64,000 bases of DNA from a virus. Position 1 is the first letter of the stretch, and every line of letters starts with the position of its first letter. The stretch lies in the IMG/VR virus record IMGVR_UViG_3300026076_000001; one strand, 5' to 3'. A model generated the notes under the pieces. That model had not been told where the DNA came from, made no database searches, and worked only from the letters and a program-made list of their open reading frames with translations. Both the position numbers and the translations under genes were made by a program. Below, piece by piece: positions 1 to 64,000 of this stretch.

Positions 1-795
1 ACCAAAGTGAGGACCATCTAATGAATATACATCACACTGTCTTTGTTGTGTTGTGTCTACTCCAAGAGTGGCATATGTATCACCATCACTACGCTGATTA
101 GTGCTAGAATCATTATTCCAATGGAAATAACTATTTCCACTTTGTAGTCCAGGTCTACCAACTACTTTGCTTAGCTGTAGATCAGGTGCACCAATGTAAG
201 GTTGTCTGTTAGTACTCTGAGATTCTTGACTTCTGTTAAAGAATACGTTGGAATAACTATGAGATGCACTACCTTCTGTTACCTTGTTGATTGCAGCAGG
301 GTAGTTAGTTGCGTTAGAACTCTTATATACATTCTCCCACTGTCTTGTACCAGATGAGTTAAACTTAATGAAGTGATAGATCGCATCATTAGTACCATCT
401 TGCCAAGCAGCATCAGTATCGTCTGCTCTCTTACCATTATAGTTGTTTGCACCACTAAGATCAGTGGTTTCCATTACACAGATGTATACACTATTATCTG
501 TTGTATTACATCCTAGTGCACAAGGGTAGCAGTTCTTTGCTGAAGATATAGTATACTGCCAAGATATACCACCAATAGCACCTATCTTAGCAATGATAGC
601 ATTGTATAAACCAGTTAGAGGGTTTCTCTCTCCATTAAGAGTATAAACCTCACCAGAACTTGATGTAGCAACATCAAACATTCCAGAAGGTTTACGGTAA
701 CTAGCGTCATTCAGGTTAGCACGCTTTGCTTCTATAAGTGTATAGAAATTGCCTCCCTGACCTGAGGCCATCATTTTACCAGAGAATAATGCCAT
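1..795 (-). CDS. Virion/adhesin-like protein, partial (runs off the window start); beta-propeller-like repeats
   Basis: Not in the ORF track; read by hand. ATG at 795 (MALFSGKMMASGQGGNFYTLIEAK...), open to position 1. Contains FIKFNSSGTRQWE and IAKIGAIGGISWQY, propeller-blade-like segments. Confidence 0.7.
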   Translation of the reverse strand, partial: MALFSGKMMASGQGGNFYTLIEAKRANLNDASYRKPSGMFDVATSSSGEVYTLNGERNPLTGLYNAIIAKIGAIGGISWQYTISSAKNCYPCALGCNTTDNSVYICVMETTDLSGANNYNGKRADDTDAAWQDGTNDAIYHFIKFNSSGTRQWENVYKSSNATNYPAAINKVTEGSASHSYSNVFFNRSQESQSTNRQPYIGAPDLQLSKVVGRPGLQSGNSYFHWNNDSSTNQRSDGDTYATLGVDTTQQRQCDVYSLDGPHFG

Positions 796-798
796 TGT

Positions 799-1716
799 TT
801 AGAACTCTTGACCAGATGTGAATCCGTAGTAAATTGTACCACCTGTAAAGGTAGTGAATAAGAAGATGTCAGTAGCGTTAGGGTTAGTAGATACTGTTGG
901 TACAACACCACCAGCCCATTTAACTGTACGACCTACAAAATTAGTTAGGTCAACCACTCTACCACCTACACCATCTTGTGTCAAAACAAGTACGAAACTA
1001 GTTGATGCTCCAGCTTGCTCACCAGATACTGTGAATCCAGTAATATTTTCAGTAAGGTTAATACTAAAGATAGCTGCCTGTGTTAGGTCAATTACTACAC
1101 TACCAGATGATATACTTTCAGACTGAACCTTCTCTGAGTATGAAGGTACGTGCAATCTAGCAGGGTTACCTCCTAGTGTAGCAGTAAAGTAATCTTCTGT
1201 TTCTTTAAATGAGAACTTAGCATTGAGTTCAGTACCTCTTTCAATTTCAATACCAGCATCACCATCTGCGTGTTGAATACCAGCACCTACTTCACCAGAG
1301 TTGAGAACAATAGTATTATCTGAAATTGTAGTGTTGGTAGTATTTACTGTAGTCTGAGTACCTTGTACTGTTAAGTCTCCCGTTACTATGGCGTTAGGTG
1401 CTGTCAATGTGTTTAATGCAGCATCATAAGAGAACCCTGTCTCTCCACCAAAACCTGTACCAGTTTTATACTGGATTTGTCCGTCAGCACTACCACCTGA
1501 CGCTGACTCTGTACCACGTGCCAAGTAATTCCAACTTGCGTGTGGTGTGTTGTTATTTGAGGGATCGTTCCCTGTACTGTTAGCTACACAGATATATGCA
1601 GAGGTAGTAGCTCCATCATAGAAACTTACTGCATCATCAGGTTCATAGGCAGTACCAGATGCGTACGTGCCTTGCCACTTGATTTTTATCTTGCCAACAT
1701 CAATTGTGAGTGCCAT
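799..1716 (-). CDS. Tail fibre/virion structural protein, paralogue of 2529-3785
   Basis: N-terminus IDVGKIKIKW..Y..DD.V..SAYICV and C-terminal IDL..A.IF.INL..NIT...VKW.GG..PT...N..DI..F...GG..YYGF..GQEF domain are both shared with 2529-3785. Confidence 0.75.
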   Translation of the reverse strand: MALTIDVGKIKIKWQGTYASGTAYEPDDAVSFYDGATTSAYICVANSTGNDPSNNNTPHASWNYLARGTESASGGSADGQIQYKTGTGFGGETGFSYDAALNTLTAPNAIVTGDLTVQGTQTTVNTTNTTISDNTIVLNSGEVGAGIQHADGDAGIEIERGTELNAKFSFKETEDYFTATLGGNPARLHVPSYSEKVQSESISSGSVVIDLTQAAIFSINLTENITGFTVSGEQAGASTSFVLVLTQDGVGGRVVDLTNFVGRTVKWAGGVVPTVSTNPNATDIFLFTTFTGGTIYYGFTSGQEF

Positions 1717-1749
1717 TTAACTCAGAAGATACTTGTTCTCTTTACCTAT

Positions 1750-2529
1750 TTAGTGGAGCCATAACTCCCATTCATTCATAATTCTATATTCATTATACGC
1801 ATCAGTCGTACCGTGAATACAGTATGAATTATATGTCTCACCTCTTTGTGATCCCCAGCTTCTATACTGAGTATTAGAGTGATAGTTATTGCCTGAACAC
1901 CAGTTACCTGGATCTAGACTACGCATATTACTATTCCAAGATCCACTTGGATTACCATCCCATACTACAGTCCAGTATCCCTGACCATTGTTTTCATAAG
2001 GAGAATTATTAATGATACCATTGTAATTCTCATTCATATATCCACAGTCAGCAGTATCACTACCATATGTGTGTGCTTGCATCCACCAACGCATAGATGT
2101 ATGTGCAGGTAATCGGTATCTAATAGTTGATAGAGAGTTACCACCTTGGTGTGATTGTTCTCTACCTATTCTAAACCTACCAGTACCGATACTAGTATGA
2201 GAGTCTGTATTATTATCTTCAGTCCAAGCAGGAATTATGCTGCTAGGACTACCATATCGTAACCAATCAATTTGACTGTAATTGTTACCAAAGAACCACC
2301 TATCATAATTAATCCAACCATACTCATTAGTGCCATACCTATCACTATCATCATATTGGAATTGGAAAGAACCATTTCCAGGTATGCTTACCCAAGCAGT
2401 GCTACCACGAAGTCCTCCATTATATGCTTCTTTTGCTGAGATTGCTGGATTACCAGCAGATGATCCATTACCTCCTCCAGCACCAGATGCAGTTGTAATA
2501 ATAGCTTTAGCGAAACCTATAGGCGACAT
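1750..2529 (-). CDS. Putative fibre-tip/adhesin protein (lectin/fibrinogen-like, Trp/Tyr/Asn-rich)
   Basis: Start reassigned to ATG at 2529 (MSPIGFAKAII), a TAATG overlap with the upstream stop. NGSSAGNPAISAKEAY motif followed by an aromatic-rich globular region. Confidence 0.6.
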   Translation of the reverse strand: MSPIGFAKAIITTASGAGGGNGSSAGNPAISAKEAYNGGLRGSTAWVSIPGNGSFQFQYDDSDRYGTNEYGWINYDRWFFGNNYSQIDWLRYGSPSSIIPAWTEDNNTDSHTSIGTGRFRIGREQSHQGGNSLSTIRYRLPAHTSMRWWMQAHTYGSDTADCGYMNENYNGIINNSPYENNGQGYWTVVWDGNPSGSWNSNMRSLDPGNWCSGNNYHSNTQYRSWGSQRGETYNSYCIHGTTDAYNEYRIMNEWELWLH

Positions 2530-3785
2530 TATGAGAACTCCTGACCACCAATGAAACCAAACCAAGAACTACCACCTGATACAGTAGATAGAGATATAAT
2601 ATCACTATTGTTCTGTGTGGATGTCATAGTAGGTGATGTACCACCTGACCACTTGGTATTTGCTGGCCAGTTAATAGTATAGTTTGCTCCGTCTGGATTA
2701 GTAAAGACAAATGTAAGGGTAACTGAACGTGCACCTGAAGGAAGTGTCACATTAAATGCAGTTATATTCTTATCTAAGTTTATAGTAAAGACTGACGCTG
2801 TTGTTGCATCAATGTCTAGAGCATTAGCATTACTGATAGCAGGAGTATTAACTGCCTCATCAAAACATCCATTAATCCTTAGAGGATTATTTAATGTAAG
2901 TAATGATGGTGTGATATGTACCTCGCTGTTACCAGCTAGAGAAATATCTAAAGTAGATGTACTAGTACTAGTATTTGATACACTTACTGCACCACCATCA
3001 TTCTCGATAGTAAATGGTTCAGTACGTAACGAATTCTTATGTAAATGTATACCAGACTTCTGTGCTTGTGCAGTATTAGGATGTACTTCTATGTACGTAG
3101 CCTTAGCAGTAGTATGATCTGCTTTAAATCTAGCAACTACTATATCAGCATCACTAGATACTGATTTAACATCAAGGGATGTCGCAGGTACTGCTGTATT
3201 AATACCAACACGGTCTGTAGTGTCATCAAATATCAATCCACCTGTCTTAATATTAAGACCAGTGGATGCTGTAAGATTAGTGACTGATATATCTGCTGGT
3301 AGATATGAGTTACCAACAGTACCAGATGTTATCTGTGCTCCAGATATATTATATGTTAATTGATTAGCACCTTCATAGTATGCTGTGGCACGTACAGTAC
3401 CAGTTACATCAACATCGTATGTTGTACTACTACCTGATACAGTAATAGAAGGAACTGTAAGTAAATCTGTTGATGGATCGTAAGTAAATGCTGCTTCACC
3501 ACCCAGTGCTAGTCCATCTTTATACTGTACTTGATTAGTAGCATCACCACCTGGTTGTAGTCCACCAGCTAGTCCACCAGAAGCAAACAAGCTCCAGTAT
3601 GATGTGTTAACAGTACCTGTAGTAGATGGTACTTGATTAGTACTATCTTGCACACAAATATATGCACTAATAGTTGATCCATCGTCATACCTGACAAGAT
3701 CATCCATTACGTAGTCAGTTGTATTTGACCACAGATCTTTCCAAGTAAGTTTGATCTTACCTACGTCGATAAAAAATTCTGCCAT
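2529..3785 (-). CDS. Tail fibre/virion structural protein
   Basis: Ser/Thr/Gly-rich. Contains an RVGINT..P.TSLDV fibre motif; both termini are shared with 799-1716. Confidence 0.75.
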   Translation of the reverse strand: MAEFFIDVGKIKLTWKDLWSNTTDYVMDDLVRYDDGSTISAYICVQDSTNQVPSTTGTVNTSYWSLFASGGLAGGLQPGGDATNQVQYKDGLALGGEAAFTYDPSTDLLTVPSITVSGSSTTYDVDVTGTVRATAYYEGANQLTYNISGAQITSGTVGNSYLPADISVTNLTASTGLNIKTGGLIFDDTTDRVGINTAVPATSLDVKSVSSDADIVVARFKADHTTAKATYIEVHPNTAQAQKSGIHLHKNSLRTEPFTIENDGGAVSVSNTSTSTSTLDISLAGNSEVHITPSLLTLNNPLRINGCFDEAVNTPAISNANALDIDATTASVFTINLDKNITAFNVTLPSGARSVTLTFVFTNPDGANYTINWPANTKWSGGTSPTMTSTQNNSDIISLSTVSGGSSWFGFIGGQEFS

Positions 3786-5749
3786 TACCTTACAGTGACG
3801 ATGAGATGCCCACTACTATCTATATCGAATCCCAGACCAGCTGGTGCGAAGAATTGGTGAGTATTGAGTGGGTTTGAATACTCAGCATATGAGACATTTG
3901 TAGATCTACCTGCCTTAAGAACAGTTAGATTAGTTTGAGTTGATGTTGGTTTCTGAATGATATAATAATCACCAGCATCACCAGACTCTTTCCAATTGAC
4001 ACCATTATATGTCTTAAGTGTATCTTCAGCAGTATTGTAGAAGATCTGTCCATTAATAGGAGTAGAAGGATCTACTGCACCAGATATGTCTATCTTATCT
4101 GATGTCACTGCATTATCAGCTAACTTAGCAGTAGTCACATTCAAGTTACGAATAGTATTAGTTACTACTGCTTCAACACCTGTACCACTATTTAACTTAA
4201 CATCCGTTACAGAGTCATCAGCTAGTGATGCAGACGCATCTACACCACCTATAGCTATTTTCTGTGATGTTAATGTATTGTCTGCTAATTTGGCATTCGT
4301 GACTGATAGGTTAATAATCTTATTAGTTGAGACTGACAAGTCATCAAGCGTATCCGTCTGGACTCTTGTGAAGTCCTGTAGAGTACCAGTTGCAGTTGCA
4401 GGAGACTGAAATAAGAAACCTGCTGAGTATACTGACCAAATGGTACCGTTCCAATATCTGACTCTAACATAATAGTTGGTAGATGGACGGATGGAATCAG
4501 TTGGAATTGGGAATGTAGTTTTATTTGTAGTATCTGATAAAGCAGTAATAACTACGTTAGTAAAACCAGCATCAGTAGCTACTTCCCAGTCACTATAATT
4601 ATGTGTCTGACCAGCAGTAGGAGTTGCAACAAATGTAGATGAAACTACATCCATTCTATCATAAATGTTAGACTCTATGATACTTGTAATTTCAGGACAC
4701 TGAATCTCACCAGGAACTGCAATAGTTGTGAAGTAGATAGGTTCAGACCACTCTGAATTCCACTGAACACTTTGTAGATCAACGTACTGATATCTTACAC
4801 GTACATAATACGTCTTAGCTTCTTCTAAGATACCAGGGTTAATTGTAATAGTTGTTTTGTTGTTAATATCATTTAATGCTTCATACACCAGACCACTAGT
4901 GTTGCTAATCTGTGATGATGTAGTACCAGTAGCACCAGGTGCAGTAGATGAACTACTTCCAAATGTAGATGAGTATGCAATCTGCCAAGTAGATGATACG
5001 TGAGTAGCATTATTACTACCACTAAATCCAGAACCAGATATGGTTGGAGTTAATGAGTTACCTGAAGATGCATCAACTGGATTGGTGATAGATGGTCTAT
5101 CAATCTGTGGATTAACATTAGTTTGTGTATCAGTATAGAATGATGCTGGATTAGACCACTCAGAATACTGACCAATATTATCTTTATACCTTACTCTTAC
5201 ATAATATAATGTACTATACGCTAAGCTACCAGGCTCAGAGTATTGTGTCAAAGAAGTTGGAGAATCTAACAGTTGTTGTACTATTGTACCGAAATAGTAA
5301 TCAGTAGATACTTGCCAATCACTTCTGCTATGTGTATTGACACCAGTATAAGCAGATGATGAAATAATAGGTTGTAATGGTGTTGGTGAAGTAACTGTTA
5401 TAGTAGGAGTATCAATCTGTAATCCAGTATTGAATTCTGCTACCTGAGACCAGTTAGATATATTACCAAGAGTATCACGATGACGTGTACGCATATAATA
5501 CGTAGTATTAGATGCAAGCGTTGATGCTGCTATAGCGAGTGATGTTAGATTAACTGTATCATTCTGGTTATACACGAAAGAAGCAGACTCAAAACCATTA
5601 GAGGTATTGATCTGCCAATCACTTGATTGATGGGTACCAGGAGCAACTCCACCAGTTGTCACTGCATAAAATGCAGTCGAAACCACGGTCGGTGTCAACG
5701 AACTTGGTGAAGGAATATTTGCGACAGCTGGTGGGAATACTAGTGCCAT
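3785..5749 (-). CDS. Virion structural protein with four FN3/Ig-like repeats
   Basis: Four repeats of H.SSDWQ...YY.R.RY...S.WS...F.T, then D.SVT..KLAD repeats and a GQIFYNT..LK.Y.G..W segment. Confidence 0.7.
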   Translation of the reverse strand: MALVFPPAVANIPSPSSLTPTVVSTAFYAVTTGGVAPGTHQSSDWQINTSNGFESASFVYNQNDTVNLTSLAIAASTLASNTTYYMRTRHRDTLGNISNWSQVAEFNTGLQIDTPTITVTSPTPLQPIISSSAYTGVNTHSRSDWQVSTDYYFGTIVQQLLDSPTSLTQYSEPGSLAYSTLYYVRVRYKDNIGQYSEWSNPASFYTDTQTNVNPQIDRPSITNPVDASSGNSLTPTISGSGFSGSNNATHVSSTWQIAYSSTFGSSSSTAPGATGTTSSQISNTSGLVYEALNDINNKTTITINPGILEEAKTYYVRVRYQYVDLQSVQWNSEWSEPIYFTTIAVPGEIQCPEITSIIESNIYDRMDVVSSTFVATPTAGQTHNYSDWEVATDAGFTNVVITALSDTTNKTTFPIPTDSIRPSTNYYVRVRYWNGTIWSVYSAGFLFQSPATATGTLQDFTRVQTDTLDDLSVSTNKIINLSVTNAKLADNTLTSQKIAIGGVDASASLADDSVTDVKLNSGTGVEAVVTNTIRNLNVTTAKLADNAVTSDKIDISGAVDPSTPINGQIFYNTAEDTLKTYNGVNWKESGDAGDYYIIQKPTSTQTNLTVLKAGRSTNVSYAEYSNPLNTHQFFAPAGLGFDIDSSGHLIVTVR

Positions 5750-5773
5750 TTGTATGCGGGTCTATAGTTTAAT

Positions 5774-8700
5774 TTATGCACAAGTTGGGTTACAATCACC
5801 TAAGTATGAATAAAGAATTGGCCAAGGTGCAGGAACCTGGAAGTCCAGTGTTCGTGGTGTAATACCGTCAGTTACCTTGACTTGTGCTATGCCATCCATA
5901 CCTATGATAGGTTGTTCAGGATGATTACGATCTCTCAATGGTTTGATAAAGTTACAGAAGTAATCATTAGATGGTGTAACGCAAGCACCGTTCTGAGTAT
6001 ATGCGAAGTCATATGTGTGATCCTGACAAGGATCAGCAACTGCTGTAAGGTTAATCAAGTCAGTCAATGTAAATGGTGACTCAACTAATTCTACCCATAA
6101 TGTGTACATCTTTTGAGTACCACGTGCAGGGAAGATAGCAGGTTGAATATCATTCTTAATTGAGAAGTCAACTGGCATATTGATATTGGTGTCACCACGG
6201 AAGGGACACTCACGTAAGAGTCCAGTTGCTGTTGCTAGCTGTCCAGTATATGTGCTAAAGTCACCAGTGTTAACCACTGTAGGACCATTAGCGTGAGTAG
6301 GATTATTAAGAGTAAAGATAGTTCTTGTACCACCATCAGTAGTTTCCATATATGGGAACTCATTGATAATACGTAACCTCCAAGTAAATGTACCAGCATC
6401 AATTGTGTATGATACCTGTACATCCTGTGTCTGGTTATTGGTGACAGTAAAGTTCTGTGCACCCTTATAGTAGTCCTGAACCTTCAATGTATTGATATCA
6501 ATGTATGGTAGAGCACTTAATGGTGCACCAGCAACATCAATAACAAATGAACGTGTAAGGATATTACCGAAGTAATCACCACAGGTTAATGTGGTATCTA
6601 CAAATCCAGCATCGTGCTGTAAGTATCCATTAGATACAGTACCAGTCCATCCATTAGAATACTCGTACCACCACATACCTAGTTCAGGTGGGTTAGCGAT
6701 AACACTTATCTCATTAGATAGTGATGAGTATGATCCATTGTAGAGATACAACTGGAATGAATATGGTTCATTAACACCAGCTGGAATACCATTACAAGGA
6801 ATGTCAGTGGAACGCATAACGTTACCAGATCCATCCTTAGGTGGTACTAAAGCTGATGGGTTTTGAATAGGTACTTCAATAGCATATCCACCGTACATAG
6901 TACGAAGTGGGAACTCTTCAGTAGTACTTACATAGTTACCTACATATACACCATTTCCTCCCTCAACTGGTGAGTAGTCAACAGTGACATCCTCACGAGC
7001 ATCCACTCTAGATCTATAGTAATTAGATGCTAGTGGAATATAATCAGGATATGTTTCATAACCTGACTTCCAAGCGAATGACTTAGTACCTGAAGCAGTA
7101 TCATAAGCAAATGACTTACTGAACCAGATATACTCAATGTTCTGGTCAGTACATACCAACTGTACTGGGAAACGACCTTGCTTAGGAGACTTACCAGCAG
7201 TCAGATAAGGAGTGGTATTTGGATAATGTGTTTCACCACCATACTCAGTATTTGCTGAGAACAAGTTAGCAGTAATTGTATTAGCACCACTGTACATAGT
7301 CAATGCTGGCTGTGCAGGTAGTGTAGGTAAATTAGATACTGTTAACTGTGCAGTGGAACTAACAATAGCAGTGTAAGTAGTAGTAAAGTCTAAGTGCTGT
7401 GATGCAAATGTAGTACCACCAGACTGACCGAACCAAATACTTGCTATACTATATGACTCAGGTATATAAACTTCATACCAAGCACCTGCCTGACCTGGAG
7501 TTCCATAGCTACGTACATTCTGAGTAGATGCACTAGCAGTAGCACCGAGTCTGAACTCTAATGTCTTACCAGCCCAAGAAGCATCACTAACATCGAAACG
7601 ATAGAATGCTCCCTTAGGTACTTCGTATACAGTAGAACCACCAGCATTTATTTGTACCTGATAGTCATTACCAACTGCTACAAGGTCAAATGTTAGTCTC
7701 CAACGCATCTTACAACGGAAGAATGCAGTAGCAAACTTCCACCATCTGTTCATAACTAGATGAGCAAATCCCATCTCACGTCCTGTTACATCCTCATATC
7801 TCTCAACGTATGAGTAATGTGTATTCTTATTTTCTACGTTATTTTCAAACCAATCTTCTTCTTCGTAACTAACACTAGTTGCAGCAGCTAACTCATTCAA
7901 GTTATACCAAGTACTACCACTACCCTTGTCACCATAGATCTGCCAGAATGGTACGTACTCAAACTTATCGTTCTCGTATGCACTCTGTGTCATCATCATA
8001 GACAATGACTTATAGAACATAGGACGTGAGTACCAGTTGTTGTTACTCCAAGTAACATCATCATTAGGCTCACCGTGTACCTTGTATACAGTGTTGTAGT
8101 CTACATTTTTAGACAATACATCATAAACCATTTCAAGGTCAGATGATGTCGTCGTGATGTTAGTTAGTTGAATCGTATACTCCTGAGTTTGGCCAGAAAT
8201 ATTTTCTTCGACTGTTAATGTTAGGTCAAGCGTTTCTGTATTAGTTAAGACACCACTGAATACACCAGTCTCAGTGTCAAATGTTAATCCACTAGTTGTG
8301 AATGGTGCAGAAGAACTTATACTATAATCTCTATCAAGAATAGTTTCATTAGCAAATGTTCTTAAGAAAGATACACCCAACTGTATGTTAACTGTGTCAC
8401 CAATATTAAATGTTCCTAGAGCACCAGCTGGAGTATACCAAGTGGTTAGTAGATTAATATACGGAGTAATAACACCTCTAGTTGTAGATGTAGGTTGATC
8501 AGGTGCATTATGATCTGTACCAGTATCTACTGGGAGATTATTGATTAATGTACCCTCACCAGCTCCAGCTTGTTCTTGTTGCTCAGTCTGGAACCATATC
8601 TTATTAGAAACACGATTCTCTGCTTGCCAAGTTTCAATACCATCACCTGCTTGGTGTGTACCAGTAATTTTAGCAACCTTGACTAAATTACCACCAGTTT

Positions 8701-11700
8701 CAGAACTAGTAGCAGTGAATGAAGCAGCATTTGCAGTGATCTGGAAACTATTATTAGCTGAGTCTACATCACTGATTTGATGCCAAGAATGTTGAAGAAC
8801 ATCAAATTCTACACCACCAATATCATATACAAATGATGAACTATCATATGCTGTATCACCAGGGAATATAGGATCTGACTTGTACTCATCACCCAAAATA
8901 TATGGGAATGCAGGATCACCATTGCTATCTTCAGTAATGAAGTATGCATAGGTACCATTAGGATAGTCAGGAGTTACACAGTAGCGACCATTTCTCTTGT
9001 CTAGGTCACCAACAATGATCCTCTCACCCATATTAGCGTGGTTATAGCAGAAGTAGAAGAGTGCTTGTGGTACATCAGATGGAGGTGTGATCTCTACTGA
9101 TCTTAGAGTTGCAGTATCAAAGCCAGAAACGTATGTAGCATAATCTACTACAACATTCTCTAACTTATAGACTACACCACCAGTGTAAACTGCGTTTGCA
9201 TCCTGTGCATTCTGTCCACTAACGTGCCAACCCTGTGAAGTACCATCACCATAGATGGAGAAGAGCAGAGCGTGAGTAGTTAGAGATGCATCAGATAGAT
9301 TAAAGATATACTTTCTACCTTTTCTAAAGTTGAACGATGGTTTCTCTTGAGTACCATCTAGTCCACCACCACTAATGTAGTAGCGATTACCACTACCACT
9401 AAGAACAGCAGTAGATACAGAGACTGTAAATGTTGTTTCTATGTTATCGGTTTCATTACCAGCATACTCAAAGTCCTCAATGAATGACTTATATGGGTAT
9501 GATACAGTAGAAGGACGATTCTCATATCCATCAGGTATTCTACCTACCAATTTCTCCATATATCCTGGCTTGACACGGATAACAGTACTACTATCATCCA
9601 TCTCAGATGAATAACCATAAGGTCCGTAGATAGGATAACCATCAAATGCTATACCTAAGATCTTAGAGTGTCCATTAGCGTGTCTCTTATAGTCACCCTG
9701 TACATTATCATTCATTGCAGCACCAGAGGAATTACCCATCTTTTGATGTGCGTCACAAACATAGTATAATGTGGCAGGTGAATCAAGAGGAACTGTAATA
9801 GTAACAGATCTTGTGGTAGCTACATCAAATGATGCAACGTATGAAACAGCATCAACTGCAACACCATTAAGTCTGTATGTTACACCAGCAGTGTATCTAA
9901 CACCACCTTGATGTATACCATCCTCAGTGCTAGAGAAGTATAATGGATGACCATCACAACTAGAATGATCTAAGTTGAATACGTATGTGTTACCTCTAGT
10001 AAAGTTCAATGCAGGTGCTTCTTCATTAACACCAGTTAGTGAACTCTGTAAGAAATAACATTGAGTGCTACCCTGGTTAAAGTATGAGTTACCAGCAGTC
10101 TTAGTAGCAACAGTTGTAATGAAATTAATAGTCTGATATCCTAAGTCAAAGTATGTTAAACCAATATAATTAGAACCAGCTTGTACAGCAGCAGTTTCAT
10201 ATGCTTCTAGTAACTTACTGGAATTATATCCATAGATGTTAGAAGAATTAGGATAACCACCGTATGAGTCAGCACCAGTCAAGTTCTCGTTAGTAACATC
10301 ATTAAATGTCCAACCAGGAGTTGGTCCACTCTCATTACTATAGTGGTACATATACACACCAGTTGTAGTCATACCAAATGGTTTGACACTACGTAGTGGC
10401 TTAGCAGTAGGAGTTTCAGCACCATAATCAGTACCACCTCTCCAGTTAAAGTTTTGATCAAATGCTTGATCTACAATACTATTTGGGTTACCAGCTGTGA
10501 TTGCAATAGATGCTACAGCAGTTGCTTGTACACCACCACCAACGTTCGGTGCAGTAAGAGAAACAACAGGAGCAGTTGAGTATCCAGAACCACCATCTGT
10601 TACATTTAATCCTGAAACATAACCATCAAGAACCGATAGAGTTGCAGATGCTTCAGCACCAGCACCACCTCCTCCAGTGAAGCTAACAGTACAAGTAGTG
10701 TATCCAATACCAGCTTCATCTACTGTTATGCTAGTAACAACACCAGTCTGTGTACCAATATCACATCCAGCTGCTGCTGGTTCCTCGAACACTGGGTTAG
10801 CAGATGCAGTTTCACTATAATCTAGTGCATCACCATAGTATCTGTCTCCTAAAATGTATGGGAATGCTGGTTCTCCAGAGGAATCAAATGTTAAGAAGTA
10901 AGCATAGGTACCACCTGGATAGTCTGGAGTAATACAGAATCTACCATTTCTACGATCTAGGTGTCCATTGTCTGTGAATTCGTAATCATTTACGAATGAT
11001 CCCATTGGATATGTGTTAGTATTAGGAGCATAACCAACAGGTTCTGTTAATGTAATAGTACCTGTCATTGCTTGGTGTGCTTGACAGACGTAGTAGTAAG
11101 TACCAGCAGAAGCAGTTGCAGTATTCCACAATATAGTAGCATTATGCTGACCATTGTTAACAACACCAGCTACTACCTGTGCAGGGTTATAAGGTGCAGG
11201 TACATTCTGGATCCAGAAAGGATGAGTGATTGTACTTCCACCGCCACCACCAGCAGCTGAAACTGTTATGGTTCCAACCATACTACCGTGGTATTCGCAC
11301 TGGTAGTAGTAAGTACCAGTAGCACCTGAAGATGGAATAGTCCAAGAAACAGTACCAGCTTCAGTACCTTGGTTAGTAACATTAGCAATATCGTTACTAG
11401 TACCAGTACCAGCAACTGTCTTCAAGTGGAATGGGTGACCAGTAGCAGATACTGTAAAGTTAACTGTATCTCCTTCATAAAATTCTAGTGCGGGATCTCC
11501 ACCACTAATATTACCAGTTCTATCAGAACCAGATAGGGTGTAATCACTGTTACCAGAAGCAGTTACAACAATATTATATGTCTGTGGAGTGGATCCACCA
11601 CCTCCACCTGTGTTATAAGATGCATTAACATTAAATACTAGGTTGTCACCAACATTAGCACTAATAGAAATATCGGATCCAGAACTATATCCAGTGAAAT

Positions 11701-14700
11701 CGTAATCTAAATTATCATCAGCAGCAACGTTCCAAGTATAAGTCAATGGACTATACTGTGTACCAGTACGTTGAGCTCTCAATGACCAACCTGATCTCAT
11801 CCTTGCTAAAGTTGATGTAGATCCAGGTTCATCGTATCCAATAGGTCCGTAGATAGGATAACCATCTAATGCCCACCCAGCTATCTTCGAGTGATGAGTA
11901 GCATCAGCTATATCTTGAGTAGTACAAGATGGTAGTGCAGCAGTATTTGCTAGAGTTGACACAGATGCAGCAGCACCAAGACCAGAATATAATGAACAAT
12001 AATAGAATAAGTTCGGTGAATCAGGTTGTACCTGTATGTAAATACCAGTACCAGACTGACTATCACCAGGAGTACCTTGATATCTAATACCAGTTAGATA
12101 CTCAGAACCACCTTGAATATGGATACCATCCTGTGAATCAGATATCCTTAATGGGTTACCACTATTACTACTATCACTTTGATCGAAGTAGTATGTGTTA
12201 CCTTCTGTCAACTGAAGGTTAGGTGTCTGTACACCATCAATATAATATCTGTCTCCAGATGCAGTATTTACAATGGTAACTATCATTGTAGTAGTACTAC
12301 CCTTCCATAGTTCTGTATAGAACTTACCACTAGTGTAGTAGTATGAACCATCAGATCCTACAGTACCATCTCCAAGGTCAGCACCGAAAGCACTAGCATT
12401 AAATACTCTATCGAAAGCATAACCATCAGGGCAGTTCTTTCCATTAGGTAGATCAATAGCAGCTCCGTGATTCATACCACGTATCTGACAACCATTGATT
12501 GTAAGACCAGCAAAGAAGAAAGAAGCAGTGAAATCTTCAGTACTTGTATAAGAAACGTTTCTTCCACCACGGTATGTAAATGTATGGTTCCAAGACTTTG
12601 GTAGAATACTATAAGCGTTATTTGTGTTAGGGAAAGTACCATACAACGCAGGTTGTGGTAGGTTATCAGCAACAGTTGTTAGTGCATTACTTACAATGTT
12701 TAATGATCCAGTTGTAACAGATCCACCACCAGATACGAATGAATTAGCAACATCATATGTCGTTCCTTGAACTGGAGCACTTGCACTAGCAATAGCAACA
12801 GCAGGTGCTACAGTATATCCAGAACCTGGGTTTGTGATAGTAACAGAACTAACACTACCATCAACAACAATTGCGGTTGCTGCTGCTCCATTTCCACCAC
12901 CACCTGTAAAGGTGACTATTGGTGCGTTCAATGGGTTATATCCATTACCACCGTTGGTTACGTTAACTGTTTCTACACCACCACCAGTTAATGTGATGTT
13001 TGCAGTTGCAGTTGCTCCAGCACCATCACCAGTAAGGACTACAGTAGGTGCCTCGGTGTATCCAGAACCAGATTGATCAACGTTAATACCTGTAACAGCA
13101 CCACCAGTTAGTGTGATCTGTGCAGTTGCTTGAGCACCAGCTCCACCACCACCTGAGAAACTAACAACAGGAGCTACAGTATATCCTGAACCCTGTTGAC
13201 TTAGTGTAAGTTGAGAAACGTATCCAGATGTACCAGATTTAGGGAAAACACCATAAAGACCTGGTGCAGGATGATTATCAGTAACTACGTTAAACAGTCC
13301 ACCTTCCAAATGATATCCATCAGTAGGTGATCCAGCAGATGTTACCCATACATCCTCAATTATATCTTGTGCTGGTAAAGCAATAGGAGTACGTATCTGG
13401 ACTTGTTCACCAACAGAAGGGTTAAATCCAGCAAATTCTGATCCTAAGTTAAATGTAATTACATTACTTGCTAGTCCAGTAGTAATAGTGGTATTCAGAC
13501 CATCAAATGTAAGCTCGTCTATGCTATTGTTAGGATATGTTTGTACACTAGCACCACCATACTCATAACTTACGGGTGATACATTAAGACTATTCCAAGT
13601 ACGACTGTAATCCCAATCAAGTGGTCTACGTAACCATTCTTTTGATAACTGTGGGAGTGCTTTACCACCTTCATAGGTAGCTCTGTTCTGATACCCCATC
13701 TTGGTAGCCCACTGTGCTATAACACCAGCAGTTAAAGGACCAGAGAATGATGTACCATCTATATTTGCATAGTAAGAGGAACTAATAGCATTATATGGTG
13801 TAGCACTGTTCCAATAGTATTGTGGAACATAAATTGATTCACCAGGAGCACTGGTAGTAATGGTACCGTAATTAGAGAATGTTGAGAAAGCATTATTATG
13901 TGCTGTTGCACCAACACTAATCTTACCGTTGTTACTAGTGTCAGGGATCTCCATATTGTGTAGGTTATCCTTAGGACCAGCAGTCCTAACACCTACTAAG
14001 TACTTACCTTGATATCCACCGTACGTACCAGCCCAAGTATTATCTGTAAATCCATTACCAGCAGAACGTACAAAAACTATACCGTACGCCAAGCAGAAGT
14101 TCTCATAGTCATCAAACAATGTGTCTCCGTTTGTACCACCCCAAGCATCAAATCCTGGTTCGTTCTTAGCAACATAAGGATAACCTCTACTAGGAGTAAG
14201 AGAACCTAATGAAGCATTAACGATTGCGGGTCGAGCAGATCCTTTATAGTTTGCGTGTGCTGGATCATTATGGTTAATAATCGCAAACATACACATAATA
14301 TATCTGGATGTGAACGTGGTATATTCAGATCCATAGGTATTAAATACCTTCATTGCGAAGATACGTGACTTCTTAGATACACCAAAGGTTCTACCAGCAG
14401 CTAGAATAGCACACTGAGTACCGTGGCCATCATCATCTTCGTTACTATTTGGAAGACCATTTAATGTAATACCAGAGTCATATCCTGGTACCTCATATAC
14501 ACGATAATTGTTTTGCTCATCAGCACCATTAAAGTCACTAATATAGTCTGGATGATATAATTCTGGGTGTAAATTAGCACCACTAGCATTAACAGGACGT
14601 GATGCACCACGAACACCTGAGTCAATAATATAGATATCTGAATTTTCTCCGTCTTCAGTTAGTGAGTATAGACCATAACCCAATCCATCAGTAGACTGCG

Positions 14701-15571
14701 TTAGTCTCTGTAAATGCCACTTACTAAAGATAGTGAACTTGAATGATCTTGTTGTTGAAGGTACCCACGTTCCTGTAATACCCATTGTAGGTGTGGTATC
14801 TTCATAAACGTAGAGCTCTAGTGGTGAAGTTGCTGTTAATGCAACACTTACAGACGAACCAGCAGTTCCTGGAGTACCTACTCTTGTTATACCTGTTGTA
14901 TACTCTGTTCCACCATTATTTGTACCGTCTGGTGTGGTAGAGAAGCACCATTTATAGTTTAAATTACTTGAATCTTCTAGATTAATAACAATGGTATAGT
15001 TGGGAAGGTTATAGTCTATTGCAGGGGTTTCATATACGCTTCCACCAGACAAGAAAGATAACTTAGGACCATATGAACCATTATTAATTACACCAGTGTA
15101 TCCTAGTGTAGAACCACCTGAGAGATAGGGAACAACATTACCGTAAGAGAAAGGTTTAATTTGTTGGGTTAATGCATCAGTAGTGTCGCCAGCAGTAGCT
15201 ACATTAGCAGCAACTTGCTCACGTGTAGTCTCGTTAGGGGATACAGCAGGAGGATTTTCTAAATCAAAATCTTCTTCAGCAAGATCTAAAGCATCATAAC
15301 GCTTGATACCTGCTTCGTTTGCTAGTGCATCGTGGGGAATAACAATCTTCTTATCCCAATGTGCACCTATAACTTCTGGAAATTCATCACCTTTAAGTAT
15401 GGTGAGGAAATTATCATCCCTTGCAGGGAAATCCAAAAATAGTGTTTTTAACCTTTCCAGGTTATGTGTGTTTGCTAGTGATGTGAAACGTTGCTTTGCA
15501 CGCTCAATGACAGTAGCGACCTCAATCTCCTTCGAGACTTGGACAATAATTCTGCCTTCCTCTATTTGCAT
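5774..15571 (-). CDS. 3265-aa virion-type mosaic: S8 subtilase + two YHYH-like domains + multiple cupredoxin-like domains + GxGY repeats
   Basis: IIDSG, HGT, SAGNG and GTSFS motifs; DGYPIYGP (x2) and DL/HLD.RNGR.C.TPDYP.GTYAYF (x2); HP...C..H..M motifs. Confidence 0.85.
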   Translation of the reverse strand: MQIEEGRIIVQVSKEIEVATVIERAKQRFTSLANTHNLERLKTLFLDFPARDDNFLTILKGDEFPEVIGAHWDKKIVIPHDALANEAGIKRYDALDLAEEDFDLENPPAVSPNETTREQVAANVATAGDTTDALTQQIKPFSYGNVVPYLSGGSTLGYTGVINNGSYGPKLSFLSGGSVYETPAIDYNLPNYTIVINLEDSSNLNYKWCFSTTPDGTNNGGTEYTTGITRVGTPGTAGSSVSVALTATSPLELYVYEDTTPTMGITGTWVPSTTRSFKFTIFSKWHLQRLTQSTDGLGYGLYSLTEDGENSDIYIIDSGVRGASRPVNASGANLHPELYHPDYISDFNGADEQNNYRVYEVPGYDSGITLNGLPNSNEDDDGHGTQCAILAAGRTFGVSKKSRIFAMKVFNTYGSEYTTFTSRYIMCMFAIINHNDPAHANYKGSARPAIVNASLGSLTPSRGYPYVAKNEPGFDAWGGTNGDTLFDDYENFCLAYGIVFVRSAGNGFTDNTWAGTYGGYQGKYLVGVRTAGPKDNLHNMEIPDTSNNGKISVGATAHNNAFSTFSNYGTITTSAPGESIYVPQYYWNSATPYNAISSSYYANIDGTSFSGPLTAGVIAQWATKMGYQNRATYEGGKALPQLSKEWLRRPLDWDYSRTWNSLNVSPVSYEYGGASVQTYPNNSIDELTFDGLNTTITTGLASNVITFNLGSEFAGFNPSVGEQVQIRTPIALPAQDIIEDVWVTSAGSPTDGYHLEGGLFNVVTDNHPAPGLYGVFPKSGTSGYVSQLTLSQQGSGYTVAPVVSFSGGGGAGAQATAQITLTGGAVTGINVDQSGSGYTEAPTVVLTGDGAGATATANITLTGGGVETVNVTNGGNGYNPLNAPIVTFTGGGGNGAAATAIVVDGSVSSVTITNPGSGYTVAPAVAIASASAPVQGTTYDVANSFVSGGGSVTTGSLNIVSNALTTVADNLPQPALYGTFPNTNNAYSILPKSWNHTFTYRGGRNVSYTSTEDFTASFFFAGLTINGCQIRGMNHGAAIDLPNGKNCPDGYAFDRVFNASAFGADLGDGTVGSDGSYYYTSGKFYTELWKGSTTTMIVTIVNTASGDRYYIDGVQTPNLQLTEGNTYYFDQSDSSNSGNPLRISDSQDGIHIQGGSEYLTGIRYQGTPGDSQSGTGIYIQVQPDSPNLFYYCSLYSGLGAAASVSTLANTAALPSCTTQDIADATHHSKIAGWALDGYPIYGPIGYDEPGSTSTLARMRSGWSLRAQRTGTQYSPLTYTWNVAADDNLDYDFTGYSSGSDISISANVGDNLVFNVNASYNTGGGGGSTPQTYNIVVTASGNSDYTLSGSDRTGNISGGDPALEFYEGDTVNFTVSATGHPFHLKTVAGTGTSNDIANVTNQGTEAGTVSWTIPSSGATGTYYYQCEYHGSMVGTITVSAAGGGGGSTITHPFWIQNVPAPYNPAQVVAGVVNNGQHNATILWNTATASAGTYYYVCQAHQAMTGTITLTEPVGYAPNTNTYPMGSFVNDYEFTDNGHLDRRNGRFCITPDYPGGTYAYFLTFDSSGEPAFPYILGDRYYGDALDYSETASANPVFEEPAAAGCDIGTQTGVVTSITVDEAGIGYTTCTVSFTGGGGAGAEASATLSVLDGYVSGLNVTDGGSGYSTAPVVSLTAPNVGGGVQATAVASIAITAGNPNSIVDQAFDQNFNWRGGTDYGAETPTAKPLRSVKPFGMTTTGVYMYHYSNESGPTPGWTFNDVTNENLTGADSYGGYPNSSNIYGYNSSKLLEAYETAAVQAGSNYIGLTYFDLGYQTINFITTVATKTAGNSYFNQGSTQCYFLQSSLTGVNEEAPALNFTRGNTYVFNLDHSSCDGHPLYFSSTEDGIHQGGVRYTAGVTYRLNGVAVDAVSYVASFDVATTRSVTITVPLDSPATLYYVCDAHQKMGNSSGAAMNDNVQGDYKRHANGHSKILGIAFDGYPIYGPYGYSSEMDDSSTVIRVKPGYMEKLVGRIPDGYENRPSTVSYPYKSFIEDFEYAGNETDNIETTFTVSVSTAVLSGSGNRYYISGGGLDGTQEKPSFNFRKGRKYIFNLSDASLTTHALLFSIYGDGTSQGWHVSGQNAQDANAVYTGGVVYKLENVVVDYATYVSGFDTATLRSVEITPPSDVPQALFYFCYNHANMGERIIVGDLDKRNGRYCVTPDYPNGTYAYFITEDSNGDPAFPYILGDEYKSDPIFPGDTAYDSSSFVYDIGGVEFDVLQHSWHQISDVDSANNSFQITANAASFTATSSETGGNLVKVAKITGTHQAGDGIETWQAENRVSNKIWFQTEQQEQAGAGEGTLINNLPVDTGTDHNAPDQPTSTTRGVITPYINLLTTWYTPAGALGTFNIGDTVNIQLGVSFLRTFANETILDRDYSISSSAPFTTSGLTFDTETGVFSGVLTNTETLDLTLTVEENISGQTQEYTIQLTNITTTSSDLEMVYDVLSKNVDYNTVYKVHGEPNDDVTWSNNNWYSRPMFYKSLSMMMTQSAYENDKFEYVPFWQIYGDKGSGSTWYNLNELAAATSVSYEEEDWFENNVENKNTHYSYVERYEDVTGREMGFAHLVMNRWWKFATAFFRCKMRWRLTFDLVAVGNDYQVQINAGGSTVYEVPKGAFYRFDVSDASWAGKTLEFRLGATASASTQNVRSYGTPGQAGAWYEVYIPESYSIASIWFGQSGGTTFASQHLDFTTTYTAIVSSTAQLTVSNLPTLPAQPALTMYSGANTITANLFSANTEYGGETHYPNTTPYLTAGKSPKQGRFPVQLVCTDQNIEYIWFSKSFAYDTASGTKSFAWKSGYETYPDYIPLASNYYRSRVDAREDVTVDYSPVEGGNGVYVGNYVSTTEEFPLRTMYGGYAIEVPIQNPSALVPPKDGSGNVMRSTDIPCNGIPAGVNEPYSFQLYLYNGSYSSLSNEISVIANPPELGMWWYEYSNGWTGTVSNGYLQHDAGFVDTTLTCGDYFGNILTRSFVIDVAGAPLSALPYIDINTLKVQDYYKGAQNFTVTNNQTQDVQVSYTIDAGTFTWRLRIINEFPYMETTDGGTRTIFTLNNPTHANGPTVVNTGDFSTYTGQLATATGLLRECPFRGDTNINMPVDFSIKNDIQPAIFPARGTQKMYTLWVELVESPFTLTDLINLTAVADPCQDHTYDFAYTQNGACVTPSNDYFCNFIKPLRDRNHPEQPIIGMDGIAQVKVTDGITPRTLDFQVPAPWPILYSYLGDCNPTCA

Positions 15572-15607
15572 TATCCCAAAATGAGTGGTACTTTCCCTAA
15601 GGGTTAT

Positions 15608-16282
15608 TTAGTAAGCTTTATAACGCATCAATGAGTGTAACTGTTCATCCAGACTTCTTGTCATACCATAATGTTCATCATCAGGATCGGTTGCGTTCGG
15701 GTAAAGTTTATTTAATTCCTGTTTTATCTCATAATTATAAGTCGCTATCCGTCTGTCTTCTTGACTCTGGAACATTGATTTACTCCAAAATACAGCAACA
15801 TCCCTTACTCCAGATGTTACTTCCTTAACCATATGTTTAGTTCCCGTAGGATAACTAAATGCCATTCCAGCAGGTAATTTGACTTCAATAGTCTCAGTAC
15901 CATACTTTAAAACTAGTTCCCCTCCTTCGTATTCATCTGGTGAATTTAAAAATACAGTTGTGCTGTAATCAGATCTCACTCCACCTGCCATCATAGGTTG
16001 ATCACAATGCCAAGCGTAGTGCATACCCTCTGTATACCTAATGAATAAAGCTGTAGTGGTGTTACAAACCCACATATGCCACATAGGTATTTCGTGTTTC
16101 TGATAATTATCCCAAATTATATTCCAAGCAGCATTTTGATGCTCAACGGACATTTCGATGTTATTCTTTATTCTCTTATCACCAGCTCCAGTGCGTGCAC
16201 CATCGTGATAATCAGTGAAGTCGTAAAAGTCTTGTACGTGTTTCAGATTAACATCATTCAAAAGCTCATAACGAAAAAACAT
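15608..16282 (-). CDS. 2OG-Fe(II) oxygenase, PiuC/YbiX (PKHD)-like
   Basis: WHCD...DYSTTVFLNSPDEYEGGELV...HMVKEVTSGVRDVAVFW. Confidence 0.9.
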   Translation of the reverse strand: MFFRYELLNDVNLKHVQDFYDFTDYHDGARTGAGDKRIKNNIEMSVEHQNAAWNIIWDNYQKHEIPMWHMWVCNTTTALFIRYTEGMHYAWHCDQPMMAGGVRSDYSTTVFLNSPDEYEGGELVLKYGTETIEVKLPAGMAFSYPTGTKHMVKEVTSGVRDVAVFWSKSMFQSQEDRRIATYNYEIKQELNKLYPNATDPDDEHYGMTRSLDEQLHSLMRYKAY

Positions 16283-16284
16283 AA

Positions 16285-16962
16285 TTAAGGAACGAAAGAA
16301 GGATCTGCGGGATTAACTGGCCAACCAGTAAAATTGGCATATTCATATGGATCTGCCTGTTGTGCAGGTAGATCTCTCAATCTTTGTCTATAGGTTTTCC
16401 AATTATCAAGAGACTTAGCAGCAGCAGGGACACTAGCTAGTGCCATACCAGAAGCAGCTTCCCATACATCAGTCAACATAATCCAATCAGTATCCTTGAG
16501 GAGATTAGTTCTCATTGCACGCAATGAACCCAAATTCTCTGGAATTTGATTGTCAACAAAATATTTTTGTTGGTTTGCTTTATCTAACGCTGCTTGTTGT
16601 GCAGCATCATACGCTTCTTTGTACTGTGTACGAAGAGGTGATAAAGTTTCATATAAAACCGTTGCTTCATCAATTTTTGAGGAATCATTTGTGGTGAGAT
16701 CTAACTCTCCACGCATATCCAAATTCTCCGCAAGGTACCAAACAGGTTCACCAACAGGATTATCTGCCTTCCAGTAGTGTAAAACTTTAAGTTCATCTAC
16801 ACCAGCAACGTGAAAAGTTCCGTTGATAGCGGGAAGAACAGTATTAGTCCAATCACTATCAGAGATCTCAAACCCCTGTTGAGTACCGTCTGGATTTCTA
16901 CCGCCGATAATCTTTCTGGAAACCCAGAGTATAAAATCAGCTTCCGCAAAATTACGAGCCAT
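16285..16962 (-). CDS. Protein with a C-terminal phage tail (fibre) assembly chaperone domain
   Basis: LRAMRTNLLKDTDW...WKTYRQRLRDLPAQ...WPVNP. Confidence 0.75.
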   Translation of the reverse strand: MARNFAEADFILWVSRKIIGGRNPDGTQQGFEISDSDWTNTVLPAINGTFHVAGVDELKVLHYWKADNPVGEPVWYLAENLDMRGELDLTTNDSSKIDEATVLYETLSPLRTQYKEAYDAAQQAALDKANQQKYFVDNQIPENLGSLRAMRTNLLKDTDWIMLTDVWEAASGMALASVPAAAKSLDNWKTYRQRLRDLPAQQADPYEYANFTGWPVNPADPSFVP

Positions 16963-17608
16963 TTAATAGATACCATCCTGTCAATATGTATTTATCACCC
17001 GATAAAACTAGGTTTCCTTTATGGGTGTGAGTATAACCTGCTGGCCAAATCATTACTGTTCCAGTAGTAGGTTTAACTCTTCTTTTTTGATCTAAAAACT
17101 CAGTTTCACCTCCCTCAAAACCTTCATTAAGGTATATCATCCAAGTTAATACCCTTGGAGAATGAGACAAACCCATAGCTTCGTAGTGCCAAGTATGGTA
17201 TCCACCACCCTCAGGGGTATGCTGGAACTTGATTATACTACTCATCATTGGTTGTGATTGTAGTTGTCTAAATGTAAAGATATACTGATCAGTACAAGCT
17301 CTAAGATACTGTATAGTACATCTCTGTAAGTCGTGACTATTATGATTAATTAAAATCTGTTTATCATACCTACCTAAATTTCCATTTTCAAACTGAAACC
17401 TACCATCACCAAGAGTCTCATCAATCTGAGGTTGTATGATGTCTGCTTGTTCTTTTAAACTATTATACCAATCAATGTACTTATTACATACATTTTCTGG
17501 CATAAAATTATCCCAGACTCCAATGAAGTCTGAGAAGTCAACCTTTGTCAGGTTCTTATCCAACATCAACTCTAGAGGTTTGATGGGTGGAATCTGATCC
17601 TCTGCCAT
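16952..17608 (-). CDS. 2OG-Fe(II) oxygenase, prolyl-4-hydroxylase-like
   Basis: GGGYHTWHYE...RVLTWMIYLNEGFEGGETEF...WPAGYTHTHKG...KYILTGW. Confidence 0.9.
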   Translation of the reverse strand: MAEDQIPPIKPLELMLDKNLTKVDFSDFIGVWDNFMPENVCNKYIDWYNSLKEQADIIQPQIDETLGDGRFQFENGNLGRYDKQILINHNSHDLQRCTIQYLRACTDQYIFTFRQLQSQPMMSSIIKFQHTPEGGGYHTWHYEAMGLSHSPRVLTWMIYLNEGFEGGETEFLDQKRRVKPTTGTVMIWPAGYTHTHKGNLVLSGDKYILTGWYLLNGS

Positions 17609-17615
17609 AACAAAT

Positions 17616-17655
17616 CTAAAGGGTCAAAAATTTTGCCGAGTTTTTTTCTGGGTTT
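17616..17655. repeat. A/T-tract intergenic repeat, copy 1
   Basis: ctaaagggtcaaaaattttgccgagtttttttc; near-identical to 41405-41438. Confidence 0.8.
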
Positions 17656-17667
17656 ATTATAACACAG

Positions 17668-20600
17668 TTATGGTGCTCCGTCACCTGGCTCCCATAATGT
17701 GTTAATATCTGTAGTTGCGAACGCTCCAGCTGGTAGTGCGATTGCGAAGTTACCTGTAGCAGCAGTGTTAGCATTAGTAGATGCACCAGTGAAGTCAGCA
17801 ACGTTACAATGAACTGTCAAGTCAACGTAATCATTATCGCTGTTAGCACCAGTTATATCCTCAACTAAGAACTTACCGTTAATAACCTTACCGAATAGTT
17901 CACCTGTTGTATTACCAATATGACATATAATACTTGTGCAATTCCAAGTTGATCCAGCTGGTATGCTAGCTGGTGACGTATCAACATAAGACTGGTTGGT
18001 ACTAATAGGACCAAACTGCATTGTAGCACCTTGTTGTGTTATACTTGCGACTTCTACCCAAGCATTACAGTCAGTGCCATCACTATCCCAAACACAGAAC
18101 TTCTGATTGACTCCACCAGAACTAGAGTTCTCAACGTGGTATCCACCAACGCCAGGAGCACCAGTTACAACAGCATTATATGTTGTACCACCAGTAACTG
18201 TAACAGTTGCAGTGTCACTACCTGTAGTTGTATTTCCTTGATCGAATGATATACCAAGAGCAGAGATAGAGTAATTTCCAAGTGCTTGACCGTGATCAGA
18301 TGGATTATCATTCCATCCGAAGTTAAATGTGACTGACGCAGATCCACTACCAGTGGTTATTAGGTTACCAGTTCCATCGAAGTACATACCAACATTACTG
18401 GTAGATCCAGACTGGTTGAAGTATGCAATATCCTGATAGTCACTGTACCTAGCAACACGGAATGTAAGTATCTTAAATCTTATAGCAGATGCAGCACTCT
18501 GACCCATTGAGTTAGATGCTTGTAGTAAGATCATACCCTGTCTCTTACTTGCAGACACAGCATTAGATCCACCAGCAGCATTACCATTTTCAGTAGGAGC
18601 TATCTTAATACTACTCCAAGTACCTGAGGTTGCATTTCCATTAACACTAACTAGACTACTATTGGTTCCATCACCAGATGGGTTCGTTCCATCATCAGCA
18701 TAGTTACCATAATAGATGCCACCCGTAACAGTATCAGCTGATCCCGTGATAGCCCATCCGATTGTAACTGCTTCTTCACAACAGAAGTATAACCAAGGTA
18801 GAGCAGCAGTACTCTGACCAGAAACATATGAGTAGGATGCACTACCACCTGAAGGTGTATATGCTCTAGTAACAGTCAACGTAATTTCAGGCATAAAGTA
18901 TACCTGAATATTAACACTAGCAGAATCAGATCCACTTGCGTTAGTAGCAGTAATTGTGAATGTAGTATCTTCTTGAGGTCCAACAGGTAAGGTACCACTG
19001 TCTGTGGTAGGGTTCCAAGCAGCGAATGCTGGTGTAGATGATCCTGTAATAGTATCAGCATCAGAACTACTCCAAGTCAAGATTGCCTCAGTATCATCAT
19101 TAGGATTATAATTACCTTGTTCAATAACAGTAACGTCAGTAGATAGAGTAACAGTAGGAGATGGTATAGGAACAACAGTTATACTTACTGACTGAGATGC
19201 TTGACCATTTGCATTGCTCAATGTAACAGTATAAGTTGTGTCTGCTGAAGGTGATACTGCTTGTGAGAAGTATGCTATGTTACCAGCAGAAGTAGCAGCA
19301 TTATCCCAAACAGTGTCAACAGGAGAAGAAGTTGCAGATATAAACGTATCAGCATTAGTACAACTATATGAAACCGTTGCAGTTGATCCAGCATTCATAG
19401 ATGTTGGAGTGACACTCATACTGATTTGTGGAGCATTAGCAGCAGCTATGGTACATACAGCAGTAGCAGTTGTGTTACCCCAAGTGTTGCCTAGTGTAAT
19501 AGTGTATGTGGTTGTAACAGTTGGATTCTGAGTTATAGTAGCACCAGTTGGGTTAGTAGCACCGAAGTTAGATGCGACAACAGAAGTTGCTCCAGGTGCA
19601 TCGTAAGTAACATTAATAGCAGAACCAGAGGTCACTGTTGTTGGTAATACAGATAGGTCAACAGTAGGTGCTGCCTCGTATGTGATATTAGCAACAGCAG
19701 TCATCTGTGTGACTGAATTGTACTTAACTCTAATCTCGTAATTTGCTTGAGTACCACCACTAGAAGGTGCTTCAAGTGTCATACTAACAGTATCACCGTT
19801 TACATATCCAGTGTTGACTGCACCACCAGTACCACTAAGGTTAATAGGCGTTGCACCAACAGATTGTCCACCAGATTTTACTACTTCAACATCAAAGCTG
19901 TAGTTGGAACTTACACCAGTGAGTTGGAAACTTACAACTCCATCTCCAGATGCTGTAGTTACACCAACATCGAAAGGACCAACCTGATCTGGTACTGTAT
20001 CACCAGCAGGAGGTACAGGAGGTGCAGTGTATGCAGAACTACTAACTCCAGCAAAGATCATATATGCTGTTTCTTGATACTCTGGTTGTAGATCTGGAGT
20101 ACCATCTAAACCTAAATCAACGTCTAAACCAAATGTTATTTGTGTAGCATCTACAGGGGAATACTGAACGTTCCACTGCATCATAGCTGCGGTTGGTCTG
20201 ATTAAACAATTACCATTGCTATCGTATACGCCATCGTTTGCTTCATCACCATCAGCAGGTGTAGAATCACCAAGTCCACTACCACCTCCAGAACCACCAA
20301 TTCCACCCCACCCTATCCAGTGTGAGTGTGGTAAACTTGAACCACCTACTGCTGGACATTGAGAACCATCGTGTGAGTTTGGACCTGAACTAGCACCACC
20401 CTGAACTTGTGTATCACCAGAACCAGGAGATGTACGGTCAGCAGTTAGACCACCGCCAGGAGTAATTTGCCAAAACTCATTACCGTGGTCGTGAGTTGGC
20501 CAATGTGGCATTGTATGGTTAGCTAAGAAACCACTATTAACCGCTAAATGCCCATCTGTAAATTGTGTTGATGATTGTTGTACTCTAGATGTGTTAAACA

Positions 20601-21018
20601 CACTCTGTACACTTCCAGTTACAAGTTGTACTCTTGTAGCTACGTCTCCTAAAGTTATATTATTCTTACCACCAAAAGATCCACAATTATTAACTGTACC
20701 AGCATCTAATCCTTCTAACTGAGGACTAGACCCGTCTGGTCTGAGTCTTCCCGTACCAACAACCCGTCTGTCTCTAAGATCTGGTACCTTAAAATCTCCA
20801 GAAATGTTAGGAAAATTACCACTAGCACTACCTCCGTATGTATTTTGAATAATTTGATACAAACCTAGGTATTCATTAGGATTAATAGATCTACCATTAC
20901 ACTCCATCCATCCATCAGGAGCATAATACGCACCAGTATCATCCTTAGGCATCATTGAGATGGTACCTACCTGTACGCCTGTCCAATCAGGTGCTGTCTG
21001 GGAATAATACTTTGCCAT
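17668..21018 (-). CDS. Tail-collar-domain fibre protein with Ig/PKD-like repeats
   Basis: VGTISMMP...PDGWMECNG......Y..LY.II..TYGG...FKVPDLRDR..VG tail-collar motif; HxH motifs; Thr-rich Ig-like repeats. Confidence 0.85.
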   Translation of the reverse strand: MAKYYSQTAPDWTGVQVGTISMMPKDDTGAYYAPDGWMECNGRSINPNEYLGLYQIIQNTYGGSASGNFPNISGDFKVPDLRDRRVVGTGRLRPDGSSPQLEGLDAGTVNNCGSFGGKNNITLGDVATRVQLVTGSVQSVFNTSRVQQSSTQFTDGHLAVNSGFLANHTMPHWPTHDHGNEFWQITPGGGLTADRTSPGSGDTQVQGGASSGPNSHDGSQCPAVGGSSLPHSHWIGWGGIGGSGGGSGLGDSTPADGDEANDGVYDSNGNCLIRPTAAMMQWNVQYSPVDATQITFGLDVDLGLDGTPDLQPEYQETAYMIFAGVSSSAYTAPPVPPAGDTVPDQVGPFDVGVTTASGDGVVSFQLTGVSSNYSFDVEVVKSGGQSVGATPINLSGTGGAVNTGYVNGDTVSMTLEAPSSGGTQANYEIRVKYNSVTQMTAVANITYEAAPTVDLSVLPTTVTSGSAINVTYDAPGATSVVASNFGATNPTGATITQNPTVTTTYTITLGNTWGNTTATAVCTIAAANAPQISMSVTPTSMNAGSTATVSYSCTNADTFISATSSPVDTVWDNAATSAGNIAYFSQAVSPSADTTYTVTLSNANGQASQSVSITVVPIPSPTVTLSTDVTVIEQGNYNPNDDTEAILTWSSSDADTITGSSTPAFAAWNPTTDSGTLPVGPQEDTTFTITATNASGSDSASVNIQVYFMPEITLTVTRAYTPSGGSASYSYVSGQSTAALPWLYFCCEEAVTIGWAITGSADTVTGGIYYGNYADDGTNPSGDGTNSSLVSVNGNATSGTWSSIKIAPTENGNAAGGSNAVSASKRQGMILLQASNSMGQSAASAIRFKILTFRVARYSDYQDIAYFNQSGSTSNVGMYFDGTGNLITTGSGSASVTFNFGWNDNPSDHGQALGNYSISALGISFDQGNTTTGSDTATVTVTGGTTYNAVVTGAPGVGGYHVENSSSGGVNQKFCVWDSDGTDCNAWVEVASITQQGATMQFGPISTNQSYVDTSPASIPAGSTWNCTSIICHIGNTTGELFGKVINGKFLVEDITGANSDNDYVDLTVHCNVADFTGASTNANTAATGNFAIALPAGAFATTDINTLWEPGDGAP

Positions 21019-21947
21019 TAATACTTAACGATGAATTCCATAATCATATATGGAGATGTAACGTGATTTAAGTGTTCTCTACTATCAGCAGTTAGACCAC
21101 AACTAGCAGTAGAACCTGAGAATGATATATCTATAGCTGGTTGAGTAAACTCAAACTGGTTAGAAGCAGCACTACCTCCACAGTTATGACTATGATTAAC
21201 ATCTGCACCAGTGTGGTTAATAGGGAAGTAACCAGGAAAGTTAACTCCACCTACACCAATAGATGGACCTTTCCAGAGGTTAACACCATACTTATCAAAC
21301 TCAGTTAAGTCTGTATCAAAACCAATCTGTTGTTGGTGTGTCATAGTAGGTGCACTACCACCTGTCATACCGTGATCGTGTGCATCTATCTCAGCAATGG
21401 ATATAGTAGCAGATGAATTACCAGCTTGATCCACTGTTAATATTGGTGATCCTGTTGCTGGGGCTTTATATTCTTCCACACGAACATATCCAGTATAAGA
21501 ACTGGCTGCTGCATTCTGTATTTGTGCTTTATATCCTATACCAGCACGTTCTATAACACCACCACCACTCATTGCAGCATCACCAACAAACTGAGTACCT
21601 GCTGTATTACTAGGTTGTAAATACTTTGCTCCTAAATTAGGAACACAAAATGTACCAGCAGTAAAGTTACCATCTGCATCTAATGTGGGATTTAATAATG
21701 AAGTACCAGAAACTCCAGCTGGATATCTACAAGCAGGTATTCCACTACCACCAGCAGCACCTACACCCAAAACTCTTGCAAGATCTGGATAATCTTGTGC
21801 TTGATATACACTTCCATCACATCTTAAGTACCCAGCTGGAACACGTTCCAATTGCTGACTACTATTTTGAACTTCTCTAGAGAAAGGTATAATAACCCCT
21901 GGTGCTACACCTTGTGCTCCTTTAATTGCTGAGTATACCTTTGCCAT
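21018..21947 (-). CDS. Tail-collar-domain protein
   Basis: PGVIIPF...PAGYLRCDGS.Y....YPDLARVLG...FCVPNL; HDH and HSH motifs. Confidence 0.85.
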   Translation of the reverse strand: MAKVYSAIKGAQGVAPGVIIPFSREVQNSSQQLERVPAGYLRCDGSVYQAQDYPDLARVLGVGAAGGSGIPACRYPAGVSGTSLLNPTLDADGNFTAGTFCVPNLGAKYLQPSNTAGTQFVGDAAMSGGGVIERAGIGYKAQIQNAAASSYTGYVRVEEYKAPATGSPILTVDQAGNSSATISIAEIDAHDHGMTGGSAPTMTHQQQIGFDTDLTEFDKYGVNLWKGPSIGVGGVNFPGYFPINHTGADVNHSHNCGGSAASNQFEFTQPAIDISFSGSTASCGLTADSREHLNHVTSPYMIMEFIVKY

Positions 21948-22714
21948 CAGAATGCCTTGATGATGTATATTGCTGTTTGATATGGAGGAGTCATTGCCAG
22001 TTGAGAATTACCTACACCTGGATTATTATTTAGAGCCACAGTACTATTACCAGCATCGTAATCCCTTGTATACGGTGCGATTTGAATACTTCCTCTCTCT
22101 ACTGTATATTTAACACTTCCGTGACCGTGAGGTGCTCCACTACCTGCTGACGCAAAATCTTTTGGATAGTTACCAGCAGCAATATGACCACTCCAGTCAC
22201 CACCAGATTCAGCACTAGGATTACCAGTTCTCTGATCATTACAGTTTTGAATACTGTAAGTATGATTGTGTGCGGGTAAACAATCGTGTGATAGTACTCT
22301 TGCTTGAATACTAGCAGTTTGCTCCCATATACATCCTCCAGGACCAGTTGATTGTATAGCTTGAGGTGCAGAGAATGATACTACTTTATTTGGTCTAGTA
22401 TCAATAAGCCATTCGGCATTCAATGTAATATTTGTTGTTGTAGATCCACCTGTTGCGGATGCGTATGCAGATCCTTTATGGACTGGTACTCTATTCTGTC
22501 CATTTAAGTTTGGTAAAACAAAAGTAGATGACCCTGAACTACCACCGTAGGTATATCCAATAATGGCTACTAGTGCAGGATAATCAGCATCATTAAGTGT
22601 AGTACCATCACAAGCTAACCAACCCTGTGGTAAGTCGCTTCCTGTACCAGTCCACGACATAATTGTACCTATAGAGGCATTCTTGAATCCTCTTATTGAC
22701 GCTAAATTCTTCAT
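21947..22714 (-). CDS. Tail-collar-domain protein
   Basis: IGTIMSW...LPQGWLACDG......YPALVAIIGYTYGG...FVLPNL; HNH and HGH motifs; PPYQTAIYIIK C-terminus. Confidence 0.9.
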   Translation of the reverse strand: MKNLASIRGFKNASIGTIMSWTGTGSDLPQGWLACDGTTLNDADYPALVAIIGYTYGGSSGSSTFVLPNLNGQNRVPVHKGSAYASATGGSTTTNITLNAEWLIDTRPNKVVSFSAPQAIQSTGPGGCIWEQTASIQARVLSHDCLPAHNHTYSIQNCNDQRTGNPSAESGGDWSGHIAAGNYPKDFASAGSGAPHGHGSVKYTVERGSIQIAPYTRDYDAGNSTVALNNNPGVGNSQLAMTPPYQTAIYIIKAF

Positions 22715-25700
22715 TATAGTTCAATTAGTCTCCAACCAATTCCAGCTGTAAGATATACGAGACCTAAACCAGCACCTGGTGTTTGGATAACAAGTTGACC
22801 TTGTGTATCTCCTTGAACAGGTATAATACTACCACCACCTTGAGGTGTCTGTATTACAATTGCCTTGTTATAAGTCAAAGCATCAGTAGTATCTAGGATG
22901 CGAATCTCATCACCCTTCTGAGGAGCAGAAGGTAGTGTCAAAGTTAATGTAGCAGCACCGAATGTAGTAACGTAGTAATTAGTATTAGCTTCTAGATCTC
23001 CATCCACACTAACACCAACCCACTTACGTCCACCTGTAGGAGTAAAGTATCCAGTAACCTGATTAATATCAATACTACCATCAGTATTGACCTTAAAGTT
23101 ATTAGATCCACCATTGTTGATGTCAATTCCACCAGAAGCAGAAGATATATTTCCACCAGCGTTGATATCTCCACCAGCGTTGATGTTACCTTCAACTCCA
23201 AGACCACCGTCAGAAATTATAACTGCACCAGTGTCCTTATCAGAGGAGTTAGTGTTACTATGAACGATTAATGTACCAGAGTTATCAGTATCATTACCAA
23301 TAACTGTGTTACCAGTTTGTGAGTCAATGGTATAGGTTACATCATCATTAATATGTGTCTTAGCAATTAGGAAATCTTGTCCTATGGATAGTGCACCATT
23401 AGCATCCCAACGTCCAGTAGGATCAGTAAGGCTACCAGAACCAACTAGATCAATACGCCCATCCTTATTCATTGTAAGTCTAGGAGTAGTCTGGTTGTAA
23501 ACTGTTAATAGTTCAGCACCATCAAGTTCAATCTTAGTAGAACCTTTAACCCATAGTCTCTGTGCAATGTCAGGTGAAGCAGCACCAATAGAAACCATAC
23601 TGGTATCAGTCATCTGGATACCACCATCGGAATCACCGATACGTGCGGATCCATCTGCGAGAGCAACTAACTTAGCAGTTGATGCATCATCAAAGTGATC
23701 GTTAGACCAAATAGCATCACCAATTACAATGTTCTGACCGTGTGCAGTAATATAATTGTTGTCAGCAGCAGTATTTGCTTGTTGAACATCAATACGCAGA
23801 TCAGTACCACTATCTAACTGATACATCTGCATATTACCACCACGGACATACAAGTCCTTAGTGACTGTTAGGTCACCAACCATCTCGTGAGAACCATTAC
23901 TTAAAGCAGTAAAGGTACCATCAATAGTTAAGTTACCTCCAGAATGACCACCACCAACAGATTCTACAGGAGCTGTACCAGCACCTGATCCACGGATGAT
24001 TGCGTCACCACCGACCCATAATCCAGTTATAGTCTGTCTCTCTCCATCATCACCACCATTAACGTGTACACGTCCTACACCATTACCATCATCATCAAAT
24101 ACACGTAATGTATGAGCACCAGTTGGGTTAAGGTTATCACCACCAACCCATAGAGAGTTGCGGAAGATACCTGAACCTTCTACATCTAATGTCTGTGTTG
24201 GTATAACACTAGAATTAGTAGTACGTACGTTTCTGAGGTTAACACCCAACCTCATATCATCGCCAGGATCATTAGCAGTAGAACCAGAACCTGTAGTATA
24301 TGTGGTTAAAGCATCAGTACCAATTAGACCCCACTCTCTCCATCCATAGTTAATAGCACCGCCATCCCATCCACTAAGTTGAGTGTATATCCAACCTAAG
24401 GAAGTGTTGTAGTTGACGTTAGCAATTCTATGTGCTTCACCAACTGTCTGGGTACCACGAAGTTCAATTGTTCCTTCTTCTTTAAAGCTTTCAGAAGCAG
24501 GGACTGTCTTATCTGTAGAAGTTTTGATTACGTATTTAACACCACTAGTTTCATTACGTGGGTTAATTATCCACTGTGCAAATGCAATACTATTAGGTTT
24601 AAAGACTGGGTTAACACCTAGATCAGTTGTAGTAAGTGTTGGGTCAACATTTGGATTACCAATATTACCAACACTCTTAACAAGGAGTGCAGGTTTATCA
24701 TCACTACTGTTAGCAAATGGATCCTCTGCTAGTTCTATCTCAACAGGTGATGTAAACTTAGTACCACCTAAAGCAGCAACTTCAAAGTCAGCAGATAAAG
24801 CAAACTTAACTTTCTTATTAACAGTTAAGGTGTCAACTGTTAGATCATTAGTATTCTCTTCCTCATCAACGTTCTCACCAGCTACCCTTAGAATAGAGTC
24901 ATCAATCTTAGTCTCTTCACCAGAAATAGCATTAATTCTTTGGTTACCAACGAATAGATCACCGTTAGCGTTTAGACCAGAGTAGAATACAACACCACCG
25001 TCTTGACGTTTTGCCTGAGAGAAGAGGACTTCATCGTCAGATAGAACGTATTCCTGTCTAGATGGGAATGCAGTTGAGTAGTTACCTGGACCAAATCCAG
25101 TGTATTCAAACGTGTGGTTACCAGATCTTGCCTGTGAAGGTCGTCTAAGTTCAACATAGAACCTACGGTCAGCAACATCGTTACTATCTCCTTCAATACC
25201 AATAACTCTGTCTTCACGAGAAGCAACTGCCTTACCATCCATAGCAGCAAGACCTACAGTAATAGGATCACTACCACCAAATCTACCAATATTAGTTAAA
25301 AGATTCTCTGTAGCTTCTCTAGTAATACTGTTCTTGTTATCATCAGCAACAACGAGACCGTGTACATAGTTGTCAGCAACAGATATAGTTGCTGGAGCAT
25401 CCTTAACAGTCTGTCCATCACCATTAGGGTCGAACCATAGTGGATCATCAGCAAATAGTTCAGGATATAGTCTCTCTGTTGGATGACCAAACTTGAATGA
25501 GTTAAACTCACTTACAGATGGTGCAAAGTCACCACGTAGAGCAGTTAGATAGTAAATACCATCTTGCTGGTTATAAATTCTCTTACGAAGAGTCTTAACA
25601 CGATAGATGTAATAGGTGTTATCAATCTCATCAACATCACCAACAGAAACAATCTTATAATCTTTCTGATTACCATCAGTTTCGTCTCTAACAAAATCAC

Positions 25701-28700
25701 CAGGTGTTAGTGTGTATACTGGTGCATTCTGGATAACATACTGTCTACCAAGATCATCATCATAGGTCTTAAAGTCATCTCTACCACCATTTGGCTTCTC
25801 TGCCAAAATACCAGTACCTGTTCCACTAGCAAGTATTGTGCTAGTATTAGCATCATAACTGATATATGGAAGTAGTGAGAAGTCACTTGCTACAACAACA
25901 TATGTGTTTCCACCTTCAGTATACTGCTTATGAACAGTAGGAAGTGTACCACTTATCTCAGTACTACTAGAGAACCCAGACCAAGCAACTGAGTTACCAG
26001 TTATAAATCCACCACCAGCAACACTGGTTAGTTTAAATTCTGTGAGGATAGTACCAGATGCTAGTGCAGTACCAGCAGCTATGTTAGTATTAATAGTATG
26101 ATCTACAACTGTTAATTCAATTCTATTGACGGAACTAACCATCTTCTGCCTTACAGATTCAATAGTGAATTTAACACCAGAATCAGTTACAAGAGACTTA
26201 CTATTACCAGTTAGATAAGGATCATAATTATAGTCGCTATGTATTGGTAAGTTATTACCATTACCATCTACAGTAGGATCTCCACCGTAGAATGTTGGCA
26301 TATCTGTAGTACCATCCAGTGCCTCTAGAATAACCTTCTGAGGTCTTAATCTTCTATTCTCGTCAGTCCTGATCTTAAGGACATAACCGAGCAATGGTTC
26401 ACGTACGTTGTCAACTTCCTTGGGTACGACGTAACGGAGACGGTAGATGCGGTCATCTTCCCTGCGTCTATCGTTGATACGTTTGATGTACGTATTTGAG
26501 GTTGTAAGGATTTCTTCATTGACATACTCGTCTAAGGTTGAAATACGTTGGAATATCTGGTTAGGTTGTGTACCAGTATTTAAAACATTTAGATACCAGT
26601 GACCATCTCTTAGTGGAGATGCAGTCATTTCTGGGTCATATCTCAGTGGATGACGGGTGTTGCAAGAGAATACGTATATTTCATCTTGACCAGACTGTCC
26701 AACTGTACCACTTGATGTAATACTATACGGGACACCACCACCTTGAATTGCAAGAGCAGCAGTTTCTGCAATCTTAAACTTATTGGTATTCTCACCAGTA
26801 TTATCATATATGACATAATACATCTTGTTCTTATCCAGTCCCGTAGGAAGCTGGGAACCAGGCTTAGCACGGAAGAATACAGGTGTTGCTGCTTTAGTTG
26901 CAAAACCCTTATCAAAAACGTGTGCAGATTCTAATGTAAACTCGTTAGTAGCAGGATCTGCATTAGTAAGTTTATACTTGTAAGGTGTTGGAATAACATC
27001 AAAGATGTACTGGAACATAGTTACCTGTACACCAGAGTTTAGACCTTCTGGTACGTAAATAGCGTTACCAGCAGCAGCGTCATCTTCAGATGCTGCTAAT
27101 AGGAATGTGTTTAGATCTTCTGTTGGGAATGTTTGATCTGGAGGAACAGGTGATGTATGACGACCTGGAGAAATAACATAATATATGGTATTTGGATCTA
27201 ATCCTTTAGGGAGACGAACTAATTCATCAGCAATAGTAGGACTAGTTCTATTAGGTACTAAACGAACAGGGCTACCTGTGTATAAACCGTGTGCCTCAGG
27301 ACAAGTAAAGATTGTCGTACGATATGTGATTGTTTCTCCCTGTGCATTCTGTACTGACTGTGAAGCAGTAGAAAGAGTAGAAACTGTATATGTATCGAAA
27401 CCAGCAGGAGATAGTTCAGCAGATTTCTCTTGTGGACCTGCTTCACCACCTGAAATGTCTGGTTCTAACTTGGAGAATATTCTATCATCACGTTTAGAAC
27501 CGACCTTATAATCCTGTAGGATATATGATGGTGTCTTATCTGGATCAGCTATATCTTCTGGTTCACCAGACAAGTATATACGTGTCGAACCTTGTGGTTC
27601 CTTAGAAGCAAGGATGTCTATACCGTAATATGGAGGTTGTGTAGTATCATCAGTATCGACTGTTTGAGGTGGAACAATATCTGTAATATAACCGTGCTTA
27701 TCTTGGAAGAAGGAATATCCCTTATATCCAATAGCATCTAGAGCAGTATTACCAAAGTTACTGTTACTGTTAGTAATTGAAATGTCAGCACCAGACTCAA
27801 TTAGGAAGTGATCTGCGAAACCAACAGCGAAGATCGAAACTGCCTGAATGAAAGCATCATTAGACAAACGAACGTGAGCATTACGCCACTCATTCTTAAA
27901 GTATGCTCTACCATCAGTATGATATGGTGTAGTAGCAAATGAACCAGTAGCTAGTTCTTCTGGATCTGTTTCAGCTACGCCATCCCACGCTGATTCAAAC
28001 TGTGCAGTATCATCGTTAAACTTAACAAATGCTCTATCATCTTTTTGTAGTGATACACCAGTATACTGTGCACAAACCATAGATTTGAATCCAGTAACCT
28101 TAGATCCATCAGCCCAAAGACCACAAAGACCCCATACAGAACGTATGGAAAGGTTGAACATATATGGTGACGCTGAGTCAACAGTGTCAATCTCTGCCTG
28201 TACAATAGCGTTCTCATTCAACCTATTAGGAGGTAGAGACGCAGTAGTATAGGTAGTACCTGAAATTAGAGAGGTTATATTCGTGTTTACACGATAATAG
28301 AATAATGTATTATCAGCAGGGTCTAAACGTGTAATCAGGAATGAACCGTGAAGGTCATTAGTTAGACCAGTGTCATCAACAGTAATAAACTGTCCTACAA
28401 AGTAACCGTGAGGTGCTTTTGTCTTAATTTTAATTTCTGTAGCGTTACCACCAAGTGTCTGAGGGGTAACAGATTCTATAATCTTCTTATCTGATAGAGG
28501 ACCAACAATTCTATTTTCTAGGTCAGTCTCTTCAATAGCTCCATCAACGTTGATGTCAGTGACCATATTAAGGTATGCATCACCGATCTTATCGTAGTAA
28601 AGATCAAGGTCTTCTGCATCAGCAAAAGTGAAGTTAGTGATCTTATGATGTGAGAAGGTAGGATTAGCCTTATTACCTGTAGTGTCGAAATATACCTTTG

Positions 28701-29223
28701 CTTTACCATCAAAAATAGAGAATTGCCAGAAATAGCATCCACCAGTTACATTGAATATGGATGAATCTGGTATAGTATTGTCAGTAGGGTTAGGCACATA
28801 TAAAGGACGAACCTTCGTCTTTCTCAAGTCCATACCAACTAGAGAAGTACCACGAGGTACAATACATCCACCTGTAGTTGAGTTAAACTTGTATAAGTCG
28901 TTCTGAGAGTTACCTAAGTCAAAGTTAACATTGGTACTAAAATCAGGTATAAGACTGGCACTAGCTACACCTGGTCTGTTATCAATATAATGATCTCCTG
29001 GAGACAATACGACTGTGAACTCGTCAAACCTGTCGTTATCTGGTCCTGATTTGTATGAAAAGCGTGCAACCTCAAGGAAAGCACGCTGAATACTCTTAAA
29101 TGGTCGGGTGGGAGAATTACCCCTATTGTTTACGTCGTCAGATGCGTTAAAGTCATCAGGAGAAACGTAGACGAAACGTCCAGTTTTACTGGATATAAGA
29201 TTCTCTAATCTGGTAAGTGCCAT
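22714..29223 (-). CDS. Large cyanomyophage tail fibre/virion structural protein (2169 aa)
   Basis: Conserved cyanophage N-terminus MALTRLENL...YVSPDD..A.D...NRGNS..RPFKSIQRA.LE.ARFSY; C-terminal TLTLPSAPQKGD.I.I.D...LVY...GW domain. Confidence 0.8.
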   Translation of the reverse strand: MALTRLENLISSKTGRFVYVSPDDFNASDDVNNRGNSPTRPFKSIQRAFLEVARFSYKSGPDNDRFDEFTVVLSPGDHYIDNRPGVASASLIPDFSTNVNFDLGNSQNDLYKFNSTTGGCIVPRGTSLVGMDLRKTKVRPLYVPNPTDNTIPDSSIFNVTGGCYFWQFSIFDGKAKVYFDTTGNKANPTFSHHKITNFTFADAEDLDLYYDKIGDAYLNMVTDINVDGAIEETDLENRIVGPLSDKKIIESVTPQTLGGNATEIKIKTKAPHGYFVGQFITVDDTGLTNDLHGSFLITRLDPADNTLFYYRVNTNITSLISGTTYTTASLPPNRLNENAIVQAEIDTVDSASPYMFNLSIRSVWGLCGLWADGSKVTGFKSMVCAQYTGVSLQKDDRAFVKFNDDTAQFESAWDGVAETDPEELATGSFATTPYHTDGRAYFKNEWRNAHVRLSNDAFIQAVSIFAVGFADHFLIESGADISITNSNSNFGNTALDAIGYKGYSFFQDKHGYITDIVPPQTVDTDDTTQPPYYGIDILASKEPQGSTRIYLSGEPEDIADPDKTPSYILQDYKVGSKRDDRIFSKLEPDISGGEAGPQEKSAELSPAGFDTYTVSTLSTASQSVQNAQGETITYRTTIFTCPEAHGLYTGSPVRLVPNRTSPTIADELVRLPKGLDPNTIYYVISPGRHTSPVPPDQTFPTEDLNTFLLAASEDDAAAGNAIYVPEGLNSGVQVTMFQYIFDVIPTPYKYKLTNADPATNEFTLESAHVFDKGFATKAATPVFFRAKPGSQLPTGLDKNKMYYVIYDNTGENTNKFKIAETAALAIQGGGVPYSITSSGTVGQSGQDEIYVFSCNTRHPLRYDPEMTASPLRDGHWYLNVLNTGTQPNQIFQRISTLDEYVNEEILTTSNTYIKRINDRRREDDRIYRLRYVVPKEVDNVREPLLGYVLKIRTDENRRLRPQKVILEALDGTTDMPTFYGGDPTVDGNGNNLPIHSDYNYDPYLTGNSKSLVTDSGVKFTIESVRQKMVSSVNRIELTVVDHTINTNIAAGTALASGTILTEFKLTSVAGGGFITGNSVAWSGFSSSTEISGTLPTVHKQYTEGGNTYVVVASDFSLLPYISYDANTSTILASGTGTGILAEKPNGGRDDFKTYDDDLGRQYVIQNAPVYTLTPGDFVRDETDGNQKDYKIVSVGDVDEIDNTYYIYRVKTLRKRIYNQQDGIYYLTALRGDFAPSVSEFNSFKFGHPTERLYPELFADDPLWFDPNGDGQTVKDAPATISVADNYVHGLVVADDNKNSITREATENLLTNIGRFGGSDPITVGLAAMDGKAVASREDRVIGIEGDSNDVADRRFYVELRRPSQARSGNHTFEYTGFGPGNYSTAFPSRQEYVLSDDEVLFSQAKRQDGGVVFYSGLNANGDLFVGNQRINAISGEETKIDDSILRVAGENVDEEENTNDLTVDTLTVNKKVKFALSADFEVAALGGTKFTSPVEIELAEDPFANSSDDKPALLVKSVGNIGNPNVDPTLTTTDLGVNPVFKPNSIAFAQWIINPRNETSGVKYVIKTSTDKTVPASESFKEEGTIELRGTQTVGEAHRIANVNYNTSLGWIYTQLSGWDGGAINYGWREWGLIGTDALTTYTTGSGSTANDPGDDMRLGVNLRNVRTTNSSVIPTQTLDVEGSGIFRNSLWVGGDNLNPTGAHTLRVFDDDGNGVGRVHVNGGDDGERQTITGLWVGGDAIIRGSGAGTAPVESVGGGHSGGNLTIDGTFTALSNGSHEMVGDLTVTKDLYVRGGNMQMYQLDSGTDLRIDVQQANTAADNNYITAHGQNIVIGDAIWSNDHFDDASTAKLVALADGSARIGDSDGGIQMTDTSMVSIGAASPDIAQRLWVKGSTKIELDGAELLTVYNQTTPRLTMNKDGRIDLVGSGSLTDPTGRWDANGALSIGQDFLIAKTHINDDVTYTIDSQTGNTVIGNDTDNSGTLIVHSNTNSSDKDTGAVIISDGGLGVEGNINAGGDINAGGNISSASGGIDINNGGSNNFKVNTDGSIDINQVTGYFTPTGGRKWVGVSVDGDLEANTNYYVTTFGAATLTLTLPSAPQKGDEIRILDTTDALTYNKAIVIQTPQGGGSIIPVQGDTQGQLVIQTPGAGLGLVYLTAGIGWRLIEL

Positions 29224-29256
29224 TACCTAAAATACTGTATGTGGATATCCTTTGGG

Positions 29257-29264
29257 TATTTATA
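29257..29264 (-). promoter_or_regulatory. T4-type late promoter TATAAATA
   Basis: Exact TATAAATA on the minus strand, 33 nt upstream of the 29223 ATG. Confidence 0.75.
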
Positions 29265-29603
29265 TTATCTACCAGGTATGTATTGGAGACCTCGCTTCAA
29301 AGTAGGTTCAACTAATGGCAAAATATCATTTTCAACCTTTTCTATAACATCATCTATAACATTAACGTCCAAATTCATAAATGGAGGTATAATCCCTAAA
29401 ATTCTTAATAATCCGTCTACAAACAGGGCTAGACAGGTAAAACCGAGTATCATAGAGATAATTGTAGCGTCTCGGTTGTGTTTACGCATCGATGCTTCAT
29501 CGATTGCCCTTGCTTCATCCACAGCAGCCTTGATCAGGTCATCTACTTCTGATTTAGTGTAGAAAGCACCTATTCCAGGTATGTCGTGAATATTCGGTGT
29601 CAT
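29265..29603 (-). CDS. Conserved cyanophage membrane hypothetical protein
   Basis: MRKHNRDATIISMILGFTCLALFVDGLLRILG hydrophobic segment. Confidence 0.75.
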   Translation of the reverse strand: MTPNIHDIPGIGAFYTKSEVDDLIKAAVDEARAIDEASMRKHNRDATIISMILGFTCLALFVDGLLRILGIIPPFMNLDVNVIDDVIEKVENDILPLVEPTLKRGLQYIPGR

Positions 29604-29764
29604 TGATAGTACTCATCTAATACGTCAAGGGTTCTGTTTAGGTACTCATTTGCACCTTTACATTCCCACTCTCCTTTTTCTCCAATTTCACATTTGTAGT
29701 GTAGTTCCCTTTTAAGTTGCATAAGTTTGGAGGTCATTGCAACTTTGTCTAATCTGCCGTTCAT
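29600..29764 (-). CDS. Small conserved cyanophage hypothetical protein (54 aa)
   Basis: Read by hand: MNGRLDKVAMTSKLMQLKRELHYKCEIGEKGEWECKGANEYLNRTLDVLDEYYQ; ATGA overlap with the next gene. Confidence 0.75.
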   Translation of the reverse strand: MNGRLDKVAMTSKLMQLKRELHYKCEIGEKGEWECKGANEYLNRTLDVLDEYYQ

Positions 29765-29798
29765 TGGTAATTACGATTAGTTATACTTACTAATTATC

Positions 29799-29827
29799 AA
29801 ACAAGGGAGATTTTTACGTCCCCCTGT
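29799..29827 (-). terminator. Probable intrinsic terminator
   Basis: CAGGGGGA-loop-UCUCCCUUG stem (with G-U pairs) followed by UUU, just after the 29837 stop. Confidence 0.5.
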
Positions 29828-29836
29828 GTGTTGAAA

Positions 29837-30703
29837 CTAGAACCAGTCAGAAGACCATTCTCCAGCATTACCATCTGGTGACTCAGGAGGAGTACCAGGA
29901 TTTGGACCTTCTACACCGCCACCAGCACCTGTTGGGATATTTTCTGTAGGTGTATTATCTGTACCCAATTGATCTCCAAGTCTCTGTCCAGCTTCTTGCT
30001 CTGAAACAAGTTCTACATTAAAAGAGAATGAGCAATATAACTCACCGTTAGGATTCTTGGTAATACCAGGTTGCCTTTGAACCATATGTTCTAACTGTGA
30101 AGGGAATATGACAATATCACCCTCTTCAATGTTTAGAGACATTTCCTCTTTATAACAACCATAACCACATAGGTCAGGATCGTAATAATGCTTATTAAAG
30201 CGTGGTCCCTCAAAGAACATCTTATTGGGATTCATAAATGTTGTTGAATTATGCTTCTCTGGATCATATTGAACATAATAGACACCAGACAAATGTGAAG
30301 GAACGTGATTATGTGCTTCCTGATTCTGTCCTGGACCATATGCATTAAACCACTGTTGAGCGACCAAGAAGGCGTGAGGGTAAAATTCTGCCATTTTGAT
30401 AGCTTCTTGGATATTCTGCGAAATGTCTTGAAGCAATTCTCCTACAGGGATCTCAGTTTCCTTAGTATGGTCAACCATACTCTCATCAAAGAATGATGTG
30501 TAGCAATCACAATTCCAAGATGCTGTACCACCTGTATCTCTTGTATAACTATTTGATCCGTTCTGTTCTTCGTATCTACGCTTTATAATTGGAAAAATCT
30601 GGTCTTTCCACTTTGCGTGAGTTTGCAACTTTCCACGATATAGGAACATCGGGAATAGTGAAAACAAACCATATTGATCTGCTTTATTGGTCTGTTGTGC
30701 CAT
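29837..30703 (-). CDS. 2OG-Fe(II) oxygenase superfamily protein (HxH type)
   Basis: QQWFNAYGPGQNQEAHNHVPSHLSGVYYV...EGDIVIFPSQLEHMV...SFSFNV; acidic Pro/Gly tail. Confidence 0.85.
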   Translation of the reverse strand: MAQQTNKADQYGLFSLFPMFLYRGKLQTHAKWKDQIFPIIKRRYEEQNGSNSYTRDTGGTASWNCDCYTSFFDESMVDHTKETEIPVGELLQDISQNIQEAIKMAEFYPHAFLVAQQWFNAYGPGQNQEAHNHVPSHLSGVYYVQYDPEKHNSTTFMNPNKMFFEGPRFNKHYYDPDLCGYGCYKEEMSLNIEEGDIVIFPSQLEHMVQRQPGITKNPNGELYCSFSFNVELVSEQEAGQRLGDQLGTDNTPTENIPTGAGGGVEGPNPGTPPESPDGNAGEWSSDWF

Positions 30704-30745
30704 AACGACGAAATCTGGTAATGTATCTAGTATATCATAAAAAAA

Positions 30746-30803
30746 CTAAAGGGGGTAAAAACCGCCTGAGTTTTTTTCCCGACTTTAGGGGAATCTAAAG
30801 TCG
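30746..30803. repeat. A/T-tract intergenic repeat, divergent copy, with hairpin
   Basis: ctaaagggggtaaaaaccgcctgagtttttttccc followed by the cgactttag-gggaat-ctaaagtcg inverted repeat. Confidence 0.6.
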
Positions 30804-30816
30804 AATTTCCCTCAGA

Positions 30817-31020
30817 TTAGCTATCTGAGAGTGGGGCGTAGATTGTTTCATCTGACGCTTCATTGCGACATAGTTCTACGACCCGAAGGAATGCTTCATA
30901 GTCATCAGAACAGTCAATTGTATTGCTCTCACCTTCATCAGAATAAATCCTGACGCAACGTGATTCCACGTCTACAACAACTTTGTTCAGATAGTCCTCA
31001 GTCATCTCTGACCTTCCCAT
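30817..31020 (-). CDS. Small acidic hypothetical protein
   Basis: Fills the intergenic space. A TTGAAT-17-TATACT promoter-like sequence with an extended TG lies upstream. The start may be the internal MTEDY. Confidence 0.65.
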   Translation of the reverse strand: MGRSEMTEDYLNKVVVDVESRCVRIYSDEGESNTIDCSDDYEAFLRVVELCRNEASDETIYAPLSDS

Positions 31021-31050
31021 ACGTGTTCTCAGTATAGCACAGTTGTCAAG

Positions 31051-31959
31051 TCAATTCAAGAAAACTGTGGCTCCCGCAATAGTTACGTTAGAGGACGCTG
31101 TTATAGTAGCATTAACTCCTGCTGCCATTGTAATGGTACCAGCACCTGCTGTAGTTACAGAGTTACCTGCTGCCACGTTAGTTACAGAGTTACCTACTGT
31201 AACAGTCTTGACATCATTACCTAGCATAATCTTCTCTATCCTACCTGTACCACCCTTCTGACCAATCAAACTCTGGGTTGCTGCTGTTTGACCTGCCATA
31301 GCAGGTAGTGGTGGTACGGGTATCATACCTCCAATCTTGGTGTTAGATCTACCTCCTATAGTAGTTAGGTGATCACCCTTAATACTGTGGATCATATGAC
31401 CCTTACTCTTAATATGGAAGGTACCTCTAGGATCAGTCATAGCAAGAGTTCTCTCACCGTGGATCTCATCAGTAACAGGACCACTAACAGTACTCTTCTT
31501 CATATCTGTGTTCTCTTCTATCCTAGGAGTATCAATGGATAGTTTTGCTTTAGCACCGAGACCTATTGCTTGTCCAGCGTGTATCTCTACGTTCTGTCCA
31601 GCTACAATCTTTACGTTACCTTCTGAACCTAACTTGAGATCTCCCTGAGAGTGTGCATTAATATCTCCATCAACTTCTACAGATGCATCACCACATATTT
31701 CTATATCAGCATTCTGACGAATCTTAACCATTGCGTCACCCCAGACGCTAACCTTCATCTTACCAGCATTTTTGTTGTCAGCAGGTACCTTTACTGCACA
31801 TATCTGAACCGATCCATCAGCATCTAGGAAGATATGATGTCCTTCCTTATGCTTGAGAATCATATAAGAATCATCTTTGTGATCACATTCTTGTTGTAAG
31901 TGACCACCTCCAGAGATTCTAGTAAAGGTATTGTTAAGTTGTTCTTCAGAATATGCCAT
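31051..31959 (-). CDS. gp5-like C-terminal beta-helix/spike protein
   Basis: Start at 31959 (MAYSEEQ, TAATG overlap). H..GH.I.LD.DGSV, periodic V.GD/I.GD repeats, ends TIAGATVFLN. Confidence 0.75.
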   Translation of the reverse strand: MAYSEEQLNNTFTRISGGGHLQQECDHKDDSYMILKHKEGHHIFLDADGSVQICAVKVPADNKNAGKMKVSVWGDAMVKIRQNADIEICGDASVEVDGDINAHSQGDLKLGSEGNVKIVAGQNVEIHAGQAIGLGAKAKLSIDTPRIEENTDMKKSTVSGPVTDEIHGERTLAMTDPRGTFHIKSKGHMIHSIKGDHLTTIGGRSNTKIGGMIPVPPLPAMAGQTAATQSLIGQKGGTGRIEKIMLGNDVKTVTVGNSVTNVAAGNSVTTAGAGTITMAAGVNATITASSNVTIAGATVFLN

Positions 31960-34900
31960 TAGGGACAATCAACATAATTAGCAGGGTCAGCAGCAAGTCC
32001 CTGTATGATGAGGTTAGATTCCTCCGCAGGAACACACTGTAGATCAGCAATTGCTTTAGCACCAAACCCATTGCCACCAAAGATTTGTATCTTAGGTGTA
32101 TAAGTATACTGCATATCTTTTCTAATCAATTCAACACCAGTAACATATCCCTGTGCACTTATTGTAGCACGTGCAATGCCAGATGCACCATCAACTAATA
32201 CTCTAGGAGCTTCAGTATAAAGTCCACCAACATTAGTGAGGAATATATTAACCAACTGACATACAGTTGTATCAGGTCTAGTCTGTCCAGTATATCCAAA
32301 ACCAGGATTAATGACTCTTACTCTTGACAAATAACCCTGACTATTAATAATAGGTTCAACATAAGCACCATAACCTACGTTACTCTCCAATGTAATGAAT
32401 GGTTTAGAAATATATCTACGTCCAGATTTCTTAACTTCAATGTCAATAATACCACCAGTATCAGAATCTATGATTGGATAATCAAACTCTGGTGCATCAT
32501 CAGGGATATCAATATCTGTTTCACCTTCAGAAGGTGTCTCTTGTTCCATAGAAATGACAACAGTAGCTTGAGCACCGTACTCATCTATAGAGAAGATCAT
32601 ATTCTCTTGATCCTCTACTGTATTATCTTCTAAAACATTGACTATCATCTCTGCTCTGTTCTCTTCAATGTATAGGTTACCAGTAAGAGGTTCTTTAATA
32701 TCACTTTGTGTTATGTTAGTACCAAAGATAGTGTAAGTTAATAGTTCTCCTTGATCGAAGTTAGTAGTAGTAATAACATACCTGACAGCACCACCCTCTC
32801 TTACAGATGCTCTGTCTGGTGTGATAGTAACAGTTCTGGTAGAAGGATCAGCAACTCCTTGTATAGCATCCAGTACAGCAACACCTTTAGATGTGCTGAG
32901 ATTATTCAACTCAATATATAATTGTTCTGCTACTTGATTAGTATCCTCTACAACACCATCATCAAGTAACTTAATAGTAACTTCTGCCTTACCATTTTCT
33001 ATCGTGAAACTGCGTAGCATATCAGTCTCACCTGTTATCCAACTCTTCTCACCAGATTCTATAACATATTCTAAATCTGAATAGGTGATACCAGTAGTCT
33101 CTCTTCCAATAGTATAGTTAACAGTAGTACCATCAGATACATTACTTGTATCAAGTCTGAATGTAACCTCTGCTCCTTCATAGACTACCTCTTTATCACT
33201 ACTCAAATGATATACAGGGTTAGTTGTCGTGATAGTAGGTCCCGTTGATACTAAACCAATATCAGGTACGGTAATGGTTGGGACATCTTGGATAGCAAGA
33301 GGATCCTTAATCCATATACGTGCTACATCTTTGAGTACCTTACCACAACCATCGTGCTTAATCTTCATAAAGAAGTACTTGGATCCATCTCTGACTCCAT
33401 TGTTTAAAGTCTTAACTTCAATGGTCTTCTCTGTCTCTCCAACACCAAATCCTATGTAACCATTGGTAGGACAATAAGTTTCAGTAGCCCTAGCAGTTCC
33501 ATCCTGTGTTCTATAGGTAAAGGCACTAGTAGTTGATGTGTCACCTCCTCTAACGACTCTAACGTATGCAGTATCTCCTTCGTGCACCGCTTCAGTCTCA
33601 GGAATATCTAATACTTTAAATGTTCTTGCATTACATATAGCTGATGCAATGTCTTCGTAATCTATACCATTTATATCTCCGTCCACAACATCTGTGGTTC
33701 CTCCATCAGTACCACTATCAGGTACTGTTGGACCCCAGATACCAACTTCAGTAGTAGGTTCTGGATCTGTAGTAGCATCACCACAATAAGAATCAATAGG
33801 AAGATGATTACCTGACTCTAATGCTGCTAGTAATTCATCAAGAGTATTGAACCCACCCTTTAATCCTTCGTAACTACCTCTCTTTGAATCAACTTTCTTA
33901 GGGTTAGCACACTTCTTCTTACCAGTACAAGAGATGCCTAGCATCTTTAAGATACCTGCTAGTCCACCACCAATAACATCTAACGCACCACCAATAGCTC
34001 CAAGTACTTTAGATATACCACCAAACAATCCATTAATAAGACCAGTAATCTCACCGAGAATGTTACCGAAGATAGCATCAGTGAACCTCTTGACTTGGCA
34101 CATACTCCAGTTGACTATGTTACCAACATATCCCATCAAGATATTCTCTGCGAACTTCATCATTCTGTCACCGATATCCATCATAGAACAACCAATACGC
34201 TCTAGCATTTGGTTGAACCACTCAGTAACAGGTGTCAGGATTCCAGGTAAAGGAGCAAGGATGGCTTTCATTAATGCCTTCACTGCTTTACGCAGCATTG
34301 CCATCAACTCACCAGCAATACGAGTCATTGCTGCTGATATAATCTTCTTTACTCTATCAATGTATCCTGTAGCAACATCCTTTAGATCAAATAATCTACG
34401 ACTATACTTACTAATATAATATGATCCTATGTTACCATTAGTATGTTGTAGAGTAGCAAAGAACTCTGACAAGATATTCTCGACTGCTGAAGATGGATTC
34501 TCTGGACAGTCTACTGACGCACGTCTAACTGTAAACGTACCCTGAGGGTTAGCAATAGATGCTTCATCTCTCAACCCATTAGCACTATCCGATCCAAATT
34601 CTGTGGCTAATCGACCTAGAGGTAGAGTACCTCCATCCACACATTTAGTTTCACTTGGTACGTGATTGGCTGGATCAGGATCAGTTCCATCATCCTCATC
34701 CTGAATAATAACTTTTGATAATGGTATTACCTTATCACCTGTTGAAGCAGGTTTTTCATCAGATGCACACGCAACACCTTGTGAAGCACTAAGAAGAACT
34801 ATACCTTGAGTAACATCACCACCAAGAAACTTTACAATAACTCTATGACCTTTCTTAAGGTTATGTGAGTTAGAAGAAGTAAAAGCACCACCAGAAGCAG

Positions 34901-35096
34901 TGACTGGCATTCCAACTTCAAACCAAGGAAGATCCTTGGTTGGTGGAACGCCAACCCTGTCATCTCCTTCTCCCTCATACTCGTGCACGCCAATGACACG
35001 TACCCTGACCCTACTACCTTTCTTAGGGTCTTTTGTGTCTTCGACTATGCCTTCATAGAGATCAAAGGCTTCTTTAGCAGTGGTTCTAATCGTCAT
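31959..35096 (-). CDS. gp5: gp5 N-terminal (OB-fold) baseplate hub protein with Calx-beta domains
   Basis: EGIVEDTKDPKKGSRVRVRVIG...LPW...P.T...G.RV.V.F OB-fold; Calx-beta-like repeats; no lysozyme motif seen. Confidence 0.8.
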   Translation of the reverse strand: MTIRTTAKEAFDLYEGIVEDTKDPKKGSRVRVRVIGVHEYEGEGDDRVGVPPTKDLPWFEVGMPVTASGGAFTSSNSHNLKKGHRVIVKFLGGDVTQGIVLLSASQGVACASDEKPASTGDKVIPLSKVIIQDEDDGTDPDPANHVPSETKCVDGGTLPLGRLATEFGSDSANGLRDEASIANPQGTFTVRRASVDCPENPSSAVENILSEFFATLQHTNGNIGSYYISKYSRRLFDLKDVATGYIDRVKKIISAAMTRIAGELMAMLRKAVKALMKAILAPLPGILTPVTEWFNQMLERIGCSMMDIGDRMMKFAENILMGYVGNIVNWSMCQVKRFTDAIFGNILGEITGLINGLFGGISKVLGAIGGALDVIGGGLAGILKMLGISCTGKKKCANPKKVDSKRGSYEGLKGGFNTLDELLAALESGNHLPIDSYCGDATTDPEPTTEVGIWGPTVPDSGTDGGTTDVVDGDINGIDYEDIASAICNARTFKVLDIPETEAVHEGDTAYVRVVRGGDTSTTSAFTYRTQDGTARATETYCPTNGYIGFGVGETEKTIEVKTLNNGVRDGSKYFFMKIKHDGCGKVLKDVARIWIKDPLAIQDVPTITVPDIGLVSTGPTITTTNPVYHLSSDKEVVYEGAEVTFRLDTSNVSDGTTVNYTIGRETTGITYSDLEYVIESGEKSWITGETDMLRSFTIENGKAEVTIKLLDDGVVEDTNQVAEQLYIELNNLSTSKGVAVLDAIQGVADPSTRTVTITPDRASVREGGAVRYVITTTNFDQGELLTYTIFGTNITQSDIKEPLTGNLYIEENRAEMIVNVLEDNTVEDQENMIFSIDEYGAQATVVISMEQETPSEGETDIDIPDDAPEFDYPIIDSDTGGIIDIEVKKSGRRYISKPFITLESNVGYGAYVEPIINSQGYLSRVRVINPGFGYTGQTRPDTTVCQLVNIFLTNVGGLYTEAPRVLVDGASGIARATISAQGYVTGVELIRKDMQYTYTPKIQIFGGNGFGAKAIADLQCVPAEESNLIIQGLAADPANYVDCP

Positions 35097-35313
35097 ATAT
35101 TAAACATTCTGGCTCATCTGGATGCATCTCACAGAAAAGTTCAATAGCATTGGGATCGTGATGATCACCTGCTACTATCTCATCGTGATGATGCTCTTCA
35201 TACACTTCTAGTTCGTGCAACTCTTCTTTAATGTGCCTACGTGCAGCAGGACTTGTTTGGGGATCATCGAGGATCTCCTTATCCTTTTGGATGTGTTCTT
35301 CTATACTGTTCAT
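35086..35313 (-). CDS. cp12: Cyanophage CP12 (Calvin cycle inhibitor)
   Basis: C-terminal ELFCEMHPDEPECLIYDD (C-x8-C, YDD); no N-terminal Cys pair, as in phage CP12. CTAAATA late-promoter-like site at 35336-35342. Confidence 0.93.
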   Translation of the reverse strand: MNSIEEHIQKDKEILDDPQTSPAARRHIKEELHELEVYEEHHHDEIVAGDHHDPNAIELFCEMHPDEPECLIYDD

Positions 35314-35334
35314 AGAGTTTACCGTCCGTTAAAC

Positions 35335-35556
35335 TTATTTAGTTCCTATATTAGTGACTTCTACGTCTGTTTGTCCACCTTTGTCAGAACTATCATACGT
35401 TTCTATCTTTTTCTTGAGTTGCTCAAGTACAAGAGCGAGCTGTCCATACAGCTTAACTCTCATTGTTTCATCCTCCTCATTCTCAATCTTCTTAAGAATA
35501 GTATAAGCTCCTTGAGTTATCTCTGGAGGATATGCATCTAAAAATGAAGTGTCCAT
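35335..35556 (-). CDS. Hypothetical protein (73 aa)
   Basis: TAATG-coupled start at 35556; helical charged sequence. Confidence 0.6.
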   Translation of the reverse strand: MDTSFLDAYPPEITQGAYTILKKIENEEDETMRVKLYGQLALVLEQLKKKIETYDSSDKGGQTDVEVTNIGTK

Positions 35557-36944
35557 TAGCAATTTTTATTGAGGGTATCCCTGACAAGAGTCAAGGCGGT
35601 ATAACATTCCTGTTTAGGAACCATAGAAAAGAAGTGCCTTATCTTAAAGACAAGATAATGACCGCTTAGTTCCTTATCATATGTATCTGCTTCCACTTTA
35701 GAATCAGTTCGTGAGTCACGGAGATATAGTTTCACCTTATCTCCAGCACTCAAGTACTGGTTGCCAGGTATTGTCAGATTACTTTGTGCCATAAACATTG
35801 TAGCATACCTTGCGTGATATTGCACGATTGTTTCCTCATCCCAATCTTGAAATTGAGCAGTCTGACTGTTCTCACCATCACCTATCTGACCTGGCTCTGC
35901 TGGATCTTCCTCGTCGTGGAACTTCTCGTGACTTATCTCAAGTAAGAAAGTCTTAGTGACTTTCTCAAAATTTAAGACCTCCTGAACAAGATTTGAATCA
36001 TCCCAAGGATCATTACCAGGAAGCCTTGCTATATGACCCCAACTATCCCAATGATCTCTAATATCCCACGTTCTCTTATGATAAGTCTTCTTGTCTATAT
36101 TATAAAGAACTACATTAGCTTTAAAGACCCCATCATCAACCATCTTCTTACAGTCACCTCTCTTACCCACAGAAAAGTTACTAATGACTAACTGTGCTGG
36201 TACATCTACCATCGTTGCATTATCTGTCTCATAATATTCATACTCCGCATCTGATCCCTTATGATCACCTCCAACAGCAAGAAGACTATCAATAGATTTA
36301 AAGTGTAGACTATAGGTATCTTTATTACCTATCAAATTTTTCTTAGTACCCCATAAGAAATACCCACAGGTATTCATAGCCTTACCAGATGCAGGTATTG
36401 ATTGAGCTAATACCTCGTGCACAAGAGCAGTCAACTTTTTCTTAGTACCAGCTTGGAGTACCAAATTATTAAATGGTTCGTTACCATCTGTTACTATATC
36501 AAGAGGAGCATAATCACCTGCAACCTTATCATTACTGAAGAGTTCCTTAAGAATCTTTAAAGGAGTACCACGATGTGATTCTTTACTCTTAAACTTACTA
36601 ATCTTTGCAGACTGAGGTACTACCAAGTTACAGGTGTGTAATTTAGCACCGTCTTTACTTTCAGTCTTAACTTTATCGATCTCAAATGTATGAGTCCACA
36701 CGTCATCATCAGAGTGTGCTGTAGTAATCAACTCAATTTCTATTGTCTGTCCATTCTTAACATTCAACTCAGTCTTGAGATCACTGAATGTAATAGTTGC
36801 TGTAGGATTAAGACTATCTAAGCTCTCATAATAATTGAAGTTAATTAAACCACCATTGATTTCAAACTTCTTATCATTGTGATGAGTGAGAGTAAGTTTA
36901 TTCAGCTGCCAATCAGTAGCACCCTTATTTACTGTATCTGCCAT
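35556..36944 (-). CDS. Baseplate hub/tail protein (gp27-like)
   Basis: INFNYYESLDS.....TITFSD, GYFLW, LTIPGN..LSAGD.V, LSGHYLV..I.H.F....YT.L.L.RD; position in the hub module. Confidence 0.7.
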   Translation of the reverse strand: MADTVNKGATDWQLNKLTLTHHNDKKFEINGGLINFNYYESLDSLNPTATITFSDLKTELNVKNGQTIEIELITTAHSDDDVWTHTFEIDKVKTESKDGAKLHTCNLVVPQSAKISKFKSKESHRGTPLKILKELFSNDKVAGDYAPLDIVTDGNEPFNNLVLQAGTKKKLTALVHEVLAQSIPASGKAMNTCGYFLWGTKKNLIGNKDTYSLHFKSIDSLLAVGGDHKGSDAEYEYYETDNATMVDVPAQLVISNFSVGKRGDCKKMVDDGVFKANVVLYNIDKKTYHKRTWDIRDHWDSWGHIARLPGNDPWDDSNLVQEVLNFEKVTKTFLLEISHEKFHDEEDPAEPGQIGDGENSQTAQFQDWDEETIVQYHARYATMFMAQSNLTIPGNQYLSAGDKVKLYLRDSRTDSKVEADTYDKELSGHYLVFKIRHFFSMVPKQECYTALTLVRDTLNKNC

Positions 36945-36947
36945 AGT

Positions 36948-39758
36948 TTATTGGTGCGTAAAAATGAGTCCACCATCACTCACAGGAGATGCAGTATCTA
37001 GTACCATACCAGTAGCAGTTGGTGAAGTCTCACCACTGCCAGTTCCAGTACCTGTGCCTGTGCCTGTACCAGTAGTAGTAATACCACCTCTATTATGTGA
37101 ATTGTTGGAACTGGTATTATTGTTGAGTGCAGTCGTATTGTCCTGAACACTGGTATCAGCAGTAATTTGGTTGTTTCTAGTGTTAGTGGTAACGTTAATG
37201 TTATCTAAGTTATTGCTAGTACCAGTTTTTGTTGCTTCTATAGTAGATGAACCTCTCTTGAATGGATCTGCCAAACTATATCCAAAATCTCTTGGGTCTT
37301 TAAGACTAGGTCCACCACGTCCCACGTGTGCTTCTACAGTACCAACTTCCCAATGTAAATGTGGTCCTGATGATCCACCAGTGTTACCTAACTTACCTAC
37401 AAAAGTACCTGCTCCAAAGACCTTACCCATTTGTAATGGGGATTTCTGCTGCATATGACCATACAAATGAGTAAGATCATCATCTTGAGTAGTAAAGGTA
37501 ATCCAGTTACCATATCCAGAAGGATCAAATCCATTACCAGTAATCTTAGCTCTATCAGGGAGGAACATAGGTTGTCCACCATAGTCACCCTTAAATCCTA
37601 TGTCAATACCGTGGTGATTAGGTCTATGTTCTGATCTAAATCCAGAAGTAAGTACGGGTGATAGTTTAGTGGGTTGAACGGTATCAGCACTACCACCATA
37701 GGCTCCACCAACAGCACTATTAGTTTGACCTCCACCTATACCCATAGCCATATTACCACCGCCTTCCTTGCGATCTTCCCTACCTTCTTCTGTCGGGAAT
37801 GCGGTGTTAGTATTATCAACAAACTCGTTGATGTTACCTATGATATCACCCTGAGCCATCTCACCCAGTTGTGACTTCATCTGCTTTATCTTCTTTGCTC
37901 CAGGTACCCAATCAGGTACCCAATCTATTATTCTACCTACCAGACCCATCATACCTTTCACTACAGCTACGATAGCCTGAACTACTTTACCTATAATCTG
38001 TACTACCCATTGAATAGTCTTAAAGACCATCTGTAGTACTGGTACCAAAGTTTTAATCAATACCTTGGCAATGATACCAACAATTCTACCAATATTTTTT
38101 AATGCTGTTATAAATCCACCCTGACCATCACCATCTCCTCCAATACCAAAGGACTCAGCCATACCATTCAATGCATTACCTATACCCTCAGTCATTTCAT
38201 TCCAAGTATTCATCACAGGTCTGAAGGTCTCACCCCAATCAAATCCTTTAAAGACAGAACCAATACCTTCACCTAAGAATTTACCTAGGTTCTCACCTAA
38301 CCAAGCACCGAGTGCAGCACCAATAGGACCAGCAACGGCGAAACCAAGTACAGTACCAGCACCAGCACCTATACCAGCACCAGCAGACCTACTAATAATT
38401 TTGTTCTTGTCTTTCTGTAACGAACCATCTCTTAAACCTGCTACAACCTGTTCCTTCGACATATTATTTTCTTCCATCAAGCGAGCGATCTCTTCATCAT
38501 TCGCTTCCATTGCACCAAATCCAGCACTAAGAAATGATCCTAGTATAGGTACCTTACCCAGTCCAGCTCTGGCATTTTTTATCATACCACCAGTCTTTGT
38601 TAATATATTACCAGCACCACTGACACCACCACTAAGAGCACCTGGTATACCTTTAATTAAATTACCTATTCCTTGTAAACCCTTAGCAGATAAATTTTTC
38701 AAGGCAGGACCAATTCCTTGCAAGAATTTTCCAAAAGAAGATAGACCCTTAGTAAAGAACTGCGTAATAGTATTAAGATTGATGCTCTTAATTGACTTGA
38801 GCAAATTGCTCATCGAATTAAGTATACTTTGTATGGCAGTAGAAGCCTTACCAGGTAATGATTTTAATAGTTGTGGTATTCCTTGAACTGTTGCTCTTAT
38901 ATTCTGACCAGCCTGTTGAGCAGGGTTACTAGCTAACCGTAACTGTTCTGCTAGGTTGAACTTACCCATCCTAGGCAGTCCAGAAGTACCCTCAAGTAAT
39001 GACTTGTTAGCTAGTTGTGCTGGTGATAGTTGACCTGTTAATCCACCCCAAAAATTACTAGTATTAGTTGCTCCCGTACTGATAAAATTCTTTGCGTTAG
39101 TTAAACCTTGGGTTGCTCTAAATCCAAATGGTAATCGAGGACCAACAAATGGTGTACCTAAACGTTGTCCAGCATTTACTACATCATCACCAAAGTTTCT
39201 AATTAACTGACCACCTCTAGATTTAGTTGCATCAAAGCCCTTTCTACCCCACTGTCCTTGTCTCCATACATTAGTCTTATTCCAGTCTTGCTTCCACATC
39301 TGGTTGAAACCCATCACCCCGTGACGAGTATCAAGTTGATTGAAACTAGGTCTTGCACTTAATGCCTGGTTCGTGAGTCTTCTTAGTATCTCAGGACCAA
39401 ATAATAAACCTAACAGTCCTAAGTTTCTTAGGTTAACTGCTGGTAAATTAAACCTACCACTACCACCTGGACCACCACCAGATTTCTGACCTAATCTAAA
39501 TCCTTGCTGCTCTATCTCATTCTCTTGAGCCTGCATCTTACGCAGGGTTATCATCTTCTTCTCTAATTGAAGACGTTTACCATCAAGTTTTAATTGTTCC
39601 CGTTGAGTCCTAACTAAATCACTAAGCAAACTGTTAGTGATCATCTGCTGTTTTAATTGGGCAGCACCGATCGATTTATCCTTGGTAGAACCAAAGATAG
39701 CAGCTTTTATACGACTGGAATCTCCAGTTCCTCCAAAGGTTTTTGATATGTCAGCCAT
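36948..39758 (-). CDS. Tape-measure/gp29-like protein with a C-terminal M23 peptidase domain
   Basis: Long Gly/Ala amphipathic helical region; HHGID...GYGNW...LYGHM...GKLGNTGGSSGPHLHWEV. Confidence 0.85.
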   Translation of the reverse strand: MADISKTFGGTGDSSRIKAAIFGSTKDKSIGAAQLKQQMITNSLLSDLVRTQREQLKLDGKRLQLEKKMITLRKMQAQENEIEQQGFRLGQKSGGGPGGSGRFNLPAVNLRNLGLLGLLFGPEILRRLTNQALSARPSFNQLDTRHGVMGFNQMWKQDWNKTNVWRQGQWGRKGFDATKSRGGQLIRNFGDDVVNAGQRLGTPFVGPRLPFGFRATQGLTNAKNFISTGATNTSNFWGGLTGQLSPAQLANKSLLEGTSGLPRMGKFNLAEQLRLASNPAQQAGQNIRATVQGIPQLLKSLPGKASTAIQSILNSMSNLLKSIKSINLNTITQFFTKGLSSFGKFLQGIGPALKNLSAKGLQGIGNLIKGIPGALSGGVSGAGNILTKTGGMIKNARAGLGKVPILGSFLSAGFGAMEANDEEIARLMEENNMSKEQVVAGLRDGSLQKDKNKIISRSAGAGIGAGAGTVLGFAVAGPIGAALGAWLGENLGKFLGEGIGSVFKGFDWGETFRPVMNTWNEMTEGIGNALNGMAESFGIGGDGDGQGGFITALKNIGRIVGIIAKVLIKTLVPVLQMVFKTIQWVVQIIGKVVQAIVAVVKGMMGLVGRIIDWVPDWVPGAKKIKQMKSQLGEMAQGDIIGNINEFVDNTNTAFPTEEGREDRKEGGGNMAMGIGGGQTNSAVGGAYGGSADTVQPTKLSPVLTSGFRSEHRPNHHGIDIGFKGDYGGQPMFLPDRAKITGNGFDPSGYGNWITFTTQDDDLTHLYGHMQQKSPLQMGKVFGAGTFVGKLGNTGGSSGPHLHWEVGTVEAHVGRGGPSLKDPRDFGYSLADPFKRGSSTIEATKTGTSNNLDNINVTTNTRNNQITADTSVQDNTTALNNNTSSNNSHNRGGITTTGTGTGTGTGTGSGETSPTATGMVLDTASPVSDGGLIFTHQ

Positions 39759-39933
39759 TAGATTGGTTCTGCTGTCTTAATTTTTCCTCTTCAAGATGTT
39801 GTATTAATAGAGTCACATAGATCTCTCGTTCCCAAGGAAGTAAATTCTCTAATTCAGTCAGAGAATACTTGTGATGTTGCATAAGAGAGAAGTTAGTCCT
39901 GAAATAATTTTCAAGACTGTTATACGACATCAC
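39751..39933 (-). CDS. gp51: Baseplate hub assembly catalyst gp51
   Basis: SLENYFRTNFSLMQHHKYSLTELENLLPWEREIYVTLL. Confidence 0.9.
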   Translation of the reverse strand: MMSYNSLENYFRTNFSLMQHHKYSLTELENLLPWEREIYVTLLIQHLEEEKLRQQNQSNG

Positions 39934-40643
39934 GATCCGAAAAAAGCCGCTAGTCCCTCCAGTGTATACTCATTGTCAACGCCAGTGTTAGGGTTCTTCA
40001 CATTAAATGTGTGAGATAACTTAGGCATAGAAGTAAAGAACTTCTGTAAGTTTTCAAACTGCTTTGAAGTCAAACTATCTAGGAAGGCAGTTAATTCTTT
40101 CTTAGTTGCGTTACAAGCTTCGTGTACTTCATCACCTTCAATAATCTGTTCAATACACTGAGCGATAACATCAAATGCTTCTTCAGGTTTAGCTTGTGCA
40201 GAGAAATTACTCTTGACAAATGTATCTAGTTGAGGATACTTCATCTTAATAGTAATACTATCGGTGAGTTGTATCATATCACTAGCACCTTCAGGTTTAA
40301 TAACCTTCACGTCATCTAGATCAATTGCTACATCAACAACTGTTTCATTATCATCATTACAGGTAATCTTAAGATCCAATTGCTCACTCACAGATTTACC
40401 ACGGATTTGTAGGAACAAATACTCCAAGTCAAACATTGGAAGTTGTCGAACCTTTAGTCTACTCTGAATACAATTAGTAAGGAGAGTGACGACAGCATCA
40501 GTGATCTGTTTCTCATCTTCTGACTCCATAGCCATCAACAGTACCTTCTCTTCTTTAACTAAGAAGGGACGGAACTTAATTGTTTGACCAGTTGAAGGGA
40601 GTTCAGTGGTGTGAATAGGCACCTCAATTTTTGGTAAAGGCAT
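39930..40643 (-). CDS. gp26: Baseplate hub subunit gp26
   Basis: MPLPKI...LPSTG..IKFRPFLVKEEKVLL...FDLEYLFLQIRGKSV.E...LEGLAAFF. Confidence 0.93.
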   Translation of the reverse strand: MPLPKIEVPIHTTELPSTGQTIKFRPFLVKEEKVLLMAMESEDEKQITDAVVTLLTNCIQSRLKVRQLPMFDLEYLFLQIRGKSVSEQLDLKITCNDDNETVVDVAIDLDDVKVIKPEGASDMIQLTDSITIKMKYPQLDTFVKSNFSAQAKPEEAFDVIAQCIEQIIEGDEVHEACNATKKELTAFLDSLTSKQFENLQKFFTSMPKLSHTFNVKNPNTGVDNEYTLEGLAAFFGS

Positions 40644-40668
40644 AGTATGTTCAGTTCAGTATCTTTAT

Positions 40669-41397
40669 TTAGCGTGGTGATCTAGCACCATTACGAGCAC
40701 AATAGATCACAGTCCTACCAGTCCTAGGTTCTTTACCTAAGACTAGTCCCTCATTTATTAATCGACGATGGGAATGGAACTTATCATTATATATCTGCTC
40801 CAATACAGAATAGGTTGCAACATCGAACTCTAAGTTACCGCCTATCTTCTCACGAAATGGTTTAGAATATAATTTAACAGTACTTTTGGATGGATAGAAT
40901 GGTATCTTAATACCCAACATCCCATCCACAGCTAGTGCTTCTTCTATTGTCTTCCAATTGGTACCATTAATATCATTAAGAGTATCTAATACCTCTGTAG
41001 TTCCTATAAAATATGTTACCATCACAGCACGTGTTACCGCAAGAGCAACTTCTCTAGGTGCTGCTTGTATATTAATATAATAATCATCATCCTCTATCAC
41101 ATCTATAAAGACTTTATGATTAGGACTGATAGAAATACCAAGATGATCTGCTACTCTCTTTAAGTTACTACCATAATCTGGCTCATCATTTCTCCAATTA
41201 TCTGTGCGGTCACCAAAATACTGGTGAGTTACCTTATCACCACAGTATTTGTGTAAACAATTCTTCTGTCTGTTTATAAAATATAATTTACACCCGTAAG
41301 TATCAGGTTCATACTGTACGACAAAAAGATCTAACCCAGACGTAAGAGATTCTTTCTTAACGTTAGCTAGATCTAAACAATAATCAAGATTAAACAT
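40669..41397 (-). CDS. Hypothetical protein (242 aa)
   Basis: Long ORF filling the gap between gp26 and the tube initiator; no family confidently recognised. Confidence 0.7.
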   Translation of the reverse strand: MFNLDYCLDLANVKKESLTSGLDLFVVQYEPDTYGCKLYFINRQKNCLHKYCGDKVTHQYFGDRTDNWRNDEPDYGSNLKRVADHLGISISPNHKVFIDVIEDDDYYINIQAAPREVALAVTRAVMVTYFIGTTEVLDTLNDINGTNWKTIEEALAVDGMLGIKIPFYPSKSTVKLYSKPFREKIGGNLEFDVATYSVLEQIYNDKFHSHRRLINEGLVLGKEPRTGRTVIYCARNGARSPR

Positions 41398-41403
41398 AAA
41401 AAA

Positions 41404-41448
41404 CCTAAAGGGTCAAAAAATTTGCCGAGTTTTTTTTCCAGTTTTTTT
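41404..41448. repeat. A/T-tract intergenic repeat, copy 2
   Basis: cctaaagggtcaaaaaatttgccgagttttttttccagttttttt; differs from copy 1 in the core by one substitution and one extra T. Confidence 0.8.
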
Positions 41449-42217
41449 AAAACAGGTCAGTGAATGTGCTGGTAAAATCAGAAAATGCATCCTTAACATT
41501 GTCCATCGCACCAGCTAGAGAAGTAGGTGGTTTGTTTGAACTTGTTATATTATTACTCTTACTATTCAGGTTCTGTCTAGCATCCTCGTACTGTATCTCA
41601 AACTTCTCGTAGTAGAAGTTAACGGTAGCAGTCATAAGGGTAGTAGTACCTGCATCTAGAGGTACCGCATCAATTGAATACGGATAAGCGTGAGTAAAAA
41701 AGTAACGCATACTTCTACCTTGTTCATTATATCTTGGACCTGCTTCAAACTTGTCTACAATAATTGTTCTCATATAATCATCAGGATATGACATACGAGT
41801 GAAACGATTTCGATTACGTTGAGGGTAATGACTCATCTCATCTGGTATTCTCTCCTTCATATCAAACATACTCTTCTCTTGGAAGATCCTATCGAACCAA
41901 GAGTTCATAACCTTAAAGGCAGTCATATTTGCATCGCAAATAAAACTAAGACCTAAGTCACCATACATTTTCATTGTCGGATACTTCCAAGACGAACCTG
42001 TATAATATCCATTCACTTGTGATGTAGCAGCAGTTACACTAGGTAGCGTTGCATTGTTACAAAGAACCTCCAGTGTACTTCTATCGAAGTTAACTGGGAA
42101 GTCTGCATTAAAGATTCCTCCTGTTAGGTTAGGAAATACGACACGAAACTGGTTGGACTTTGCAATCCCACCACCACGTACTAGTTTCTCCTGAACCTTT
42201 GAATAAAGATTTGCCAT
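41447..42217 (-). CDS. gp19/gp54-family tail tube initiator
   Basis: GGGIAKSNQFRV.F...LC..ATLP......YGDLGLSF.CD...W...I...Y.DDY...I...AYP.SI..V.L.......TV.F.Y. Confidence 0.85.
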   Translation of the reverse strand: MANLYSKVQEKLVRGGGIAKSNQFRVVFPNLTGGIFNADFPVNFDRSTLEVLCNNATLPSVTAATSQVNGYYTGSSWKYPTMKMYGDLGLSFICDANMTAFKVMNSWFDRIFQEKSMFDMKERIPDEMSHYPQRNRNRFTRMSYPDDYMRTIIVDKFEAGPRYNEQGRSMRYFFTHAYPYSIDAVPLDAGTTTLMTATVNFYYEKFEIQYEDARQNLNSKSNNITSSNKPPTSLAGAMDNVKDAFSDFTSTFTDLF

Positions 42218-42249
42218 CTAAATAGGCTAAAGGAATACATCTTATTTAT
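42218..42249. promoter_or_regulatory. Pair of opposed late-promoter-like sites
   Basis: CTAAATA on + (42218-42224) upstream of gp4; ATAAATA on - (42249-42243) upstream of the 42217 ATG. Confidence 0.65.
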
Positions 42250-42688
42250 GTACAAGCAAGGAGTATATATTCCAGCGAACGTGGCCAAGTATAAAGGTGA
42301 CCATAGAAATATCTTCTATCGTTCCTCTTGGGAACAGAAATTTATGAAGTACTGTGATACACACCCACACATATTAGAGTGGGGAAGTGAGGAGATATGG
42401 ATACCGTACAAGAATCCTTTAACACGTAGGGCTAGTAAGTACTACCCCGACTTCTATATAAAAGTAAGGGATAAAGATGGTAGGTTAAAGAAATATATTA
42501 TTGAAATCAAACCAGTCAAACAAACTAAACCACCAATCAAATCCAAAAAGTCTAACAAACAATACCTCTATGAAGCAAACACATACGCTAAGAACCAAGC
42601 GAAGTGGGATGCAGCTAGGAAGTATTGTAAAAAAAGACAAGCAGAATTTTTAGTCTTCACAGAAAAAGAACTTGGACTCCGTTTTTGA
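42248..42688 (+). CDS. gp4: Head completion nuclease gp4
   Basis: KYKGD...I.YRSSWE..FM.YCD....I.EWGSEEI.IPY......Y.PDF...IEIKP..QT..P...N.AKW.AA..YC. Confidence 0.93.
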   Translation: MYKQGVYIPANVAKYKGDHRNIFYRSSWEQKFMKYCDTHPHILEWGSEEIWIPYKNPLTRRASKYYPDFYIKVRDKDGRLKKYIIEIKPVKQTKPPIKSKKSNKQYLYEANTYAKNQAKWDAARKYCKKRQAEFLVFTEKELGLRF

Positions 42689-43265
42689 AAAACTAGAAGA
42701 AGCACAAGATGGTCAAGAGAGATCAGAATCTTGGTGGACTAAGGCAGCCTCCGTAGCATTGCGTTCTACTTATTCAGACACAACCAAAGATCAGATCATT
42801 GCTAGAGAGCAATCAAATACTGACGATGCTAATGGTGTCAGGTACACACCACGAGTAGGTACTATGGTACTGTTTGAATACGATGCCAAAGCAACTAAAC
42901 AATACCTACCTTTCTACGATCAACTACCAGTAGGTATAGTGTTAAGTAAAAAACAAGACCATTTTTATATGGCTAACCTACATTATGTCAGTCCCAAGAA
43001 GAGATTGAAAACAATTGATGCTCTTTTAAAGGGTAAGATAGATGTACCCAGAAAAGTTATCCATAAATACAAGCGTAAAGATGTGACAGGTGGTCTATTC
43101 ATAGAAATTGCTGAGACAGACTGGGATTCCGCAATCTATATGCCAATAGAAAGATTTGTTAAGTCAAGAGGAAATTTAGAAACTCCTTACCCATCTAAGT
43201 CTGTCTGGTTAAAGAATGATCCTGCGACAAAATTTAGGTTCCGTGCCAAACGTAAGATTCAATGA
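42672..43265 (+). CDS. gp2: DNA end protector gp2
   Basis: G.M.LFEYDAK...LPFYD..P.......F...NLHY..P..R; TTG start is uncertain. Confidence 0.85.
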   Translation: MDSVFEKLEEAQDGQERSESWWTKAASVALRSTYSDTTKDQIIAREQSNTDDANGVRYTPRVGTMVLFEYDAKATKQYLPFYDQLPVGIVLSKKQDHFYMANLHYVSPKKRLKTIDALLKGKIDVPRKVIHKYKRKDVTGGLFIEIAETDWDSAIYMPIERFVKSRGNLETPYPSKSVWLKNDPATKFRFRAKRKIQ

Positions 43266-44176
43266 ACATAGCTGAAATATTATCATCAAGTAACGCATCG
43301 TTAAGGTTTCCACTTGACAAAGTAGAGACTGCGGATGATTATATGATGTTTAGTGTCTACAAATACAGTCCTCCATTTAGGAAGGCAAAGTGTTTAGGAG
43401 ATACTAGTGGTAATAATTATGGTGGCATCTTCTCTGAGTATGATATAACTGGACTAGGTGCTGGTGAATTTGATTCTGGTAGTTACAAGAAGATGGTACT
43501 CTATATGCCAGAAGATATTGCACAAGATGCAACTAGATCTTGGAACGAAGCATCTTTTGGTCCCCTTCAATTAGCTGGATTGAGAGCAGCAGGTACAGTA
43601 ATTGGTCAAGATGGTGATTTCTGGACAAAGATTAAAGAGGCTGCAGGAGATGCTATGGATCCACAAAATCTTGATGCATTAATACGAGGTGCAGCAGCAA
43701 AAGCAGGAGAAACTATTTCAGGAGTTAATCAGAATCAGATTACTGGTGGTTTGATAGGTCAGGTACTTAACCCTAACCTAGAAGTAATGTTTGATAGAGT
43801 AGGACTAAGAACATTCAACTTCAGATGGATGTTAGTACCTAGAAACGAAAGAGAATCAAGGATCATTAAAGAAATGATCTGGCAGTTTAAGAAAGCATCA
43901 GCACCAGCACTAGCTCAAGCAGGATGGTTTACCACAGTACCACACGTTTTTAGGATACAATATAAAACTGGTAGTCAAGCCAACCCTTGGTTAAATAAAA
44001 TAAAAGCGTGTGCTCTCACCAGTATTCAAGTTAATCATACTGCTTCTGGTTCTTGGTCAACACTAGAAGACGGTGCTCCTACAGCCACCGCTTTACAGTT
44101 ACAGTTCAAAGAACTTAAAGCAATTATGAGTGAAGACTATGGTGATTCATTCAACTACACAGAACAGTATTACTAA
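43262..44176 (+). CDS. gp48: Baseplate tail tube cap gp48
   Basis: LYMP.DI......W...G...NPN.E.MF..V.LR.F.F.W.LVPRN..E...I..MI..FKK...P...C.LT.I.V.......P....L.LQF.E. Confidence 0.9.
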   Translation: MNIAEILSSSNASLRFPLDKVETADDYMMFSVYKYSPPFRKAKCLGDTSGNNYGGIFSEYDITGLGAGEFDSGSYKKMVLYMPEDIAQDATRSWNEASFGPLQLAGLRAAGTVIGQDGDFWTKIKEAAGDAMDPQNLDALIRGAAAKAGETISGVNQNQITGGLIGQVLNPNLEVMFDRVGLRTFNFRWMLVPRNERESRIIKEMIWQFKKASAPALAQAGWFTTVPHVFRIQYKTGSQANPWLNKIKACALTSIQVNHTASGSWSTLEDGAPTATALQLQFKELKAIMSEDYGDSFNYTEQYY

Positions 44177-46242
44177 TGGCATACTTCGAGAAGCTACCTA
44201 ATATATCTCTTGCTATTAGACCTATTAAGTTCCCGTGGTCTGAGCAACAGTATGTTACAGCAAAAAATATATTCAGACGGTTTAAGATATCTGATGCAGC
44301 ATTAGATAGTCTAGTATACTATAAAAAATATACTATAACAGATGCTGACCGTCCAGATCTAATCTCCCAAAAAATCTACGGGAGTTCTTCTTATGACTGG
44401 GTTATCTTACTATCAAATAATGTAATCAATCCATACTTCGACTGGCCAATGCCTACTCCTGTGCTACAGGATTATATCAATAAGAAATATGATGCACCAT
44501 TTGACATCAAACATTACGAAACTAATGAAGTAAAGAACACTGCTGGTGATGTAGTACTACCAGCTGGTCAATTAGTTGGTGAAGACTTTTATAAAGCACC
44601 ATACTGGACAGAATATGAGGAGGATATGGATGGTGACGCACCCAAACCTGAGAGTGCTATTGAAGTAGAGATACAAAGGAAACTAGTAGTAGAAGAAGTT
44701 ACTGTATTAAATGGTGGTAAAGGATATGAATTCCCTCCCAACCTACTAGTAGAAAGTCCACAAACAAGTAACGGTGACTTCCCAACAGTAAGTGCAACTG
44801 TTACACCAGTAATGAGTGCAACAGGATACCTTAAGAGATTTGATATTCAAAGTGGTGGAGAAGCATACACATACCCTCCCGATGTAACACTAACTGGTGG
44901 TATGGCAGGTGAATCTGCTACAGCTATCATTGACAAAGATACAAACTCAATGACATATGGTCAGGTCATAGACATACGTCTTGATGGTACATCTTACGAC
45001 ACAACGGACGCATCTAACATCCACGAGTTCGGTGATGGTGCAACTATTGCACCTAATGGTACTGGTCAAGGTGCGTGGGGTGGTTTTAATGTGGGCAGCA
45101 CACACTTAAGATTAGGTGATAGTTGGGGTGAAAGAAGTGTGGTCATCAACAAAGTTGATATGACTAACTACAATACTGTTCGGGTGTATGCTATCCGTGG
45201 TAATGGTAGTAATGGTGGTGAAACACCAGACATTCCAGGTGTAGAAGAACTTCGTTTAAGATATCAGATCACAACTGATACAGATCCAGATCACAGTGCT
45301 TGGATTACATTGGGTATTGTTATTGAAGCTGTTCCTAACGGTACAGGTTCAGGCAACCTAGAACCATACGACTTTGAGATACCTGAGAACCTTAAGGTTC
45401 CTAATGTATTCTTCCAGTTGTATCAACCAGGAAATAGTGGTCCTCCTTACGATCACTTTGGTTTCACAAGTATTAACTTCGTTGATACCTCAAAAGTATA
45501 TGGTGCTAGTGGTATTACCTTTACTAATAATGTAAATGATACTACTGGTGGTGGTGCAGTAGCTACTGTAGTACGTGGTCTTAGTATCGACTCTGTTACT
45601 GTTAATAATCAGGGATCGTACGGGTCTATTAGGTATCTTTCTATGGCAGGTCAAAATGGTACCACAGATACGCCAGATATACACGCAACTTTTAGCATAC
45701 CAGTAGTCGAAAGTAGTACCACTTTTGCAGTAGGTGAAGCAGTAACGTTCACTAATGGAGCAGCAGGAGAAGTAACTAGCTACAACGGTACCACTATGGG
45801 TATCAGATTAACTGCTTGGGATGGCAACAATCCAGTGACAAATGATATGTTATTGACTGGATTTGATACTAGTGCTCAAGCTACAGTTACTAACTTCAAT
45901 GCTTCTACATTCACAGAACCAACGTGGATGGATAAAGATGGTAATAAGTTCAGATATAAACTAACAAGACTGATGACAGGTACATCAGGTTGGGAAAAAT
46001 TAATTAGAGATAGCTTTAGATACAGAGATCCAACTGGATCACTAGTCACACTTCAAGGTGCATCAATAGTAGATGCTGTCACTCACCACGAGTGGGAGAC
46101 AAGAGAGAATGATAAGAGAAGAAATATATACATCTTACGTACAAGATACCTACGTGAATTCATCGAGGAGATGAAGTTGCAACTCCCATACAAAAAATCT
46201 ACTGACACTATCAGTATGACACTGAAGAAATCAGCAGTATAA
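44176..46242 (+). CDS. gp53: Baseplate wedge gp53 with a large internal insertion
   Basis: N-terminal RPD.IS..IYG...Y.WVILL.N.VI.PY.DWP and C-terminal VT.HEWE...N.KRR.I.IL...Y...F.EE, separated by about 480 extra residues. Confidence 0.85.
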   Translation: MAYFEKLPNISLAIRPIKFPWSEQQYVTAKNIFRRFKISDAALDSLVYYKKYTITDADRPDLISQKIYGSSSYDWVILLSNNVINPYFDWPMPTPVLQDYINKKYDAPFDIKHYETNEVKNTAGDVVLPAGQLVGEDFYKAPYWTEYEEDMDGDAPKPESAIEVEIQRKLVVEEVTVLNGGKGYEFPPNLLVESPQTSNGDFPTVSATVTPVMSATGYLKRFDIQSGGEAYTYPPDVTLTGGMAGESATAIIDKDTNSMTYGQVIDIRLDGTSYDTTDASNIHEFGDGATIAPNGTGQGAWGGFNVGSTHLRLGDSWGERSVVINKVDMTNYNTVRVYAIRGNGSNGGETPDIPGVEELRLRYQITTDTDPDHSAWITLGIVIEAVPNGTGSGNLEPYDFEIPENLKVPNVFFQLYQPGNSGPPYDHFGFTSINFVDTSKVYGASGITFTNNVNDTTGGGAVATVVRGLSIDSVTVNNQGSYGSIRYLSMAGQNGTTDTPDIHATFSIPVVESSTTFAVGEAVTFTNGAAGEVTSYNGTTMGIRLTAWDGNNPVTNDMLLTGFDTSAQATVTNFNASTFTEPTWMDKDGNKFRYKLTRLMTGTSGWEKLIRDSFRYRDPTGSLVTLQGASIVDAVTHHEWETRENDKRRNIYILRTRYLREFIEEMKLQLPYKKSTDTISMTLKKSAV

Positions 46243-46247
46243 AAAAC

Positions 46248-46287
46248 CTTAAGGGCAAAAAAATACCCCGAATTTTTTTCGGGGTAT
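46248..46287 (-). terminator. Intrinsic terminator for gp32 between convergent genes; related to the A/T-tract repeat
   Basis: Perfect 10-bp stem ATACCCCGAA/TTCGGGGTAT (46263-46287) with an A-tract on the left; preceded by cttaagggcaaaaaaa. Confidence 0.8.
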
Positions 46288-46307
46288 CGTGTAATATGTA
46301 AACTAAT

Positions 46308-47186
46308 TTACTCTTCTTCTGCTAGTCGAGCAAAGTATGACAGTTGATCGTCATCATCTGCGACTGCTTTACTTGCTGGAGTAGGGGTCGCTGCTGCAAC
46401 TGCTGCAACAGGTTCATACTCTTCATCATCTACTGTTGGTACAGCAGCACGTTTGTTAGTGCCGAGTACTTCATTCAACCTAGTCTGCAACTCTTCATAT
46501 GTTTTGAACTGGTCTTCATTAGTGAAGGCAGTTAACGAATTTTCTTCCTTCCAGATGGCTTCAAGTTTAGCGTCATCTGAATCAAGAGCACTAACAGAAT
46601 CAAACTCAGACTTGTCATAATTCCAGAACCCCGCTACCTTACAAATTTTTAGCTTGAAGTTAGCACCTTCCCATAGATCAAAAGGATTGATAGGAGTTTC
46701 ATCCTCAAACTCAGGCTGCATTGCAGCAGTGATCTTATCATAGATCTTCTTACCAAATTTGTATAGAAATACCTTACCCTCATTCTCAGGGTGTGCTGGA
46801 TCACGTACGACATAGATGTTAGTGTAGTAAGAAAGCTTACGCTTCTGCTTACGTGCTATGTCCTTATCAGAATCAATACCAGAGTTCCACAACTTGCGGT
46901 TGACTTCACCTACTGGATCCTTCTTGTTCACTGTGGTCAAGGAGTTCTCGATGTACCATCCTCCTGGACCTTGAAATGCGTGGGAGTATACCTTTGCCCA
47001 CGGTAGATCTTCCTTGTCAGGTGCTGGAAGGAAACGAATGACTGCGTAACCGTTACCAGACTTATCGAGTTCTGGTTTCCAGAATCTCTCGTCTGCACCT
47101 GGACCTTGCTTATTTAATTTCTCTGCTTCTTGAACTAACTTTTCAAGTGATGTACTTGAACGCTTTTTGAGTGTCGAAAATGACAT
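46308..47186 (-). CDS. gp32: Single-stranded DNA-binding protein gp32
   Basis: DERFWKPELDKSGNGYAVIRFLPA...W...YSHAFQGPGGWYIENSLTT...KRKLSYY.NIYVV.DP; acidic tail. Confidence 0.97.
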   Translation of the reverse strand: MSFSTLKKRSSTSLEKLVQEAEKLNKQGPGADERFWKPELDKSGNGYAVIRFLPAPDKEDLPWAKVYSHAFQGPGGWYIENSLTTVNKKDPVGEVNRKLWNSGIDSDKDIARKQKRKLSYYTNIYVVRDPAHPENEGKVFLYKFGKKIYDKITAAMQPEFEDETPINPFDLWEGANFKLKICKVAGFWNYDKSEFDSVSALDSDDAKLEAIWKEENSLTAFTNEDQFKTYEELQTRLNEVLGTNKRAAVPTVDDEEYEPVAAVAAATPTPASKAVADDDDQLSYFARLAEEE

Positions 47187-47219
47187 TAGATTACCTCAGA
47201 TTGATTAGGATTTGGTTAA

Positions 47220-47248
47220 AGGGAGGACAAGTCCTCCCTATTATTTAG
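47220..47248 (-). terminator. Hairpin in the gp32 leader, preceded by a late-promoter-like CTAAATA
   Basis: AGGGAGGAC-TT-GTCCTCCCT then TT; CTAAATA at 47248-47242. Confidence 0.5.
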
Positions 47249-47249
47249 G

Positions 47250-48335
47250 CTAATTGAAGTGCCTATTTTTCACATAGATGAGACTATTTTCTAGTTCATC
47301 TTTCTCATTCTCAGTGTCCTGTGCAGGACATCTGTGCTGTGCCTCAGGGTGATTCCAAGGGAAGTTCTTCCGATGTAGTTCACCTAGTCCAGACAGATCC
47401 ATAAGTCTCTGCTCTAGACTTGCAACGTGATTCTCAAAGAACTTAAAGCGTTTAGTTGCTAAGGTTTCTTTGGACTGAGGGATTGGTACACTAAAGATAA
47501 AGTGTATTGGTTTGCCCTCCTTCACTGCGAGTGAAGCAAGACTCATTATAGCACCAATACGTGACTCAAAGTGATTAACCTGAATGTAGATGGTGAATTC
47601 ATCATCATTGTTCAGGAAGTCCTCGATCCAAGGGTCTTTACCCTTGAGAGTTTCCAAATAAGGTTCGATGAGATCCTTATTATAAGAGCGATAGCGTTCA
47701 CCGCCAACGATCTTGTTATTATATCGTAGCTGAGTCTGAATAGACTGCCAGATATCTCTCTGCACGTGGTAGCGTAGGTGATGACCTAAGTCCTTCACCT
47801 CATCAATGATCTGACTATCTGTTAGTCCTTCAACACGCTTCAAGATTTCAATCGCAGCAGACTTTACATCGTCTTTAGATGAGTTGGTGTGCGTGATCTC
47901 GTCACGATTGTTAGACTTAACAGCAAAGCGGATCTTTGCTTCGGGAGAATCAAACTTAACTCCTTGCATCATCCAACCAGGAATCTGCAAAGTATAAGAG
48001 AGGTTTCTCCTGTGTTCACCGTTGCACGATGAGTCATCGTCAACGTCGTAGTATACGATGGAACCAATCTTAGGATTGACTCCTTCATTCTCGATTACTT
48101 TTTGAAGTTCGAGAACATTACTTGCACTGAATTTGTATCGACCTGGATTCTTGAAAGTGTCTGGAGTATCACTCCATAGCCTCATTTGAGGATCACCAAC
48201 AAGAGTAACACCCTCTACACCATAAGTGGAGGGGATGTATTCCCAGTTGCGAGGATCACAGTGCTCAGGTCTCCAGTGTGCACACAGAAAGTCTGCGTCA
48301 CTTACTGGGATACCCAGGTTTTGTGATATTGTCAT
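47250..48335 (-). CDS. Hypothetical protein, possible ParB/Srx-like N-terminal domain
   Basis: LQKVIENEGV...IVY......NGEHRR resembles the ParB L..SI..G...P.V...DG.HR motif. Confidence 0.55.
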   Translation of the reverse strand: MTISQNLGIPVSDADFLCAHWRPEHCDPRNWEYIPSTYGVEGVTLVGDPQMRLWSDTPDTFKNPGRYKFSASNVLELQKVIENEGVNPKIGSIVYYDVDDDSSCNGEHRRNLSYTLQIPGWMMQGVKFDSPEAKIRFAVKSNNRDEITHTNSSKDDVKSAAIEILKRVEGLTDSQIIDEVKDLGHHLRYHVQRDIWQSIQTQLRYNNKIVGGERYRSYNKDLIEPYLETLKGKDPWIEDFLNNDDEFTIYIQVNHFESRIGAIMSLASLAVKEGKPIHFIFSVPIPQSKETLATKRFKFFENHVASLEQRLMDLSGLGELHRKNFPWNHPEAQHRCPAQDTENEKDELENSLIYVKNRHFN

Positions 48336-48365
48336 AGGTAATTAACTTATACCGTAAAAGACCTA

Positions 48366-48581
48366 TTAATTATAAGGGTAATCTCCTAGATTGTCAAGCA
48401 TTTGTTTACGGATTTCCCACGTCTGTCCTGAAGTGCTACCAAGACAGGGGTTGATACACTCCATATCAAAGTGAGTATTGCATACCAAACCTGCTAGGTC
48501 GTGTGGGTCACCGAGTTTACCAGTCTTCCAATAGTGTTGTCCATCTATCCACGTTGCACCACACTTATTACATACCTTCAT
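48366..48581 (-). CDS. Cys-rich conserved cyanophage/cyanobacterial hypothetical protein
   Basis: C..CGATW.DGQHYW.TG..G...DLAGLVCN.....CINP..G...G.TWE.R. Confidence 0.75.
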   Translation of the reverse strand: MKVCNKCGATWIDGQHYWKTGKLGDPHDLAGLVCNTHFDMECINPCLGSTSGQTWEIRKQMLDNLGDYPYN

Positions 48582-48919
48582 TACATCTCCGCTACCGTCT
48601 TCTTCAATGCTACGATCATTGTATCAATATTATTAAACACCTCAGACACACTAACAGTATCAGGTATACCAACAGCGTTCATAACCTTACGAACATCAGT
48701 AGCCATCTGTTTAGCAACAGGGTCATCACTCTTACACAATTCTACACGTGCCCAGAGAACTCTCTGTTTCTTTAGTAGTGTCTCTACTATTTCAATGTAC
48801 TCTTGTTTCTCCTCTTCGTCAAGTTCTGGAAATGCCATCGTCATTTGTGCTAGACGATCTTGCAATCCATTAATGTATTTAATCTCTTGTTGTACAAATT
48901 CAGAATCTTGGAATCCCAT
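48581..48919 (-). CDS. DUF1825-family protein
   Basis: F.DSE.VQQE...I..LQ.......F..L..E....YIE....LL.KQ.V.W.R..L..SDDP.A..M. Confidence 0.8.
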   Translation of the reverse strand: MGFQDSEFVQQEIKYINGLQDRLAQMTMAFPELDEEEKQEYIEIVETLLKKQRVLWARVELCKSDDPVAKQMATDVRKVMNAVGIPDTVSVSEVFNNIDTMIVALKKTVAEM

Positions 48920-48920
48920 C

Positions 48921-49175
48921 TTAGAATGTCAGTTTAGCACGAGAGGTTCTTTTCATAAAGTTCAGACGCTGTGCATCGAACTTAAGTTTTTCCTTTAATG
49001 GTTTGGAAATTAGTTTGTTAATAGTATCTAGCTCGATACTATTCTGTTCGCAGAAATGTACAATGGCATCGATATAATTCATATCATTGTTATCTGCAAC
49101 CAGTTTTTCAATTTCACCAGCAAATTTTGTAGCAGTCATAAATTTATTCTCAATGTCTTCAGGTGGCTGTGGCAT
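48921..49175 (-). CDS. gp33: Late transcription co-activator gp33
   Basis: F..EIE.LV......YIDAIV.FCE.N.IE......LISKPLKEKLK.DA..LNF.K. Confidence 0.92.
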   Translation of the reverse strand: MPQPPEDIENKFMTATKFAGEIEKLVADNNDMNYIDAIVHFCEQNSIELDTINKLISKPLKEKLKFDAQRLNFMKRTSRAKLTF

Positions 49176-49845
49176 AACTCATTCCATATTCTTCAATGGC
49201 CGCTTTAAGATTATGATAATGAGTTCTCTTGTCAGAAGTTTTAACTAACTGACACTCACCATCTTCGCAAGCAACAAGAACAGCAAACTGTTCTACCTCG
49301 ATACCATATATTTCATAGAACATATAGCCATAAGCACACATCTGAGTGAAATATCCATCCAAAATGTATTGTTTCTTAGGTGACTTTGATGTCTTGAAAT
49401 CAATGACGGATAGTACTCCATCAAGTTCAGCAATAATGTCAACCTGACCTGCGATCTTTAAAGTGTGAGACCATAACATAGACTCGACTAGTCTAGGTCT
49501 ATCTATTCTATCTATAACAGACTGTGAAGTGCGAAACATCTGTACAGGTAGAGGAGAATCTTTATGTTTCTCAAGATCCAACCTGTTCATAATATAATCT
49601 TCACAGATAGCGTGAAAGTTGGTACCTCTGGTAGTAGATCGCTTAGTTACACGGTCTGCTTCCTCTTTACCAACTCTCTTACGCCACCTGTTAATGATAG
49701 CTTTCTTTTTCTTTTGATTAGATAGTACTGTAGTGACTGAAGGATAATGTTCATCCTCCACAGCGTAAAGGCGTTTGCCTTCCACCATTTGTCTCTTTAA
49801 GTTTACCGATTCAATTAGTTCAGAATGATCAAATGTTTTCATCAT
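49159..49845 (-). CDS. PD-(D/E)XK (Cas4-like) exonuclease
   Basis: YPSVTTVL...W...VG...A.......RGT.FH...E...IAGQVDIIAE..G.LSVIDFKTS. Confidence 0.9.
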   Translation of the reverse strand: MMKTFDHSELIESVNLKRQMVEGKRLYAVEDEHYPSVTTVLSNQKKKKAIINRWRKRVGKEEADRVTKRSTTRGTNFHAICEDYIMNRLDLEKHKDSPLPVQMFRTSQSVIDRIDRPRLVESMLWSHTLKIAGQVDIIAELDGVLSVIDFKTSKSPKKQYILDGYFTQMCAYGYMFYEIYGIEVEQFAVLVACEDGECQLVKTSDKRTHYHNLKAAIEEYGMSYATAT

Positions 49846-50578
49846 AACCTTGGTTGATCTTGGAGACCAGATACGATCTAACCAGACCAGACCTCACGAT
49901 ATCCTCAAGACCGAATTCAACCTTGCTGAACTCAGGCATACCATTAAGGATCTGCATAAAATCTAGAATGCCAGTACGTTCTGTGACCTTAAGTAGGTCA
50001 GACTGACTAGCGTCACCAGCAAAAAAGATCTTGCTGTTCTCGCCAACTCTTGTCATTATACTATCTAATTCGTGAAAATTCAAGTTCTCGAACTCATCCA
50101 CGATTACAATAGCATTATCAAGAGTCGTACCCCGTAGAAAAGAAGTAGACCAAAAGCTAATCGTTTCCTGTCTTTGGAGGTCATCGTAAAGCGTTTCAAA
50201 TTCCTTGTCCGTATACATTGAGAACATATGCTTGACCATATTCCTATAAGGAATCTGATACAAGTATGATTTATCCTCGTGTGTTCCAGGAAGGAAACCA
50301 ATCTCTCTAGTAGGGACTAGTGACCTTACAATGTATATTTTCTCATAAGGTGTGCTCTCTGTCAATACTTCCTTCAAAGCTTGATACAAGAGACAGAATG
50401 TCTTACCAGTACCAGCACATCCATAAGCAACTAGATTCTTTCCCGTAGCATACTGTTCCCATAACAACTCCTGTGCAGGAGTCAGAGGTTCTATTGGTTT
50501 TAATAGTTCTGTGTTAATAGGTTTCGTACGTTTCATCTGCTTAGTGGACAGAGTTGTTGCTGATTTTTTACGTGGCAT
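49829..50578 (-). CDS. phoH: PhoH-family ATPase
   Basis: GCAGTGKTF, RSLVPTREIGFLPG, SFLRGTTL, VDEFENL, GD..QSDL, F..EDIVRSGLV. Confidence 0.95.
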   Translation of the reverse strand: MPRKKSATTLSTKQMKRTKPINTELLKPIEPLTPAQELLWEQYATGKNLVAYGCAGTGKTFCLLYQALKEVLTESTPYEKIYIVRSLVPTREIGFLPGTHEDKSYLYQIPYRNMVKHMFSMYTDKEFETLYDDLQRQETISFWSTSFLRGTTLDNAIVIVDEFENLNFHELDSIMTRVGENSKIFFAGDASQSDLLKVTERTGILDFMQILNGMPEFSKVEFGLEDIVRSGLVRSYLVSKINQGYDENI

Positions 50579-50821
50579 TTAGTAGTATTTGTATGGTTTA
50601 ACGTTGGCACCAGGTTGTTTACTTACTTTATGTAAGACTTCATTCCATCCTCCATCGGTTTTCATTCGCCAGTCACCTACTTCTCCCATACTGGCACAAC
50701 CTTCTGACCAGTCTCTATCCCAGTCAGGGTTCTCTTCTCGCCATTCAGTGTAGGCTTTCATTGTCAGGTTGAGAACTTTTGTCTCACCTGTTTCCTTATT
50801 TTTTACTGGATAAGTAGGCAT
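50579..50821 (-). CDS. FmdB-like conserved cyanophage protein
   Basis: MPTYPVKNKETGE...W..ENPDW...DGGW.EVL.KV...PG. Confidence 0.7.
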   Translation of the reverse strand: MPTYPVKNKETGETKVLNLTMKAYTEWREENPDWDRDWSEGCASMGEVGDWRMKTDGGWNEVLHKVSKQPGANVKPYKYY

Positions 50822-50828
50822 AATTTAT

Positions 50829-51512
50829 TTAGTCTATTCCTAAGATGTCACGCTCACGTTCTATGTCTCCTTGTATCCTAGCTTTATCGCCACCAGGATC
50901 AGGGTTTTCATAACGATGCTTGTTCTCTTTAGCAAAACCTTTCTCCCAAGGATTGCGATGCTGCGAATCATTGAGATGAATAGGTTTATCTGAAGTCCAA
51001 CCTCGTTGACCTAGAACTTCACGTTCATAGGTACCAACCTCATCAACTTTAGACATAATATCATCAAGTTCTTGTTGCTCTCTAGCAGATCCAGGTTGAT
51101 CAGAGTCAACAGAATTGTAGAGTGTACCAGAACTAGGTAAACCAACAGCCTTAGGTGTTCCTGTTATTTTACCATACTTTTTGATATCTTCTTCAAAATG
51201 ATTGATCTTTACCTTACGTTTATCAGTGATCTTAATTCCAGTCTTACCACTTTCCTCATCACTGTCCACCCAAGAGGATGGTAAAGGTGGTTTGTAGTCT
51301 GATCCTCTCTCTTCTGGAGTCCTAGTCTCTTGATTCATATCAGGATAACTAGGGAAGGAGTCTTCAGACTTGTGTATTGCCAGTCTTAATTTACCTGGTC
51401 TAACACAAAGCTTTGGGTTCATCTCTAGGAAATCATCTCTAGCTTCAAGAGATAGATATAATTCTCCTACAGATTCACCAGTCTCTTTGTTCTGGAATTC
51501 GTATAGTGGCAT
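50829..51512 (-). CDS. Hypothetical protein with an FmdB-like N-terminus
   Basis: MPLYEFQNKETGE...FLE.NP, similar to the downstream neighbour; charged low-complexity extension. Confidence 0.6.
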   Translation of the reverse strand: MPLYEFQNKETGESVGELYLSLEARDDFLEMNPKLCVRPGKLRLAIHKSEDSFPSYPDMNQETRTPEERGSDYKPPLPSSWVDSDEESGKTGIKITDKRKVKINHFEEDIKKYGKITGTPKAVGLPSSGTLYNSVDSDQPGSAREQQELDDIMSKVDEVGTYEREVLGQRGWTSDKPIHLNDSQHRNPWEKGFAKENKHRYENPDPGGDKARIQGDIERERDILGID

Positions 51513-52051
51513 TAGAATTTCATTACTGTAATATATCTAGGTCGATGAGCAGGTGTAACTGGTGGTCTACCAGAGTGAGGTAGTCTACCATCGAAGGATA
51601 CTATTCTACCAGGTTTAGGTAAGACAGACTTAAAAATCTCATCACCCTCATAGAATACTGTTTCTCCACCCCAGTCACGATGCCATTGATCATTAGTATA
51701 GAAAATAATTGTACGGTTGTTAGAACCTACATCCTCTACACGTGACCTAGGACGGTCTCCAAAGCGTATTAGATCTGTATACACCCTTCGTACTGTATCG
51801 TATGAAGGTACCTTACAGACCTTACTGAGTGCCTCGTAGAGTACGGTAGATAATTGTTCATCATTACTATCGCATAACGAATCACCCTTATGTATCCGTC
51901 TCCAAAACTTACCATCAGAAGCCATTGGATTAACATTATCAAATGTTGTATCTACTCCATCAGTTAAGGAATAGAATGCACTTGAAAGATACTGTGTAAT
52001 AGTTCGCAATGTATTTTGATCTATTACATTATCATATACTTTTACATCCAT
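51512..52051 (-). CDS. 2OG-Fe(II) oxygenase-fold protein with an atypical metal motif
   Basis: TIIFY.N..W..DWGGETVF...PKPGRIV.FDG..PH.G.P...R; the HxD position reads R-V-E. Confidence 0.8.
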   Translation of the reverse strand: MDVKVYDNVIDQNTLRTITQYLSSAFYSLTDGVDTTFDNVNPMASDGKFWRRIHKGDSLCDSNDEQLSTVLYEALSKVCKVPSYDTVRRVYTDLIRFGDRPRSRVEDVGSNNRTIIFYTNDQWHRDWGGETVFYEGDEIFKSVLPKPGRIVSFDGRLPHSGRPPVTPAHRPRYITVMKF

Positions 52052-52677
52052 TCTAATGCTTCAGATACTATAGGAAACTGTTCTTTAAATATATCCTTAC
52101 AAGCATTGGCAATATCCATATGCTCTTTCTGTGTACCGTGTCCACTTCTCAACTCAATATAATGCACCCAAGAACGTACACTACCTGTCATATATAACCG
52201 AGTCGGTGTAGCTAGAGGTAGTACAAACCGAGCAGACTCCTTAGCAACACCATCCTTCAACATATTCTGATACAACTTCATACCTTCTTTGAAATGCTTT
52301 TGCATTCTATAGTTGTACCACTTCACCTTTCTATCATCCATATCATCTGTAGAATTCTGACGGTTCTTCGTGTCTTGCCTACGCAATTCAGGTAGAGGAA
52401 TAGTATCTCCTAGTAAACTACTGTCAGCATACCGTTGAGAGAACTCTTGATATGTAAATGATCTGTGTCTTAATATCTGAGCAGCAAGACCACGTGTAGT
52501 TTCTATTTCTAATGTCATATGTGCCTGTTCAAAGACAGACCAATGACCGTGCTTGATACAATACCCTAAGAGTCCAGCGACCTTAGGGTTATCTTGGTTC
52601 TTAGGATTGCTAACACGAGCAACATATCCCATTGTATTTTCAGCGTCGGGTGTGACGGTGACAAGTTTTACATTCAT
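52042..52677 (-). CDS. thyX: FAD-dependent thymidylate synthase
   Basis: ARVSNP, GHWSVFE, QILRHRSFTYQEFSQRY, KESARFVLP, RSW.HYIELR. Confidence 0.96.
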   Translation of the reverse strand: MNVKLVTVTPDAENTMGYVARVSNPKNQDNPKVAGLLGYCIKHGHWSVFEQAHMTLEIETTRGLAAQILRHRSFTYQEFSQRYADSSLLGDTIPLPELRRQDTKNRQNSTDDMDDRKVKWYNYRMQKHFKEGMKLYQNMLKDGVAKESARFVLPLATPTRLYMTGSVRSWVHYIELRSGHGTQKEHMDIANACKDIFKEQFPIVSEALEWM

Positions 52678-52844
52678 TCTGGTTTTGGTTGGTTAGAGAA
52701 TCCTTGTCTGGTACGACGAATCCAGACATCCATTTCACGATCTCTTTCTATTTCTTTCAGTGCTGCTTGTAACTTGTCAAGTTCTTCATTCTCATAGAGC
52801 CAAGGTTTTTCAAGTGCTCTACGGATAGCTTTAGATGCTTTCAT
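52674..52844 (-). CDS. Small hypothetical protein (56 aa)
   Basis: Read by hand: MKASKAIRRALEKPWLYENEEL...GFSNQPKPE; ATGA overlaps at both ends. Confidence 0.7.
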   Translation of the reverse strand: MKASKAIRRALEKPWLYENEELDKLQAALKEIERDREMDVWIRRTRQGFSNQPKPE

Positions 52845-53494
52845 TTTGATAGTTTAATACTGTAGATTCCGTTGTCCAATTCGGATGGAACAAAATTCAT
52901 AGAGATAGAGACTCTAGTAACATCCTCTTTCAAGGTTAGTGTCTCGTGGGTGAGTTCACTAGACCAGAGGAATAGTATACCCTCATCAGGCATCATCGTC
53001 AAGGTTTCAGAGTTGTACATATTCTGTTCCCTTGGATCGGTCCTCAAATAAGGATCATTCTTTTCAATTCCTGGCGAGTGTACTGTCCATCCCTGTGCTC
53101 CTGGTGGGAAGTTCAGGTAATATGTACCAGACACAAAGGAATTACCGTGACTGTGTTTGAATTGATACCCACCCTTTCGAGTGATATTAACCCAACACTC
53201 CGTGATGAAATGATCCTTAGTCATATCCCAGTTGTATACATCTTGAGTAAAGTCTACATATGATTCACTCAAAAACTTCTCAAATTCTTTGACAACTGGA
53301 TGGTCTACATCCAGAAGACTTTCCTTAGAATTATTCCAGAAGTGTACGATGTCAGGAGATATAGCATTGTGTTCTGCATCTCTCTTAGCAGTTAGTTCCT
53401 GTACTAACGACCTTAATTCTACGTGTGGTTCCTTCTCCCATCGATAGATACCCAATGGTTTAGGAAACAGACTAACAACTTGTACTCTTTTCAT
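52841..53494 (-). CDS. 2OG-Fe(II) oxygenase (HxH type), tandem copy 1
   Basis: CWVNITRKGGYQFKHSHGNSFVSGTYY...LFLWSSELTH...RVSISMN. Confidence 0.88.
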   Translation of the reverse strand: MKRVQVVSLFPKPLGIYRWEKEPHVELRSLVQELTAKRDAEHNAISPDIVHFWNNSKESLLDVDHPVVKEFEKFLSESYVDFTQDVYNWDMTKDHFITECWVNITRKGGYQFKHSHGNSFVSGTYYLNFPPGAQGWTVHSPGIEKNDPYLRTDPREQNMYNSETLTMMPDEGILFLWSSELTHETLTLKEDVTRVSISMNFVPSELDNGIYSIKLSK

Positions 53495-54186
53495 TCTCTT
53501 GTTACCCTAAAATAATATCCACCAGCAGAGAATACCTTAGGCATAAAGTTCATAGAAACAGATACCCTTACAGACTGAGGACCAGTAGGTTCAGTATAAT
53601 GTAAGAGATTACCTGGCCATAGCTTCAGTTCACCTTCTGCTGCTTCACCATTCATCTGCATACAATTAAACTCAGTAGGTTTCCCTTGCTGAGTTCCTAT
53701 GTATGGTCTAGCAGGTGCAGACGCAGGGTTCTGAAATATAATATCACCAGGTGCACCTTCCATATGCACATAATATGTACCAGATACAATTGCATTAGCG
53801 TGTGAGTGTACTACTTGAGTACCACCTGGCTGAGTTACATTAACCCAACAGTCAGTAATGAATGCATCTTGTGTACTCTGCCAACCCTGTACATCTATAA
53901 GAAAATCAGAGTAGCATTCTCCTAACCACTTGGTAAAGTAATCAAAGATAGGACCATTATTATCATACAATAGATGCTCTCCATTCTTCTGATAATAATG
54001 TGATAGATTCTTAGAGAAATGATTCTTAAACGTCATCTTATTCTGATTACGTTGCTTATAATCTTCCATCGCTTCTCTAACAGCGACCTTTAACTCCTCG
54101 TGCTTACTCGGATCTGGCATCTTATAGGTGCCAAGAGGAGTAGAGAACATAGGGCAGACAGATTGTCTATTAGGATCTATTCTCAT
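53491..54186 (-). CDS. 2OG-Fe(II) oxygenase (HxH type), tandem copy 2
   Basis: CWVNVTQPGGTQVVHSHANAIVSGTYY...LWPGNLLH...RVSVSMN. Confidence 0.88.
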   Translation of the reverse strand: MRIDPNRQSVCPMFSTPLGTYKMPDPSKHEELKVAVREAMEDYKQRNQNKMTFKNHFSKNLSHYYQKNGEHLLYDNNGPIFDYFTKWLGECYSDFLIDVQGWQSTQDAFITDCWVNVTQPGGTQVVHSHANAIVSGTYYVHMEGAPGDIIFQNPASAPARPYIGTQQGKPTEFNCMQMNGEAAEGELKLWPGNLLHYTEPTGPQSVRVSVSMNFMPKVFSAGGYYFRVTRE

Positions 54187-54890
54187 AGGTCAGTTGATTT
54201 CAATAACTTGGATACAATCTCCTGATCGTGCTTAACAACCTTGAAATTATAAGCACCCGCTAAGAATTCCTGTGGCATAAAGTTCATAGAAATAGAAACT
54301 CTAGTGGCATTGCCCTTAGTAGGTGTAGTCATATGTGATAGATTACTTGGCCACAAAATAAGATACTGCTCTTTACAGTTACCGAAGTGTTGTGACTCAT
54401 TATAAATCGTGGCTTTACAATTGTCAAACCCCATATAGGGTCTGTTAGCCATTGAAATAGGATTAATATACATTATCTCTCCAGCACCCTCTTCCATATG
54501 GAGGTAGTATGTACCAGAGACAAATGAATTAGCGTGAGAATGTAGTACCTGACTACCACCCTCCTTAGTAACGTTGACCCAACAGTCTGTGATATATGAT
54601 TTTTCTGTGACCATCCAACCTTGTACGTTTGTCACGTAGTCAGCATAACATTCCTCCAACCAGTCGTGATAGTGTTGGAAGATTGGATCGTCGTTGTCGT
54701 AGAGTAAATGCTCTTTGGTATGCTGATAGAAGTGAGTTAGATTTTCTGTGTAATCACTCTTACCAGGTTGTACCTTTTTAATTGCTTGCCTAGTTGCCTC
54801 AAGTAGTTCCTTATGTTTGTCATCAGGATACTTATAGTATGCTAACGGCAATGCAAATATAGGTTCAACTAGTTCCGCTTTCACTGTCAT
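54183..54890 (-). CDS. 2OG-Fe(II) oxygenase (HxH type), tandem copy 3
   Basis: CWVNVTKEGGSQVLHSHANSFVSGTYY...LWPSNLSH...RVSISMN. Confidence 0.88.
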   Translation of the reverse strand: MTVKAELVEPIFALPLAYYKYPDDKHKELLEATRQAIKKVQPGKSDYTENLTHFYQHTKEHLLYDNDDPIFQHYHDWLEECYADYVTNVQGWMVTEKSYITDCWVNVTKEGGSQVLHSHANSFVSGTYYLHMEEGAGEIMYINPISMANRPYMGFDNCKATIYNESQHFGNCKEQYLILWPSNLSHMTTPTKGNATRVSISMNFMPQEFLAGAYNFKVVKHDQEIVSKLLKSTDL

Positions 54891-55029
54891 CTTTTAATGC
54901 ATTACGAAGTTTTTCAGCTTTGATTCTTTTCTTTACCATTTTAGCATAGTATACTTCTTGTTCAGTATACCATCCTGGATTTTCTTTACTCCTTTTTATA
55001 ATTAATTTTGCTGCTTTCTTGTCCTTCAT
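54865..55029 (-). CDS. Small basic hypothetical protein (54 aa)
   Basis: Start reassigned to MKDKKAAKLIIKRSKENPGWYT at 55029; the longer frame overlaps the upstream ORF. Confidence 0.65.
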   Translation of the reverse strand: MKDKKAAKLIIKRSKENPGWYTEQEVYYAKMVKKRIKAEKLRNALKDDSESGTS

Positions 55030-55222
55030 AGTACGCTCTAAAATATGGGACAACACCGTTGGTGATCTTGTGTCCCTTTGCAATCCACTCATCAGCACAC
55101 GCATAGATGGCTGTGTTGGTACAAGTGGTACCAAAAGAATGCAACAATTTTTTAAGCACGTCCTGACGAAGTTGTAATTGTTCTTCAGTCAGTGTATCCG
55201 TCGTCATCTTGGAGGAGTTCAT
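54986..55222 (-). CDS. Small hypothetical protein
   Basis: LRQDVL..LL..F......IY.CADEW...G.....V..Y..YY; the true start may be MTTDT. Confidence 0.65.
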   Translation of the reverse strand: MNSSKMTTDTLTEEQLQLRQDVLKKLLHSFGTTCTNTAIYACADEWIAKGHKITNGVVPYFRAYYEGQESSKINYKKE

Positions 55223-55355
55223 AAGAAGATTTAATTAGTGCTTCGGGTGGTGTAGCTGCTCTGTAAGCATCGACATCCGAATATACCTCCGATTCTAACA
55301 CATTTAGCAGAGATTTCAAGTCTTTTACGACGGTCTTTAGTTTTGTTTTGTCCAT
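55185..55355 (-). CDS. Small conserved cyanophage hypothetical protein (56 aa)
   Basis: Read by hand: MDKTKLKTVVKDLKSLLNVLESEVYSDVDAY...DDDGYTD. Confidence 0.7.
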   Translation of the reverse strand: MDKTKLKTVVKDLKSLLNVLESEVYSDVDAYRAATPPEALIKSSYELLQDDDGYTD

Positions 55356-55384
55356 TTTGTTCCCACTTTAACTATGTAGGTCAT

Positions 55385-55411
55385 AAAAAAAGACCCCTAT
55401 TTAGGGGTCTT
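55385..55411 (-). terminator. Intrinsic terminator after the DUF4278 gene
   Basis: AGACCCCT-AAAT-AGGGGTCT stem followed by a T-tract on the minus strand. Confidence 0.85.
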
Positions 55412-55415
55412 AAAG

Positions 55416-55538
55416 TTAAGCAGCAACTGCTTTGCTGTTGTGCTTGACACCTCTGTAAGTCAGTTCTGACTTAATAGATGTGTTGGACTTGCGTGAATCG
55501 GTGTCATACTCGACACCACGGTAAGTGACTTTTGCCAT
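55416..55538 (-). CDS. DUF4278-family peptide (40 aa)
   Basis: Read by hand: MAKVTYRGVEYDTDSRKSNTSIKSELTYRGVKHNSKAVAA, with two (L/V)TYRGV motifs. GGAGA SD lies 6 nt upstream. Confidence 0.9.
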   Translation of the reverse strand: MAKVTYRGVEYDTDSRKSNTSIKSELTYRGVKHNSKAVAA

Positions 55539-55572
55539 TGGCTTTCTCCAAAGTAGTAGGGTGTTTTAAGTC

Positions 55573-55754
55573 CGTTCCTTTAGTCGGCTTTTGCGTCCCA
55601 ACATTCAGGTGTTTCTTCTATCACAACCAGAATCATTTCTGCTCGTGTCTCTTCCTCTACATTGAACTCATACATCTTATCGATAAGAAGTTGAGCATCA
55701 ACACAAGATAAAGTAGATGCAATAACTGCTAGATGAAACATACTGGGATGAACG
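55573..55754 (-). ncRNA. Glutamine-riboswitch-like aptamer 2 (Downstream-peptide type), split by an ORF
   Basis: 5' half CGUUCAUCCCA (55754-55744); 3' half UGGGACGCAAAAGCCGACUAAAGGAACG (55600-55573). P1 and P2 pair across a 143-nt insert. Confidence 0.7.
55580..55741 (-). CDS. 53-aa ORF embedded in the aptamer 2 loop
   Basis: Read by hand: MFHLAVIASTLSCVDAQLLIDKMYEFNVEEETRAEMILVVIEETPECWDAKAD*. The last codons and the stop are the aptamer 3' half. Confidence 0.7.
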   Translation of the reverse strand: MFHLAVIASTLSCVDAQLLIDKMYEFNVEEETRAEMILVVIEETPECWDAKAD

Positions 55755-55757
55755 ATC

Positions 55758-55799
55758 CGTTCCGAGTCGGCTTACTTGCGTCCCCAAAGGGGATGAACG
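55758..55799 (-). ncRNA. Glutamine-riboswitch-like aptamer 1 (compact)
   Basis: CGUUCAUCCCCUUUGGGGACGCAAGUAAGCCGACUCGGAACG: P1 CGUUC/GAACG, P2 UCCCC/GGGGA, and the conserved GACGCAA/GCCGAC segments. Confidence 0.8.
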
Positions 55800-55824
55800 T
55801 ATGTGTTAATACTAACACAGGTAT

Positions 55825-55860
55825 ATTATATAGTCAAGTAATTATGTGTGATCTGATACA
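55825..55860 (-). promoter_or_regulatory. Sigma70 -10 box with an NtcA-like site over the -35 region
   Basis: TATAAT at 55830-55825; TGTATCAGATCACACA (GTA-N8-CAC, i.e. TGT-N10-ACA) at 55860-55845. Confidence 0.5.
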
Positions 55861-55877
55861 ATTTAAGGATGTCTTAA

Positions 55878-56426
55878 CTATCCACCTAAAGCTGTATCAT
55901 TAGGGTTGACTGCCATAGATGGAAGTGGTACTCCTTGAGTCATTCTTTGACCTGGTGTTGACCACTGCTTACCTTGTGGTTTAGGTGTTGAAGTTCTATT
56001 ACCCCATTCAATCTGAGGGAATGCTTCTTTAACTACGTTCTCTGTAATTCTAAATTTTTTCTTAAGGTTCTTATCCTTAACTAGACAGACTACCTCTGCC
56101 TCAGATTCGTGTAGCCCTTCTAGAAGACCTACAAACATTGTCTCTCTTTTTAAACTAGAAAGAGAATCAGCACCACCCTTTACAAAGTAGTGAAGAATTC
56201 TATGCTCTGTACTAAGTTGAGAATGTTCTGTTCCAGGAGGTGCTTCGTTTGGTTTGTAAGGTACAGCACCTTCTGGTAAAGCAGATTCGATACTAGGATC
56301 GAAGTTCATAATCAAAACCTTTCTAAGAGCATTACTATTATGCTCCCGTAAAAGATTAATCTTTGCTGCCTTGGTCTTAGCATTGCTAACCTTTTGTAGC
56401 ACTTCAGAAATTAATAGTTCAGCCAT
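55878..56426 (-). CDS. Conserved T4-like cyanophage hypothetical protein
   Basis: LLISEVLQKVSNAKTK..K..LL....S.ALR.VL..NFD.SI...LPEG.VPY..N.AP.GTEH..L..E...L.YFVKGG...L....RE.MF..LLEGLH..EA.V.CL.KDK. Confidence 0.8.
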   Translation of the reverse strand: MAELLISEVLQKVSNAKTKAAKINLLREHNSNALRKVLIMNFDPSIESALPEGAVPYKPNEAPPGTEHSQLSTEHRILHYFVKGGADSLSSLKRETMFVGLLEGLHESEAEVVCLVKDKNLKKKFRITENVVKEAFPQIEWGNRTSTPKPQGKQWSTPGQRMTQGVPLPSMAVNPNDTALGG

Positions 56427-56446
56427 AATAATTAGGTTTTTAGTAT

Positions 56447-56683
56447 TTAGTCATCATCTTCTACCTCTTGTTCGTGGAATCGAACGTGTAAAAGATCTCC
56501 AGAATAGGGATTGCCATTGGCATCATACATTTCTGGGTGTTCATAACTAGCAGGTTCTTCCCGTGTAGTGGTTGCGTATACAACATCGTTTCCTATCCAT
56601 CCAATAATACCTCCTAGAATAAAGAAAATTAGACTGGTAACAGCACTGAAATAAAGCATCTCAGGCATAATTATAATCCTCAA
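56447..56683 (-). CDS. Single-TM hypothetical protein
   Basis: Hydrophobic N-terminus, HPEMYD.NG motif, acidic tail. Confidence 0.7.
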   Translation of the reverse strand: MRIIIMPEMLYFSAVTSLIFFILGGIIGWIGNDVVYATTTREEPASYEHPEMYDANGNPYSGDLLHVRFHEQEVEDDD

Positions 56684-56694
56684 TTCGCTTTTAT

Positions 56695-56979
56695 TTAGAC
56701 CAACCCGATGGATTTAAAATGGCGTGCTGCCTCTACTAGACCTCCTAAATTCTTACCATTGTATACTATCTGAGGAAATGTTACAGTCTGTACTTTGAGT
56801 TCAGATAACACTTGTTCTCTGGTGATATCCCTATTCAATAGCATTTCATTGTAATCAACTTTAGATCTATTCAAAAGTTCTTTAGCTAGAGTACAATACT
56901 TACAACCATCCATAGTATAAAGAGTAGTTGTCTTACGTGGATCAAATGTCATTAGGTCCTCGTTGAAATGTATATCCAT
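56695..56979 (-). CDS. Glutaredoxin
   Basis: TLYT..GCKYC..AK.LL, TFPQI, LGG; the start may be at 56952. Confidence 0.9.
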   Translation of the reverse strand: MDIHFNEDLMTFDPRKTTTLYTMDGCKYCTLAKELLNRSKVDYNEMLLNRDITREQVLSELKVQTVTFPQIVYNGKNLGGLVEAARHFKSIGLV

Positions 56980-57124
56980 CCATAGTTCTATTCCGAATAA
57001 CTATTCTGTTATTCTCATAATCAGGTACGAATTCAAGTATGTCTTCATTGCCCCAACACAACTCCTCATAAAGGGAATTGAGTCTGGACATATCTGTCCA
57101 TAGATCTTGCGGAGGGTTGTCCAT
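56942..57124 (-). CDS. Small hypothetical protein
   Basis: DLW.DM..LNSLYEELCW...D.LEF..DY.N.RI.IRN, typical of small cyanophage ORFs. Confidence 0.7.
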   Translation of the reverse strand: MDNPPQDLWTDMSRLNSLYEELCWGNEDILEFVPDYENNRIVIRNRTMDGYTFQRGPNDI

Positions 57125-57170
57125 AAAAGGTATTAACCAGCTCTTAATGTATCATAATATCTATTCATTG

Positions 57171-57455
57171 TCAACCTTGCCATATCATATCAGGCATTGC
57201 TGCTGGTTGCTGTCTACCTATGGTGAGCATAAGAATGAAGTAACCCAAGAACCATATGATATTAAAGATCCAAGCTTGTCTGAAGAGATACTTCCTGATA
57301 CCCATTGCAATGAATACATTTCTCACTGCCTTAGGGTCATCTTCTTTACCTATTGATCTAAGTATCTGTTCTATCACCACCGCAATCAATGCACCTATCA
57401 CCATAGGATAGAATACAAAGTTAGCGAATGACATTATTGAAATAAGGAAAGCCAT
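57171..57455 (-). CDS. Two-TM membrane hypothetical protein
   Basis: Two hydrophobic helices; RKY..RQAW..N..WF motif. Confidence 0.7.
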   Translation of the reverse strand: MAFLISIMSFANFVFYPMVIGALIAVVIEQILRSIGKEDDPKAVRNVFIAMGIRKYLFRQAWIFNIIWFLGYFILMLTIGRQQPAAMPDMIWQG

Positions 57456-57784
57456 TAGTAGTGATCCTCCAATCCTTCTTGTGGTTCAGGTTTCCAGTCC
57501 TTACCATAATATTTTTCTAAAATATTGTGGTGAGGTGCTCTATCAAGTTGCTCTTGTGTAAACTTGTGAGACTTTGGTGGTTCCTTTGGAAACAACTCTA
57601 GTTGTATACCGTGTGCCTCCCAGAACCATTCTTCAGGATCCTCTCCTTTGATGTGAGAGAACCCATAATAACTACCATCATCTCTCTGATATAAAAAATG
57701 ATGATCGTGAGGATTCAACAACCACATCTGTGATAATTTATCTGTGGTTTTGTAACCGATCTCTTCCTTAGTAAGCTTCTTCAT
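57455..57784 (-). CDS. Hypothetical protein
   Basis: Coupled to its neighbours by ATGA/TAATG overlaps. Confidence 0.7.
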   Translation of the reverse strand: MKKLTKEEIGYKTTDKLSQMWLLNPHDHHFLYQRDDGSYYGFSHIKGEDPEEWFWEAHGIQLELFPKEPPKSHKFTQEQLDRAPHHNILEKYYGKDWKPEPQEGLEDHY

Positions 57785-58305
57785 TGTAGCATAGCAATAG
57801 CGTGAGGAAGAATGTCATATTCTTTCAGTTGTATCCTACGAGTAAGAGTATCTATAGTATCATCAGGTTCTATTGGAACCTCACCTTGTAGTATAATCTC
57901 TCCACCATCTAGTTCCTCATTGACATAATGGACAGTACATCCTGTAGTTTTGTCACCAGATTCTAACGCTTGCTCTACTGCGTTCAACCCTTTGTACTTT
58001 GGTAGTAGTGACGGATGTACATTTATGATAGGGCAATGAAACTCAGATGGTTTCTTAAGCACTCTCATATAACCTGCCAATATAATAAGATCAACCCTCC
58101 AAGCTTTGAAGAGTTCAATAACTTGTTGCTCATCTTTATGTGCTACCCGACAGTGAGGGATACCATATTTCGCTGCTCTCTTAGCAGCACCACATTCTTT
58201 AGTATTGTGTATCATTAACACAACTTCGTGTTCCTTCAATTCTTGATTGGTAACTATGTTTTGAAAGTTCGTGCCTTTACCAGAGCACATCACACCTAAA
58301 CGCAT
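57781..58305 (-). CDS. purN: Phosphoribosylglycinamide formyltransferase
   Basis: SGKGTNFQ, DLIILAGYMRVL, INVHPSLLPKYKG, GCTVHYV.EELDGG.II.Q. Confidence 0.96.
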   Translation of the reverse strand: MRLGVMCSGKGTNFQNIVTNQELKEHEVVLMIHNTKECGAAKRAAKYGIPHCRVAHKDEQQVIELFKAWRVDLIILAGYMRVLKKPSEFHCPIINVHPSLLPKYKGLNAVEQALESGDKTTGCTVHYVNEELDGGEIILQGEVPIEPDDTIDTLTRRIQLKEYDILPHAIAMLQ

Positions 58306-58335
58306 AAAAAAATGGGAGGGGTTGACCCTCCCATT
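58306..58335 (-). terminator. Intrinsic terminator after psbA
   Basis: 10-bp stem AATGGGAGGG/CCCTCCCATT with a 5-nt loop and a T-tract on the minus strand. Confidence 0.85.
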
Positions 58336-58361
58336 GTATCATAAAATACAAGTTTTTCAAC

Positions 58362-59444
58362 TTATCCTACAGAAGGTGCAACAAGTGCAACTTCAGATGT
58401 CTCAGCAGCAGCAAGATCAAGTGGGAAGTTGTGTGCATTTCTTTCGTGCATAACTTCCATACCCAAGTTTGCTCTGTTAAGAACGTCACCCCAAGTAGGA
58501 ACAACCTTACCAGATGCATCAACAACCGACTGGTTGAAGTTGAATCCGTTCAAGTTGAATGCCATTGTACAGATACCCATAGAGGTTAACCATACACATA
58601 CAACTGGGAAGGTAGCTAGGAAGAAATGAAGTGAACGAGAGTTGTTGAACGATGCATACTGGAAGATTAAACGTCCGAAGTATCCGTGTGCAGCAACAAT
58701 GTTATAGGTCTCTTCTTCTTGACCAAACTTGTAGCCATAGTTTTGAGATTCAGTCTCGGTAGTCTCCCGAATAAGTGAAGACGTAACCAAAGATCCGTGC
58801 ATAGCACTAAACAAGGCACCGCCAAACATACCCGCAACACCCGCCATATGGAATGGATGCATAAGGATGTTATGTTCCGCCTGGAAGACAAACATAAAGT
58901 TGAACGTACCTGAAATACCGAGAGGCATACCGTCACTGAATGATCCTTGTCCGAAAGGATAGACCAAGAAGACAGCGAAGGCTGCTGATACTGGGGCTGA
59001 ATAAGCAACACAGATCCAGGGTCTCATACCCAGACGATAGGATAACTCCCACTGTCTACCCATATAGGCAGAGATTCCAATTAGGAAATGGAAGATGACC
59101 AACTGATATGGACCTCCATTATACAACCACTCATCTAAAGTGGCAGCTTCCCATATAGGGTAGAAGTGTAATCCAATAGCGTTGGAAGATGGAACTACAG
59201 CACCAGATATGATGTTGTTTCCATACATAAATGAACCTGCAACAGGTTCACGGATTCCGTCAATATCGACGGGAGGAGCAGCAATGAAAGCTATGATGAA
59301 GCAAGTCGTTGCAGCAAGTAAGCAAGGTATCATTAAGACACCAAACCAACCGACATAGATTCTATTCTCGGTTGATGTAACCCACTCGCAGAACTGTGGC
59401 CATCCAGCTAACAGACCGCTATCTCTTTTTGAAAGAGTAGTCAT
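58362..59444 (-). CDS. psbA: Photosystem II D1 protein (360 aa, uninterrupted)
   Basis: Unambiguous D1 sequence ([32 protein letters not shown]). Confidence 0.99.
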
Positions 59445-59464
59445 TTAGATGATTGCGTTTTGAG

Positions 59465-59512
59465 AGAGGTATAATAAGACATTATAACCCCGTGGTCTTG
59501 GTTAGGGGGAAG
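59465..59512 (-). ncRNA. Structured psbA 5' leader, PhotoRC-II-like
   Basis: UUCCCCCUAACCAAGACCACGGGGUUAUAAUGUCUU: AAGAC/GUCUU stem, and the loop GGGG is complementary to the upstream CCCC. Family name recalled, not searched. Confidence 0.55.
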
Positions 59513-59545
59513 ATGAAAAAGGGGTCAACTGTGTTGAACCCCTTA

Positions 59546-59576
59546 TATTTATAACATATTGTAACGCAAATGTCAA
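59546..59576 (-). promoter_or_regulatory. psbA promoter: sigma70 and late promoter with an HLR1-like site
   Basis: TTGACA-17 nt-TATAAATA; GTTACAAT-AT-GTTATAAA at 59565-59548. Confidence 0.8.
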
Positions 59577-59818
59577 GTGGTGTAGCCTGCTGGTGTCTTA
59601 GGAGGACAGTCGATGGTCAAGGTTCCAGTCATAGGTTGATGCATATGTTCTAGAAGATGATCCACTTTAATACTAAGGTCATCTAGCTTAGCAAGGATCT
59701 CTGAATGATCGTGTCCAGTCACGACAGCATCAGGAACATTATGAATAAGATCATCCTGTGTAGTGATGATTACATTAGCATCACTTGGTGTAGATGCAAA
59801 GGGATCGTTCTGAGGCAT
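59573..59818 (-). CDS. Hypothetical protein
   Basis: 81-aa ORF with a short coiled-coil (ILAKLDDLSIKVDHLL); ATAAATA upstream at 59845-59839. Confidence 0.65.
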   Translation of the reverse strand: MPQNDPFASTPSDANVIITTQDDLIHNVPDAVVTGHDHSEILAKLDDLSIKVDHLLEHMHQPMTGTLTIDCPPKTPAGYTT

Positions 59819-59841
59819 TGGTCTAAAAGGTAGTGAAATAT

Positions 59842-61554
59842 TTATCTGACCAAGGTATTATCTTGGACAAAGTACACATAGTCTAGCATAGAATCTGTTA
59901 ATGTAGCAAGTGCATCATCTTTAGTATGAACTAATGCTTCACCAGCAAGATTAAAACTAGTGTTGATAAGGACAGGACATCCTGTAAGCATATCAAACTC
60001 AACTAGAACATCTCTCATAAACCCTTCAGTTACTGTCTGCATCCTACAAGTATCATCAACGTGGATGACACCAGGACATTGCTCCTTAGCTAAATTAGTA
60101 GCTTTAAAGTTGATTGTCATATTAGGTGATGAATGAAGACCTAAGGTCTCGAAGTACTCGTGGAAATGTTCTTCTAATATAATACCAGCGAAGGGTCTAT
60201 ACCATTCTCTCTTCTTAATAAGGTTAACTTTATCTCTTGCATCTGCCTTACGTGGATCAAATAGAATAGAACGATGACCTAAGGCACGTGGACCTGCTTC
60301 AGGATTACCATCATATATTGCTACTGAACGTCCTTTAGCAAGAAGTTCTGCTATCTCTTTAGCACTAGAAGGTTCACCCTTAATATTAAGAGGATTAGGT
60401 TCCTCCATAGTATGATAGAAAGTATCAGTAAGAGGACTAGTCTTAGTATCTTGTGTGTTTAGTTTATAGATTGCTAGAGCAGCACCTAAAGAGTTACCAG
60501 TGTCATCAGCATTAGGTTCAAAGTAGAAATTAAGATCAGGGTTCTTCTCCAGAAGATAACCATTAGTAACTACATTAAGAGCGTACCCACCAGTTAAAAT
60601 AATATTCTTTACACCTGTCTTAGCTGCATACTTCTGTACCATTAAGTTGACTGCTTTCTGTGTCTCCTTCTGAACGTGATACGCCCAGTCAGCATAAGGT
60701 TTATAGTTCTCTTTAGTTACCTTATCTAAGATAGGATACCTCTGACTAGCAACACCTACTGTCCACCCCTCGTGGTTAAAGTATTGATCAATAGGTACCA
60801 GACCATTAAACAATGGAGGATAGTTCTTCTCCTCTCCATAAGCAGCAAGACCCATCGTCTTACCATTCTCTAAAGGACCTTCTCCTATCATAGTAGTAGC
60901 ACTTTCGTACACCTTAGTGATACCGTATCCACTAGAGATAGAAATGTCTGAACCAATATATCTACTCCTCAATTGCTTTATTAACTGTTCCCATCCAGCT
61001 TTCTCATTACCAGCAGACCTAGGGTTAGCAGGGTTAAGCATCCAGAATGCCTTGTACACAGCCTTACAGGTCTGTGGTGACTTCATTAGATATACACTCT
61101 CACACTCTCTACCAATGTGCATACAGGTAGCATTACCAAAGTCATCTACATCTAACTGATCATTAGGATCCCATATCTGTGACCCATCTCTATCAATAAC
61201 AAGACATAAAGCAGTATCGAATCCACTATTATTAAATGAATTGAATGCGTGAGCCATATGATGCTCAGAAGTAAAGTCAATCCACTGATGATCTGGATCT
61301 AACTTTGCTTTCTTACAGACATAACACCTAAACACATCGTTAACGATAGGATTAGATGTGGGTGACTGCATTACTGCTATGTCAATTGGTCCTTTAGCAG
61401 CATTAAGTGCTTTCTCAATAGCTATAAAGGGTTGCTTGTCCCTCTTCTCTCTTGTATATCGTTCTTCCTTACCAAAATACTCCAACTCACCATCATTAAT
61501 GATGCAAACACTGGAATCGTGTGCAAGACTGAACCCTAGTACTCTATATCCCAT
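59842..61554 (-). CDS. Carbamoyltransferase (NodU/CmcH family)
   Basis: HDSS...EER.TR.K, HH.AHA, GK.MGLAAYG, GG.ALN, D.GNSLGAA, E.GPRALG.RSIL, K.REWYRPFA, HVD.TCR.QTV, NTSFN. Confidence 0.93.
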   Translation of the reverse strand: MGYRVLGFSLAHDSSVCIINDGELEYFGKEERYTREKRDKQPFIAIEKALNAAKGPIDIAVMQSPTSNPIVNDVFRCYVCKKAKLDPDHQWIDFTSEHHMAHAFNSFNNSGFDTALCLVIDRDGSQIWDPNDQLDVDDFGNATCMHIGRECESVYLMKSPQTCKAVYKAFWMLNPANPRSAGNEKAGWEQLIKQLRSRYIGSDISISSGYGITKVYESATTMIGEGPLENGKTMGLAAYGEEKNYPPLFNGLVPIDQYFNHEGWTVGVASQRYPILDKVTKENYKPYADWAYHVQKETQKAVNLMVQKYAAKTGVKNIILTGGYALNVVTNGYLLEKNPDLNFYFEPNADDTGNSLGAALAIYKLNTQDTKTSPLTDTFYHTMEEPNPLNIKGEPSSAKEIAELLAKGRSVAIYDGNPEAGPRALGHRSILFDPRKADARDKVNLIKKREWYRPFAGIILEEHFHEYFETLGLHSSPNMTINFKATNLAKEQCPGVIHVDDTCRMQTVTEGFMRDVLVEFDMLTGCPVLINTSFNLAGEALVHTKDDALATLTDSMLDYVYFVQDNTLVR

Positions 61555-61579
61555 AAAAAAAGGGGTCGTTATGACCCCT
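61555..61579 (-). terminator. Intrinsic terminator after petF
   Basis: AGGGGTC-5 nt-GACCCCT stem with a T-tract. Confidence 0.8.
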
Positions 61580-61604
61580 AGTATATCTCATATTTGTATG
61601 TAGG

Positions 61605-61901
61605 TCAATAGAGGTTCTCCTCTTGTCCTAATTCTATAGTGACATCCGAAGTAGGATAGGCAACACAGGTAAGTACATAACCTGCTTCTATCTGATCGTC
61701 ATCCAAGAAAGATTGTTCTTCTTGATTGACTGTGCCTTCTGTAATCTTACCAGCACAAGTGCTACAAGCACCAGATCTACAAGAGTAAGGAGCATCAACT
61801 CCCGCTTCCTCTAGGACATCAAGGATGAGTTCATCATCTGCACATTCAACTTTAGTTTCGTTTCCGTCAGTATCAATAGCTGTTACAGTATAGGTAGCCA
61901 T
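61605..61901 (-). CDS. petF: Plant-type [2Fe-2S] ferredoxin
   Basis: [15 protein letters not shown]...[19 protein letters not shown]. Confidence 0.97.
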
Positions 61902-61936
61902 TTGTGTCGATCATCTGTGTCTATGTATACCATAGA

Positions 61937-62038
61937 TTAGACCAGTCCGAAACCATTTGCTGTGATACCGACACAGACAAAGAACCCGAACTCTAAAAGT
62001 TCTCTATAAGGACTACGCAAGAGCGAATGAACCGACAT
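61937..62038 (-). CDS. Small hydrophobic peptide (33 aa)
   Basis: Read by hand: MSVHSLLRSPYRELLEFGFFVCVGITANGFGLV. Confidence 0.5.
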   Translation of the reverse strand: MSVHSLLRSPYRELLEFGFFVCVGITANGFGLV

Positions 62039-62090
62039 TGAAGTACACGTATGAAGCTACAATCGAGACGAATAAAAATACTTGGGTCAT
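62013..62090 (-). CDS. Small hydrophobic peptide (25 aa)
   Basis: Read by hand: MTQVFLFVSIVASYVYFNVGSFALA; first ORF after the 62143 promoter. Confidence 0.5.
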   Translation of the reverse strand: MTQVFLFVSIVASYVYFNVGSFALA

Positions 62091-62114
62091 TGGTCTAGGT
62101 AAAAATACTCTATG

Positions 62115-62143
62115 ACTATATAGGTATTTCTACTCGTTGTCAA
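62115..62143 (-). promoter_or_regulatory. Sigma70-type promoter for the small ORFs and petF
   Basis: TTGACA-17 nt-TATAGT. Confidence 0.75.
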
Positions 62144-62334
62144 GTGGGTGATGCTGCCATCTGCATCTGTTTTACCCTGACACCTTTACCACCTTGAAAA
62201 TCATCGTCATCATCATCACCATTGAATGCTCTCATTAATAATTCAATTAGAACCAAAGCTGCCATTGGATAAAAACACCAAAGGATTGCTACTAAAGGTG
62301 AAATTGAATCTGATTGCTGAACGAGGTCAGTCAT
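62140..62334 (-). CDS. Small single-TM protein with an Asp run
   Basis: AILWCFYPMAALVLIELLMR then DDDDDDFQGGKG. Confidence 0.7.
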   Translation of the reverse strand: MTDLVQQSDSISPLVAILWCFYPMAALVLIELLMRAFNGDDDDDDFQGGKGVRVKQMQMAASPT

Positions 62335-62356
62335 TGTGTGTTGATTTGTGAATAAG

Positions 62357-62364
62357 TATTTATA
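62357..62364 (-). promoter_or_regulatory. T4-type late promoter TATAAATA
   Basis: Exact match 22 nt upstream of the 62334 ATG. Confidence 0.65.
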
Positions 62365-62376
62365 AGTTTTGTTAAG

Positions 62377-62496
62377 TTAAAAGGGAAACATAGTACCGAA
62401 GATAAAGTAGTTGATCGTAGCACAAACTAGACCGAACATTGCCAGTCTACCGTTCCACTTCTCTGCGTATCTCCAGTAACTATGATTCCAATCCAT
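62377..62496 (-). CDS. hli: High-light-inducible protein (39 aa)
   Basis: Read by hand: MDWNHSYWRYAEKWNGRLAMFGLVCATINYFIFGTMFPF. Confidence 0.9.
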   Translation of the reverse strand: MDWNHSYWRYAEKWNGRLAMFGLVCATINYFIFGTMFPF

Positions 62497-62607
62497 TTAA
62501 CTAAAGTATGTGAATTTAGTATAGAGAGCAATTGTAACCCAGAAGGCTACCATTGTAAACCTTCCGTTTGCTCTGAAAAAGATATCTGCTTGTGTTGAAT
62601 TGTTCAT
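62497..62607 (-). CDS. hli: Degenerate HLIP-like peptide (36 aa)
   Basis: MNNSTQADIFFRANGRFTMVAFWVTIALYTKFTYFS; keeps NGR..M but lacks the conserved Glu. TAATG-coupled. Confidence 0.65.
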   Translation of the reverse strand: MNNSTQADIFFRANGRFTMVAFWVTIALYTKFTYFS

Positions 62608-62714
62608 TAGAAGATACCTGGAATGATTTGTCCTGTGGTTACATAAGCACCAACTGCGGCTACGAAACCGATCATTGCTGCCCAACCGTTAAACTTTTCT
62701 GCTTCGGGTGTCAT
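62607..62714 (-). CDS. hli: High-light-inducible protein (35 aa)
   Basis: Read by hand: MTPEAEKFNGWAAMIGFVAAVGAYVTTGQIIPGIF; AGGAG SD. Confidence 0.95.
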   Translation of the reverse strand: MTPEAEKFNGWAAMIGFVAAVGAYVTTGQIIPGIF

Positions 62715-62794
62715 TGTTTTTCTCCTTTTGTTAGATTTGAGGGTTAAAAAGTAGCTAGAGGTCAACACTAGCGGTGTAAAAGACCTTTAGATAT

Positions 62795-62983
62795 CTAAAA
62801 GATACCTGGTATAACTGCTCCGAATAGGATGTAGTTATGTACAAGTGCGAAGAATCCAATCATCGCTAGGCGACCATTAAGTTTCTCTGCGTGAGGACCA
62901 TATCCTTCGTAGTCTTCTACGTAAGACATAGGTGGTTCTTTGGCAAACATATTCTGCTTACCATACTCTGTTGTTACAGTCAT
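62795..62983 (-). CDS. hli: High-light-inducible protein (62 aa)
   Basis: NMFAKEP...AEKLNGRLAMIGF...G.VIPGIF. Confidence 0.95.
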   Translation of the reverse strand: MTVTTEYGKQNMFAKEPPMSYVEDYEGYGPHAEKLNGRLAMIGFFALVHNYILFGAVIPGIF

Positions 62984-63009
62984 AAAGTTTTGTGAAGAAC
63001 TGTTACATA

Positions 63010-63039
63010 ATTATATAGTAAACCTAAAGGACTTGTCAA
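63010..63039 (-). promoter_or_regulatory. Sigma70-type promoter of the hli cluster
   Basis: TTGACA-18 nt-TATAAT. Confidence 0.7.
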
Positions 63040-63064
63040 GGTATAAATGCCTAGGAATCCGCAC

Positions 63065-63092
63065 AAAAAAGGATCATCATTTCTGATGATCC
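63065..63092 (-). terminator. Intrinsic terminator
   Basis: GGATCATCA-4 nt-TGATGATCC stem with a T-tract. Confidence 0.8.
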
Positions 63093-63112
63093 GTATAAGA
63101 TTTAGTAATGGT

Positions 63113-63292
63113 TTAGTCTTCCTCTTGGTCCAGACTAGGAAGTCCGTGTGTTTTGTAGTCTAGTTGTAGCTTTAAGAACCGTACCTCTTCAAGAAGAACT
63201 TCGTTCTCAATCTCCAACTTTTTGATTTCTTGTTCGTAAACAATGATCATATCTTGTTGTCGTAAATTTTCATTCTCAAGTTCCCAATCCAT
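63113..63292 (-). CDS. Small coiled-coil hypothetical protein (59 aa)
   Basis: Read by hand: MDWELENENLRQQDMIIVYEQEIKKLEIENEVLLEEVRFLKLQLDYKTHG... Confidence 0.7.
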   Translation of the reverse strand: MDWELENENLRQQDMIIVYEQEIKKLEIENEVLLEEVRFLKLQLDYKTHGLPSLDQEED

Positions 63293-63357
63293 CTAATAGT
63301 AATGATCCTTGCACATAAAGATCAAGTACTTAGCTATTTAGGATTGGGTTAGTCCCT

Positions 63358-63576
63358 TCATTTTTTGTACGGATTTCGTGGAACTGCATCCTCTTCCTCC
63401 CAAATGTCAGGGTAAATCCTTTTGTCATCTGATTCATATGGAGGTGCGATCATCTGTACATAGTCAACTAGTTCAGGTGATTCACCTGTAATGAGGGCAG
63501 TACCAGTAGCCACAACTCCAACTCCTACAGCAACAGATAACATTGCTGCTTCAAGGAATTTAAAAATTACAACCAA
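63358..63576 (-). CDS. Small single-TM hypothetical protein
   Basis: Hydrophobic N-terminus, acidic C-terminus. Confidence 0.55.
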   Translation of the reverse strand: MVVIFKFLEAAMLSVAVGVGVVATGTALITGESPELVDYVQMIAPPYESDDKRIYPDIWEEEDAVPRNPYKK

Positions 63577-63609
63577 TGATTCCTCCTTCGATTACCTATA
63601 GTATAGTAC

Positions 63610-63633
63610 AAAAAAGGGGGTCAGGTGACCCCC
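63610..63633 (-). terminator. Intrinsic terminator
   Basis: GGGGGTC-4 nt-GACCCCC stem with a T-tract. Confidence 0.75.
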
Positions 63634-63643
63634 AGTGGACAGT

Positions 63644-63829
63644 TTAGTAACTGTCCTCTTTATTCTCAATGTACTCTTTGTTCTGCCTACAGATACCGTG
63701 TACATCTAATTCTTGATGGAGGTGTGCTCCAGTATGGAGACCCTCTATCATTAAGACAACTGCAAGTAACATCACTGGAGTAAACCAGAGTGGATTACCT
63801 ATGACTTCACCTACTGTTTCTTTTTTCAT
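63644..63829 (-). CDS. Small single-TM hypothetical protein (61 aa)
   Basis: Start reassigned to MKKETVGEV at 63829; IEGLHT.AH...D.HG.C.QN motif. Confidence 0.6.
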   Translation of the reverse strand: MKKETVGEVIGNPLWFTPVMLLAVVLMIEGLHTGAHLHQELDVHGICRQNKEYIENKEDSY

Positions 63830-63904
63830 TGTAGTGGGTGTGGGAGGTTGGATTAATGTGTACCAACAAGTAAGGGGCATTGCTACATTAGTAGATTTTT
63901 ACCT

Positions 63905-63995
63905 TACTATCTGAGACCCGACTGGTAAGTCGATTCACGTTTTCAACGTGCAGCACCACCTGTGTCTCATCACCTTAACTAGCCTTATGCCAGCA
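63905..63995 (-). ncRNA. Structured RNA resembling the cyanophage wcaG motif
   Basis: GAGAC/GUCUC closing stem, UGGUG, and internal hairpins CACGU-UGAAA-ACGUG and CGACU-UACC-AGUCG. Lies upstream of the hli region; family name recalled, not searched. Confidence 0.6.
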
Positions 63996-64000
63996 AGTTT

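Follow-up and report, generated by a model that had tools for sequence, protein, structure and literature searches.

On the minus strand of an ocean cyanophage, positions 55799-55573 hold two glutamine-riboswitch cores, the second of which is split by a 53-codon open reading frame (ORF). All coordinates refer to the window, the 64,000-nucleotide (nt) stretch of DNA analyzed here (IMG/VR record IMGVR_UViG_3300026076_000001), and every feature is read from its minus strand. The locus is a phage transcription unit complete in itself, about 410 nt long and made up of a promoter, a sensor RNA with its nested gene, a DUF4278 gene and a terminator. A consensus scan places the promoter at 55837-55809, with a -35 element TTGACT (55837-55832), a 17-nt spacer and a TG-extended -10 element TAGTAT (55814-55809), and the predicted transcript should start at about 55802-55800, directly at the sensor. 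The same TTGACT/-10 arrangement occurs upstream of the sensor in relatives. An intrinsic terminator, consisting of a nine-pair stem followed by a T run (55411-55384), ends the unit.

The sensor opens with CGUUC (55799-55795), the 5' strand of a proposed outer helix P1 with GAACG at 55577-55573, and continues with P1a(1), the compact hairpin UCCCC-UUU-GGGGA of the outer core (55793-55781), identified by sequence, Rfam alignment and covariation. Between this hairpin and the first GGAACG (55763-55758) lies CGCAAGUAAGCCGACUC, with the strand J1 (CGCAAGUA, 55780-55773), which combines the linking strand CGC with a loop-E-type strand of the outer three-way junction, and the 5' strand of a helix P3 (AGCCGACU, 55772-55765). 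The segment GGAACG-GAU-CGUUC (55763-55750) forms the inner helix P1' in the RNAfold minimum free energy (MFE) structure, GAACG pairing with CGUUC across a 3-nt loop. The second CGUUC (55754-55750) is followed by A and UCCCA (55748-55744), and the complementary UGGGA (55600-55596) comes 143 nt past UCCCA, trailed by CGCAAAAGCCGACUAAA and then GGAACG (55578-55573). This distal half comprises J2, the linking strand CGCAAA of the inner core (55595-55590), the 3' strand of P3 (again AGCCGACU, 55589-55582), and the AAAG junction strand with GAACG, the 3' strand of outer P1, and a final G (55581-55572).

The inner gene (55741-55580, 53 codons and UAA) starts 2 nt past UCCCA and encodes a 53-aa protein with the C-terminus WDAKAD, such that its last six codons and stop are themselves aptamer core sequence. 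The distal strand of the closing hairpin doubles as coding sequence for part of E-C-W-D, J2 for part of D-A-K, and the 3' strand of P3 for part of K-A-D, besides contributing the U of the stop codon UAA. A preliminary description of the locus, made from the sequence alone, had laid out both aptamers, the linker and the 143-nt gap, as well as the start and end of the ORF, and all of these elements are in place on the minus strand.

Downstream lies the DUF4278 gene (55538-55416), whose 40-aa product has two TYRGV repeats and matches Pfam PF14105 with 28.4 bits, above the cut-off of 25.3, as well as phrog_5049. DUF4278 has been linked to the glutamine-synthetase inactivating factor IF17 (PMC6212724), and the product is presumed to be an IF17-like inhibitor of glutamine synthetase.

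The hairpin that closes around the nested gene

The two strands flanking the ORF, UCCCAGUAU (55748-55740) and AUGUUGGGA (55604-55596), form nine contiguous pairs, two of them G.U, and the helix, P1a(2), reaches into the inner start codon (AUG, 55741-55739), whose A and U are paired. The perfect pairing proposed in the preliminary description, where the helix was called P2, is thus present, and its extent is nine pairs instead of five.

We compared 107 distinct related leaders from viral metagenomes (IMG/VR). The split arrangement is found in 51 of them, and also in the phages P-SSM2 and P-HM1. The hairpin loop measures either 12-43 nt or 138-203 nt across the 107 leaders, and the long loops are all filled by an ORF. 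Pairs were counted by script on anchored coordinates, since a MAFFT alignment put the 5' strand out of register. The covariation predicted for the distal pairing is borne out: the long-range helix pairs at its first five positions in 51, 51, 51, 50 and 48 of the 51 leaders, with two to five pair types each, and over six positions the observed pairing of 0.92 exceeds both the mean (0.68) and the maximum (0.77) of 2000 partner shuffles. More than eight stem sequences occur, each self-complementary. The basal three pairs of P1a(1) likewise covary in 34 compact leaders, in which all cells (100%) are paired and the P1a loops vary freely in length and sequence.

The inner ORF is a real gene under purifying selection, judging from its pattern of substitution. 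The conservation suggested earlier is confirmed by a median dN/dS of 0.22 across the family, by a third-position excess in codon-position differences (1080/515/1593) and by a family size of 540 clusters; Cys13 and Cys47 are invariant. The protein matches phrog_504 (E 9.2e-11) with residues 6-51 aligned to profile positions 5-52 of 53, and it is predicted to be helical (AF2 mean pLDDT 78). No Pfam family was matched, Foldseek against the PDB gave nothing at E <= 0.001, and the ESM Atlas returned only unnamed viral clusters. A reading as a lipoprotein or signal peptide was rejected, the Cys lying too near the N-terminus in many relatives (position 8, judged by eye).

Gene and RNA are tightly fitted to each other. 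No Shine-Dalgarno sequence precedes the inner AUG, and the loop is wholly filled by the ORF, without a spacer. In all 51 ORF-bearing leaders the AUG lies 3-7 nt after CGUUCA; in 48 the stem takes in one or more of its bases, and in 46 the stop codon falls within an anti-Shine-Dalgarno strand (described below). Among the profile matches listed, 120 of 120 C-termini read DAxxD, a motif encoded by the core, and mis-called long forms of the protein start with translated core 1; by this measure, with RNA context judged from the C-termini of the profile matches, the family is observed solely in company with the sensor RNA. Chance, like an ORF that does not code, can be dismissed on the strength of the 51-leader pairing, the dN/dS, the 540 clusters and the C-termini together. 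The conserved frame and stop position could be mere inheritance from one ancient insertion.

ORFs are not confined to the second hairpin. The loop of P1a(1) also bears one in 29 of 103 relatives, and these ORFs, which have chance-level Pfam matches only, are homologous to the inner ORF (hhalign 96%, E 4e-9). Among close relatives, ORFs occur in either hairpin, both or neither (counts 38/36/19/10), and the insert can therefore be gained and lost. A scan of host genomes with a 15-mer of the junction found, among the 120 matches listed, the real motif in one, the rest being chance, and is thus uninformative about the layout in hosts.

Contigs from RNA libraries of three studies are identical to the window over 55571-55773; they may derive from carried-over DNA. 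One contig extends from the sensor into the upstream gene (55766-55916), for which read-through or DNA carry-over may be the source. Contig cover is absent at 55300-55475 and upstream of 55916, and a contig ends at 55773 in three runs; such gaps and ends are uninformative about RNA ends because assembly unitigs break where many phages share the core.

Two cores and a shared helix

The preliminary description had recognized glutamine-riboswitch cores ahead of a DUF4278 gene, and both the Pfam match given above and the Rfam scores agree with it. The first unit scores 33.8 bits (E 1.9e-5) against the type-1 model RF01739, just short of the gathering score of 35; orthologous units score 35.1 bits in P-SSM2, 33.3 in S-PM2 and 33.5 in S-CREM1, and in the latter two phages a compact unit occupies the equivalent position. 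A scan at the Rfam gathering threshold reported no match at the locus, as had been anticipated for a split aptamer, and the RF01739 model is unable to score an interlaced or split form. Against the type-2 model RF01704 the score is 28.9 bits, below the gathering score of 33, with non-canonical pairs in the 3' hairpin, and no conserved type-2 pseudoknot hairpin holding GGAACGG in its loop was found.

The sequence and helix features of type 1 are present, as judged against published descriptions of glutamine riboswitches (PMC6698751; PMC6212724). Both P1 strands, CGUUC and GAACG, occur twice and are invariant in all leaders, and each CGUUCA is followed by a U-A-closed hairpin and then CG(C/G), with covariation in both P1a(1) and P1a(2). 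J1 aligns to RF01739 consensus positions 23-30 (CGGAAGUA) and takes one of two forms, CGCAAGUA or CGGAAGUA, in all 107 leaders, while the AAAG-GAACG-G strand aligns to consensus positions 41-49 (GAAGGAACG) and reads GAAGGAACG in 82 of the 107 and AAAGGAACG in the other 25. The sequence of J2 is as well conserved in ORF-free leaders as in those that carry the gene. With AAGUA in joiner 1 and AAAG in joiner 2, the type-1 loop-E junction, in which AAGUA faces GAAG beside a short third helix, arises only if strands of the two units are combined.

Such a combination is what the joiners point to. The two copies of AGCCGACU (55772-55765 and 55589-55582) pair in trans through six Watson-Crick pairs and two conserved C.A mismatches. 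The end pair of P3 is U-A in 63, G-C in 21 and A-U in 3 among 90 leaders, and a pair-count test gave 11 GC, 9 UA and 3 AU with none unpaired. Among the 34 compact leaders, four of eight pairs are changed on both sides; the covariation score was reached by 0 of 500 shuffles, and slid controls were 28-55% paired against 94.6% observed. Further joiner types (AGUCG/CGACU, AGUCA/UGACU and GGCUAACG/CGUUGAGCU) are also complementary in trans. Local mini-hairpins within each unit were considered as a substitute for P3 and rejected, since their strands fail to pair in 16 of 26 and in 14 of 23 compact leaders. The two aptamers are thus not independent tandem units, as had been supposed, and the helices of each do not all come from its own contiguous sequence.

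Since the joiners pair in trans and covary, the cores appear interlaced, with one helix in common. CGUUC of the first unit would pair with the last GAACG as outer P1, GAACG(1)-GAU-CGUUC(2) would form the inner hairpin, and the two joiners together would make up a single shared P3. The preliminary description had listed cross-pairing between the aptamer halves as a source of further states; the pairing does exist, and, because AAGUA of unit 1 faces RAAG of unit 2 only in the interlaced arrangement, it is probably the main fold. The outer junction, on sequence grounds, appears to reproduce the type-1 consensus, with CGCAAGUA on one side and AAAG on the other, and the inner junction seems to retain the conserved glutamine-site nucleotides CGUUC, GGAACGG and CGC. 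The RNAfold MFE structure of the window's leader contains both outer P1, between CGUUC(1) and the distal GAACG, and the inner hairpin; the fold z-score of the whole leader is weak (-1.33). Among 132 distinct leaders, drawn with no constraint on the linker, 131 have a linker of 3-5 nt, and its first base is G in 130 of these 131; this linker-loop G may correspond to the G of a long-range pair in solved glutamine riboswitches (PMC6698751). On balance we think it fairly probable that the leader acts as a double sensor of glutamine, of the type-1 (glnA RNA) kind and with interlaced cores, which is our best explanation of the locus as a whole; glutamine binding is predicted.

The covariation of P3 would be equally satisfied if each CGUUC paired with its nearest GAACG, in unit 2 across the ORF, and the joiners met in an inter-aptamer pseudoknot as in glycine riboswitches, because P1 and P1' never vary and either partner is allowed. 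The consequences of having a gene in the loop would be unchanged. Rfam aligns each unit locally at 33-35 bits, and unit 1 may close during transcription before unit 2 exists, its local P1 (-11.9 kcal/mol) being nearly as stable as the inner hairpin (-12.2 kcal/mol). We nevertheless regard this arrangement as improbable: it requires a pseudoknot though a plain nested fold gives identical pairs, unit 1 would lack the RAAG strand, and unit 2 the GUA strand, of a type-1 junction, and the linker always has the size of a hairpin loop. With the ORF interior held single-stranded, it is also the less favorable, at -24.6 against -27.0 kcal/mol for the interlaced fold and -25.9 for the anti-Shine-Dalgarno state, a gap of about 2.4 kcal/mol in a nearest-neighbor calculation that ignores tertiary contacts. 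Far less credible still is a relic second core, whereby in ORF-bearing phages the compact first unit alone senses glutamine, as an ordinary leader for the inner gene, and nothing but its coding role and the anti-Shine-Dalgarno strand keeps the distal half in being. The first unit by itself does look like a full aptamer to Rfam, and the distal half is also under protein-coding constraint; against this, the non-coding 5' and coding 3' strands of P1a(2) covary over more than eight stem variants, P3 complementarity is kept in ORF-bearing leaders (U-A in 43 and G-C in 2, together with the AGUCG and AGUCA types), synonymous sites of the distal core do not differ from those in ORF-free leaders, and a first unit on its own has no RAAG strand for the junction. 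The interlaced double sensor is the reading on which the following proposals are built.

Proposed control by glutamine and by translation

The strand CUAAAG (55583-55578), which runs from the end of P3 into the junction and holds the stop codon UAA (55582-55580), has a second potential partner. It pairs with 55553-55548, the CUUUGG that overlaps the Shine-Dalgarno sequence GGAG (55549-55546) of the DUF4278 gene (element 55553-55546), and thus adjoins the ribosome-binding site. In 52 leaders, 97.4% of cells are paired (pair types UA 28, UG 15 and CG 7 at one position; GU 24, AU 19 and GC 9 at another), and RNAalifold predicts the identical helix; covariation is modest, with one pair changed on both sides. 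About one third of relatives have another 3' leader, CUCUUUA...UAAGGAG.

On one mRNA, folding of the sensor and translation of the inner gene are mutually exclusive, because the helix and core of the sensor include the inner AUG and the last six codons; this follows from the anatomy, and the incompatibility proposed in the preliminary description stands. The on/off logic built on it, including the direction of control, we infer. DUF4278/IF17 genes are switched on by glutamine riboswitches of both type 1 and type 2, which are postulated to free the ribosome-binding site from a blocking pairing (PMC6212724). At high host glutamine, the phage sensor would fold once its 3' segment has been transcribed, hide the inner start and retain the CUAAAG strand, leaving the DUF4278 Shine-Dalgarno sequence free and the gene on, as in the gifB switch. 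At low glutamine, the sensor would be open and the inner gene translated, CUAAAG would pair beside the DUF4278 ribosome-binding site, and that site would be accessible only for short spells, as ribosomes that terminate at UAA melt the helix (translational coupling). The ratio of the two microproteins would thus follow host nitrogen status; efficient termination coupling would let DUF4278 be produced at low glutamine as well and so blur the proposed toggle. A tentative reading, to which we give somewhat less than even weight, is a two-input RNA device, in which a double glutamine sensor and ribosome traffic through the nested gene yield reciprocal outputs (the two-Cys microprotein at low and the IF17-like peptide at high glutamine), and by which the phage would retune host nitrogen assimilation according to nitrogen status.

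It could also be that the gene is only a passenger: P1a loops would accept any insert, a small phage gene would have settled there for the sake of a strong early promoter, and the closing helix would be kept only so that the sensor can fold and control DUF4278, with no selected interplay between translation and sensing. The free length and sequence of P1a loops in compact leaders, the presence of ORFs in either, both or neither hairpin among close relatives, and an inner protein in which Pfam, Foldseek/PDB and the ESM Atlas gave no recognizable link to nitrogen metabolism would all suit such a history. It sits less easily with a loop that has neither spacer nor Shine-Dalgarno sequence of its own, with start and stop codons held so consistently at CGUUCA and in the anti-Shine-Dalgarno strand, and with a family seen solely in the context of the sensor RNA, and we consider it rather unlikely, if the most serious of the alternatives. 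Even a passenger gene would still compete physically with the fold.

Relation to known systems

A literature search found no published description of a gene nested in a double glutamine riboswitch. Riboswitch aptamers are usually viewed as compact, non-coding domains, whereas here an aptamer helix encloses a conserved gene, some of whose nucleotides also belong to the core, so that ribosome and metabolite would compete directly for one RNA fold. The gene-in-aptamer layout occurs in hundreds of abundant cyanophages of oceans and lakes, and phage riboswitches are undercounted by covariance scans, since Rfam does not see the split unit. It may be necessary to redraw the 'tandem' glutamine riboswitches as a double sensor with interlaced cores, and, if the two-input reading is true, those of marine metagenomes would be one interlaced, domain-swapped double aptamer. 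The arrangement would link phrog_504 and its relatives, encoded beside an IF17-like peptide, to nitrogen sensing, which is relevant to the way infecting cyanophages handle the nitrogen metabolism of their hosts.

With type-1 riboswitches (RF01739), such as that in the gifB (IF17) leader of Synechocystis sp. PCC 6803, the phage RNA has in common the strands CGUUCA, CGSAAGUA, RAAG and GAACG, a U-A-closed hairpin and a short third helix (PMC6212724; PMC2864571). The downstream gene is likewise DUF4278, and the on-switch principle, release of ribosome-binding-site pairing, is likely alike. Unlike type 1, the phage RNA has two cores, with the third helix formed in trans between them; its hairpin holds a whole gene of 49-69 codons (in either or both hairpins in relatives); and its local units score just under the Rfam gathering threshold. 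Type-2 riboswitches (RF01704), known from marine Synechococcus and Prochlorococcus, share CGUUCA, a hairpin, the CGCA linking strand and GGAACGG (PMC6698751; PMC6212724), and, in the cyanobacteria that these phages infect, lie ahead of short DUF4278 ORFs. Like type 2, the inner phage core lacks loop-E strands, but the phage RNA has no H-type pseudoknot hairpin around GGAACGG. Tandem glnA RNAs have been recorded before (PMC2864571).

The two-aptamer glycine riboswitch likewise places two ligand-binding cores with mutual contacts in one leader. Unlike its cores, those of the phage are not serial, being interlaced by swapped P1 strands and a shared helix, with covariation for the shared helix only. 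Group I and group II introns of phages carry homing-endonuclease and maturase genes in peripheral loops. There, too, a gene occupies a loop, the closing helix spans it, and translation and folding interfere with each other; in contrast to such introns, the phage RNA would be a metabolite sensor rather than a ribozyme, nothing is spliced, and the ends of the ORF are core nucleotides. In trp and phe leader-peptide attenuators, finally, the position of a ribosome on a short leader ORF similarly decides downstream pairing. Unlike in these attenuators, the ORF described here encodes a conserved 53-aa protein under purifying selection and not a codon-sensor, the structure it competes with would be a ligand-binding aptamer, and regulation probably acts at translation.

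Architecture of the transcription unit

The element lies on the minus strand directly after a sigma-70-type promoter, with a -35 box TTGACT (55837-55832), a 17-nt spacer and a TG-extended -10 box TAGTAT (55814-55809). Its sequence begins with CGUUC(1) (55799-55795) and an A, continues through a first hairpin, UCCCC-UUU-GGGGA (55793-55781), then CGCAAGUA, AGCCGACU and C in that order, and closes unit 1 with GGAACG(1) (55763-55758). After the linker GAU, CGUUC(2) (55754-55750) is followed by A, UCCCA, GU and the AUG (55741) of a 53-codon inner ORF that ends at UAA (55582-55580). Its final codons, UGG GAC GCA AAA GCC GAC UAA, supply as RNA the 3' part of unit 2, namely UGGGA, CGCAAA and AGCCGACU, after which AAAG-GAACG-G runs to 55572. 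The preliminary description of this layout was exact, down to the linker of 3 nt, the gap of 143 nt and the AUG 2 nt off the helix strand. A DUF4278 gene of 40 aa (55538-55416), scoring 28.4 bits in Pfam where the cut-off is 25.3, starts behind a GGAG site, 41 nt on from the inner stop, with an intrinsic terminator (55411-55390) on its 3' side.

A perfect palindrome, GUGUUAGUAUUAACAC (55803-55818, minus strand), overlaps the -10 box. It has the pattern GT-N10-AC and is found also in phage P-SSM2 and one further leader (L028); GGTCTATAATAGACC replaces it in other relatives. GT-N10-AC is the minimal spacing of an NtcA box, and an NtcA box placed as this palindrome is would occupy a repressing position, as at gifA and gifB.

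The source genome, an IMG/VR virus record of 110 kb, has no glutamine cores besides these two. Neighbours are typical of T4-like cyanophages: a manA RNA (RF01745, 130.2 bits; 63837-64000, minus strand, its 5' part beyond the window end), two adjoining, overlapping paralogous 2OG-Fe(II) oxygenase genes (PF13759, 64 and 68 bits; 53491-54890, minus strand) and a glutaredoxin gene (56695-56979). A DUF6433 gene (55878-56426) lies immediately upstream of the unit. BLAST matches to the region come from 226 records of Synechococcus and Prochlorococcus phages.

An Rfam scan at gathering thresholds reported nothing at the element. In an E-value-based search, compact unit 1 scored 33.8 bits against the type 1 glutamine riboswitch RF01739 (E 1.9e-5; gathering threshold 35) and 28.9 bits against type 2, RF01704; unit 2 was invisible to the Rfam model, as had been expected of a split aptamer. 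The search with the insert removed that had been proposed finds natural equivalents in phages S-PM2 and S-CREM1, which carry a plain 22-nt hairpin where the window has the ORF and whose units score 33.3-33.5 bits; the S-CREM1 paper annotates its whole 99-nt double unit as glnA. The inner core retains CGUUC, GGAACGG and the CGC linking strand, which in the solved type-2 structure are the conserved nucleotides forming the glutamine site, and the type 1 site is reported to be virtually identical (PMC6698751). Because the inner core keeps these nucleotides, two putative glutamine-binding sites in the double sensor are plausible.

Two units probably interlaced through a shared helix

The preliminary description read the cores as tandem aptamers. 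Both cores and the distal pairing are real, while the third helix proves to be shared between the units, since the joiners of the two units covary with each other and the within-unit mini-hairpins fail. In unit 1 a joiner follows AAGUA, in unit 2 another precedes RAAG, and these two joiners are complementary in trans, forming helix P3. The common type pairs 5'-AGCCGAC[X] with 3'-UCAGCCG[Y], and the X.Y end pair (U-A 63, G-C 21, A-U 3) is formed in 88 of 90 leaders from the matches listed; other trans-complementary joiners are AGUCG/CGACU, AGUCA/UGACU, GGACGACG/CGCCGCCC, AGCCAACU/AGUUUGCU and GGCUAACG/CGUU(G)AGCU. Across 34 compact leaders, the P3 end pair counts are GC 11, UA 9, AU 3 and unpaired 0, both sides change at four of eight pairs, and 94.6% of cells in the whole structure are paired versus 28-55% with slid partners; the observed covariation score was reached by none of 500 shuffles. 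Of the mini-hairpins implied by the Rfam alignment, one fails to pair in 16 of 26 leaders and the other in 14 of 23.

Every unit 1 carries the GUA strand and lacks the RAAG strand; every unit 2 carries RAAG and lacks GUA. A type-1 junction is complete only when the distal GAACG is the partner of CGUUC(1) (helix P1) and GAACG(1)-GAU-CGUUC(2) forms an inner hairpin (P1'). RNAfold on the window's leader yields exactly this interlaced fold, and when the ORF interior is constrained to stay unpaired this fold has the minimum free energy, -27.0 kcal/mol versus -24.6 for the tandem arrangement. Since P1 and P1' never vary, tandem units joined by a kissing P3 are a possible but, in our view, unlikely alternative; in the architecture overall we have high confidence. 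The linker agrees with the interlaced fold as well: when leaders were sampled with no constraint on it, 131 of 132 had 3-5 nt there, with G as first base in 130 of 131. The remaining leader (L301) has 23 nt with a small hairpin of its own between GGAACG and CGUUCA, which could be explained as an enlarged loop of an inner hairpin.

A gene within the second hairpin

Scanning IMG/VR for exact occurrences of the junction GGAACGGAUCGUUCA found at least 120 loci, and the matches listed were parsed into 107 distinct leaders. Among these, 38 have a compact first hairpin and an ORF in the second, 36 are compact in both, 19 carry an ORF in the first only and 10 in both; the first hairpin is not identifiable in four, three of which have a second-hairpin ORF and are included in the 51 ORF-bearing leaders considered here. 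P-SSM2 shares the window's layout and P-HM1 has an ORF in both hairpins. So does the sole real match among 120 listed from genome collections (L206), which could derive from a phage and have been binned with a bacterial genome. In the leaders from the matches listed, second-hairpin loops are bimodal (12-43 or 138-203 nt), and an ATG ORF fills 100% of the long ones.

The claimed distal P2 pairing covaries around the ORF. By anchored counting in the 51 leaders from the matches listed, positions 1-5 are paired in 51, 51, 51, 50 and 48, with 3-5 pair types at each of positions 3-5; over six positions, pairing is 0.92 versus a shuffle mean of 0.68 and maximum of 0.77. More than eight distinct self-complementary stems occur, including UCCCA/UGGGA, UCUAUGG/CCAUAGA, UCCUC/GAGGA and UUCUUA/UGAGAA, with UCUUAU/AUAAGA and GAUUAUGG/CCAUAAUC as further examples. 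The window's own helix has nine contiguous pairs, incorporating the A and U of the AUG.

A conserved 22-nt hairpin, UUCGCUAU, six variable bases and AUAGCGAA (leader alignments A1 and A2; L002:451-472, L017, L088), occupies the second hairpin of many ORF-free leaders and the first of many ORF-bearing ones, and its sequence conservation exceeds the needs of a plain stem. Contigs from two metatranscriptome runs (X16, X18) skip 139-158 nt exactly between the second-hairpin strands (window 55599-55758), with 10-24 other letters replacing the gap, and so show that ORF-free relatives co-occur in the same marine samples as the window's form.

The inner ORF is a real gene. Excluding its first two and last six codons, the proposed dN/dS check gives a median of 0.22 over 93 pairwise comparisons, and differences at codon positions 1/2/3 number 1080/515/1593. 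Two cysteines are invariant in 46 inner proteins sharing 21-79% identity with the window's, which matches phrog_504 (E 9.2e-11). A profile search with the family returned 540 clusters and no credible name; the AlphaFold model is small and helical (pLDDT 78), and a structure search of the PDB with it found no relative. First-hairpin ORFs are distant homologues (hhalign 96%, E 4e-9). One of their subfamilies starts MTKALLLLAWVPLLS..., resembles a Sec signal peptide by eye and keeps two cysteines (L023, L034, L052, L056, L058 and others); judging from sequence, some first-hairpin microproteins may be exported and disulfide-bonded.

The family seems to be bound up with this RNA. Each of the 120 hits listed, found by protein profile and not by RNA motif, ends in DAxxD, encoded by the core sequence GAC GCA AAA GCC GAC, and over-long gene calls of the family start with a translation of core 1. 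The core sequence is equally conserved in leaders without an ORF, and therefore the RNA sets the constraint there. Metatranscriptome contigs from three studies are identical to the window over 55571-55773, spanning sensor and ORF; DNA carry-over is a possible source.

A candidate switch between two genes

The hexamer CUAAAG (55583-55578) comprises the final two P3 bases and the AAAG junction strand, contains the inner stop codon, and can form a helix with CUUUGG (55553-55548), a segment overlapping the DUF4278 GGAG. Across the 52 leaders whose 3' region is of this type, 97.4% of the cells in that helix are paired, one pair being UA 28, UG 15 or CG 7 and another GU 24, AU 19 or GC 9, with no A.C; RNAalifold predicts the helix independently. 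In about one third of relatives the 3' leader differs, reading CUCUUUA ... UAAGGAG. Among the relatives with an additional structured segment (GAAUCACGGAUCCCUCG...GAGG...), about 30 nt long and inserted after the final GGAACG but before the Shine-Dalgarno site, are L031, L065, L080, L100 and L105.

Alongside the anatomy, the conserved long-range helices and the reality of the gene, we observe that the gene's ends overlap helix and core nucleotides; a folded sensor and a ribosome on the inner ORF are therefore mutually incompatible. This follows directly for initiation, for elongation over the final 20 nt and for termination alike. High glutamine would stabilise the fold, hiding the inner start, which has no Shine-Dalgarno site (the stem takes in at least one base of the AUG in 48 of the 51 ORF-bearing leaders from the matches listed), and would keep CUAAAG within the sensor, with translation of the DUF4278 gene as the result. 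With glutamine low, ribosomes would translate the inner gene and the DUF4278 site would be closed, except while a terminating ribosome occupies the stop in the anti-Shine-Dalgarno strand, where it lies in 46 of those 51 leaders. We hold this glutamine-dependent toggle only tentatively; its main rival sees the inner gene as a tolerated passenger.

The Weinberg 2010, Klahn 2018, Huang 2019, S-CREM1 and Melnitz papers mention glnA RNAs in tandem and copies in phages; neither in the passages of these papers that bear on the subject nor in the full-text literature on glutamine riboswitches and phages, as far as covered here, did we find a gene inside an aptamer hairpin or an interlaced fold. Both known glutamine riboswitch classes are described as on-switches for DUF4278 genes (PMC6212724 and PMC6698751), and for gifB glutamine binding is postulated to free the ribosome-binding site from a blocking pairing (PMC6212724). 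The CUAAAG platform mirrors that postulated mechanism.
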